32,000 nucleotides of DNA. Source: an uncultured Candidatus Bathyarchaeia archaeon. Lineage in GTDB: Archaea > Thermoproteota > Bathyarchaeia > RBG-16-48-13 > CAYPFQ01. Every line of letters begins with the position of its first letter. Within the stretch, counting starts at the first letter, position 1. The stretch spans positions 3,824 through 35,823 of the forward strand of contig CAYYPV010000068.1 in NCBI GenBank assembly GCA_964473665.1. The letters run 5' to 3'. A model generated the notes under the pieces. The model saw only the letters and a list, made by a program, of their open reading frames with translations. It did no database searches and was not told where the DNA came from. The position numbers were made by a program, and so were the translations under genes. Positions 1 through 32,000 of the stretch are shown here, piece after piece.

Positions 1-936
1 AACCTAACATTCATTGACCCACGCGGTCGATTTTACAGGTTTGAGAGGGCCACAAATAAAATGCCTATTGCTCCAAAAGAAACACTGCCGCATCCGTACG
101 GTGTAGATGTTGAGACAATACAAAGGCTGGTCGCAATTACGGAGTCGAGAACTATGCTTCAATTTATGATTACGCATTTCCACCGGGTAGGAAGAACAAC
201 AGCTAAAAAGTTCTTGGATTTCGCAGGAGTCCCTCCGGATAGAAATCCGCATAAGTTAAAGCAGGAAGATATCGTGAAGCTTGTTCACGCCATGAAGAAT
301 TTCGACTCCTTCATGCCGCCTGACGCTAGCTGTTTATCCCCACTTGGAGAAGATCTGATGAAAACTGGGGTCCAGAAAGAACTTAATCCAGAATTCATTA
401 CAATTGACATACGTAGACCGTCAGCTTACTCAGGTTTTCCATTTATTGTCGAGACAGCTATTGCCTACGGTGGCAATGTACCCAAAACAGACGACATTCT
501 TCTGTACAGGTTCGCGAATCGAATTCCATTGTTATATGACGAAGCAAGCGATGTTTCATGGAAAGTGGTACACACAGAGATTAATTGGAAAAATTACAAA
601 ATCAATTTTGATAAGCCTATGGCTGTTTTAGTTCATCTCTGTTCTACAAAGATTCCATACAAAACTGTCGGTAAAGAATACATAGCGGATAGACCTGAAG
701 TCGAAAGGGAAATTCTTAATGGTCTCCGCGAAGCTGGAAGGCAACTCGGGACTTATCTTTCCAGAAGAGAAAGTGCTGAACACGATAAAAGAAGACTAGA
801 TGTATTCTCAAAATACTTACCTAAAATTGCCCGCTTTACAAAGGACTTGGCAGGTAAAGATAAAGAGCTGGATGTAGAGCGATTATTGAGCGGCGTAGAG
901 GTTGAAAAATCAGTTTCAACTCAACTTGCTGAGTAA
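1..936 (+). CDS. top6B: DNA topoisomerase VI subunit B, C-terminal part (the 5' end lies upstream of the window)
   Basis: Frame 1 is open from base 1 (NLTFIDPRGRFYRFERATNK precedes the tracked Met at 61) and ends at TAA 934-936. The translation has Top6B-type H2TH/transducer motifs: RVGRTTAKKFLDFAGV, FPFIVETAIAYGG, LYRFANRIPLLYD, STKIPYKTVGKEYIA. Confidence 0.9.
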   Translation, partial: NLTFIDPRGRFYRFERATNKMPIAPKETLPHPYGVDVETIQRLVAITESRTMLQFMITHFHRVGRTTAKKFLDFAGVPPDRNPHKLKQEDIVKLVHAMKNFDSFMPPDASCLSPLGEDLMKTGVQKELNPEFITIDIRRPSAYSGFPFIVETAIAYGGNVPKTDDILLYRFANRIPLLYDEASDVSWKVVHTEINWKNYKINFDKPMAVLVHLCSTKIPYKTVGKEYIADRPEVEREILNGLREAGRQLGTYLSRRESAEHDKRRLDVFSKYLPKIARFTKDLAGKDKELDVERLLSGVEVEKSVSTQLAE

Positions 937-1143
937 CCGGATTTTCTATATATTAGGTTTTTATATTTCCGAAGTCAGGATTTTCTTTCACATCCAGACG
1001 TATTACGCTGACGCTGTACTATTAAACAACACTAACAAGCAGTATCGGAAACAGGGTTTCCCCATTTTGAGCTGATTCATTTTTTGTATCATCTTTTTAT
1101 TCTCATTGTTTGGGAACTATATTAAACATGGAGTGAATGCTAT

Positions 1144-1956
1144 TTGGCAATCAATGGAAGAATTGGAATAATCGGCGCTGGAAGGATGGGAACTGCACTG
1201 GTCGCTGGACTACTTAAGGGAGGAGTGGTTGGTAAGGACAGCCTGTATGCAAGTGATGTTTCGGACCAGCGCTGCCACCAACTATCCGAGATTTATGGAA
1301 TCAAGTGTTTTTCGAATAATAAAATGGTTGTTGAAAACAGTGACATAGTCATAATCGCCGTTGAGCCCGCCCATATGCAAGCTGTCCTTAAAGACATTGG
1401 AGAAGTGCTTTCCAGCCAGCTACTTGTTTCAATCGCGGCCGCAGTTTCAACAGACTTTATCAAGCAAAATCTGAAAAAAGATGCAGCAGTAGTAAGGGTC
1501 ATGCCTAACAACCCGTGCCTCGTAGGCGAAGGCATGATCGTGATAGCATCCGCACCCGATATTTCTGAGAAGAGGTTCAAAGCGGTTGAAGAGATCTTCT
1601 CCGCCGTCGGCAGAGTTCTAGTTCTTGATGAAGATCTTTTCGACGCCGTCACCGGTCTCAGCGGAAGTGGTCCAGCATTCATTTATCTCGTCATTGAGGG
1701 CTTGGTCGAGGGCGGTATAAAATCTGGTCTGTCCGCGGATACTGCTCTCGTACTTGCGGCTCAAACAGTTCTAGGCGCTGGGAAGATGGTTCTTGAGACG
1801 AAGGCTCATCCCTCAAAGTTAAGGGAGATGGTTACAACTCCAGGAGGGACAACTGTGGAGGGTCTTAAAGAACTCGATAGAAGCGACATTAAGGGTGTCT
1901 TCAGTAGGGCTGTGGAGCGAGCGGCTCAAAAATCTAGAGAACTAAAAAAAACGTAA
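1144..1956 (+). CDS. proC: pyrroline-5-carboxylate reductase
   Basis: Motifs are an N-terminal Rossmann IGIIGAGRMG, then VMPNNP, GSGPAFIY and TTPGGTT. The start is TTG 1144, with GGAGTGA 7 nt upstream. The first in-frame ATG falls inside the GxGxxG motif, so it cannot be the start. Confidence 0.9.
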   Translation: MAINGRIGIIGAGRMGTALVAGLLKGGVVGKDSLYASDVSDQRCHQLSEIYGIKCFSNNKMVVENSDIVIIAVEPAHMQAVLKDIGEVLSSQLLVSIAAAVSTDFIKQNLKKDAAVVRVMPNNPCLVGEGMIVIASAPDISEKRFKAVEEIFSAVGRVLVLDEDLFDAVTGLSGSGPAFIYLVIEGLVEGGIKSGLSADTALVLAAQTVLGAGKMVLETKAHPSKLREMVTTPGGTTVEGLKELDRSDIKGVFSRAVERAAQKSRELKKT

Positions 1957-2225
1957 ACCGGATGACAGACATAGCGGTCAACCAAAAAAGTTTTTGCATG
2001 AAATGATCATGTTGATTCTTTACTATGCATCTAAAGAAAGTATAACCAATTTATGAAATCAAAGAAGTCATAATCTAATAGGATCAGATTAGAGAGCACC
2101 TGTTAAAGTTTTCAAGAGTAAACTCTCAGCATCATTTTATAATCCTTCAAATTTATTCACGCGTATTTTCACTGTAGGAAAATTTTTTTAAATTTATTTC
2201 ACTTTAAGAAAAGTTAAGTTCAAGC

Positions 2226-3473
2226 TTATTCTCTGATTTGCCCTCTTCCTAGTACAAAGTACTTGATTGTCGTTAAATGTTCTACACTCATCGGTCCGCG
2301 GGCGTGAATCTTCTGCGTGCTAATTCCAATCTCCGCTCCTAAACCGTACTGGTTTCCGTCCGTGAAACGTGTTGAAGCATTCCAGTTTACCGCTGCGGAA
2401 TCCACCTCTTTTATGAAGCGAAGCGCCTTACTGAAATCCTTTGTGAGAATGGCGTCAGTGTGCTTGCTTCCATACTTATTGATATGCCTAATAGCTTCAT
2501 CTAAGTCATCGACAACCTTCACTCCTATGATTAGGTCAAGGTACTCCTCATACCAATCCTTCTCTTCAGCAGCCTTGATACCAGGAACGATTTCCCTGGT
2601 TCGTTCACATCCTCTAACCTCAACTCCAGCTTCTCGCAGACTTTCTACAATTTTAGGGAGGAAGCCTCTGGCGATTTTTTGGTTTACTAGAAGCTTCTCC
2701 GTCGCATTACAGGTCCCCGGCCTCTGACACTTTGCGTTTAAAATAATTAGTATAGCTCTCTCAAGATCAGCATCCTCCTCCACATAGATATGGCAGTTCC
2801 CTATCCCAGTTTCAATGACAGGAACCTTTGCATTCTCCACCACCGATTTTATCAGATCAGCTCCACCACGGGGTATGAGAACATCAACATACTCCCTCAT
2901 CATCATCAACTCAACAGCAGCACGCCTATCTGTGGTATCAACAACTTGAATTGTTCCACTAGGCAATCCAGATGTGGAAGCAGTCTCCTCCAAAATATTT
3001 CCGATGGTGACATTCGATCTGATGGCATCAGATCCTCCACGTAGGATTATTGCGTTTCCAGATTTGATGCATATGCCTGAAGCGTCAGAGGTAACGTCGG
3101 GGCGGGACTCATAAATAATTCCAACAACTCCCAGAGGAACTCGAAGTTGGCCGATGATCAAGCCATTTGGTCTGGTCCATGTTTTAACTATCTGGCCTAC
3201 AGGGTCAGGTAGTTCTGCAACCTCCCTTAGACCTTTGGCCATATTCGCTATTCGAGACTTGTTTAAAAGGAGCCTGTCAAGTAGAGCAGCTTTAACTCCA
3301 TTTGCTTTAGATGACTCTACGTCCATTCGGTTTGCCTGCAGAATCTCTTCAGTTTTTTTTTCCAGCGCATCAGCCATAGCTGTAAGTGCCTTATTCTTAG
3401 TTTCTGATGATATCTTAGCCAGCTCAACCGATGCTGCTTTAGCCCTTTTACCCATATCGACGATAGTTGTCAC
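2226..3473 (-). CDS. proA: gamma-glutamyl phosphate reductase (glutamate-5-semialdehyde dehydrogenase)
   Basis: 415 aa of the aldehyde-dehydrogenase-like ProA type. Motifs include LPDPVG, IYESRPDVT and the catalytic-Cys context GIGNCHIYV. The start is GTG, preceded by GAGGAG. Confidence 0.92.
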   Translation of the reverse strand: MTTIVDMGKRAKAASVELAKISSETKNKALTAMADALEKKTEEILQANRMDVESSKANGVKAALLDRLLLNKSRIANMAKGLREVAELPDPVGQIVKTWTRPNGLIIGQLRVPLGVVGIIYESRPDVTSDASGICIKSGNAIILRGGSDAIRSNVTIGNILEETASTSGLPSGTIQVVDTTDRRAAVELMMMREYVDVLIPRGGADLIKSVVENAKVPVIETGIGNCHIYVEEDADLERAILIILNAKCQRPGTCNATEKLLVNQKIARGFLPKIVESLREAGVEVRGCERTREIVPGIKAAEEKDWYEEYLDLIIGVKVVDDLDEAIRHINKYGSKHTDAILTKDFSKALRFIKEVDSAAVNWNASTRFTDGNQYGLGAEIGISTQKIHARGPMSVEHLTTIKYFVLGRGQIRE

Positions 3474-3528
3474 TTCTCTCTCCTCAGATAGGTTGACGCT
3501 TCTTCGTAATGATTTCCTTATCTCGGAT

Positions 3529-3717
3529 TTACTCTAAAATTTTGCTTACTTGGCTGGTCCTCAGTCCCTTAATCAGATTAACCTCACTGCTGGAGTAGTT
3601 AACCATTCCTCTACCAAATATCCTTCTATACTGACATGCTAGGCTTACAAAATCTCCGATTTCAAAATAACCCGATATCTCACTCACTCTGATAGGCAAA
3701 AGATTAGCTCGGCGCAT
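3529..3717 (-). CDS. PUA-domain fragment (ProB C-terminal-like), encoded as a separate 62-aa ORF; possibly a gene remnant
   Basis: LLPIRVSEISGYFEIGDFVSLACQYRRIFGRGMVNYSSSEVNLIKG parallels the E. coli ProB PUA segment as I recall it ([22 protein letters not shown]...GVSRYNSDALRRIAG). It lies between proB and proA on the same strand. The N-terminal third of a PUA domain is missing. Confidence 0.45.
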   Translation of the reverse strand: MRRANLLPIRVSEISGYFEIGDFVSLACQYRRIFGRGMVNYSSSEVNLIKGLRTSQVSKILE

Positions 3718-3778
3718 TATGACCTTCTACACGTTCTCATTAATCGTAAACCGGCCTTTAAGAGACACTCAGTAGGAC

Positions 3779-4636
3779 TTACTTCTTCCTACCCTGCATC
3801 CTATTAATAGGTTTAAACCATGTCCCAACTGCCTTTCCATCCAAAATGTCGACCAACACGCTATCTACAAAACTGTTGGCGACGACAACAGTAATTCCAT
3901 TTCGCATCGCAATCTCGGCTGCTTGAATCTTGGTCTTCATTCCACCTCTACCCAGTAGACTCTTACCCTCAACAGACCTCTTGAGCTCAGGCGTTATGCG
4001 TTCTACAAAGGGGATCAACTTTGCTCCAGGGCTCTTAGGATTCATAGTGTAAAGCCCGTCCACATTTGATAAAATGACTACTAGCTCTGCCTGAATAGTT
4101 TTTGCTATTAAGACTGATAAAATGTCGTTATCGCTGAAGTTTACTTCAATGCCCTTTGCAATGGGCTTCAACTCATCGACAGATGTTACGTCATTTTCAT
4201 TAACTATCGGAATAACTCCAAGTTGAAGTAACTTATCAAGCACATTACACATGCGCGAAGAAGACGCTCTGTTTGATAGATCTTCTTTGGTCAAGAGAAC
4301 CTGAGCAACCTTCAGTCCATGCCTCATAAATAATTCGCGATAATGAGCCATCAAGATACTCTGTCCAGTTGCAGCGCAGACCTGCTTGAAGACGATGTCA
4401 GCGGGGTTAAATTTGACTTTAAGTTCAGCCATACCCGACGCCACCGCCCCCGAGGTAATCAGCACTATCTTAAACCCTTTTCCAGCCGCTTCGGCAATCT
4501 GGCTCACCAACCTCTCCATCTCTTTCAGGTTTAGGCTGCCGTTGTCATCGGTCAGACTGCTAGTTCCCACCTTAACAACAACTAATCCGCGTTTGCTTCC
4601 GACTAGATCTGTACCCAAAGATTCATTCTCCACCAT
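3779..4636 (-). CDS. proB: glutamate 5-kinase (amino-acid kinase domain only)
   Basis: VVKVGTSSLTD at the N-terminus, ITSGAVA, IPIVNENDV and GRGGMKTKIQAA are typical ProB/AAK motifs. The ORF stops right after the ...GTWFKP...GRKK linker, where ProB normally continues into its PUA domain. Confidence 0.9.
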   Translation of the reverse strand: MVENESLGTDLVGSKRGLVVVKVGTSSLTDDNGSLNLKEMERLVSQIAEAAGKGFKIVLITSGAVASGMAELKVKFNPADIVFKQVCAATGQSILMAHYRELFMRHGLKVAQVLLTKEDLSNRASSSRMCNVLDKLLQLGVIPIVNENDVTSVDELKPIAKGIEVNFSDNDILSVLIAKTIQAELVVILSNVDGLYTMNPKSPGAKLIPFVERITPELKRSVEGKSLLGRGGMKTKIQAAEIAMRNGITVVVANSFVDSVLVDILDGKAVGTWFKPINRMQGRKK

Positions 4637-5054
4637 TCAAAAAATAACTCCGCAAGCCCCTTTGAATATAGACTCGTTCAGGTAATCATACTTATACTTT
4701 CTCGCGTCTTCGTCCTTCGTTCTGAGTTCTTCTTCGATCCATCTTCTTCATCGTTATTATTTGATTGTATACAATAGTTTCTAAGTAGGTTCGTTATTGA
4801 GATTTATTCCTGTAAGGCTCATGCAATCAACTTCAAAACTTAATATCTCACCACTTTTTCACCGGTATCCGTTCTCTGTGTTAGAGTCAGTAGGTGTTGA
4901 TTTTAGCCTAATTTTAAGGCGAGGAGCCAAAGATCGTAAGAAACCCATGGCTAGTGAAGCAGTAGCAAGATTTTTTTAGACTAAACATTCCTAGACTTAA
5001 TAAATGATAAACAAATAAACATCATTTAGAAATTAAGAGAATAGGTAGGAAAAA

Positions 5055-6152
5055 TTGAAGAAGAAACTTAGAAAAAGCACTGTCAAAACAAGAAAACTTC
5101 AAGTGGCAAAAAACCTTCAGGAATTTGGAACCGATTTATATGATCAGATGGAAAAAGGAGAGTTTCCATGGGTAAGAATGCCCAGCCGCTCTATTAATAA
5201 CATATGCTACGATCCTGGAACACGCCAATACGTTTTAGGCGATAGGTCTGTCATGAGGAGCGCTAGAAACATACGGCACATACGTCCACTTACCCAACTA
5301 ACTTGGATTGCGGATTTTGCATATCACTTAACGAGACAGAAAAAAACAAGCACTCTTCGAGACGTTTTCTACAATGCTCAAGCATACGACATGTCATTCA
5401 CAGATCAGCCGGAATCAGATGACATAATTACGGATCTAGAAACTATACTCGGATACGCACGCGAAGACTTCAGCATTTTCCCAGAAGAAAGAAGCGCAAT
5501 ATTCGGAAATTTGACAATAAGCTACACAGTACCAGGATACGAAGGAAAGAAACTTAATTTAACTTCACACCCTGACGGCGTCATGATAGGTCCAGCGCTA
5601 ACAAGCTCTGAACTTCTTGACACAGACGCCGAAATGGTAATTGCAATAGAAAAAGGAGCAATGTTCACACGATTTATCGAAGAAAAAGCCCATAAGAAGT
5701 TTAAAGCACTGTTAATACATACCGCAGGTCAAGCTCCAAGAGCGACTAGACAATTTTTACGCAGAATAAACAGTGAACTTGGTTTACCAGTTTACATATT
5801 CACAGACGGCGATCCATGGGGAATGCATATTGCCATGGTAATCATTTCAGGATCTGCGAACGCAGCACACCTTAGAGAACTTACCACACCAGACGCGAAA
5901 TGGTCAGGGGTTTGGGCTTCGGACATTGTGAATTACAAGCTTCCAAGCGAAAAACTAAATGACATGGATATTAGGCGACTGTACGAACTTCAAAGAGATC
6001 CTAGATATGAAGGAAAGCTCTGGAAGCAGGAAATAGACACGTTCTTCAAGACTAAAAAGAAGGCTGAACAAGAGGCTTTTAGCCGATACGGCCTAACCTA
6101 CATCGTCGACAAATACCTACCAGCTAAACTAGATGAAATGAAGTCATATTGA
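5055..6152 (+). CDS. top6A: DNA topoisomerase VI subunit A (Spo11 family)
   Basis: STLRDVFYNAQ gives the catalytic Tyr context, and IFTDGDPWGMHI is the Toprim DxD motif. The length of 365 aa fits. The start is TTG 5055. Confidence 0.92.
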   Translation: MKKKLRKSTVKTRKLQVAKNLQEFGTDLYDQMEKGEFPWVRMPSRSINNICYDPGTRQYVLGDRSVMRSARNIRHIRPLTQLTWIADFAYHLTRQKKTSTLRDVFYNAQAYDMSFTDQPESDDIITDLETILGYAREDFSIFPEERSAIFGNLTISYTVPGYEGKKLNLTSHPDGVMIGPALTSSELLDTDAEMVIAIEKGAMFTRFIEEKAHKKFKALLIHTAGQAPRATRQFLRRINSELGLPVYIFTDGDPWGMHIAMVIISGSANAAHLRELTTPDAKWSGVWASDIVNYKLPSEKLNDMDIRRLYELQRDPRYEGKLWKQEIDTFFKTKKKAEQEAFSRYGLTYIVDKYLPAKLDEMKSY

Positions 6153-6255
6153 AAATACGATTCCTCTGCGCCTAGTCCTTTATGCACACGTACCCAATGG
6201 TAAAGTTTATAGTTTCTACATTCACTTTTTATCTGTTACAGGTTGTGCATACACT

Positions 6256-6852
6256 GTGCCAGATGTTACAATAAGCGTTTCAGATGAATTAAAAACCGAA
6301 ATGGATGCTATTTCCGAAGTTAGTTGGTCGGAAATATGTAGTAAAGCTATTTTGCAGTATATTTCTGAAAGAAAGAATCCGACACCCAGTATAGAATTAG
6401 AAATTCAGGATGTGAAGTTTGTTCCTACCGAATATCATGAATCAGGCTATCCAACAATAATTGCATCCATTAAAATTCTCAATAAAACTATGTTTAACGT
6501 TACAATTGATAGAATCCTCTTTAACGTGAAGTTCTATTCAACCAAACCGGTAAAGGACTACAACATTGGATCAAGTTACGATTTATTTAGAAGAACAATT
6601 GATGCAGGGTCAGTCCTTGAAATACAATTACCCTTACCGATACTTAAAGAAAAAATAACCTCCCTCAGCAATTTATTTACGACAACATTCCGTTGCACAA
6701 TTCGATGCATCATTTTTGCAGACGGTTTTAGAATTCCTTACAGTCAAGAACTGTGGACAGAAATTCCAATCGACAGATGGAAAGAATTTACGGAAAAAGC
6801 CTTAAAACCACCTATTGATTTGTCAAAACTAGAGGACATTAAGCGATATTAA
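6256..6852 (+). CDS. hypothetical protein with an N-terminal ribbon-helix-helix-like segment and a LEA14/WHy-like beta-sandwich region
   Basis: VTISVSDELKTEMDAI...WSEICSKAILQYISE has a strand-helix-helix RHH pattern. IKILNKTMFNVTIDRILFNVKF resembles the LEA_2 (COG5608-like) core. The start is GTG. The functional call is from pattern only. Confidence 0.5.
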   Translation: MPDVTISVSDELKTEMDAISEVSWSEICSKAILQYISERKNPTPSIELEIQDVKFVPTEYHESGYPTIIASIKILNKTMFNVTIDRILFNVKFYSTKPVKDYNIGSSYDLFRRTIDAGSVLEIQLPLPILKEKITSLSNLFTTTFRCTIRCIIFADGFRIPYSQELWTEIPIDRWKEFTEKALKPPIDLSKLEDIKRY

Positions 6853-6915
6853 TGAGATATTAATAACGCAACATTTTTGCATAACGCCTCTGCACCTATT
6901 TACAGGGTAGTCTTA

Positions 6916-8388
6916 ATGGCCGAGGCGTATCCATTAACTGGGAAGGCGGAGAGACTTCTAAATATAATTGAGGAACTAGGCGCAAATATCAATTTGCCTA
7001 GACTATTGCGGGATTCGAAATATCTATTAGAAATATATAGAATTCTGCAAAAAGACTACGCTGATCTAGATCGATTAAGGGACGATATAGAATTCCGAGG
7101 CGGTGTTTACGCCCCATACCCCTCACCAAGAACGATGGGTACAGCTGAAGTAAGAGAAACTCCCGAAGGGCCTCCATCTGAAATCGGATACTTGATGCGT
7201 TACGCAAAAATTAAAAGTGTTCAGTTATCCGCGATAAAAGCGACTATCGATCGTTTAAGAGCAGCATTAGCTGCGCATAGGATAGCGATAAATCATCTAA
7301 CTGAGTACTGCGCAGTCCTGTGTCAAGATTGCGGAAAATTTTTCAGAGGTAAACCCGCTCTTAAAGCAATTAGCACAAATAAATGTCCTAACTGTGGGTC
7401 GTCCAAAATACTATTCACGCCAAATAACGTAGGCATTTTTCGCATAGAACTTATACCATATCTGCCCCTATCAGGGGACTATATGCGTAGAATAACGCAG
7501 CTTCCAAGTCATGCTCGAATAACATATGGAAAGATGACTAGATATTTGAGAGAAAGTGTTGGAGGAAGGGTTAGGTCCTTTTCCATTATAGTTCGGGTCC
7601 AAGTTGGAGATAAAACTTTGAGACGACGTATCAGCTTTCGCGCAGAGCCTAGAGAGTCGGTCAACTATGAAGCAGTTATTAGGAAAAGATTCGGCCCATC
7701 CGCAAGAATTGAATCGATCAGATATCACCGTACACAACCAGTTCTACTGAATGATAGGTACACTAGAGCATGTATCGCGCTTGCATACGTGAGTTTAACC
7801 TATGACGTGTGGGCTTCCAGAAAAAGTCAAGTTCGAATCGTATCTAGGAAAATTGATGCCGAAAAAACTCTATTAAAACTTCCAATATATGTCCTAATTC
7901 ATGATCTGGCTCGTTACTTTCTACTTAAACCTCCAAAATCGAGAAGAAGATTGGCGGGAGCTTTTCCATATTTAGAGAGCAGCCCTCAAGCCAGTATAGT
8001 AGAATCTCTCTTTGCAATATTACAAGACGAAGACTCCGCTTTTGCGGCAAAAATGCTTGGTTTAACAGGGGAAACTATCCCTCTTGAAGTCATCCGATTA
8101 AAATTTGTCATCGAAAAAAATTATGAAACAAAAATACGCGATTTAGGCCTAGTATCAAGCAGAGGAATTGCCGCAGCTCTACTTTACTTAACTTCAAAAT
8201 ATGATCTACCTCAGGCATCAAATTTTTTTAACACAACTAAATCTGAAGGAATTAAAGCATTAGAAAAACTTGCGCAAGCTGACATCAGTAGTGAATTACC
8301 GGAGAGTGGAAGAGATAAACTTGCAAATATAGAGGCGCCTAGGACAACTATAGCGAAAGAGTTCATCAAAGCATTGAAGGAGACCTAA
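6916..8388 (+). CDS. large conserved-looking hypothetical protein with an internal C4 zinc ribbon
   Basis: The long ORF is tracked from TTG 6877, but ATG 6916 (MAEAYPLTGK) is the more likely start. The zinc ribbon is CQDCGKFF...x16...CPNCGSSK. It may belong to an archaeal DUF family of about 500 aa, which I cannot verify. Confidence 0.6.
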   Translation: MAEAYPLTGKAERLLNIIEELGANINLPRLLRDSKYLLEIYRILQKDYADLDRLRDDIEFRGGVYAPYPSPRTMGTAEVRETPEGPPSEIGYLMRYAKIKSVQLSAIKATIDRLRAALAAHRIAINHLTEYCAVLCQDCGKFFRGKPALKAISTNKCPNCGSSKILFTPNNVGIFRIELIPYLPLSGDYMRRITQLPSHARITYGKMTRYLRESVGGRVRSFSIIVRVQVGDKTLRRRISFRAEPRESVNYEAVIRKRFGPSARIESIRYHRTQPVLLNDRYTRACIALAYVSLTYDVWASRKSQVRIVSRKIDAEKTLLKLPIYVLIHDLARYFLLKPPKSRRRLAGAFPYLESSPQASIVESLFAILQDEDSAFAAKMLGLTGETIPLEVIRLKFVIEKNYETKIRDLGLVSSRGIAAALLYLTSKYDLPQASNFFNTTKSEGIKALEKLAQADISSELPESGRDKLANIEAPRTTIAKEFIKALKET

Positions 8389-8775
8389 ATGTATATAATA
8401 AAGGCTAAAAATCGAACCGAACTGCTTCAGAAGATACAAAATGAACTCGATCCTAGTGCTAAAGAAGTTTACATAGATGTACGCCCAAGCATTCAAATCA
8501 TTATTTCAATCCTAAATAAGGCGCCGAGCATTAATTCAATTCATATTCCAAAAAGTCTATACGAGGAAACACCTAGAAAAATAAAAAACGCGTTAAATAA
8601 AGTTCAAATAAAATTACTTCCATCAAATATACCCCAAGGAAGACCTAAAACACACAGTGAAAAAAAAATAGATTCTGTGTTTAAACTATCTAAAGAAGGG
8701 AAAACTGCTAAGATGATATCTATTGAAACCGGATTGCCGCTTAGAACCGTCTATTACTATCTAAAGAAGGAATAA
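8389..8775 (+). CDS. small protein with a C-terminal resolvase-type helix-turn-helix
   Basis: Its ATG directly abuts the TAA of the upstream gene (TAAATG at 8386-8391). The C-terminal GKTAKMISIETGLPLRTVYYYLKK is a typical HTH_7-like motif. Confidence 0.6.
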   Translation: MYIIKAKNRTELLQKIQNELDPSAKEVYIDVRPSIQIIISILNKAPSINSIHIPKSLYEETPRKIKNALNKVQIKLLPSNIPQGRPKTHSEKKIDSVFKLSKEGKTAKMISIETGLPLRTVYYYLKKE

Positions 8776-9072
8776 ACGACGACAAGCGAAGTAAAGAAAC
8801 CTCCCGCAGTCAACACAATCGTACGGCTCATTGGATTAGCCCTCATAATTATAGGACTGCTGTCAATTTACATGGCTTACTCAAACGTGAGCTTCTTAAA
8901 TAACTACCAATTATTATTCGCAGCATTAGGCGTAATCATACTCATCCTCGGATTTCTAACTTTTACAATAAGAATAGAATAAATAGCACCAACAACCTCT
9001 AAAAATTGAACCGCCGCTCAGAAAACCAAAAGAAGATGGTAGGAAGATTAATCATGCTTTCCGTTAATTACC

Positions 9073-9145
9073 GCCGAGGTGGCGCAATTGGTAGCGCATC
9101 GGGCTGTTAACCCGGGGGTTAGCGGTTCGACTCCGCTCCTCGGCG
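9073..9145 (+). tRNA. tRNA-Asn (GTT)
   Basis: 73-nt cloverleaf. The acceptor is GCCGAGG/CCTCGGC and the anticodon arm is TCGGG-CTGTTAA-CCCGG (anticodon 9106-9108). The T arm is AGCGG-TTCGACT-CCGCT and the discriminator is G. Confidence 0.9.
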
Positions 9146-9248
9146 CTCCGATTCTGAAATTTCAAGGAGAACTACCGAAAATCAATTTACCTGCGCCACT
9201 AAAGTAAACCTTAAATGAAAATTAAAACCCGTTTTTATCTTGGCGTAA

Positions 9249-9340
9249 GGGCCCATAGCTCAGCTTGGTGGAGCGACAGGCTCATAAATCCAATATGTTG
9301 AGAAACCTGTTGGTCTGGGGTTCAAATCCCCATGGGCCCA
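9249..9340 (+). tRNA. tRNA with CAT anticodon and an 18-nt canonical (37/38) intron; Met elongator or Ile2 (agmatidine) type
   Basis: The acceptor is GGGCCCA/TGGGCCC and the anticodon stem is ACAGG/CCTGT. The loop is CTCATA[intron 9287-9304]A with anticodon 9283-9285. The T arm is TGGGG-TTCAAAT-CCCCA and the discriminator is A. The GGGCCC acceptor is Ile-like. Confidence 0.85.
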
Positions 9341-9457
9341 CCGCAAACCTCTTCTTAGTTAGTACTGAGAGAAAAATTATTCTGAGTAAAATTTTTCTTC
9401 TAATGCAAAAATAGAAAACGGTAAAATAGATGTTAACCGTCAAAATAAGCCTGAAAC

Positions 9458-9481
9458 TAAACTCTAGAGTTAAACTCTAGA
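9458..9481 (+). repeat. tandem 11-nt direct repeat TAAACTCTAGA (period 13) directly upstream of tRNA-Glu
   Basis: The copies lie at 9458-9468 and 9471-9481. The second copy ends 3 nt before the tRNA 5' end. Confidence 0.6.
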
Positions 9482-9484
9482 TGT

Positions 9485-9559
9485 GCTCCGATAGTACAGT
9501 CCGGTCAAGTATTCCGGCCTTTCGAGCCGGAAACCCGGGTTCAAATCCCGGTCGGAGCA
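9485..9559 (+). tRNA. tRNA-Glu (TTC)
   Basis: The acceptor is GCTCCGA/TCGGAGC. The anticodon arm is CCGGC-CTTTCGA-GCCGG (anticodon 9521-9523). The T arm is CCGGG-TTCAAAT-CCCGG. Confidence 0.9.
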
Positions 9560-9644
9560 CTCGAAATTAACTTAAAAGAAAATTACCCTTGGTATAATTC
9601 GTCTTCCACTTCAATTTTTTAACTTCTTTAGCAATTATGTTTTT

Positions 9645-10334
9645 CTAAATTTTTTTCTTCTGGAGGGTTTTGAAGAGTTTTTCTAGTTCTACTTTTATGT
9701 TTCCCCTAGAATATCCGTGGCCAGCGCAAAGTAAAGTTGGGTCAAGTTTTAGTAATTTTTTTACAGATGACTTTGCATTTTCCACATTGCTGTTCCAAGC
9801 GGGCATAAATGGTCCGCCTATATCTCCGCAGAACAGTACATCCTCTCCTTCTATGCTGCCGTATAGTGATATGCTTCCAGGAGTATGTCCTGGTGTGTGA
9901 ATCGCTAGGAGTGTGTAGCTTCCAACTACTATGTTATCTTTAAGCGGATTCTCATTTATTTTAACATCAACTTTGCAGGGTTCAAATTTTATATCCATCC
10001 ATTTTGCGGCTGTTAGATCCTGATCACCAGTTTCAATCGCTTCCGCATCTAATTTATGTGCGGCTACTGTACATCTTAATGTTCTTTTTAATTTTGAATC
10101 TCCGCCGGCATGGTCGAAGTGGCAATGCGTATTAACTAACGTTGAAATTTGAGCATCTAGTTTGAGTTCGTTAATGTTATCAATTATTTCATTAAAGCCG
10201 AAGCCGCTACCAGAATCTATTATTATCGATGATTCTGGTGAGCCGTCAATCAAGTAGACACAACAGTCGTATGGATGCGAGATTTGTGGTCCGCCGATTA
10301 AGTAGATTTTCTCTGATATTTTCACTACTGACAT
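9645..10334 (-). CDS. MBL-fold metallo-hydrolase
   Basis: It has the HxHxDH motif THCHFDHAGG, later TPGHTPGS, and a C-terminal GHG. Confidence 0.85.
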   Translation of the reverse strand: MSVVKISEKIYLIGGPQISHPYDCCVYLIDGSPESSIIIDSGSGFGFNEIIDNINELKLDAQISTLVNTHCHFDHAGGDSKLKRTLRCTVAAHKLDAEAIETGDQDLTAAKWMDIKFEPCKVDVKINENPLKDNIVVGSYTLLAIHTPGHTPGSISLYGSIEGEDVLFCGDIGGPFMPAWNSNVENAKSSVKKLLKLDPTLLCAGHGYSRGNIKVELEKLFKTLQKKKI

Positions 10335-10335
10335 G

Positions 10336-10620
10336 CTATTTCTTACCGATTGTTTGCCAAGTTCGATAGAATAGTATGAGCGAGCAAAGGAATGATATTG
10401 AAGCTAATAATGCGAAGGTAGCGCGCACCCCGACAGTAGTTACATTCAATAGTTCACAGATGGGTATTCCCAACATGAAAATTGGGACTAGAATTAAAAT
10501 TTTCCAAGGTCTTTCAAAAGGAGATCCCTTAAACAACTTGATCAAACGCCAATAGACTACAAACGTTATTACCGCTACGATTAGAGCTAAACATGCCACT
10601 GTTACCGATAATAAAGTCAA
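10336..10620 (-). CDS. small integral membrane protein (about three hydrophobic helices), hypothetical
   Basis: 94 aa and strongly hydrophobic. Its TAG stop lies 1 nt from the ATG of the downstream MBL gene, which suggests coupling. The TTG start is uncertain. Confidence 0.5.
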   Translation of the reverse strand: MTLLSVTVACLALIVAVITFVVYWRLIKLFKGSPFERPWKILILVPIFMLGIPICELLNVTTVGVRATFALLASISFLCSLILFYRTWQTIGKK

Positions 10621-10693
10621 TCAAAATCACTTTGAACAAAAATTCTACTTCGCTAGTTCTTAAAGTTTTTCCGCTAACTTTTTGGCGTTTAGA

Positions 10694-10781
10694 TGGTGCG
10701 GCGGAAGGGATTTGAACCCTTGAACCCCTGCGGGACAGGGTCCTGAGCCCTGCGCTTTAGACCAAGCTTAGCTACCGCCGC
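10694..10781 (-). tRNA. tRNA-Leu (CAG), class II, with genomically encoded CCA
   Basis: Reverse complement: GCGGCGG TA GCT..AGC G CAGGG-CTCAGGA-CCCTG, long variable arm TCCCGCAGGGGTTC, AAGGG-TTCAAAT-CCCTT, CCGCCGC A CCA. The anticodon is the complement of 10743-10745. Confidence 0.9.
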
Positions 10782-10890
10782 AATTTTCTTAACATATTTT
10801 GCTCATAGATAAATGCAATTCTACTTTAGAAATAGTTTGAAGCAAATAGGCAGCAGCAGTATAGTAGTATTGTATTATTATTATTAAGTG

Positions 10891-10964
10891 AGCCCTGAGC
10901 GGGATTTGAACCCGCGGCCTACAGCTTACAAGGCTGTCGCACTACCACGCTGTGCTACCAGGGC
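10891..10964 (-). tRNA. tRNA-Thr (TGT)
   Basis: Reverse complement: GCCCTGG...ACAGC-CTTGTAA-GCTGT...GCGGG-TTCAAAT-CCCGC TCAGGGC T. The anticodon is the complement of 10928-10930. Confidence 0.9.
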
Positions 10965-11040
10965 ATATTTTATCTGACTTTTTAGCCTCATCTATTTGTA
11001 TTTTGATAAAACGCTACAGCTTTAAAAATTTAAAACCAAA

Positions 11041-12264
11041 TTATGCAGCTCTCATTCTTTTAGCCGCCTTTTCTAAGGCCTCTACAGCAGGCAATTTCTT
11101 TCTAGCCAAAAATGTAAGCATTGCTCCTCCGCCCGTGCTTATGTGACTGAAGCTTCCTTCAAGCTTCAATTTTTCGACAACAGCATCTAAATGTCCTCCA
11201 CCAATTAGTGTAAAGCCTCTACATTGGGCAATCGCTTTAACAATTGTCTCAGTGCCTTTTTCAAAACCTTCTTCTTCAAATATCCCTAATGGGCCGCTTG
11301 CTACTACAGTGCCCGCGTTTTTAATTATCCTTGAAAATGTGTTGATCGTGTTAACTCCAATATCACAGATTTCTTCTTCTACAGGTAATTTGCCCACGGG
11401 AACATTTTGTCTCTTTTTACCGCTTCTTACAGCAACGTCGGTTGGTGTAACAATGAACTTACGGTACTTTGATAAAATTCTCTTCGCATCCTCAACTTGA
11501 TCTTTCTGATGGTTATCTATTTGCTCATCAGTAGCTTTCCCTAATTTGTATCCTCTTGCTTTAAGGAAGATTTCGCCGACCACTCCCCCGACCAGAATGC
11601 TATCTACCACTTTCTCATCTAGCAAAGATTGAATAGCGGGAATCCTGTCTTCAACCTTTATTCCGCCTACTACAAATACAAGAGGGTGTTTAGGTTGACT
11701 GAGCACCCCGTCGATAGCTTTTAACTCTCTTTCCATTATGCGTCCAGCAACACTCGGTAACACCTCAGGGAAACCGATCAGAGATGCCTGTGCACGATGG
11801 GCGGTAGCAAAAGCATCGTCGACAAATAAATCAAAATGCGGCGCAAGTTTGCGGACTAGATGCGTTTTAGCCAGCTCTTCAGGAGTACCTTCAATGTTTT
11901 CTTCAGCGGTAAATCTAACATTTTCAAGAACTAAAAGCTCACCAGGACTTAACCCCTCAATAGTACCTATTGCGGCTGGACCCATAACATCGTCAATAAA
12001 CCTAACCGGTCTCTTAACACACTTCCTCAAAATCTCAGCGTGAATATTCAACGAGGTGAAATCATATTTGCCAGGTTTACTTTGATGAGACATCAGAGTA
12101 ACCTTGGCCTTCCTCAAATCTCTTAGAGTGTCTATCGTCGCGCAAATACGCTTATCATCAATAATCTGCCCAGTCTTAGGATCGATAGGCGAATTAATGT
12201 CAACACGTAAAAGTACTCTCTTCCCAGAAGCATCAACATCATCAAGAGTTAAAAAATCAAACAA
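11041..12264 (-). CDS. pgk: phosphoglycerate kinase
   Basis: The N-terminus FLTLDDVDASGKRVLLRVDINSP, the length of 407 aa and the C-terminal STGGGA are all Pgk-like. The start is TTG with GAGGAA upstream. The first internal Met is about 58 residues in, so TTG is required. Confidence 0.92.
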   Translation of the reverse strand: MFDFLTLDDVDASGKRVLLRVDINSPIDPKTGQIIDDKRICATIDTLRDLRKAKVTLMSHQSKPGKYDFTSLNIHAEILRKCVKRPVRFIDDVMGPAAIGTIEGLSPGELLVLENVRFTAEENIEGTPEELAKTHLVRKLAPHFDLFVDDAFATAHRAQASLIGFPEVLPSVAGRIMERELKAIDGVLSQPKHPLVFVVGGIKVEDRIPAIQSLLDEKVVDSILVGGVVGEIFLKARGYKLGKATDEQIDNHQKDQVEDAKRILSKYRKFIVTPTDVAVRSGKKRQNVPVGKLPVEEEICDIGVNTINTFSRIIKNAGTVVASGPLGIFEEEGFEKGTETIVKAIAQCRGFTLIGGGHLDAVVEKLKLEGSFSHISTGGGAMLTFLARKKLPAVEALEKAAKRMRAA

Positions 12265-12376
12265 TTTTCATTCCTCACAGTAGTTTCGTAAATTGTCCGA
12301 CACACTATAAAAAATGTTCTCAGCAACCTTTTTAGGCTTGGGCTCTCACCAAAAATGAACTGGTGCCGGGAAACGA

Positions 12377-12486
12377 GCCGAGGTAGCTCAGCTTGGTTAG
12401 AGCGCCAGACACTAAAGAGCGAAACTCATAATCTGGAAAGGTTAAGGGCCCAGAAATCGCGAGTTCAAATCTCGCTCTCGGCACCA
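12377..12486 (+). tRNA. tRNA-Met (CAT), elongator type, with two insertions/introns and an encoded CCA
   Basis: The acceptor is GCCGAGG/TCTCGGC and the D arm is GCTC..GAGC. The anticodon stem is CCAGA/TCTGG, with a 15-nt insertion on the 5' side of the loop (about 12410/11-12424/25) before CTCATAA (anticodon 12427-12429). The variable region is 22 nt (12437-12458) where 5 nt are expected. The T arm is GCGAG-TTCAAAT-CTCGC, followed by A and CCA. Confidence 0.8.
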
Positions 12487-12683
12487 AATATTTAATAGAC
12501 TGTCTGAAAATTCAGGGCGTTAAATTAGGGACTAAGCCTTTAGATGCTAAATACTTAACCTTTAGCACTTAACGTAGCCATCTAAGGCTAGAAATTGACA
12601 ACTGTGCATCTCATGATTATTAATACAGCAGACCGTCTAAAAATTAATATGTTGACTGGACCCGAACTAGGCGTGAAGAAAAT

Positions 12684-13748
12684 ATGAATCGGAAAGGGGT
12701 AACATACGATGTTGGAAGTGTAATGGGATTCAATTGGCGCCCCCACTTTGATCCAAAAATTGTGCACCGTGAGCTTGAAATTATCAAGAATGATTTACAC
12801 TGCAATGCTGTAAGAATTTGTGGACTTGACATCGAGAGACTCATAATTACAGCTGAAGACGCTTTGAAACAAGGGCTTGAGGTGTGGCTTTCACCATTAA
12901 TGTGGGACAAAAGACCAGATAGGACTTTGAATTACATCACCAAGACTGCTACTGCCGCAGAGAAGCTGAATCAGCAATGGCCTAACCGTATAGTTTTCAG
13001 TGTGGGCAGCGAGTTGACACTTTTCATGCAAGGAATCGTTGAAGGCAGAAACTTCGCGGCTCGAATAACTAATCCCAGCCTGATACCCCGCGTGAAAACG
13101 GGGGCACATAACAAACCGCTGAACGCTTTTCTTGCAAAAGCAAACAACTCAGTAAGAGAAGTATTCCATGGTAAAGTCACCTACGCATCGCTCATATGGG
13201 AAGCCGTTGATTGGGGCATCTTCGACTTTGTCGGCGTTGACCATTATCGAGCTGAAAGCATCAAAGATAGGTATGTGGAGATGCTTAAGCCCTCCTTTTC
13301 ATATAACAAGCCCGTTGTAGTAACCGAGTTCGGGTGCAGCACCTATCATGGAGGTGTGGGCTCGGAGGGCCTTTTAAGCTCAGCGGGCTTAGGCGGGAAC
13401 ATAGTTGACTTTCGCTCCCAATTCCTCCACTACAAAATACCGCTACTAGGCAGGCTCGTAAGACTAAGAGTGAACGGCAACCATGTACGCGATGAGGACT
13501 GGCAGGCGCAGCAGTTGGTTGACCAGCTGAGCGTGCTTGACGGAGCGGGTGTTGATGGCGCATTCATATCTTGTTTTGTTTCGCAGATTACTCCCTATGA
13601 TGATGACCCCCGCTACGACCTTGACATGGCCAGCCCTTCCCTCGTGAAAAGCTATGAAAATGGGCGACATGGTGCAACTTATCCTGACATGCCGTGGGAG
13701 CCGAAGGAATCTTTCAAAGCAGTTGCTGACTATTATGCAAAACATTAA
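12684..13748 (+). CDS. TIM-barrel glycoside-hydrolase-like protein (clan GH-A pattern), function uncertain
   Basis: The 354-aa ORF carries a mid-protein VGSELT (candidate acid/base Glu) and a later VVVTEFGCS (candidate nucleophile Glu). That spacing is typical of GH-A enzymes. Local GC is clearly higher than in the neighbouring genes. Confidence 0.45.
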   Translation: MNRKGVTYDVGSVMGFNWRPHFDPKIVHRELEIIKNDLHCNAVRICGLDIERLIITAEDALKQGLEVWLSPLMWDKRPDRTLNYITKTATAAEKLNQQWPNRIVFSVGSELTLFMQGIVEGRNFAARITNPSLIPRVKTGAHNKPLNAFLAKANNSVREVFHGKVTYASLIWEAVDWGIFDFVGVDHYRAESIKDRYVEMLKPSFSYNKPVVVTEFGCSTYHGGVGSEGLLSSAGLGGNIVDFRSQFLHYKIPLLGRLVRLRVNGNHVRDEDWQAQQLVDQLSVLDGAGVDGAFISCFVSQITPYDDDPRYDLDMASPSLVKSYENGRHGATYPDMPWEPKESFKAVADYYAKH

Positions 13749-13855
13749 GCTATTACGAGTCCAAAGAATAATATTGCCAATCTATTAGCCAATTCAAGTC
13801 ATTAGCACCTACAAAACTGTGAAATAATCCAAAAATAATTTTAAAACACTTTAAA

Positions 13856-13875
13856 TGAATCTGATTTGAATCTGA
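13856..13875 (+). repeat. direct repeat TGAATCTGA-TT-TGAATCTGA upstream of the CDF transporter gene
   Basis: The copies lie at 13856-13864 and 13867-13875, about 70-90 nt upstream of TTG 13944. Confidence 0.6.
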
Positions 13876-13943
13876 ATGGATAACAATTGCTCGGTTAATA
13901 TAGATGTTTCATGTTGTTAGGCTATTTAGGAAGTTAATTTGTA

Positions 13944-14816
13944 TTGCAGCGTGTAAATCTCGCAAAAAGCGGTAAGGTAGCCGCTAGATCTTTTATCGTT
14001 CTCGTCGCAGTAGGCATTTTTGAAATTTTAGCGGGGGTTATCTCTGGAAGCGTCGCCCTCATTGCTGACGGCATACATTCTTTTGGCGATGCCACCGTTT
14101 CATTTGTTGTCTGGTTCGGATTGCGTTTCACCCGACGAGCGCCAGACGGAAAATTCCATTTTGGTTACTACCGAGTAGAAACCTTCTCATCAATTGTAGC
14201 CTCTCTAGTTATGATTGTTTTTGGTGTCTTTATTTTCTATGAGTCTTACCTTACACTCCGCTCTCCGAGAGGACTGGCTTTCGCGAATTTAGCCTTAGTA
14301 TCAGCCTTGGCAGCAACAGCAGTGGCTATTTGCATTTCAGTTTACAAGGTAAGAGCTGCAAGGAAATTTGGTTCTTTAGCTTTGAAGACGGATGCTTTAA
14401 GCTCCATCAAAGATGTAGCAACGTCAGTAATTGCCTTTACAGGTATCGCATTGTCACATTATTTTGGCCTTTTTCAAACTGACGCTATTGCCGGGATCAT
14501 GATTTCTATTTTCATTTTCGTAGTATCTTACATCGTAATAAGAGAGGCTTCTCTTGTTTTGATGGATGCTTGCAACTGCCCAGACATCGTTACGGCGATC
14601 AAACAGATAGTGACTAACATCACTAGTGTTAAGGAGGTTTACGGTATTAGACTTAGAAAACTCGGGCCATATCTAGTGGGAGATATGCACGTACAAATAG
14701 ACGGAAATTTGTCCGTTTACGAAGCGCATAAGATAACAACCAGCATTGAACAGGCGGTAAAACAGCAATTTGACGAGGTTACCGAATTTAAAGTGATTGT
14801 GGAGCCGTTCATTTAA
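13944..14816 (+). CDS. cation diffusion facilitator (CDF) family metal efflux transporter
   Basis: Motifs include SGSVALIADGIHSFGD, FHFGYYRVE and TDALSSIKDV. It has six hydrophobic helices plus a C-terminal cytoplasmic domain. The start is TTG. Confidence 0.88.
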   Translation: MQRVNLAKSGKVAARSFIVLVAVGIFEILAGVISGSVALIADGIHSFGDATVSFVVWFGLRFTRRAPDGKFHFGYYRVETFSSIVASLVMIVFGVFIFYESYLTLRSPRGLAFANLALVSALAATAVAICISVYKVRAARKFGSLALKTDALSSIKDVATSVIAFTGIALSHYFGLFQTDAIAGIMISIFIFVVSYIVIREASLVLMDACNCPDIVTAIKQIVTNITSVKEVYGIRLRKLGPYLVGDMHVQIDGNLSVYEAHKITTSIEQAVKQQFDEVTEFKVIVEPFI

Positions 14817-14849
14817 GACATTGTTCAGCAGTTTTACTTAGTTAATCTA

Positions 14850-14857
14850 TTTTTTTT
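14850..14857 (+). terminator. T8 run downstream of the CDF gene (archaeal oligo-T terminator candidate)
   Basis: TTTTTTTT begins 34 nt after the stop codon, in a convergent intergenic region. Confidence 0.4.
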
Positions 14858-14885
14858 AAGTAAGTTTTTAAGAATTAGCATTTCT

Positions 14886-14892
14886 AAAAAAA
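14886..14892 (-). terminator. T7 run (on the minus strand) downstream of rpiA
   Basis: The A7 on the plus strand is a T7 on the minus strand, 15 nt beyond the rpiA stop. Confidence 0.4.
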
Positions 14893-14906
14893 TATTTTTG
14901 AGACTG

Positions 14907-15602
14907 TCAAACTTTTTTCTTAAGTACTTTAACTTCCCTTCTTCCGCCGATATATGCAATGTCGGCCATATCTATGAAAAGTCCGGTTTCGATGATTCCT
15001 GGAATCTTTTTCAGCCTGTTTTCCAGTTGTTCCGCATTTTTAATAGTTCCAAAATCTATGTCAAGAATGAAGTTTCCATTGTCCGTAATGAGCGGACCTA
15101 ACTTCCCCTTCGCCACTCTAACCGTCGGTTTTCCACCTAGTTCTCGAAGTCTCTTGGCTACTGTTGGTGTAGCGAAGGGTAAAACCTCGATTGGAACATG
15201 TTGTTTAAGCCCCAGTTTTTTTGTAAGCTTTGTTTCGTCCGCAATTATTATTAGCTGCTTTGCAGCCGCATCCACAATTTTCTCTCTTGTTAATGCGGCG
15301 CCTCCACCCTTAATCATATTTAACTTAAAGTCAATTTGATCAGCACCATCTATGGCTATGTCTGGATGCGGAGCTTCATCCAGTGATGTTAAAGGTACGT
15401 TGTTCTCTATCGCCAACTGAGTTGTGTGATAGGATGTAGAAATACCTCGTACGGCGAATTTATTCTCCTTTATAATTCGCCCCAATTCCTTGATTGCGTA
15501 TTCAACTGTACTTCCACTGCCTAAACCAACAAAATAACCGTCTTTAATATGTCTAATCGCTTTTAGGGCAGCTCTTCTCTTTGCGTCTTCCCTCCAGCTC
15601 AA
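14907..15602 (-). CDS. rpiA: ribose-5-phosphate isomerase A
   Basis: Motifs are VGLGSGSTV, DGADQID and KGGGAALTREKIV. The start is TTG, preceded by GAGGAG. There is no in-frame Met before about residue 96. Confidence 0.92.
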   Translation of the reverse strand: MSWREDAKRRAALKAIRHIKDGYFVGLGSGSTVEYAIKELGRIIKENKFAVRGISTSYHTTQLAIENNVPLTSLDEAPHPDIAIDGADQIDFKLNMIKGGGAALTREKIVDAAAKQLIIIADETKLTKKLGLKQHVPIEVLPFATPTVAKRLRELGGKPTVRVAKGKLGPLITDNGNFILDIDFGTIKNAEQLENRLKKIPGIIETGLFIDMADIAYIGGRREVKVLKKKV

Positions 15603-15615
15603 GTGGGACTACTCC

Positions 15616-16401
15616 TCAGCCTTCTGTCTCCATCTGCTCTAAACGTTCAAGTTCCTTAATTACTTCAGCTCGAATTTCCTCGATTTTTTCTTCAACCTTA
15701 GTTTTTGACGCCTTAGTTGTAGGTTCAGCTGCGGCTCTTTTCGTTGGTCTTATTTTTTCCATGTCTTCAACCAAAGGTGCAGCTTGTGTAGGAGTAGCCG
15801 GTGTTGGTGCCTTAACTTCAGGGGGTGCGACTTTTATCTGTGAACGAAATTCTCCAATTTTCTGGTTAATTTCATCAAACTTATCTTGAAACATATTGAT
15901 GAGTTCAGTTTGAGTTTTTTCTAATTGATGTAACCCAATTACGCCTTCATCATAAGCGGTCTTCCCGTCAACGCGCTTTTTATCTTCACGATAACGATTA
16001 GCAAGTTTATCTCTTTCCGTATCAGTTAACTTTCCTTCAGCATGCGCCTCATACAAATGTGTTAATGCGTAATCCATAATTTCCCTCTCAACACCTAGAA
16101 CTTTGAGCTCTCCTTTCGCTTTAGTTGCCTCATCCTCAGTTATAGTGCGCTCAACTCTCATAGGCAACTTTGCTTCCATTGATGTGGAAATTTTTGAAGG
16201 AGCACTAACCGTCTTATCTTCTCTCCCCTCTTTCTCTTCCGGTTTTTCCCTCTTTCTTATCCAATAAATTAGAAACACAAAAATGATGACAATGAAGGCA
16301 ACGAACACCAAAAAAGGAATAACGGCTCCAAGTAATGTTAATTCAACAGATGGAAAAAACACTATGCCTCTCCCCATCAAAACAAATGAAACCAATAACA
16401 A
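15616..16401 (-). CDS. membrane-anchored coiled-coil protein, hypothetical
   Basis: It has an N-terminal hydrophobic helix (LLGAVIPFLVFVAFIVIIFVFLIYWI), then a long charged, heptad-like region and a Pro/Thr/Ala linker. Its stop is 13 nt before the rpiA start. Confidence 0.55.
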   Translation of the reverse strand: MLLVSFVLMGRGIVFFPSVELTLLGAVIPFLVFVAFIVIIFVFLIYWIRKREKPEEKEGREDKTVSAPSKISTSMEAKLPMRVERTITEDEATKAKGELKVLGVEREIMDYALTHLYEAHAEGKLTDTERDKLANRYREDKKRVDGKTAYDEGVIGLHQLEKTQTELINMFQDKFDEINQKIGEFRSQIKVAPPEVKAPTPATPTQAAPLVEDMEKIRPTKRAAAEPTTKASKTKVEEKIEEIRAEVIKELERLEQMETEG

Positions 16402-16663
16402 TTATATAAGTAATATTAATAGTTGGAAATTGCGTTAGTCCATTTATTTTTGTCTGCTGAATCTTTATTCAAGTTATTACCTCTAAACCTTAACATTCCT
16501 TGCACACATATCCTAACGCATAGAGCCCCATTCCCCTGGACCTATCTCCATAGAATGTTATCCGTTAATAGACCTATTCTTAACTCGCTCATCTTATTTT
16601 GCTTCTTAAGCAAATCAAAAACTTATAAAAATCAACCAGCTTCAATCATTTAACCGAACAAAT

Positions 16664-16737
16664 GCCCTGGTAGCACAGCGTGGTAGTGCAACAGCATGGT
16701 AAGCTGTAGGTCGCGGGTTCAAATCCCGCTCAGGGCT
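16664..16737 (+). tRNA. tRNA-Thr (GGT)
   Basis: The body is the same as the Thr(TGT) gene apart from 4 differences. The anticodon arm is ACAGC-ATGGTAA-GCTGT (anticodon 16698-16700) and the discriminator is T. Confidence 0.9.
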
Positions 16738-16743
16738 TCCCAT

Positions 16744-16818
16744 GGGGCCGTCGGCTAGCATGGTCTAGGCTACGTGGCTTGGGCCCACGCGACCGGAGTT
16801 CAAATCTCCGCGGCCCCA
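16744..16818 (+). tRNA. tRNA-Pro (TGG)
   Basis: The acceptor is GGGGCCG/CGGCCCC. The anticodon arm is CGTGG-CTTGGGC-CCACG (anticodon 16780-16782). The T arm is CGGAG-TTCAAAT-CTCCG and the discriminator is A. Confidence 0.88.
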
Positions 16819-16869
16819 TTCTATAAGCAAAACGGTAAAAAAGACGATTGAAGTTTGTCATATAGATGA

Positions 16870-16985
16870 GCTGGGTTGGCTGAGTGGTTAGGCAGGCGGC
16901 TGCAGTTGGCGTTACGCCATTTGTTGATACCGCCTCTGCGCCGGTTCGAAAGGCGAGAAATCGTCCGAATATCCGGCACCCAGCT
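16870..16985 (+). tRNA. tRNA-Cys (GCA) with two introns (canonical 37/38 plus a T-loop intron)
   Basis: The acceptor GCTGGGT/ACCCAGC is perfect and the discriminator is T (U73, a Cys identity element). The anticodon arm is GGCGG-CTGCAG[23-nt intron 16906-16928]A-CCGCC (anticodon 16902-16904). The variable loop is TCTGC. The T stem is GCCGG/CCGGC, with loop TTCGA[21-nt insertion about 16950-16970]AT. Mature length is 72 nt. Confidence 0.8.
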
Positions 16986-17046
16986 TCAATCCACTTGAAA
17001 ATAATCTGAAGTTTCGATAACTAAGAACTCTGTAGCAATGTTAACA

Positions 17047-17055
17047 TTTTTTTTT
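17047..17055 (+). terminator. T9 run after the Thr-Pro-Cys tRNA cluster
   Basis: TTTTTTTTT lies about 60 nt downstream of tRNA-Cys and is flanked by GCAATGT direct repeats and a TGTTAACA palindrome. Confidence 0.4.
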
Positions 17056-17077
17056 GCAATGTGTAAATGATTTGATT

Positions 17078-18631
17078 TTAGACCTGAATGGGCTTTTGAC
17101 TTATAACCTGCTTCATTTTTGCCCAAGCTTCTCTTGCTGTTACTCCAGCCTTCCGTGGATAATCCTGAACAGACATTTCGGCTATGACAGGGAATGGTGT
17201 TGGAGATGCTGCCCCCCAGATTAGCGCCTCATGATCAGCTAAGCCTGGTAAATAGTCTCGCAGTCTTTCGCTTCCACACTCAGTATACTTCAATATGGAA
17301 TCTTGGTCGTTACCAGACATTAATCTGAAGCATACAACTGTGTTGCACTGTGATATTATAGACTTCATAACATAGGCTGGTCTCTGCGTTAAAACTATGA
17401 AGCCTATGTTGTATCCGCCAGCTTGACTTATCGCTTCGACTAGTTGTTTATCTAACCCTATTCTCTCAGGGCTTCCCACTTCTATATCAAGACCTCTCTC
17501 CGGTGCGTAATACTGCGCTTCTTCAACTACTAGAACCGCTGAAAAGTCGCCTTGGTCTCTTCTAGCCATTGCATGTGAAACTATGTTCTTTATTATGTGT
17601 TTTAACGTAACCTGCTGTTCTTCAACATCAGTATCGATTGAAAAATCTATAATAACAATCGGATTTGTTAATACTGCTGCTATAATGTCCAGTGTCACTA
17701 TTTTCTCATCAAGGAAAGATCCTCTCGTGGTAATTGCCCAACGAATTCTTTCTAGAACGCGGTTACGTTCACGGCTGATGGCGAATGAGGACAGTTCTTG
17801 AATTTTAGCCAGTAATGTTTCTCTTGTTAATTCACGACTTTCAACATTTAGAGTTTCAATTGCATCCGCAATCATTTTGCCAGTAGAGTTTCTAGTTTCA
17901 AATCCAAGTCTTCGTGCAACTATTTCCCCTGTGAGAACGTCAGCTTTAGGTAGAAATTGGCGGTAAGGAACTATAAGGGCCCCGCATTTTGTCAATGTAG
18001 CATACTCTCCTCTTCTATCGAAGATTACGAAGTGTGGCGGAGGATTAAGCTCCTTAGATTTAATAATTAAATTAAGAGCAAAGCTACTTTTACCCGATCT
18101 AGTCATTCCCGCAACAAATAAATGTCCTTTAGCTATCCCGTTTAAATCCAGAGATATAGGCGTATTTAAGCCTCTATGTTTTCCAATTGTAAGATAATGC
18201 GGTTCCATTGCAGATGAACAATTAATTTTGCGGTGTGAGGCCACAGTGAAAAAGTAATTTATCTCCTCTTCCTCAGGCTCAAAAACCGGGTCATATGTCC
18301 CAGGGGCGCATTCTAATCCATACCATTTACCATTCTCGCTGATATAACCAAGAATTTCAGCTAACGCTACATCATATTCAAGTTGCTTTCCATACTGTGC
18401 CGGTTCACCCTTCTTGCATGCTATTGGCCCTGCGCGCCCTCGGCACATCTCAGGGTTATACGGCGTTACACGGAATACCCGAATTAAAACTGGGGCAATA
18501 TGTTCCTTACGCGATTTCATCGGATGCCGAATAAAGTAGTACTTGTTAACATAAACTTTTTCAGTTTCTTTAACTACGAACGGGACAAAATTCTGCGAAC
18601 AACCTGAAAGAATGTAGCCTATTTCCCTCAT
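17078..18631 (-). CDS. herA: HerA-like (FtsK/HerA superfamily, DUF87-type) ATPase
   Basis: Residue numbers follow the tracked 528-aa ORF. It has an N-terminal HAS-barrel-like region, Walker A AGMTRSGKS (res 185-193), Walker B AVLVVEEAQ (res 376-384) and LTQRP (res 425-429). I prefer ATG 18631 (MREIGYILSG) because it forms an ATGA overlap with the upstream stop. The tracked TTG 18664 would add 11 aa. Confidence 0.85.
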   Translation of the reverse strand: MREIGYILSGCSQNFVPFVVKETEKVYVNKYYFIRHPMKSRKEHIAPVLIRVFRVTPYNPEMCRGRAGPIACKKGEPAQYGKQLEYDVALAEILGYISENGKWYGLECAPGTYDPVFEPEEEEINYFFTVASHRKINCSSAMEPHYLTIGKHRGLNTPISLDLNGIAKGHLFVAGMTRSGKSSFALNLIIKSKELNPPPHFVIFDRRGEYATLTKCGALIVPYRQFLPKADVLTGEIVARRLGFETRNSTGKMIADAIETLNVESRELTRETLLAKIQELSSFAISRERNRVLERIRWAITTRGSFLDEKIVTLDIIAAVLTNPIVIIDFSIDTDVEEQQVTLKHIIKNIVSHAMARRDQGDFSAVLVVEEAQYYAPERGLDIEVGSPERIGLDKQLVEAISQAGGYNIGFIVLTQRPAYVMKSIISQCNTVVCFRLMSGNDQDSILKYTECGSERLRDYLPGLADHEALIWGAASPTPFPVIAEMSVQDYPRKAGVTAREAWAKMKQVISQKPIQV

Positions 18632-19851
18632 CTTAAACCCTCTTCGCGACCCAATTCTTGCCAAGATTCACCTTCATGCAGTGACCACTGTTCTCCATAC
18701 TGAAGTATGAACAGGTCAAGGTCTGCTGGATCCAACTCTCCCTTCTTTACAAGATCTAACGCTTTTGTGTACAGCAACAACGCATGAATGTTTGAGGTTG
18801 GTTTTGTGATTTTCGTGTAGCGATCAGCTTCATGGACTGGATAAGGTATTCCTTCAGGATCGGCCATTGTAAGAAGGATTGACGCAATTTCCTCAATTTT
18901 ATCTAAACAGAAAAGAGGGACTTCAATTCTGTAAGGTGGTGTTTGGCCAGTTTTAATGTATGATGAATAAATTTCAGCGATCGATTCGTCAAACTCAAAT
19001 TTGTCGGCGAACTGCTGGTAAGTCTTTGTTACCATGTTCTTAATTTGGAATGGTTCAATGTACTCTCCAGTGTTCATTAATGAGTTGAGAATAATCGTGT
19101 CTCTCATAGGCGTCATATTACAGGTACTGTAGAAGTAATTCATCTGCGTCCTTTTAACGAAGCCTACTACACCCACTCCGCGTCGTTTACATGTTTCCAG
19201 CAAAGATAGAGCTGTAATTAAAGTGAAAATGAAGTCACCGCGGTACTCATCTGAACCACCAAATTTAATGTGAAGCCGCGGATTTAGAACAAGTCCGCCG
19301 TCAAAGAAAATGTAAGCTGGATTCCATTTTTCAACAGCTTTCTTAGCGACATGATATTCAAGCGCCATATGAAGAAGGCTCTCTCTTCTATCGGCATCTT
19401 TTTCAGAAGGCCATACGTCAGGTGCACCTGCAGCGCATAAAGGCTCTTCAGTTATTTTCCAATTGTCAACTAGAACAGCGACAGCACCATAAATTGGCAC
19501 AAAAGCGAATCTATAATTTGTTCCATTTCGGCCAGCATCAGCTCCAACAATCTTTCTTGAAGCAATATCAACATCTCGGCGTGCTGAATGGAGTTTTATT
19601 CGTCCATAAAGCTGCTCAACTATTTTTCTTCTATAAGCTGCATATTCCTTTAACTTCTCAAGAACACTGTCAGTTCCATTATCAATAAGGTCATGGTACA
19701 ATCCTGTGTAAATTGTCTCAGCAGTCTCACCAGCGAAAATCCGTGATATAAACTCAACGGGTAGCGGCTTAACAGCGTCCAAAGTAGGGAAACGAAAATC
19801 ACTTATTGTCGAGTTTGAAACATTTTCTATATGGGTGTGGTGGGGTATCAT
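18628..19851 (-). CDS. nurA: NurA-domain nuclease-like protein
   Basis: It shows a NurA-like motif series: IVGADAGRNG (D105), ALEYH (E165), IFFDGGLVLNP (D184), VGFVKRTQ (K233) and GIPYPVHEAD (H340/D343). A strong SD (GGAGGT) lies 7 nt before the ATG. The call is from motif pattern, not from a search. Confidence 0.7.
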   Translation of the reverse strand: MIPHHTHIENVSNSTISDFRFPTLDAVKPLPVEFISRIFAGETAETIYTGLYHDLIDNGTDSVLEKLKEYAAYRRKIVEQLYGRIKLHSARRDVDIASRKIVGADAGRNGTNYRFAFVPIYGAVAVLVDNWKITEEPLCAAGAPDVWPSEKDADRRESLLHMALEYHVAKKAVEKWNPAYIFFDGGLVLNPRLHIKFGGSDEYRGDFIFTLITALSLLETCKRRGVGVVGFVKRTQMNYFYSTCNMTPMRDTIILNSLMNTGEYIEPFQIKNMVTKTYQQFADKFEFDESIAEIYSSYIKTGQTPPYRIEVPLFCLDKIEEIASILLTMADPEGIPYPVHEADRYTKITKPTSNIHALLLYTKALDLVKKGELDPADLDLFILQYGEQWSLHEGESWQELGREEGLR

Positions 19852-19878
19852 ATACTGAACCTCCGCTCCAACGGTTTG

Positions 19879-19909
19879 TCACAAGAAGTCGCCAATCGGC
19901 TACTTGTGA
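19879..19909 (-). promoter_or_regulatory. imperfect 12-bp stem with 7-nt loop in the 100-nt spacer between paralog 4 and the NurA-like gene
   Basis: TCACAAGAAGTC-GCCAATC-GGCTACTTGTGA gives 10 Watson-Crick pairs, 1 GU pair and 1 mismatch. The perfect palindrome GCGTTAACGC lies at 19935-19944 in the same spacer. Confidence 0.45.
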
Positions 19910-19951
19910 TCCGCCGCACCCGCTTCAGACGGATGCGTTAACGCGGAATAA

Positions 19952-20392
19952 TCATGCTAATACGTACACATAGCCCTCCTCAGTTTTCCAGCGGCGCAGT
20001 TTATTTCTTCTGGTCAAACGTTCAAGGGTTTTTGCTACTGTGGCTATTGGATAATGAAGCGCATTTGCTTCAAGCACTGTTGCAGTATCACTTAATGTTC
20101 GTGGTTTCTCTTTGGCCCAATCTGAAGAGAAAAGCTGAGTGAGTGCATCGCTGCAGCTTTCAGTTGTTGAGATAGATGGATATGACGAGCCAGTAGCTAC
20201 TGGTTTTTCAGTTACATTAAGCGATTGTGAAGTTACGGATGTTGAGGGTTGCGTTGATACAAACGCTTTCGATACCTTATTCACTATTTCCGGTAGATCA
20301 TTAAGGGCTTGGAGAACTTCTTCACGTGTGCCGCTTAGTTCGATTTCATAGTTACCGATTTTAACTCGAAGTGAAAATGGCTGTATGCTCAT
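19952..20392 (-). CDS. paralog 4 of a four-member family: N-terminal module, S/T-rich linker, divergent C-terminal winged-helix-like region
   Basis: LRVKIGNYEIELSGTREEVLQALNDL matches the N-modules of the three upstream genes. Its ATG overlaps the stop of paralog 3 (ATGA). The C-terminal TVAKTLERLTRRNKLRRWKTEEGYVYVL is wHTH-like. Confidence 0.65.
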   Translation of the reverse strand: MSIQPFSLRVKIGNYEIELSGTREEVLQALNDLPEIVNKVSKAFVSTQPSTSVTSQSLNVTEKPVATGSSYPSISTTESCSDALTQLFSSDWAKEKPRTLSDTATVLEANALHYPIATVAKTLERLTRRNKLRRWKTEEGYVYVLA

Positions 20393-20901
20393 TTCTTTTC
20401 TCCTCCTTGAATATTTATACGAGGCAAAATCACATCGCAGACATTCTTTATCCCAAGATTTGTAATTCGGTATTCACCTTTTCCAATCCGTTCAATTAGT
20501 CCATCGTCGACCATCCAAGCTAACTGATTTATTACGGTCTTTACCGCCTTACCTGTGAATCTGGCAAGCTCATCAACCGTTAAGGAATTCTTCGCCAATT
20601 TGCCTATTTTTTCCCCAACATAGGATCCTACTAAACATAAACCCATCGCTTCATCAGCGGGCAATTCTAACCGTGAAGAGAGTAATGGCCCCTCGGGTGC
20701 TATCACCAAAATTCCATTTAGATTCTCAATTAACCTCGAAATGTCTGTTGTATATACTAATCGAGAAACAGCTTCAAACGTCGGAAACGCTTGATTTAAT
20801 AGCTTAACAATCTCTTTAAACACCTCATCAGCTGTCCCCTCTACATCCGCCTTTAATTCTCCAAATTCGACATGGACTCGAACCTTGGGTTGAACGCTCA
20901 A
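20389..20901 (-). CDS. paralog 3: N-terminal module, middle domain and C-terminal winged helix-turn-helix
   Basis: The N-module is VRVHVEFGELKADVEGTADEVFKEIVKLL, the middle domain is LNGILVIAPEGPL...ADEAMGLCLVGSYVG, and the wHTH is TVDELARFTGKAVKTVINQLAWMVDDGLIERIGKGEYRITNLG. The start is TTG with GAGAGTGAG upstream. Confidence 0.7.
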   Translation of the reverse strand: MSVQPKVRVHVEFGELKADVEGTADEVFKEIVKLLNQAFPTFEAVSRLVYTTDISRLIENLNGILVIAPEGPLLSSRLELPADEAMGLCLVGSYVGEKIGKLAKNSLTVDELARFTGKAVKTVINQLAWMVDDGLIERIGKGEYRITNLGIKNVCDVILPRINIQGGEKK

Positions 20902-20917
20902 ATTTACTCACTCTCAG

Positions 20918-21421
20918 TTAAGATTTTAACTTCGGAATGACGCCTTCTAAGAATAGTTTTATTCCTAATGTTGTAATTTGATACTCTCCTCGTCCCAGGC
21001 GCATAACCCAGCCTTCATCAGTTAATTCGCTCAGACGACCTGCTACAGCCCCCGGCTTTCCACCTATGAGAGATATAATTTCCGCAATAGAAAGTGACGG
21101 TCTATCCATCTTTTTGAGTTGATGCCCAACGTACGCTTTAACTAAATGCAAAATTATTGCGTCACGATCGGTCAGTCGTTCCCGCTGTATTACAATTACT
21201 AACCCTTCTGGAGTAACAGCGATAATTCCTTCTAACGCTCTCAGTAATTGTTCCAAATCTGCGGTTAGAGTTAAACGGGATATAATCTCATAGGCCGGGT
21301 AGACTTTACCAAGAAAGGCCAGAATGCCGGATGTTACTTCATTAATTGATCCCGAGAACTTTGCTTCAGAATCGCCGAATCGAATAGAAACCTCCAATCT
21401 CTTCTCCTCACTCAACCGCAT
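20918..21421 (-). CDS. paralog 2: N-terminal module, middle domain and C-terminal winged helix-turn-helix
   Basis: The N-module is LEVSIRFGDSEAKFSGSINEVTSGILAFL, the middle domain is LEGIIAVTPEGLV...DRDAIILHLVKAYVG, and the wHTH is SIAEIISLIGGKPGAVAGRLSELTDEGWVMRLGRGEYQITTLG. The start is ATG 21421, or the GTG 21424 that directly abuts the TAG of paralog 1. Confidence 0.7.
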   Translation of the reverse strand: MRLSEEKRLEVSIRFGDSEAKFSGSINEVTSGILAFLGKVYPAYEIISRLTLTADLEQLLRALEGIIAVTPEGLVIVIQRERLTDRDAIILHLVKAYVGHQLKKMDRPSLSIAEIISLIGGKPGAVAGRLSELTDEGWVMRLGRGEYQITTLGIKLFLEGVIPKLKS

Positions 21422-21424
21422 CAC

Positions 21425-21880
21425 CTAAACCTTAAGCCTAGTAATAATGTCTTCAACCCATTTTTTCCCATTTACAGATAAGCGATAGGCTTTTTCCTCC
21501 TTAACTATGAGACCTTCCAACCTCATTTCACTAAGACGAGCTCCGAAGCCCGGCGAATGTCTGCCGCCTAACTCTAGAATTCTACCCAACTCTTTCGGTT
21601 CAACTGGATTCGGATCATGGGCATATAAAAGTAAGCCTAGGGCTTCTTTATCACTAATGCTCTCCTTCGGGACAATTAATACAGCGCCTTCGCTAGAAAA
21701 ATCTACAATGCCGGATAACACAACTTTGGCGTCAGGAACCACTTCAGGGGCGATAATCATCTTATCTATTATGTTAAGCCAGTCGGGAACCGCCTGTAGA
21801 TGCTCAATTATCTCATCTAATGTGCTACCTTCAAGCTCAACTTCTCCAAACGGCCTCTTTATTACTACGCGAATTTTCAT
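21425..21880 (-). CDS. paralog 1: N-terminal module, middle domain and C-terminal winged helix-turn-helix
   Basis: The N-module is IRVVIKRPFGEVELEGSTLDEIIEHL, the middle domain is LSGIVDFSSEGAVLIV...DKEALGLLLYAH, and the wHTH is ELGRILELGGRHSPGFGARLSEMRLEGLIVKEEKAYRLSVNG. It is the first gene of the operon. Confidence 0.7.
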   Translation of the reverse strand: MKIRVVIKRPFGEVELEGSTLDEIIEHLQAVPDWLNIIDKMIIAPEVVPDAKVVLSGIVDFSSEGAVLIVPKESISDKEALGLLLYAHDPNPVEPKELGRILELGGRHSPGFGARLSEMRLEGLIVKEEKAYRLSVNGKKWVEDIITRLKV

Positions 21881-21881
21881 T

Positions 21882-21940
21882 TTGGAGCCCCTGCTATAAT
21901 AGCTCCAACTAATATAAAAAAGTAACTATTTTACGTAAAA
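21882..21940 (-). promoter_or_regulatory. putative promoter/operator of the six-gene operon
   Basis: All three elements read on the minus strand. A TATA-like TTTTTATATT (21911-21920) sits 31-40 nt upstream of the ATG. The perfect 12-bp palindrome TTTTACGTAAAA (21929-21940) lies just upstream of it. A 7-bp inverted repeat TTGGAGC/GCTCCAA (21882-21888 and 21902-21908) lies between the TATA and the ATG. Confidence 0.4.
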
Positions 21941-22019
21941 ATTACATATATATTATGCGTGATTAATGACAGAACTTAATACATTTATAAGCGAACCCCT
22001 ATAAAACAGGATTCAGTTT

Positions 22020-22466
22020 TCAGTGTTTTCTCAAATATTCATCAATAATTTCATCGAATCTCTTGCCAAAATCGTCTAACTCACTCTCTGAAAAGTAATC
22101 CACCATGAAAGGTATCATTTTTTCCTCTTCTTTCAACCAATGAGCGCGCATAATATCGTATAGCGGGGCTAATTTGTACCGCCAACTCTCTCGGTCATAT
22201 CCTTCCTTAATTAGCGCTTCAAAATGTATCTTCATATCCGCATGTTCTACCTCGAGCTCAAAGGCCATTTCCTTTAAGTCGGGAATATTAATCATCCGCG
22301 GGAAAATCGTCAATTCTTCACCTAAATGGTGTGCATAGAGTTTCCTTTGGAAGTCAGTAAATAACTGTTCTTGCAATTTGGCATCTTTTGGAGAGGTCTT
22401 GAATAACTTTGCGAAAAGCCTCCTGTACTCACCATGGCCTCTTTTTATTGACTCGCCAATCCCCAC
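22020..22466 (-). CDS. hemerythrin (HHE cation-binding) domain protein
   Basis: The His/Glu spacing is YAHHLGEELTIFP, ELEVEHADM and RAHWLKEEEKMIPF. The start is GTG. Confidence 0.8.
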   Translation of the reverse strand: MGIGESIKRGHGEYRRLFAKLFKTSPKDAKLQEQLFTDFQRKLYAHHLGEELTIFPRMINIPDLKEMAFELEVEHADMKIHFEALIKEGYDRESWRYKLAPLYDIMRAHWLKEEEKMIPFMVDYFSESELDDFGKRFDEIIDEYLRKH

Positions 22467-22720
22467 TTTTCTTCACTTTTTATAAAAGACTCTTTAACAA
22501 AACCTCAAATATTGATTTTTGATAATTCGAGATTTATATAAATATAAACACGTATACTTGTTGAATTTATTTGAGAATTGACAGCGCTTCTGGTTTTACT
22601 TACCCTTAATATTGGTGCGATAGAACCAATTTTTAAATGCACGCGATACGAGTTCCCAAAATCTAGCTATTCGTATTCTGAAATCTCTAAAAATATACAC
22701 AAATATTTTGAAAATGAATT

Positions 22721-23068
22721 TTACAAATTTCGTAGGAAGTCGTCAAGTGCAATTGCATTGTTGTACTTCTCTTCCTTAGCAGAATAAAGAAGCGTTATTG
22801 TTCCCTTTTCATTTTCTATTTCTTTGATTTTCATGAGTAAATTTTTTTTATCTTTCAATTCACTTTTATATCTCTTTTTGAACTCTTCCCATTTCCTAGG
22901 ATCATGGGAAAACCATTTTCGCGTTTCATCACTTGGAGCAATTTCCTTCATCCAGAGATCAATTTTAGCTTTATACTTCGATAATCCTCTCGGCCATAAT
23001 CTGTCCACTAGAATTCGATAACCATCCTCTCTTTCTGGCTTTTCGTAAATTCTCTTTATTTTCCTCAC
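22721..23068 (-). CDS. DUF488 (YeaO-like) family protein
   Basis: [25 protein letters not shown]...WMKEIAPS...TLLYSAKEE is colinear with E. coli YeaO as I recall it ([25 protein letters not shown]...WDKEITPS...TLLYSAKN). The start is GTG. Confidence 0.85.
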
Positions 23069-23187
23069 ATGTACTCATCCAATCTACATTATAGCCTCGC
23101 GCAAGCCCTATTTGTCTATATTCATAAAATATTGGTCTAATTCTAATCCTTAAAAATAAATTCACGATTTACTCATATCTCTTAGAA

Positions 23188-23458
23188 ATGATCATTATGG
23201 AATTTTCTGAGAAGAAATTTACTTTGGAAGAGTTGAAACAGTATAATGGCATGAATGCCCAGATCCGCCTACACAGCTTACAAGGGTAAGGTCTACGACG
23301 TAACTGATGATCCTCTCTGGATTGAAGGTGACCATCAGGGAGAACATAAGGCGGGAGTAGATTTGACCGAAGAACTCAGCCAAGCACCTCACGGAGAAGA
23401 TGAACTAGCGATGGTTAAGCTCATAGGCATACTCGTTCCATCAGTCGATAAAAAATAA
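23188..23458 (+). pseudogene. cytochrome b5-like heme/steroid-binding domain gene interrupted by a +1 frameshift
   Basis: Frame 1 reads M..MEFSEKKFTLEELKQYNGMNAQ and then runs to a stop at 23287-23289. Frame 2, from 23255, continues SAYTAYKGKVYDVTDDPLWIEGDHQGEHKAGVDLTEEL. Removing one C from CCC 23258-23260 joins them into one b5-like domain. Confidence 0.7.
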
Positions 23459-23664
23459 GAATTTATTTTCATCTACTCGGTAGAAGTATCAGCACAGCCA
23501 CTAATCACGACCTCTTTTAACGACCTGTCGATTCAATTTTAGCTAGATGATGAACTTTAGTTCTCGTTCTAAAAGATGCCTCAAATTCACGCACTCTCAA
23601 CGCGTTAATGGACCAAGCGATGAATCTCAATTTGGTAAGTAAAAAGAGTTTGCCCAATTTTTTA

Positions 23665-23795
23665 GTGGGGCTGGCCGGATTTGAACCGGCGCCCTTTGGG
23701 TATCACCGCTCCAGAACTTCATCATCCCTTACGGTCTGTAAGCCCTATTAATTGCGCTCTGGAGCCCAACGTCATGCCGTGCTAGACTACAGCCC
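23665..23795 (-). tRNA. tRNA-Trp (CCA) with a 57-nt intron at 37/38
   Basis: Reverse complement: GGGGCTG TA GTC..GAC G TTGGG-CTCCAG[intron 23757..23701]A-CCCAA AGGGC GCCGG-TTCAAAT-CCGGC CAGCCCC A. The anticodon is the complement of 23759-23761 and the discriminator is A. Confidence 0.88.
23701..23757 (-). ncRNA. tRNA-Trp intron with box C/D-like guide elements
   Basis: The intron reads AGCGCAATTAATAGGGCTTACAGACCGTAAGGGATGATGAAGTTCTGGAGCGGTGAT. It contains AUGAUGA (23718-23724), a 12-nt spacer whose UCUGGAGC pairs with G31-G37 of the same tRNA, and then GUGA (23702-23705). Confidence 0.45.
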
Positions 23796-23890
23796 CACGT
23801 AATTCAGAGAAAATTCAAAGTCAGAATATATAGATTTCCCGCGGAGGCTGTTAAGTAAAATTTAATTATCGGACTTATCTGTGTGTCTTT

Positions 23891-24017
23891 GGGGTTGCCG
23901 ATCATAGGGCCTTGGAAACACCCGATCCCGTTCCGAACTCGGAAGTTAAGCGGGGCTCCGTTTCCAGCTTTAGTATGATGCGAAAGCTCACGCGAACCTG
24001 GGAAAGTTGGCAACTCC
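23891..24017 (+). rRNA. rrf: 5S ribosomal RNA (stand-alone)
   Basis: The hallmark ACACCCGATCCCGTTCCGAACTCGGAAGTTAAGC is present. Terminal helix I pairs GGGGTTGCC with GGCAACTCC. The tracked minus-strand ORF 23804-24019 is an artefact over this gene. Confidence 0.9.
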
Positions 24018-24127
24018 ACTGATTATAATATTAGAGTTTTTAAAAGAAAATTCATCATTTTTAAGGGTTATATTTATAACTGGGAGCGCTCTTTTTTTAA
24101 TGAAACCTAATTAGAGATGTCGCATAA

Positions 24128-25243
24128 GTGTTTCAAATTTTCCAGATTCTTGGCAGCACCACTACCGCAAGCATAATCGGATATCTAATCAGTTTTGCCA
24201 TTTTCATAATTTTCTTCATGTTTTGGAATAGAATCCAAATTTACACTTGGTTAAGAGATATTGAGCGTAATTTAGGCAGAATTAAAGTTGTACGCGATGA
24301 CGCAAGACAGATTTCAATTGAAACACTTAAGAACGTCGGAAAACCGAAGGAAGATCCAACTCAAAAAATTGACCAGTTCTTAGAATATTTCTTTATTGAA
24401 CCAACAGGGATGGACCCTTCAGGTATTGTCTGGAAGTTCGACCATCTTCTGGATGTTAGAGAGTTAAGATTTAAAGATGAAGTTAAAGCAATGGCTCCAG
24501 AAGCTGATGAGGCACAGGTTAATAATTTAGAGAACTTGCTTGAGGCATCTCTCGATTTGAACATGATTTACAAAGTTGTACGACATTACTTCCTTTTCGC
24601 AAAGAGAACATCGAGCCAATTCATAGTAATTCAGCTGCAGATGATTATGCCTCAGATTATGGAATTGATAGACGCCTATATGGGTGCAGTAAAAGCATTT
24701 TCGACCGGGCAACCGATAGGCGACGGCGCTGGCGCATTTGTGGCAGCTAAACTAATGCATGGAAAGGAGGCTCGAAAAATCGAGAAGGACATGGTAGTCT
24801 CCGAAGTTCCTATCGATGGGAGAAGAGTTTTTGTTACGAAAGCTGAAGGTCCTGGCGGAAATGTGGGTAAGCCTGGCGACGCAATAAAGACCATTGTCGA
24901 TGAGTGCGAGGGAAGAGTTTCAATGATTATTATGATTGATGCGCAAGTGAAACTTGAGGGTGAAAACAGCGGAGATACCGCTGAAGCTATAGGCGCTGCT
25001 ATCGGTGGAATTGGGACTGAAAAGTATAAAATTGAAGACGCATTGTTGAAGTACAAAATTCCGGTAAATGCAATTCTAATCAAAGAGTCTATTCAAGAAG
25101 CCATCTCTCCAATGAAGAAGGAAATTGTCACCGGCGTTGACAAGGCTGTTGTCGCAATTAATCGGCTTATCTCTGAAAGAACTAAGCCTGGTGACACAGT
25201 TATCGTTGCTGGAATAGGAAACACTATGGGCATAGGCCAATAG
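24128..25243 (+). CDS. conserved archaeal-looking hypothetical protein with an N-terminal membrane anchor (possibly DUF1512-like)
   Basis: 371 aa with one N-terminal TM (IIGYLISFAIFIIFFMFW). Motifs include FFIEPTGMDPSGIV, GQPIGDGAGAFVAAKLM and a Gly-rich AIGAAIGGIGTEKYK. The family name is from memory only. The start is GTG. Confidence 0.55.
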   Translation: MFQIFQILGSTTTASIIGYLISFAIFIIFFMFWNRIQIYTWLRDIERNLGRIKVVRDDARQISIETLKNVGKPKEDPTQKIDQFLEYFFIEPTGMDPSGIVWKFDHLLDVRELRFKDEVKAMAPEADEAQVNNLENLLEASLDLNMIYKVVRHYFLFAKRTSSQFIVIQLQMIMPQIMELIDAYMGAVKAFSTGQPIGDGAGAFVAAKLMHGKEARKIEKDMVVSEVPIDGRRVFVTKAEGPGGNVGKPGDAIKTIVDECEGRVSMIIMIDAQVKLEGENSGDTAEAIGAAIGGIGTEKYKIEDALLKYKIPVNAILIKESIQEAISPMKKEIVTGVDKAVVAINRLISERTKPGDTVIVAGIGNTMGIGQ

Positions 25244-25257
25244 GGAGTTGAAGCTAA

Positions 25258-25680
25258 GTGAGTGAAAGGCAACGGACAGGAACGGGAATAGGTGTAAGCA
25301 CCATATTCCTGTACTTCATAGTGTTGGCAGCACTTTTCGTGATCTCCATCTGGTTTTTGTACGTTGGATTAACTTCTTACGTTTCAGGAGAATTCGAGAC
25401 GGCTACAGTAATGGCTCTCATAGGAGTCATTGGATTAGGTATCTCATTAATTGTTCTTCGAAGATTAAGAAGAAGAATAATGGTTCCACTTCAGCAACCA
25501 CTAATCCCCCTAAACGTTTTAACAGTCGAACAATGCGATAAGTGCGGGTTCAAAAATGTAAAGAAGTTTGAACGTGGCGATTACGTCTTTAAGACAGCGG
25601 AAAAATGCCCAAAATGTGGCACTTTAACAACTATAACTTCAATCTATTATGAAGGATTAGTTAAGAAACAGTACCAGTAA
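25258..25680 (+). CDS. two-TM membrane protein with a C-terminal C4 zinc ribbon, hypothetical
   Basis: Two hydrophobic helices are followed by CDKCGFKN...x17...CPKCG. The GTG start lies 14 nt after the upstream stop, with GGAG upstream. Confidence 0.55.
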   Translation: MSERQRTGTGIGVSTIFLYFIVLAALFVISIWFLYVGLTSYVSGEFETATVMALIGVIGLGISLIVLRRLRRRIMVPLQQPLIPLNVLTVEQCDKCGFKNVKKFERGDYVFKTAEKCPKCGTLTTITSIYYEGLVKKQYQ

Positions 25681-25692
25681 CTATTTCTTGTT

Positions 25693-26604
25693 TTAAATCG
25701 TTAAAACGATGCACTCATTTTCCGTTACGATTACGGTATGTTCAACTTGAGCAACTATGTTACCGCTTTCCTCAACTAAAACTGGGTATGCCATTAGGGC
25801 CCTAGAATAAAGAAGCTCATTAAAAGCTCCTTCAAACTCTTCAGGCGGCAGCTCATTGTAAATCCAACGCTTAGAAAATGGCAGCGTATAAAATTCCGTT
25901 TTAATTTTTTGAAGAAGAAGTTTTGCACCCTCTTCTTTTTGCGGTCTTTCCTTCACATAGCGGTAGATGAACGTTTCCATTGAATCAACAACTTTCCCAT
26001 TAGCATTCTTATATGTCACAAAAGGTTCAATAGCATAAACTTCATCCGCCTCTATTTTTGTTCCATTCAGGCGGGAAACATTAGGAATTGATTTTCCGGC
26101 ATGGAGTGTGAATCTAACCATTTTATGACCGTTTAGGTTCCAAATCGGTTTAAATCCATAGCTTTCTATGGTAGTTTGAATTAGACCTCCAACTTCCGAA
26201 GCTTTAGCTCCATCTCTAATTGATTTGAAGGCTTTGTTTATTGCGTTTTCAGCAGCTTCAAAGAGTGGTGCATACTCAGGGTTCAAGCAAACTGTTGTCG
26301 CTGTATCTACAATGTAGCCATCAATATGGACACCTAAGTCAACTTTCACTAAGGATCCGTTTGGAATAACATTTGTATCGCTTGGTGGTGAAGTATAATG
26401 CGCCGCTACATCATTAATGCAAATGTTGCATGGAAAAGCTGGTTGTCCACCTTTTTCACGTATCATGGATTCCACTTTTTCGCAGACTTCTATTATCGGC
26501 ATTGTCTCACGAACCATGTTTCTTGCTGCGCCACGAACCTCGGAGGCAATTTTTCCTGCCTTATAGTATTTCTGTAGAATATCTTCTGGAAGCAAAAGAT
26601 GCAC
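25693..26604 (-). CDS. map: methionine aminopeptidase, type 2 (archaeal)
   Basis: Motifs are FPCNICINDVAAHYTSPP, VKVDLGVHIDGYIVDTA, NLNGH and AQVEHTVIV. The start is GTG. Confidence 0.9.
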   Translation of the reverse strand: MHLLLPEDILQKYYKAGKIASEVRGAARNMVRETMPIIEVCEKVESMIREKGGQPAFPCNICINDVAAHYTSPPSDTNVIPNGSLVKVDLGVHIDGYIVDTATTVCLNPEYAPLFEAAENAINKAFKSIRDGAKASEVGGLIQTTIESYGFKPIWNLNGHKMVRFTLHAGKSIPNVSRLNGTKIEADEVYAIEPFVTYKNANGKVVDSMETFIYRYVKERPQKEEGAKLLLQKIKTEFYTLPFSKRWIYNELPPEEFEGAFNELLYSRALMAYPVLVEESGNIVAQVEHTVIVTENECIVLTI

Positions 26605-26675
26605 TCACCTACGCCAAATTCCTTAAATCTTGAATCATTTAAAAAGATTTAGAGCTACTTAGGGGAAAAAACGTT

Positions 26676-27137
26676 ATGTATAGCAAAGTTGTTCTTGGCG
26701 GCACCTTTGATGTAATTCATAAAGGACACATAATGCTTCTGAAAAGAGCTTTTGATCTAAGCAAATTAGTCTCAATCGGGTTAACTACCGAGAACTTTGC
26801 TACGAAAGTTAAGTCCTACCCCGTCATAAATTATGAGAAAAGAAAGCAAATATTAGAAAACTTTATGAAAAAGGAAGGGTGGACGAATAAATATGAGATT
26901 TTACCGCTTAGCGATCCATACGGCATAGCTACCTCCGCAGAAGACATCGAAGCAATAGTTGTAAGTGAAGAAACCTTACCGCCTGCAAGAGAGATAAACG
27001 CGATAAGGAGGAGGAAAAAACTGTATCCTCTAGATATTATTTGCGTAGGAACTGTTTTTGCCGATGACAAAAAGCCGATTACAGCTACTAGAATAAGAAA
27101 TGGGGATATCGATTCGGACGGCCGTTTACTTAAGTAG
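26676..27137 (+). CDS. phosphopantetheine adenylyltransferase, archaeal type (cytidylyltransferase family)
   Basis: VVLGGTFDVIHKGHIMLL carries the (T/H)xGH nucleotidyltransferase motif. The length is about 150 aa and the C-terminal ITATRIRNG fits the family. Confidence 0.8.
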   Translation: MYSKVVLGGTFDVIHKGHIMLLKRAFDLSKLVSIGLTTENFATKVKSYPVINYEKRKQILENFMKKEGWTNKYEILPLSDPYGIATSAEDIEAIVVSEETLPPAREINAIRRRKKLYPLDIICVGTVFADDKKPITATRIRNGDIDSDGRLLK

Positions 27138-27140
27138 TGC

Positions 27141-28268
27141 CTATTTTTTCTTTCTAACCAGAATTTCTTCCGCTAGATCCATGAATGATTCACGTTTTCT
27201 TTGATGCTCTCTCAAGCTATTAACGGCGTATTCCCGAAGCTCCATTTTACACTCTCCACAAAGCCTTTCTCCATGAATGCACTCCTCATACACATTTCGG
27301 ACTTTTTTATCGTCCTCACAAAAGTGGAATAAGTATAAGTCATAAACAGGGCATTTGTAAGCCTCACCACCTAACTTCCTCTGCAGCTCTTCAGTTTCCC
27401 TCCCGCCTGTGAAAGAACTAGTAATCTTCTTCCCAACAATATCAAGGTCATCACTTAAGAGAAGATAACCCATCGGATCCCTTTTTGACATTTTATCCGC
27501 TCCAGTGGAAAGTGATCGAATTAATTTATGGTAGGTTGCGCTTGGAACAATAAACTTAAACCGGTCTTGGTATTTTTGCGCAAGATCTCTTGTTAATCGA
27601 ATATGCGGATCTTGGTCAGCGCCGACAGGAACAACAACAGGTTTTGGCCCATTAAAGTCCTTAAGTTGTGGAAGAAGTATGTCCCCTGCTTGAACCAATG
27701 CAGATAGATAGTGACCGAAGGATTTTTCTCCATATATCGCCTTAAGCATACTGTGAGTTACGCCTCTGGAAAAAATGAATGACAAATTCATTACGCGAAT
27801 TTCTTCTGACTGCTTGTAGACGTACGCCCTTTTTGGGTCAAGTCCCAACGCTAGCATATCGGCGACATTGCCCACAGCGATCTTTTCACTCTCACTAAAC
27901 GGCACCCCATTATCCGCATAGGCTTCTACGTCCGCAATGCAATAGGAAGCTGTGGCTTTCGGCGTTAAATGCTGGAAAAAAATAATCTCTTCAGCAGTCA
28001 TTTTAGAACCTAAATGAAATTCACCGGTTGGTTTTATTCCCGACATAACCGCGAACGGCCTACGCTCATGAACAGCATCCAAAATCGTTTTTAGATCTCT
28101 ATGCCCAAAAACTATTTTTCTACGCATATACCTGCTCTTTTTTAAAACCGGATTTTCCTCAAGCAAAGGCTCAATCGGCGTTATCCCAAACAATTTGAAT
28201 AGCCTATCATAATCCTCGAACTTCCACCTTGTACCCCAGGGGTCTATTGCAGGTGTTTTTTCAGCCAA
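27141..28268 (-). CDS. trpS: tryptophan--tRNA ligase (archaeal/eukaryotic type)
   Basis: The N-terminus is IDPWG...FEDYDRLFKLFGITPI. The HIGH-like motif is PTGEFHLGS and the KMSKS-like motif is DKMSKRD. The start is TTG. Confidence 0.88.
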   Translation of the reverse strand: MAEKTPAIDPWGTRWKFEDYDRLFKLFGITPIEPLLEENPVLKKSRYMRRKIVFGHRDLKTILDAVHERRPFAVMSGIKPTGEFHLGSKMTAEEIIFFQHLTPKATASYCIADVEAYADNGVPFSESEKIAVGNVADMLALGLDPKRAYVYKQSEEIRVMNLSFIFSRGVTHSMLKAIYGEKSFGHYLSALVQAGDILLPQLKDFNGPKPVVVPVGADQDPHIRLTRDLAQKYQDRFKFIVPSATYHKLIRSLSTGADKMSKRDPMGYLLLSDDLDIVGKKITSSFTGGRETEELQRKLGGEAYKCPVYDLYLFHFCEDDKKVRNVYEECIHGERLCGECKMELREYAVNSLREHQRKRESFMDLAEEILVRKKK

Positions 28269-28528
28269 TGAAAAGAAACTCCTTTAGAGACATATCTGTT
28301 AAAGGCATGGGAAATGATATAAGTTTTTGACAATCTACGGATAGGGTTGGTCATTGCAACGCAGAAATATAAGCCGTTTATTGCTTTACAGGTGAAAAAG
28401 GAATGGCTATGACAACTAAAGGGAATCTCTCACAGAAATCAATGCACATCTCTGTAAGTGCCGAAATTGCCTATTCATTTTGCTTCAAAAAAGTAGAATC
28501 GCGGCAAACAAATTGAGGTGAACCGGAA

Positions 28529-28675
28529 ATGGGAATAAATGTCTATACTTGTGACGAATGCGGACGAAGAATAAGACTTACTAAAAAAAGCAAAATCGAA
28601 GATTATCCATACTTCGTTAGTAATGAAAAAGTAATCTGCATGAAATGTAGATTACAAACGTCACGAACAGCTTAA
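28529..28675 (+). CDS. small (48 aa) zinc-ribbon protein, hypothetical; absent from the ORF track (<60 aa)
   Basis: The sequence is MGINVYTCDECGRRIRLTKKSKIEDYPYFVSNEKVICMKCRLQTSRTA, with CxxC...x25...CxxC. The SD GAGGTG lies 8 nt upstream of the ATG. Confidence 0.5.
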   Translation: MGINVYTCDECGRRIRLTKKSKIEDYPYFVSNEKVICMKCRLQTSRTA

Positions 28676-28791
28676 TGAAAAATGACAAAGTAAACAAAGC
28701 AATGGAAAACTAATACCGCCTAAGAGTGAGTGACTGAACTTAAAGGAAATTTTGATGAGCAAAATTCTTCATGATACTAGAGAGGAAAAAT

Positions 28792-30321
28792 ATGGTTACT
28801 TTACATAAAATTGAGAAGGAGCTCCTGCTCACCTTAAGGCAGGAAAAAAGGCTAACGGTGGATGAGATTGCAAAAAAGACAGGACTTAACGAAGCAGCTA
28901 TTATGCGTTCTTCATTATGGCTGTCATCAAAAAATCTGGCTAAAATTTCGGAAGAAAGCGAAAGTTTTGTTCAATTGGGGTTCGAAGGTGAAAAGTTTCA
29001 AATAAACAATTTGCCTGAAAGGCGACTTGTTAATGCTGTATTGGAATTAGGGAAGAAGGCAAAACTTGAAGATGTCCTAGAAAAAGCAGGTCTTACAAAG
29101 CAAGAGGGGTCAATAGCTCTTGGTTGGGCTAAACGTAAAGGATGGCTTCATACCCAAAGAGAAGGAGAGACACTCATCCTTGAAGTTGAGAAGGAGCCAG
29201 AAAAAGATTTAGATGAATTATTAATTAAATTGTTGAAGAAAAATCCAACTCCTTTAGGCATATTGCCATCAGAGCTCATTAAAGGATTAGATAATTTGCG
29301 AATTAGGCCTAATGTAGTTATTATTAGCACAGAAACTAAACGCTCAATTTCACTTACAGATAAAGGATTGAAAACTGCACAGCAAGTTGAGGCCCTCGCA
29401 GAAGAAGTCAGCCAATTAACACCTGAATTAATACGCACGGGCAAGTGGCGTTCAGTTAAGCTTAGAGAATTCGACGTTAAGGCGCCAGGTCCACGGTTTC
29501 ACCCGGCGAAGATTCACCCAGCTGAACAGATAATTCAGCAAGTAAGAAGAATTTTTCTACAGATGGGCTTCACTGAGATTCGCGGCTCTATAATTGAAAC
29601 TGCATTTTGGAATTTCGATGCGTTATTCCAACCTCAAGATCATCCAGCCAGAGAAATGATGGATACATTTTACATTGCAAAGCCAAAACTGGGAAAATTG
29701 CCCAATGAAAAAATAGTTAGTCAAGTTGGAAAGACACATGAAAATGGCTGGATAACCGGTTCTACAGGCTGGGGCTATAAATGGAAACGTGAAGAAGCTA
29801 GAAAGTTGCTTTTAAGAACACATACAACAGCTGAAACTATTCGATTTCTTTCAAAGCACAGGGAAATACCTTTGAAGGTTTTTTCAGTTGATCGCGTCTA
29901 CCGAAACGAGAAAATAGATTACAAACATTTAGCGGAATTTCACCAAATCGAGGGAATAGTAATGGATAATAATGTAACTTTACGCGATTTAATGGGCACC
30001 CTGAAAGAGTTTTATATGAAGCTTGGTTTGGAGAAAGTTCAATTTTGGCCCAGCTATTTCCCGTACACCGAACCATCTGTACAAAGCACTGTTTATGTGC
30101 CTGAACTTGAGGCTTGGGTTGAACTTTGCGGAATGGGAGTATTTCGGCCAGAAGTAACTAAACCACTCGGCATAAATTATCCCGTTCTAGCTTGGGGAGG
30201 AGGACTAGAGCGAATTATCATGCTGAAACTCGGCGTTGAAGACATACGTAATCTTTACAGAAACGACTTAGGTTGGATTAGAAGTACACCGACTATTCGA
30301 GGGATTCCATTACGCCTGTAA
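28792..30321 (+). CDS. pheS: phenylalanine--tRNA ligase alpha subunit (archaeal type)
   Basis: N-terminal wHTH repeats are followed by a class II core (FQPQDHPAREMMDTFY, VYRNEKIDYKHLAEFHQIEG, GGGLERI). ATG 28792, preceded by GAGAGG, is preferred over the tracked ATG 28771. Confidence 0.9.
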   Translation: MVTLHKIEKELLLTLRQEKRLTVDEIAKKTGLNEAAIMRSSLWLSSKNLAKISEESESFVQLGFEGEKFQINNLPERRLVNAVLELGKKAKLEDVLEKAGLTKQEGSIALGWAKRKGWLHTQREGETLILEVEKEPEKDLDELLIKLLKKNPTPLGILPSELIKGLDNLRIRPNVVIISTETKRSISLTDKGLKTAQQVEALAEEVSQLTPELIRTGKWRSVKLREFDVKAPGPRFHPAKIHPAEQIIQQVRRIFLQMGFTEIRGSIIETAFWNFDALFQPQDHPAREMMDTFYIAKPKLGKLPNEKIVSQVGKTHENGWITGSTGWGYKWKREEARKLLLRTHTTAETIRFLSKHREIPLKVFSVDRVYRNEKIDYKHLAEFHQIEGIVMDNNVTLRDLMGTLKEFYMKLGLEKVQFWPSYFPYTEPSVQSTVYVPELEAWVELCGMGVFRPEVTKPLGINYPVLAWGGGLERIIMLKLGVEDIRNLYRNDLGWIRSTPTIRGIPLRL

Positions 30322-31979
30322 TAACCTTAGACAGAGACCGTTTCAGCAAATTTGCTGGGCGCCAACTTACTGTTGAGGAAATGGCGAAGTGGTTACCTTG
30401 GCTTGGTGTAGATCTTGAAGACGTTGGAAAAGATTACGTGAAAATCGAATTTAACCCTAATAGGCTAGATTTCTGCAGTTACGCAGGTGTTGCCAGAGCT
30501 CTTAGAGGTCTAAGAGAATGGGAAATTGGTTTAGAAGCGTACGATGTACACAGCGGGCCAACAGTGTTAACTGTGGACTCGAGCGTACTGAAAGTTAGAC
30601 CGCACATACTATGTGTGGTTGTTCGAAAATTATCTCTTGACTCTGAAGATATAAAAGAATTAATGGAAATGCAGGAGGATTTACATTGGGGACTCGGAAG
30701 AAACAGAGTAAAAGTTTCTATTGGAGTTCATGACTTAAGTAAAGTCCATCCACCATTCACGTACTTGGCTTCAGATCCCAACAGAGTTAGATTTGTACCA
30801 CTTGATAAAACAGAAGAAATGAATCTACAGGAAATTCTTGAAAAACATGAAAAAGGTATAGCTTTCAGGAAAATCCTAGAAGGAACCGGCAATTATCCAA
30901 TAATTATCGACTCTGAGCATACAGTCCTCTCATTTCCACCGATAATTAACGCTGAATTGACAAGGGTGACCAGCACGACTAGGGATTTGTTTATTGATGT
31001 AACTGGTTTAGATATGCTTGCAGTAAAAAGGAGCTTAAACATTCTAGTTACAGCTCTAGCCGATATGGGTGGATTAATTGAAAATGTTTCGGTGAAATAT
31101 CCAAACAAAGTCATTGTCTCCCCGGATTTGAAACCGCAACAAATGAAGATGAACATAAATTCAGCATGTGAATTGTTAGGCTTAAAACTCTCAAAAAATG
31201 AAACGATAAAATGTCTTAGAAAATGCCGATTAGATGTTGAAGCGGCTGGAAATGGCGTTTTAAGCGTCCTAATTCCAGCCTATAGAATTGACATTATGCA
31301 TGAAGTTGATCTCGCTGAAGAAGTTGCAATTGGCTATGGATACTATAGAATCGAACCTACAAGACCTAGAACAGTTACAACGGGCCAGCCAAACGAAATT
31401 TTTGAGCTGGCTAACCATATTCGGCATATCATGATCGGTTTAGGTTTCACCGAAGTCTTGAATTTTATACTTACAAATGAAGAGATTCATTATCGCAAGA
31501 TGAATCAGAAATTCGGCGGCGCTATCAAACTCGCCAACCCAGTCTCATCGGAATACTCCATAATCCGAGAAAGCCTATTACCAGGATTGATGCGAAATCT
31601 GGCAGATAATAAACATGAGAGTTATCCACAACGTTTGTTTGAGGTATCCGACGTGATAAAGGTCAATGAGAAACTTGAAACTTGCTCTGAACGACTACTC
31701 CATCTAGCTGGTGTTTCATCACACCCCACAGCAAATTTCACAGAAATTAAGTCGAGCGTTGAAGCTTTGCTATCAAACATGGCCATCGAGAATTTACAAA
31801 TTAAGGAGATAAAACATCCAAGTTTTCTAACAGGAAGAGTTGCAGCTGTTCTAATTGGTACAAAAGAAATAGGAATCTTAGGTGAAGCACATCTAGAAGT
31901 TCTCAGCAATTTTGAGCTAGAAAATCCCACAGGTATGTTCGAGATTTCACTGGAGGAAATCCTGAGGCTGAAACATTAA
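30312..31979 (+). CDS. pheT: phenylalanine--tRNA ligase beta subunit (archaeal type), apparently with a non-canonical start
   Basis: The frame is open from 30282. (T)PVITLDRDRFSKFAGRQLTVEEMAKWLPWLGVDLEDV aligns with the canonical archaeal PheT N-terminus (MP.. ..DL.RL.GK.LS.EE...). The tracked ATG 30381 would remove this segment. The candidate starts are ACG 30312 or ATT 30309. Confidence 0.85.
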   Translation, partial: TPVITLDRDRFSKFAGRQLTVEEMAKWLPWLGVDLEDVGKDYVKIEFNPNRLDFCSYAGVARALRGLREWEIGLEAYDVHSGPTVLTVDSSVLKVRPHILCVVVRKLSLDSEDIKELMEMQEDLHWGLGRNRVKVSIGVHDLSKVHPPFTYLASDPNRVRFVPLDKTEEMNLQEILEKHEKGIAFRKILEGTGNYPIIIDSEHTVLSFPPIINAELTRVTSTTRDLFIDVTGLDMLAVKRSLNILVTALADMGGLIENVSVKYPNKVIVSPDLKPQQMKMNINSACELLGLKLSKNETIKCLRKCRLDVEAAGNGVLSVLIPAYRIDIMHEVDLAEEVAIGYGYYRIEPTRPRTVTTGQPNEIFELANHIRHIMIGLGFTEVLNFILTNEEIHYRKMNQKFGGAIKLANPVSSEYSIIRESLLPGLMRNLADNKHESYPQRLFEVSDVIKVNEKLETCSERLLHLAGVSSHPTANFTEIKSSVEALLSNMAIENLQIKEIKHPSFLTGRVAAVLIGTKEIGILGEAHLEVLSNFELENPTGMFEISLEEILRLKH

Positions 31980-32000
31980 TTGCTCTCAATCGAGTTGCCA

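Follow-up and report, generated by a model that had tools for sequence, protein, structure and literature searches.

Four small winged-helix paralogues precede a NurA–HerA gene pair in a bathyarchaeal chromosome

Introduction

What function is served by four small, mutually related proteins encoded ahead of a NurA-type nuclease and a HerA-type ATPase? The question is raised by a locus in the window, the 32,000-nucleotide stretch of contig CAYYPV010000068.1 from an uncultured Candidatus Bathyarchaeia archaeon that was analysed here. Control of HerA–NurA in archaea has been described as unresolved, with other partners, namely SSB, PINA and Hjc, modulating its activity (PMC12977600). The operon described below suggests that a DNA-processing machine of debated cellular function has partners or regulators of its own. 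The explanation favoured here, tentatively, is that the small proteins may constitute a dedicated winged-helix accessory and regulatory set for a paralogous NurA–HerA DNA-end-processing machine, the whole being a module that Bathyarchaeia carry on the chromosome and inherit vertically.

Organization of the six-gene array

An ORF check confirms six genes on the minus strand, running head to tail from 21880 to 17078 as a single co-directional array that has ribosome-binding sites and overlapping stop and start codons. First comes P1 (21425..21880; 151 aa), a small winged-helix paralogue whose TAG runs straight into GTG ATG, so that the start of P2 (20918..21424) abuts the P1 stop. P2 may begin at the GTG at 21424 (168 aa) or at the ATG at 21421 (167 aa), the latter being the start taken by the 100% identical public record P0001 (167 aa). 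A gap of 16 nt (ctgagagtgagtaaat; purines at 11 of 16 positions) leads to P3 (20389..20901; 170 aa, TTG start), which overlaps P4 (19952..20392; 146 aa) through an ATGA. An identical ATGA overlap joins the NurA-family nuclease (18628..19851; 407 aa, assigned to type 1, clade A) to the HerA-family ATPase (17078..18631; 517 aa), which starts at the ATG within this overlap rather than at the upstream TTG (18664) of the ORF finder list. Each of the six genes is preceded, at 7–13 nt, by a GGAGG/GGTGA-like ribosome-binding site. These genes and junctions agree with an earlier sequence-only reading, which had also proposed translational coupling of all six; that proposal missed a 100-nt structured spacer (19852–19951) between P4 and NurA, which breaks the otherwise close packing of the genes.

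The surrounding genes of the window are of housekeeping type (Topo VI A/B, proline synthesis, PGK, RpiA, PheRS, Tyr/TrpRS, 5S rRNA and tRNAs), share synteny with a bathyarchaeal contig of 1.25 Mb and show flat GC content. HerA is closely followed, on its downstream side, by genes for tRNA-Thr and tRNA-Pro, and a hemerythrin, a DUF488 protein and a 67-aa cytochrome b5-like ORF lie upstream of the array. These flanks had been correctly listed before, but the accessory setting then attributed to them gives way to a housekeeping, syntenic one.

The NurA–HerA pair and its relation to known systems

NurA matches PF09376 with 71 bits (cutoff 21; 1.4e-19) and HerA matches PF01935 (DUF87/HerA) with 50.9 bits (cutoff 23.2; 2.8e-13). 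All motifs previously quoted are present in the translations, comprising GADAG, ALEYH, FFDGG, FVKRT and YPVHEAD in NurA, and Walker A GMTRSGKS, Walker B VVEEAQ and LTQRP in HerA. HerA additionally matches the PADLOC HerA model (1.3e-30), and the sequences it matches in the PDB belong to HerA proteins, among them Sulfolobus HerA (4d2i). NurA residues D105, E150, E157, D184-G185, K233-R234-T235, E341 and D343 are among those invariant across 25 relatives. Identity to NurA relatives is 45–86% within clade A and 36–42% in clade B. Between pair types, HerA identity falls to about 20%, and the NurA types do not align to each other by BLAST.

The archaeal HerA–NurA resection complex of Sulfolobus, Pyrococcus and Thermococcus, encoded in a herA-mre11-rad50-nurA operon, shares with this locus the side-by-side pair, the stop/start overlap, the catalytic and Walker motifs and a chromosomal location, and Mre11–Rad50 lies a few kilobases off in some relatives. 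It differs in that mre11 and rad50 are absent from the window and its closest relatives, that the window NurA and HerA both fall far short of the NCBIfam equivalog cutoffs set for the repair HerA and NurA, and that canonical operons lack the four winged-helix paralogues. As noted earlier, neither Mre11 nor Rad50 occurs among the annotated ORFs of the window, a result also obtained by synteny with the closest relative, L002. The two genes still matter, since both lie 3–4 kb from a linked NurA2–HerA2 pair in L048 and L178. Moreover, a separate canonical NurA3–HerA3–Mre11–Rad50 cluster is directly adjacent to the pair in L177; because at least this relative has both, pairs of the window kind represent a paralogous system. 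The HerA–NurA proteins of Deinococcus and Thermus likewise form a stand-alone gene pair away from mre11-rad50, with a proposed role in recombination, but are bacterial, horizontally acquired and devoid of the winged-helix paralogue set.

An anti-virus or anti-plasmid role had been entertained by the sequence-only reading and is improbable. In it, invading DNA would be detected by the winged-helix proteins, which would then release a HerA-driven NurA. It is modelled on the bacterial anti-phage systems SIR2–HerA and DUF4297–HerA, which share a HerA-family hexameric ATPase adjoined by an effector enzyme gene, and whose HerA models and structures are partially matched by the window HerA; among PADLOC and NCBIfam models, those for "anti-phage HerA" score best, yet far below their cutoffs. 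Even for canonical archaeal HerA–NurA, a function in defence has been proposed in a study of 2026 (PMC12977600). Weak AbiEi and Csa3 similarities in the winged helices, an MmeI-like restriction-modification gene at a distance of about 8 kb in L002, and integrases near L174 and L178 point in the same direction. Against this role, the effector here is an archaeal NurA without a PADLOC match, extra winged-helix subunits are present, and no SIR2, DUF4297, CARF or other effector partner accompanies the pair. The setting is housekeeping and syntenic with flat GC content, rather than a defence island, and repair genes are neighbours in relatives, including UvrD and AP endonuclease 2 in L050. The small-protein and NurA–HerA families are broadly kept across a single lineage, with NurA2 forming at least 1,329 clusters, rather than patchy, and neither occurs on the viral contigs, phages and plasmids searched.

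Architecture of the four small proteins

P1–P4 share a two-part design consisting of an acidic N-terminal β-hairpin/helix module and a basic C-terminal winged helix. Although pairwise identity is only 21–28%, profile comparison indicates that they are true paralogues: P1 aligns with the P2/P3 profile over its full length (hhalign probability 97%, E 3.5e-11), and the P4 profile aligns with the P2/P3 profile over the N-terminal hairpin as well as the winged helix (probability 85%, E 6e-6). The earlier description of four related proteins ending in a winged helix and belonging to no named family is thereby upheld by profile, Pfam and structure searches. P1 has no match in Pfam, NCBIfam or PADLOC; P3 matches Pfam HTH_5 with 25.1 bits (cutoff 22), and the other three proteins score below Pfam cutoffs. 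The family comprises about 640 cluster representatives, carries no name, and is drawn from Bathyarchaeia-type MAGs in every organism-named case. These predicted DNA-binding proteins had not been described before.

The AF2 model of P2 (pLDDT 88) displays an N-terminal β-hairpin with helices, a second hairpin, and a winged helix followed by a C-terminal helix, and Foldseek and PDB searches return only generic, AspA-like winged-helix matches. Structural searches with the small proteins as a whole yield nothing beyond generic winged-helix similarity and so no specific pointer to a nuclease cofactor, which weighs against the accessory-set explanation. P3 is an old orthogroup apart from P2, found in L001, L007-type loci, L050, L174 and L175. 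P4 is the most conserved paralogue and always the nearest to NurA, with invariant C80, W92, R98, N110 and R134 and the motif YPSIS..SC; its model (pLDDT 77) combines a hairpin and long helix with a disordered linker (47–68) and a winged helix (80–145), at the start of which sits Cys80. Conservation among orthologues of the small proteins roughly equals that of HerA (around 50% across the clade), with P1 orthologues at 47–70% identity.

The winged helices match MarR/ArsR/PadR/BlaI-like regulators, which share the C-terminal winged helix with P1–P4, as does AspA, the pNOB8 centromere-binding protein. AspA and PadR further possess a C-terminal helix after the winged helix, as do P2 and P3 (target-normalised TM-score 0.74 over 87 aligned columns). 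The N-terminal β-hairpin/helix module has no counterpart in these proteins. The locus also differs from them in its fixed series of three or four paralogues that share an operon with enzymes, and in having no ParA/ParB partners. Among fusions, P0297 joins a Ser/Thr kinase to two P2/P3-like modules, and P0347 and P0400 join a P2-like module to a possible PD-(D/E)xK-like domain, a nuclease-fold call made from the motif only.

Linkage to NurA–HerA across relatives

The exact order P1-P2-P3-P4-NurA-HerA is found in four independent operons: that of the window, containing a type 1A pair, and those of L050, L174 and L175, containing type 2 pairs only about 20% identical to it. Partial versions occur in L002 (P1-P2-P4 only) and L095, and other lineages carry a P4-P1-P2 triad, so that the four-fold set previously described is correct for the window but not universal. 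A permuted P4d/P4-P1-P2-P3 form adjoins NurA in L007–13, L038 and L178, and P4d alone does so in L014, L042 and L177. In a modest locus sample that is partly anchored on NurA, a P4-type gene is the NurA neighbour in every linked locus, and of nine loci located by way of the small proteins, eight contain a NurA-like gene and HerA within 6 kb. The small-protein set thus stays with the pair despite a different pair type or a permuted order, and the co-occurrence proposed as a check is retained across lineages, gene orders and NurA/HerA types.

Adjacency might instead reflect inherited synteny, the small proteins having an unrelated housekeeping job; this, too, is given little probability. The L005/L006 lineage retains the P4-P1-P2 triad and has neither NurA nor HerA within 10 kb of it, and about 25 clade-B NurA–HerA loci lack small proteins in their vicinity, so that adjacency is not a strict requirement for either component; both observations also weigh against the accessory-set explanation. 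In L001 and L052, unrelated genes intervene between P2-P3 and P4d-NurA2, and GatD–GatE synteny shows the whole region kept as a block in several lineages. Inherited synteny is opposed by an adjacency that outlasts inversion or permutation and coexists with two such divergent pair types, by co-directional overlapping genes that, in at least seven operons, also keep the structured spacer, and by the constant placement of a P4-type gene beside NurA.

Promoter region and structured spacer

Upstream of P1, on the minus strand, a putative archaeal promoter region (21911..21940) contains the palindrome TTTTACGTAAAA (21929–21940) followed by an A/T-rich TATA-like box, TTTTTATATT (21911–21920), about 30–40 nt upstream of the P1 start codon. 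TACGT(A) repeats also lie upstream of P1 in L002, L008 and L009. The TATA-like box is separated from the P1 ATG by a 7-bp inverted repeat (TTGGAGC-N13-GCTCCAA; 21882..21908), not kept in the relatives compared, which could act as an operator or a 5′-UTR hairpin.

The P4–NurA spacer (19852..19951, minus strand) contains no TATA-like box and is predicted to fold into a conserved RNA-like element of two hairpins, at 19915–19937 and 19871–19914 (CGG-stem-CAAA bulge-CCG), enclosed by an outer stem pairing 19943–19948 with 19861–19866 and partly covering the NurA GGAGG site (19860–19864). Its minimum free energy is −38.9 kcal/mol (z −2.6); z values of −2.0 to −5.0 are obtained for its equivalents in L002, L015, L050 and L095, and L174 and L175 display the same two-hairpin design. 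In a covariation analysis of seven operons, 87% of cells are paired versus 77% in shuffles, with 0 of 500 shuffles reaching 87% and slid controls giving 29–50%. The element has no Rfam match.

Wherever the P4d variant occurs, it diverges from nurA, and the two genes are separated by a conserved bidirectional promoter region that bears palindromes. In these divergent loci, a promoter-proximal element (TTGTTKATTG and GCRCAACA beside TTTAWATA) is common to types 1A and 2, and 17 of 21 copies of CAATCAACA in 742 kb fall in the P4d–nurA region, in four lineages. Together with the presence of the spacer element in both co-directional types, this sharing indicates that the small-protein and regulatory part is kept while the nuclease/ATPase pair differs.

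A winged-helix protein beside and divergent from an operon is classically a plain transcription factor, and P4d shares this layout, with its palindromes, with winged-helix autoregulators. The small proteins could accordingly be transcription factors only, lineage-specific expanded regulators of nurA-herA and perhaps other genes that leave the enzymes untouched, possibly acting as homo- or heterodimers that sense redox state or damage through the P4 winged-helix cysteine; we regard this as rather unlikely, though a serious alternative. The conserved palindromes fit it and count against the dedicated-set explanation, and it is also consistent with the regulator-like winged-helix matches, with Cys80 (invariant in P4 and nearly so across P4 and P4d), with the isolated triad of L005 and with the P0297 kinase fusion, which suits signalling to a DNA-binding output. 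Three or four paralogous regulators in fixed order, with stop/start overlaps and on the transcript of their target enzymes, would however be atypical, and orthologue conservation close to that of HerA is unusual for local regulators. Furthermore, the palindromes are limited to the P4d arrangement and absent upstream of nurA in the window, where the spacer covariation is typical of RNA rather than of a protein-binding DNA site.

Proposed mechanism

Under the favoured accessory-set explanation, P1–P4 would be made together and work with their own NurA nuclease and HerA translocase. The common acidic N-terminal module may join the paralogues into a hetero-oligomer, while the basic winged-helix domains would bind DNA, either bringing NurA–HerA to particular DNA ends or structures or restraining it. 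The P4-type member may double as a local transcriptional autoregulator, most clearly as P4d divergent from nurA. In the window, nurA-herA would have no promoter of its own and be read from the small-protein transcript through the structured spacer, whose outer stem would partly mask the nurA ribosome-binding site, thereby tying NurA–HerA output to, and probably setting it below, that of the small proteins. The most likely biological task is the processing of chromosomal DNA ends or repair, perhaps under the control of stress signals, and not defence against viruses; repair-gene neighbours, housekeeping synteny, and the kinase and PD-(D/E)xK-like fusions count in favour of the accessory-set explanation.

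Architecture of the six-gene operon

Six minus-strand open reading frames extend head to tail from 21880 to 17078 of the window, in the order P1, P2, P3 and P4 (four small winged-helix paralogues), NurA and HerA, as the sequence-only reading had placed them. The junctions it described are also found in the sequence: the GTG ATG of P2 directly follows the TAG of P1, a purine-rich gap of 16 nt precedes the TTG start of P3, and ATGA overlaps join P3 to P4 and NurA to HerA. The proposed translational coupling of the six genes fits each of these junctions but passed over a 100-nt gap between P4 and NurA (19852–19951). Public annotation starts P2 at the ATG, giving a product of 167 aa, and the ATGA overlap between NurA and HerA sets the HerA start at 18631, giving 517 aa. 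A GGAGG/GGTGA-like site lies 7–13 nt upstream of all six genes. The operon is conserved, chromosomal and co-directional.

The four small proteins are winged-helix paralogues

The relatedness claimed for the four small proteins is genuine: they are paralogues with pairwise identities of 21–28%, and profile comparisons agree. Specifically, P1 aligns with the P2/P3 profile over its full length (hhalign probability 97%, E 3.5e-11), while P4 aligns with the same profile (85%, E 6e-6) across both the N-terminal hairpin and the winged helix. In AlphaFold2 models built from orthologue alignments, P2 (pLDDT 88) is predicted to comprise a beta-hairpin, three helices, a second hairpin and a winged helix with a long C-terminal helix, and P4 (pLDDT 77) a beta-hairpin with a long helix, a disordered Ser/Thr-rich linker and a winged helix. 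Both models display the winged-helix fold (H-H-H-beta-beta wings) and match the DNA-binding domains of Fur, MarR and AspA with a Foldseek probability of 1.0. The N-terminal parts of the small proteins are acidic and the C-terminal parts basic.

The earlier failure to place these proteins in a named family is borne out. For P2 and P4, Foldseek against the PDB and profiles against PDB sequences return only generic winged-helix types (including AspA/PadR for P2; Fur and BlaI for P4), and the same searches yield no match for the N-terminal module of either protein. P3 passes the Pfam cutoff for HTH_5 (25.1 vs 22), which P2 and P4 do not reach in Pfam; P1 has no match in Pfam, NCBIfam or PADLOC. 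The models of P2 and P4 have the fold of ArsR/MarR/PadR-clan regulators in common, but by sequence only P3 passes. Similarity to AbiEi is confined to the winged-helix part (15.8–22.8 bits vs a cutoff of 25), and an AbiEi antitoxin identity was rejected, there being neither an AbiEii gene nor an AbiEi C-terminal domain.

When 1.84 billion cluster representatives were searched exhaustively with a profile, 637 relatives passed E ≤ 1e-3, and 187 passed E ≤ 1e-10. Nearly all of the 637 are stand-alone proteins of 140–180 aa; MAGs of Bathyarchaeia, Hecatellales or Nitrososphaerota account for all named sources, and all product names are "hypothetical" or a generic ArsR label. Across the clade, P4 proteins are ~50% identical and share an invariant YPSIS..SC motif as well as invariant C80, W92, R98, N110 and R134. 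One invariant cysteine is positioned where the winged helix begins in P4 and in P4d, the P4-like subfamily transcribed divergently from NurA in other lineages. One-Cys MarR/OhrR regulators use a single cysteine as a redox sensor; by analogy, the P4/P4d cysteine might act similarly, which is only a lead.

Rare fusions occur among metagenomic proteins. P0297 joins a Ser/Thr protein kinase to two downstream P2/P3-like modules; in P0347 and P0400, a full P2-like module comes after an N-terminal region of 190 aa that contains a PDG…ELK motif. That region is possibly reminiscent of PD-(D/E)xK nucleases, a fold that no sequence search confirmed for it.

Two enzymes of the NurA and HerA superfamilies

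Both enzyme assignments of the sequence-only reading are confirmed by Pfam, and the motifs quoted for them are present in the translations. NurA matches PF09376 at 71 bits (gathering cutoff 21) over profile positions 2–254 of 254. Its acidic residues D105, E150/E157, D184 and E341/D343, invariant in 25 relatives, would correspond to the published catalytic residues of the RNase H-like NurA core. HerA matches the HerA central domain PF01935 at 50.9 bits (cutoff 23.2), contains Walker A GMTRSGKS and Walker B VVEEAQ, and finds HerA proteins throughout its PDB matches. Both enzymes score far below the NCBIfam equivalogs: NurA against the NurA_Sulf double-strand-break-repair model NF041033 (11.6 bits vs 400), and HerA against the repair models NF040819 (47.4 vs 970) and NF040937 (38.4 vs 800) and the anti-phage models NF042943 (67.9 vs 800) and NF042944 (50.3 vs 850). 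Judged by these profile scores, the window enzymes are NurA and HerA superfamily members outside every curated equivalog.

Linkage to NurA-HerA across lineages and enzyme types

Related loci, gathered via the small proteins, via NurA (185,579 species genomes) and via a second NurA type, were all mapped with HMMs, and their NurA/HerA pairs fall into three types and four groups, type 1 being split into clades A and B. In clade A, which includes the window, NurA is 45–86% identical and the small proteins always adjoin the pair. Clade B (NurA 36–42% identical) has no small proteins within 10 kb in any of its ~25 loci and neighbours FKBP, UPF0179 and aCPSF1/FttA genes. The type 2 pair, NurA2 (~360 aa) and HerA2 (~485 aa), is linked to the small proteins and far outnumbers type 1 (at least 1,329 clusters vs 55). 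HerA identity between the two types is ~20% and NurA gives no BLAST alignment. The profile comparison of NurA2 with NurA is weak (hhalign E 0.05); the NurA-like assignment of NurA2 rests only on some members passing Pfam NurA or being so named by PGAP, and on the alignment of the DG(S/G)L and K-x-T motifs. Type 3 was found in L177, a Bathyarchaeota locus, fused into a nurA-herA-mre11-rad50 cluster.

Several pairs coexist within the group. As a whole, Bathyarchaeia hold three distinct NurA-HerA types, two of which are present together in the L177 genome and in GCA_964513245.1. In L177 (9504–17071, CP070745.1), P4d diverges from NurA2-HerA2, which is directly followed by NurA3-HerA3-Mre11-Rad50 in tandem; GCA_964513245.1 combines a clade-B pair at L018 with a type-2 pair at L052, the latter linked to small proteins. 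A separate feature of clade B is a co-directional calcineurin-like metallophosphoesterase of ~220 aa that always follows NurA-HerA (L016 3119–3793 and 18 other loci). It is about half the size of Mre11, has no Rad50 present, and is possibly a minimal Mre11-like partner.

The suggested check for co-occurrence of the small proteins with the enzymes gives a positive answer: of nine loci found by way of the small proteins, eight carry a NurA-like gene and HerA within 6 kb. The exact order P1-P2-P3-P4-NurA-HerA is found in the window (type 1A) and in the type-2 loci L050, L174 and L175; P1-P2-P4-NurA-HerA in L002, the closest relative of the window; and P1..P2-P3-NurA2-HerA2 in L095. In other lineages the set has the permuted order P4d-P1-P2-P3 and runs in the direction leading away from NurA (L007–L013, L038), is arranged as P4-P1-P2 followed by a divergent P4d (L178), or reduced to P4d alone beside NurA (L014, L042, L177). 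P4d forms a P4-like subfamily of its own in which both domains are kept, and in every linked locus the immediate NurA neighbour is a P4-type gene. The linkage of small proteins to NurA-HerA is kept across two arrangements and two enzyme types. The evidence for this linkage is solid, and mere synteny without functional coupling is a less likely reading of it.

The exception among the nine is represented by L005 and L006, which hold a P4-P1-P2 triad with no NurA-HerA nearby. A 434–449-aa protein with no Pfam match diverges from this triad (L005 8419–9723, minus strand; L006 39–1388, minus strand) and may be its alternative partner. In L002, which lacks P3, two conserved ORFs of 79 and 211 aa lie directly upstream of P1 (8070–8955, plus strand); they also occur in L003 and L004 and are absent from the window.

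Candidate cis-regulatory elements

Two distinct cis designs accompany the two arrangements. In the divergent P4d-NurA gap, TTGTTKATTG is located near the P4d start, and GCRCAACA(ACA) abuts a TTTAWATA box ~40 nt before NurA. This promoter design is common to type-1A and type-2 divergent loci, the truly shared elements being TTGTTKATTG near the P4d start and GCRCAACA beside the TATA box. The bidirectional region between P4d and NurA or NurA2 is positioned at 9865–9887 in L007, at ~9842 in L008, at ~4172 in L014 and in the corresponding gaps of L176–L178. In the L007 group it contains a perfect 10+10 palindrome of 22 bp, TTGTTGATTGAACAATCAACAA (L007 9865–9887). Across 742 kb of loci scanned, 17 of the 21 copies of CAATCAACA are situated in the P4d-NurA gap, in four lineages. 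The reading of CAATCAACA as a clean operator shared with L001 has to be toned down, because in type-2 loci the string, as TTGTTGATTGAAC, is the coding start of NurA2 (MIEQ). A TTGGAGC operator upstream of P1 and nurA (eight copies vs 4.5 expected) was dropped, because the nurA copy belongs to a stretch conserved as ribosome-binding site and L015 does not retain it.

These promoters bear on the main rival reading, not much less probable, in which the small proteins are simply transcription factors of nurA-herA. The divergent orientation of P4d, the palindromes at the candidate operator and the existence of the unlinked P4-P1-P2 triad favour it; as candidate operators, however, palindromes are seen next to P4d only, and the fixed, overlap-coupled design with several paralogues, together with the HerA-like conservation of the small proteins, argues for a set dedicated to the enzyme pair.

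The co-directional loci have no TATA-like box in the P4-to-NurA spacer. There, the spacer folds into two hairpins in 7/7 operons of both types: the window (19852–19951, minus strand), L002 (10442–10541), L015 (139–240), L050 (11461–11545), L095 (5514–5591, minus strand), L174 and L175. Hairpin 2 takes the form CGG-variable stem-A-rich bulge-C[CU]G. The stem sequences are wholly different between lineages while pairing is kept, through compensatory and G·U-compatible changes. Over the seven-sequence alignment, 87% of cells pair vs 77% in shuffles (0/500 reach it) and the covariation score is 0.36 vs 0.19 (0/500), with pairing of 29–50% for slid partners. In the window, L002 and L015, bases just past the P4 stop pair with the GGAGG region of NurA, forming an outer stem that would partly cover the NurA ribosome-binding site. 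The element has no counterpart in Rfam and may be a new cis-regulatory RNA. Two other identities were rejected, a C/D-box sRNA (boxes not conserved in L002) and a kink-turn (tandem G·A pairs absent). A metagenome DNA scan with AAGCGGGTGCGGCGG, a pattern too short and GC-rich, gave one real locus among 120 (L095).

Both cis designs are common to enzyme types that are ~20% identical, which suggests that the small-protein and regulatory part persisted as the nuclease/ATPase pair either underwent extreme divergence or was replaced in situ.

Genomic context and comparison with known systems

The accessory setting proposed for the locus is contradicted by its neighbours, since the window genes are housekeeping and syntenic, and GC is flat across the locus. 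They encode Topo VI B and A, proline-synthesis enzymes, PGK, RpiA, a cation-efflux protein, hemerythrin, DUF488, DUF1512, an M24 peptidase, Tyr/TrpRS, PheRS alpha and beta, a 5S rRNA and several tRNAs, and along one flank the gene order is shared with a bathyarchaeal contig of 1.25 Mb that bears the same operon. The reported lack of Mre11 and Rad50 is correct for the 32 kb window, which has no Metallophos/Mre11 or SMC/Rad50 ORF; likewise, neither gene is found within 10 kb in L002 or L015. Repair genes recur at other linked loci: L048 and L178 have Mre11 and Rad50 3–4 kb downstream, L177 has the full type-3 cluster directly adjoining, and L050 has UvrD and AP endonuclease 2. Type-2 loci often adjoin GatD-GatE.

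The window operon is neither the canonical herA-mre11-rad50-nurA cluster, in which mre11 and rad50 adjoin the pair, nor a SIR2-HerA or DUF4297-HerA defence system, in which the effector adjoins HerA; here HerA adjoins NurA. A role in defence against viruses or plasmids is less likely. HerA anti-phage systems are patchy and reside in defence islands or mobile elements, whereas this locus is housekeeping, syntenic and flat in GC, has relatives with repair genes nearby, and shows no viral, phage or plasmid copies: P4 is absent from IMG/VR viral contigs, P2 from PLSDB and the window NurA from phage records. PADLOC gives no match for NurA, P1 or P4.

A proposed role for the small proteins

Chromosomal DNA-end processing or repair is most likely the role of the operon. 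The small proteins would form a hetero-oligomeric DNA-binding set dedicated to their own NurA-HerA pair, of which the P4-type member would double as a local autoregulator. In the window form, nurA-herA would be read from the same transcript through the structured spacer, which would tie their translation to it and probably limit it. A more specific and rather doubtful proposal extends this set: P1–P4, joined by the N-terminal module, might form a fixed hetero-oligomeric "collar" on a dedicated paralogous NurA-HerA and choose DNA ends or structures, providing Mre11-Rad50-independent end surveillance and processing in Bathyarchaeia. Such a collar would have its own regulation (P4d as autoregulator, the intercistronic RNA metering the nuclease, possibly kinase input) and be retained while the enzyme cassette is exchanged.

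In full-text literature searches, no account turned up of a set of winged-helix paralogues accompanying HerA-NurA, and for HerA-NurA in Bathyarchaeia there was nothing beyond a gene list. A 2026 structural study questions the end-resection model for archaeal HerA-NurA outright, regards its function and regulation as still open, and names SSB, PINA and Hjc as other modulating partners (PMC12977600). The nuclease-motor module is known; new here are a lineage-wide accessory or regulatory protein family and new cis elements. They touch on how archaeal HerA-NurA is targeted and prevented from degrading the DNA of its own cell, and on whether it serves repair, rescue of replication forks or defence, and offer a natural experiment in which a whole archaeal class encodes a dedicated, co-translated DNA-binding set with NurA-HerA. 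From lineage to lineage, the set accompanies NurA-HerA pairs of differing type, and in at least one genome the linked pair neighbours a canonical one that is tied to Mre11-Rad50. Should members of the set turn out to act as subunits or to confer specificity, HerA-NurA would have its first dedicated accessory factors, and its choice of substrate could be tested in vitro. Also defined are ~640 clusters of an unannotated protein family, a candidate RNA element acting in cis and a bidirectional promoter layout that is conserved, all in a lineage that is uncultured but globally abundant.

Additional features of the window

A stand-alone 5S rRNA is located at 23894–24015 (plus strand; Rfam score 84.7 bits), away from any 16S or 23S gene, and the mechanical ORF overlapping it (23804–24019, minus strand) is spurious. 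The Rfam model finds three tRNA genes that ARAGORN missed, at 9249–9340 (plus), 12377–12483 (plus) and 23666–23796 (minus); their lengths of 92–131 nt make introns probable. Topo VI B (61–936, plus strand; C-terminal part, at the window edge) and Topo VI A (5055–6152, plus strand) are not adjacent but ~4 kb apart, with proline-biosynthesis genes in between. The stretch 16870–16985 (plus strand), which immediately follows tRNA-Thr and tRNA-Pro, was suspected to be a class II tRNA and gave no Rfam match. Its acceptor arms match (GCTGGGT/ACCCAGC), and ARAGORN calls tRNA-Cys(GCA) on many versions of it, only after in-silico removal of two introns; it is a possible tRNA-Cys(GCA) with two introns.

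Follow-up and report, generated by a model that had tools for sequence, protein, structure and literature searches.

What do four small, abutting genes do at the head of an operon that ends in a NurA nuclease and a HerA ATPase? The question is raised by a 32,000-nucleotide stretch of DNA (the window) from an uncultured member of the Bathyarchaeia, a large class of archaea that is uncultured and abundant worldwide. HerA-NurA is the archaeal machine for DNA-end resection, and canonical herA-mre11-rad50-nurA operons occur in Sulfolobus, Pyrococcus and Thermococcus; we know of no account of how HerA-NurA is targeted outside the Mre11-Rad50 context. Here, an orphan NurA-HerA pair is tied to three to four dedicated winged-helix paralogs that carry no database name.

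Operon layout

The four genes, P1 to P4, lie on the minus strand, encode proteins of 146-170 aa and head a six-gene operon with the order P1-P2-P3-P4-NurA-HerA, in which NurA is a nuclease of divergent sequence and the HerA ATPase comes last:

21425-21880, minus strand: P1, 151 aa; N-terminal beta-hairpin and helix (N-module), middle block, winged helix
20918-21421, minus strand: P2, 167 aa, with the ATG at 21421 used in public gene calls
20389-20901, minus strand: P3, 170 aa, TTG start; architecture as in P1 and P2
19952-20392, minus strand: P4, 146 aa; N-module, S/T/P-rich linker, winged helix
18628-19851, minus strand: NurA-domain nuclease, 407 aa; Pfam NurA, 1.4e-19
17078-18631, minus strand: HerA/FtsK-type ATPase, 517 aa; Pfam DUF87, 2.8e-13; PADLOC HerA, 1.3e-30

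The earlier note had described four paralogs in one operon; the tetrad is real, but its continuation into NurA-HerA had been overlooked. All peptide strings quoted there are present in the P1-P4 translations, and the open reading frame coordinates were reproduced. The public gene call for P1 is identical to ours, and a GTG at 21424 is an alternative start for P2 (20918-21424, 168 aa). P2 starts directly after the P1 stop, P3 and P4 have 4 nt in common, and the HerA start at 18631, set by orthologs and the public gene call, overlaps the NurA stop. HerA carries the Walker A motif GMTRSGKS.

Paralogy of P1-P4

Pairwise comparisons were performed with blastp and, using deep ortholog alignments of each paralog, with hhalign. 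The four proteins are collinear and similar far above chance, with significant similarity running from P2-P3 to P1-P4, which bears out the claim of a tandem tetrad of paralogs:

P2-P3: blastp 3e-34 (33% identity, full length); hhalign 100%
P1-P2: blastp 2.5e-7; hhalign 98.9%
P1-P3: blastp 7e-4; hhalign 97.3%
P1-P4: blastp 8e-5; hhalign 94.2%
P2-P4: blastp not significant; hhalign 55%, collinear
P3-P4: blastp 2.7e-4, N-terminal 40 aa only; hhalign 21%

The P1-P4 alignment comprises 123 collinear columns spanning N-module and winged helix, and according to the pairwise scores P4 is joined to the family mainly via P1 and its own N-module. As had been proposed, the N-module is common to all four proteins, while the middle block is confined to P1-P3 and replaced in P4 by the S/T/P-rich linker; P4 also lacks the C-terminal helix. 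The architecture of P2 is that of P1, and P2 is the best conserved of the four. P1 orthologs were found in L007, L009, L049 and other loci at 40-60% identity. A conserved, divergent neighbour of about 240 aa ('Q') showed no homology to the P family in hhalign.

Fold and domain assignments

The AF2 model of P3 (pLDDT 83) starts with the strand-turn-strand-helix N-module (E7-13, E16-22, H24-38; pLDDT only 66-80), followed by a helix-hairpin that forms the middle block (H54-61, E65-68, E71-74), a winged helix of H-S-H-H-S-S topology (H82-98, E106-108, H109-116, H120-132, E136-140, E143-146; pLDDT >90) and a C-terminal helix. The expected C-terminal winged helix was thus recovered: P3 passes Pfam HTH_5 (25.1 bits against a cut-off of 22 bits, 1.6e-5) and matches AspA, MarR and IclR in Foldseek with probabilities of 0.99-1.0. 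While the superfamily topology is seen directly in the P3 model, P1, P2 and P4 were assigned to it through the hhalign alignments. Basic and polar residues of the recognition helix ('ARLSEM' in P1, 'GKAxKTxxN' in P3) and of the wing are invariant, and each of P1-P4 is expected to bind DNA.

Foldseek matches of P3 are confined to the winged-helix half, for which AspA of pNOB8 is the closest structure (target TM-score 0.70, E ~5e-3, 20% identity). The P proteins share with ArsR/SmtB, MarR and PadR-like AspA the H-S-H-H-S-S topology, the C-terminal helix (P1-P3) and palindromes upstream of their own gene, but differ in the added N-terminal beta-hairpin and helix and the middle block, which are unmatched in Pfam, PDB and Foldseek, in having no metal or ligand sites, and in being four tandem paralogs of which only P3 reaches a Pfam threshold. 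P3 is labelled an 'ArsR family' regulator in public records; it scores 16.3 bits on NCBIfam HTH_metalloreg (ArsR/SmtB) against a cut-off of 55 bits, and P1, P2 and P4 have no above-threshold match to either HTH_5 or HTH_metalloreg.

Assignments to CARF/Csa3, AbiEi and ArsR metal sensors were rejected, the match being restricted to the winged helix in each case. In PADLOC, P2 and P3 match AbiEi, Csa3 and CARF models through this domain only, and no PADLOC match of any kind is returned for NurA, P1 or P4. The similarity to the AbiE antitoxin amounts to 22.8 bits on AbiEi_4 (cut-off 25 bits, 1e-4) and 8.7e-5 on the PADLOC AbiEi model; that to Csa3 (PADLOC, 2.5e-6) and CARF3 covers residues 100-151. 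The N-terminal half of the P proteins has no match, the Rossmann-like CARF domain included. Autoregulation via promoter repeats is typical of AbiEi. Unlike AbiEi and Csa3/CasR, the P proteins carry the winged helix at the C-terminus, a reversed domain order, and neither a gene for the AbiEii nucleotidyltransferase toxin nor a CARF domain or a CRISPR-Cas neighbourhood accompanies them. The idea that the middle block is a degenerate second winged helix, as in the tandem winged-helix proteins ESCRT-II, ScpB and KITE, was dropped; Foldseek returned neither ESCRT-II nor ScpB, and a single JetABC chain as a weak match at rank 34 (E 0.017).

The earlier impression that the N-module resembles the first half of a beta-grasp did not hold up. 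No ThiS/MoaD or ubiquitin-like Pfam match was obtained, and residues 1-80 modelled alone (pLDDT 64, pTM 0.38) gave only noise in Foldseek (best E 1.4). The later strands are missing from P4, which carries the N-module, and in other proteins middle block and winged helix are found without an N-module; the pieces are separable and do not make up one beta-grasp domain. An exhaustive search with a profile HMM of the N-region over 1.84 billion representatives returned only 185 proteins, nearly all of 160-180 aa and the same architecture, which leaves no wider superfamily. Sequence profiles against the PDB gave nothing real (a TAL-effector match was a low-complexity artefact), a viral structure library gave generic winged helices only, and viral contigs held no P-family relatives. 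No named family, solved structure or paper covering P1-P4 was found; the literature searched on HerA, NurA, Bathyarchaeota, winged helix, anti-phage, Mre11/Rad50 and DUF488 contained no description of them.

Distribution and selection

The operon recurs across the Bathyarchaeia: using P2 as the search anchor, about 100 loci were retrieved, in which the ubiquity of P2 consequently holds by construction. P1-P2-P3-P4-NurA-HerA is kept in Bathyarchaeia MAGs and metagenomes, always among housekeeping genes, which differ between loci. The combined P1/P2 profile returned 499 protein clusters, P3 24 ortholog clusters and P4 344 clusters; so far, the family is seen only in Bathyarchaeia. Copy-number variation in related loci, which the earlier note had suggested looking at, ranges from 2 to 5 paralogs per locus.

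dN/dS values of 0.03-0.15 for P1-P4, similar to those of NurA and HerA, indicate strong purifying selection. Since P1, P2, P3 and P4 are separate orthologous groups throughout the Bathyarchaeia, each under this selection, the duplication is ancient, in agreement with the view of retained, diverged copies as opposed to a recent duplication.

In one segment the window differs from a relative:

20404-23664: segment that cannot be aligned to the relative L078; spans P3, P2 and P1 together with genes for a hemerythrin and a DUF488 protein

L078 is otherwise about 83% identical, and the boundary of the replaced segment lies exactly at the P3/P4 junction. The difference is a one-off cassette replacement; diversifying selection, or a role of P1-P4 as specificity subunits, was rejected as a general pattern on the basis of the dN/dS values and of P1-P4 identities, which generally co-vary with HerA identities.

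The NurA-HerA pair and its link to P4

As in other archaeal HerA-NurA operons, a NurA nuclease and a hexameric HerA (DUF87) ATPase are encoded side by side by overlapping genes, with genes for further, here putative, DNA-binding partners in the operon. Both domains are present according to Pfam. Unlike in those operons, neither Mre11 nor Rad50 is encoded in the operon of the window or adjoining it in the loci examined among the roughly 100 retrieved, and four winged-helix paralogs are found there. In further distinction from canonical HerA-NurA, NCBIfam equivalog cut-offs are missed by far (helicase_HerA, 47 against 970 bits; HerA_Thermprot, 38 against 800; NurA_Sulf, 11.6 against 400), and two very divergent NurA-HerA types (blastp E ~0.06 between types) occur behind the same P genes. 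The second HerA type has a weak match to the DNA-translocating ATPase CedD.

P4 is linked to NurA-HerA. It, or a divergent P4b (hhalign 97% to P4), adjoins NurA in 35 of 36 loci and follows the pair even where transcribed divergently, whereas it is absent from all eight loci without NurA-HerA. In these eight, P(1)-P2-P3 stands beside ribosomal, GatE or thiolase genes, so the P1-P3 module can be genomically independent of the nuclease.

Putative promoter elements upstream of P1

Three elements were located upstream of P1 in the window:

21931-21938: palindrome TTACGTAA as part of TTTTACGTAAAA, ahead of the P1 ATG by 51-58 nt
21910-21921, minus strand: TTTTTTATATTA, an A/T-rich stretch resembling a TATA box, downstream of the ACGT element and ahead of the start codon
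21882-21908: TTGGAGC-N13-GCTCCAA, a 7-bp inverted repeat without mismatch, downstream of the TATA-like box and ahead of the P1 ATG

The first is the window's copy of an operator-like ACGT element that forms arrays of TAACGTTA/TTACGTAA palindromes, solely upstream of P1. Related loci have 2-4 copies at 10-11 bp spacing, with 3-4 TAACGTTA sites in the L011/L014 promoter, while the window has one perfect site and no array. The density of ACGT palindromes is 1.86 per 120 nt in front of P1-first operons and 0 in front of P2-first operons, with a background of 0.078; in about 700 kb, all 14 clusters of at least 3 are located 17-98 nt upstream of P1, and the 11-bp register was confirmed in 20 loci. 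The residue preceding 'RLSE' in the P1 recognition helix covaries with the half-site, Ala with TTACG (10 of 11 loci) and Ser with TAACG (22 of 23 loci; Fisher p = 9e-7, uncorrected for phylogeny), a pattern that may represent a single clade split. P1 is the proposed reader of these sites.

The position of TTTTTTATATTA agrees with that of the AAGCTTTTAAA-type element of orthologous promoters, and it may function as a TATA box. The inverted repeat, of which none was seen in the other loci, could serve as a further operator or form a hairpin in the 5' leader. A scan with bacterial promoter and terminator models was uninformative, the host being archaeal.

Proposed role and alternative explanations

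We tentatively read P1-P4 as DNA-targeting and regulatory subunits of an orphan NurA-HerA DNA-end-processing machine composed of two linked modules, an assignment that we hold to be quite possible, if somewhat short of probable. Counted in its favour were the paralogy, the winged helix, operon conservation, the two NurA-HerA types, the P4 linkage, selection, the ACGT arrays, the P1-DNA covariation and the fusions described below; counted against it were the eight loci without adjacent NurA-HerA, the single ACGT site of the window, the possible clade split, the N-module pLDDT of 66-80 and the occurrence of the kinase fusion on a single contig.

The four proteins would represent old branches of a single family of small DNA-binding proteins, encoded ahead of NurA-HerA, with P1-P2-P3 as module one and P4-NurA-HerA as module two. 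By reading the TAACGTTA/TTACGTAA arrays that immediately precede the TATA box of the operon, P1 would confer autoregulation; P2 and P3 would form an obligate pair, and P4, with its flexible linker in place of a middle block, would be an adaptor travelling with the nuclease-motor pair. The middle block may pack on the winged helix, and N-modules and middle blocks may hold the paralogs together as a hetero-oligomer of the kind suggested in the earlier note, which is plausible from a fusion of P2-like and P3-like units, the conserved adjacency and the overlapping or abutting genes. Such an oligomer might contact NurA-HerA, bringing DNA to it or gating its activity, and occupy the place that Mre11-Rad50 has in canonical archaeal herA-nurA operons. 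The full proposition, that Bathyarchaeia drive NurA-HerA by a four-paralog hetero-oligomer instead of Mre11-Rad50, with a previously unseen beta-hairpin-helix module binding the subunits and the oligomer recognising ACGT-core palindromes or DNA ends to load or gate the machine, is doubtful when taken as a whole; it would represent a novel type of complex for DNA-end processing or DNA surveillance.

P1-P4 could instead be ordinary transcription factors, each a homodimer, acting on the operon and perhaps a DNA-damage regulon, with the NurA-HerA linkage reflecting co-regulation only. A winged helix of ArsR, MarR, AbiEi or Csa3 type as the sole recognisable domain, the operator-like palindrome arrays in the promoter, the eight loci without adjacent NurA-HerA and the existing ArsR-family name of P3 all suit this explanation. 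For simple regulators, however, it would be unusual that three to four of them are kept class-wide in a single operon with translational coupling, each as an orthologous group of its own; P4 tracks NurA-HerA almost perfectly, divergent transcription included; the ACGT arrays go with P1 only and leave P2, P3 and P4 without an evident operator; and protein assembly is suggested by the P2-like/P3-like fusion and by the recurrence of the module in TIR, nuclease and kinase proteins. We therefore regard it as unlikely, with an appreciable chance of being right. Even as plain autoregulators they would be a novel family of regulators whose operator is clear, whereas P proteins acting as subunits or loaders would amount to a new architecture for nuclease-translocase control, with testable parts in the ~150-aa proteins, the 8-bp putative operator and the two enzyme types.

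A role in anti-virus or anti-plasmid defence, in which the winged-helix paralogs sense foreign DNA and license its destruction by NurA-HerA, appears improbable. The best NCBIfam and PADLOC matches of HerA are anti-phage HerA families; like Sir2-HerA and DUF4297-HerA, the operon couples a HerA-type ATPase to a nuclease or effector; P-like modules sit on TIR-like and nuclease-like proteins elsewhere, among them the defence-like locus L097/L098 with its middle block and winged helix; and two genomes that are ~83% identical elsewhere differ by a replacement of the P1-P3 cassette. The HerA_antiphage score nevertheless stays far under the cut-off (67.9 against 800 bits). In contrast to those systems, the effector is NurA, with four winged-helix partners, in a core-genome context, its neighbours being housekeeping genes as opposed to mobile elements or defence islands; within one class the operon is very widespread and not patchy, is under strong purifying selection and co-varies mostly vertically with HerA, and viral contigs lack relatives.

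A chromosome segregation or DNA transport device, with P1 acting AspA-like on the ACGT arrays, P2-P4 as adaptors and HerA as an FtsK-like pump, would suit the AspA fold match, the palindromes upstream of P1 (AspA, too, reportedly binds a palindrome that precedes its gene), their repetition at helical-turn spacing as for cooperative spreading, and the weak CedD match of the second HerA type, but is very improbable given a generic winged-helix match, small promoter-located arrays of 2-4 sites, no ParA or ParB partner gene as in AspA-ParB-ParA, and the NurA nuclease as an odd partner.

Reuse of the module in other proteins

Parts of the P proteins recur in larger polypeptides, which fits an assembly or adaptor role as assumed in the subunit proposal. 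In P0301, known from a single 2-kb contig, a kinase is fused to a P2-like and a P3-like unit. In L097/L098, a TIR-like effector (PADLOC, 7.6e-12) and a PD-(D/E)xK-like domain are the fusion partners of middle block and winged helix, with a PbeA-like SF2 helicase adjoining; together with the kinase protein, this hints at a wider adaptor role of the module.

Operon structure and paralogy

Six tightly packed genes occupy the minus strand of the window from 21880 to 17078.

Genes of the operon (window coordinates, strand, product)
21425-21880, minus, P1, 151 aa
20918-21421/21424, minus, P2, 167/168 aa (two possible starts)
20389-20901, minus, P3, 170 aa
19952-20392, minus, P4, 146 aa
18628-19851, minus, NurA-domain protein, 407 aa (Pfam NurA, 1.4e-19)
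17078-18631, minus, HerA/DUF87 ATPase, 517 aa (Pfam DUF87, 2.8e-13)

The P2 start abuts the P1 stop, 4-nt overlaps occur at P3/P4 and at NurA/HerA, and a 100-nt spacer with a GGAGG ribosome-binding site lies 5' of NurA. The operon is surrounded by core chromosomal genes, namely both topoisomerase VI subunits (A and B), proline synthesis genes, six tRNAs, phosphoglycerate kinase, ribose-5-phosphate isomerase, a Trp/Tyr-type tRNA synthetase and DUF1512.

The peptide strings from which an earlier note had read P1-P4 as paralogs were all found in the translations, and the paralogy was borne out by pairwise blastp and by hhalign comparison of ortholog alignments. P2 and P3 are closest (blastp 3e-34, 33% identity over the full length; hhalign 100%), followed by P1-P2 (2.5e-7; 98.9%), P1-P3 (hhalign 97.3%) and P1-P4 (8e-5; 94.2%, with 123 collinear columns across the N-terminal module and the winged helix). 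P2-P4 reached 55% in hhalign, collinearly, and P3-P4 21%, with a blastp match (2.7e-4) over the N-terminal 40 residues. By these comparisons all four are homologous and collinear; P4 is the outlier, with an S/T/P-rich linker instead of the middle block and without the C-terminal helix.

Structure prediction

P3 was modelled by AF2 with 24 orthologs (pLDDT 83, pTM 0.69). The model comprises an N-terminal β-hairpin and helix (E7-13, E16-22, H24-38), a low-confidence loop (42-49), the middle block (H54-61, E65-68, E71-74), a textbook winged helix at pLDDT >90 (H82-98, E106-108, H109-116, H120-132, E136-140, E143-146) and a C-terminal helix (H148-165). Foldseek matches in the PDB were confined to the winged-helix half (best E 2e-3) and included AspA of pNOB8 (target TM-score 0.70), MarR, IclR and CRP-family proteins; the N-terminal half gave no PDB match, a viral structure library returned generic winged helices only, and profile searches of PDB sequences gave no match.

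When residues 1-80 were modelled alone (41 sequences), pLDDT fell to 64 and pTM to 0.38, middle-block pLDDT was 53-63 vs 80-91 in the full model, and Foldseek returned noise (best E 1.4). From these models we conclude that, structurally, the middle block goes with the winged helix, and that the β-hairpin with its helix is a small separate element. The β-grasp likeness previously suggested for the N-terminal module is not supported by these values.

Operon variants and the association with NurA-HerA

Operon anatomy was read across about 100 loci, in which P1-P2-P3-P4-NurA-HerA is the common arrangement. P2 or P3 served as the anchor for collecting these loci, which partly accounts for the presence of both genes throughout the set.

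Variant arrangements (example loci)
P2-P3-P4-NurA-HerA: L001
P1-P2-P4-NurA-HerA: L078, L063, L054
P2-P3, divergently transcribed P4-like gene, then NurA-HerA: L041, L067, L069, L083, L087
NurA and HerA reversed (HerA<NurA<), then P4-like, then P1-P2-P3: L026, L037
P(1)-P2-P3 next to GatE, ribosomal L10 or thiolase genes, no NurA-HerA adjoining: L040, L046, L047, L085, L092

A further paralog of P1, termed P1b (99.8% to P1 in hhalign), is present in nine loci, so that with these variants P copy number ranges from 2 to 5 across related loci. P4, or its divergent form P4b (97% hhalign to P4), adjoins NurA in 35 of 36 distinct NurA-bearing loci and occurs in none of the 8 loci that lack NurA-HerA and have enough flanking sequence. 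P4 thus tracks NurA-HerA; this association, like the parts list itself, is a direct observation.

NurA-HerA comes in two barely alignable types (blastp E about 0.06, about 22% identity), both scoring below every NCBIfam equivalog cut-off for HerA and NurA, and the P genes ahead of them are 45-55% identical between the two groups. This suggests that the nuclease-motor pair was replaced in place during Bathyarchaeia evolution. Orthologous P genes are followed, at one and the same position, by mutually barely alignable types in L005:1852-4393 and L011:6638-9199 vs window 17078-19851.

Selection and cassette replacement

In close pairs, dN/dS of P1-P4 is 0.03-0.15, with NurA and HerA in the same range. 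P-gene identities generally co-vary with HerA identity, which indicates that the P genes were, as a rule, inherited vertically. One clear exception is the comparison of the window with its close relative L078 (from a 1.25-Mb contig), with about 83% DNA identity on both sides of a gap. L078 2-4019 aligns with window 27695-23665 and L078 6502-9845 with window 20403-17063, the second block beginning exactly at the P4 start codon; window 20404-23664 could not be aligned with L078:4020-6501. Protein identity is 90% for HerA, 83% for NurA and 84% for P4, vs 54% for P2 and 47% for P1, P3 being missing from L078; dS is about 0.7-0.9 for P4, NurA and HerA, and for P1 and P2 it is either saturated or no lower than 2.3. 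A cassette has thus been replaced here, and its breakpoint, at the P3/P4 junction, again sets a P1-P3 module apart from a P4-NurA-HerA module. The hemerythrin and DUF488 genes of the window lie inside the swapped segment.

Candidate operators upstream of P1

Most lineages carry, upstream of P1, an array of 2-4 ACGT-core palindromes of 8 bp (TAACGTTA, TAACGTCA or TTACGTAA), which are spaced 10-11 bp apart and stop just ahead of a TATA-like AAGCTTTTAAA element. Arrays of TAACGTTA or TTACGTAA are found, among others, at L011:4457-4486, L014:5459-5494, L033:109-137, L009:1799-1828 and L047:5447-5476. Motif density per 120 nt was 1.86 in 42 distinct P1-first upstream regions (background 0.078), and the motif occurred 0 times in 26 P2-first upstream regions. 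Clusters of at least three motifs numbered 14 across about 700 kb of locus sequence, every one of them 17-98 nt ahead of P1, and a two-site pattern in 11-bp register matched 20 loci, all but one at this same site.

The residue before 'RLSE', a motif of the P1 recognition helix, changes with the half-site: loci with Ala have TTACG (10/11) and loci with Ser have TAACG (22/23). The Fisher p-value of 9e-7 takes no account of phylogeny, and the co-variation may reflect one single split. P1 of the window has Ala.

Elements upstream of P1 in the window
21931-21938, single TTACGTAA site
21910-21921, TATA-like box
21882-21908, perfect inverted repeat TTGGAGC-N13-GCTCCAA

Together these data provide good circumstantial evidence that the operon is autoregulated via ACGT arrays, the most likely reader of which is P1. 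The P4-NurA spacer contains a perfect 10-bp palindrome, GCGTTAACGC (19935-19944), sharing an AACG half-site with the P1 operators and followed by a 7-bp inverted repeat, TCACAAG...CTTGTGA.

Distribution and module reuse

Among 5.8 billion proteins, the P1/P2 profile matched 499 clusters and the P4 profile 344, all 'hypothetical' and, where a taxon is given, from Bathyarchaeia, MCG or Thermoproteota; records of the related loci give Bathyarchaeia (Thermoproteota) MAGs. When 1.84 billion representatives were searched exhaustively with an HMM of the N-region, only 185 proteins were found (92 at E <=1e-10), nearly all of 160-180 aa, and no relatives were found in viral contigs. The family thus appears compact, lineage-restricted and without a named relative. 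Public records call the P proteins 'hypothetical' and P3 'ArsR family', and no Pfam, NCBIfam or PADLOC family, solved structure or paper was found for P1-P4 or their NurA-HerA link. The winged helix and NurA-HerA are of known kinds; the four-paralog partner set, the extra modules and the putative operator are new.

Several fusions recombine the modules. P0301 (L096:322-1929; 535 aa, single ORF) joins a Ser/Thr kinase domain to P2-like and then P3-like 'middle block + winged helix' units, each without the N-terminal module; it is known from one 2-kb contig and may therefore be an assembly chimera. P0403 (L099:145-1125) is a P-like protein with a C-terminal DUF488 fusion, and the window too has a DUF488 gene (22721-23068), placed two genes upstream of the operon, an association that could be a functional link or coincidence. 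These fusions and the cluster described next show that the N-terminal module, 'middle block + winged helix' and linker are separable, that a P2-like unit can be linked covalently to a P3-like one, and that the P module serves in settings that require several proteins to come together.

A defence-like cluster (L097:1094-5592 and L098:2546-4689) reuses 'middle block + winged helix'. It encodes a 141-aa protein consisting of this unit alone, a 376-aa protein with a PD-(D/E)xK-like N-domain and a complete P-like unit, a ResIII/XPB-like SF2 helicase (PADLOC PbeA 6e-22), and a 258-aa protein with a TIR-like domain (PADLOC 7.6e-12) and a P1-like 'middle block + winged helix'.

Interpretation

We tentatively favour, as the most economical, a reading in which P1-P4 form two linked modules that together would bind DNA for, or target, an orphan NurA-HerA machine. 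In the first, P1 would be an autoregulator working through the ACGT arrays, with P2 and P3 as an obligate pair; in the second, P4 would be the NurA-HerA adaptor. In canonical operons, Mre11-Rad50 stands in the place that the P proteins would take here. We infer DNA binding by each P protein, their assembly and any contact with NurA-HerA.

That P1-P4 are plain paralogous regulators is rather unlikely, the strongest point in its favour being the loci where P1-P3 stand without NurA-HerA. A defence role of the six genes, to which weak similarity to anti-phage HerA, the locus with the TIR-like protein and helicase, and the swapped cassette relative to L078 would point, is made improbable by the core-genome context, purifying selection and class-wide presence. 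An AspA-like segregation or DNA-transport device is very improbable.

Further neighbouring genes

In the window, the genes for topoisomerase VI B (transducer part, 61-936) and A (5055-6152) are separated by about 4 kb containing proline-biosynthesis-type genes (P5C reductase, aldehyde dehydrogenase, amino-acid kinase). At 6877-8775, a DUF530 protein (503 aa) is directly followed by a 128-aa protein of DUF1699 and resolvase-type HTH_7, both from uncharacterised archaeal families.

In many lineages a conserved protein of 230-255 aa, Q, is divergently transcribed directly upstream of P1/P2 (L047:4703-5422, L046:5123-5860, L026:4598-5311, L040:5116-5811 and 22 more). Absent from the window, without a Pfam or NCBIfam match and without homology to the P family by hhalign, Q begins with a winged-helix-like segment, followed by a basic linker and, at the C-terminus, a strand-helix.
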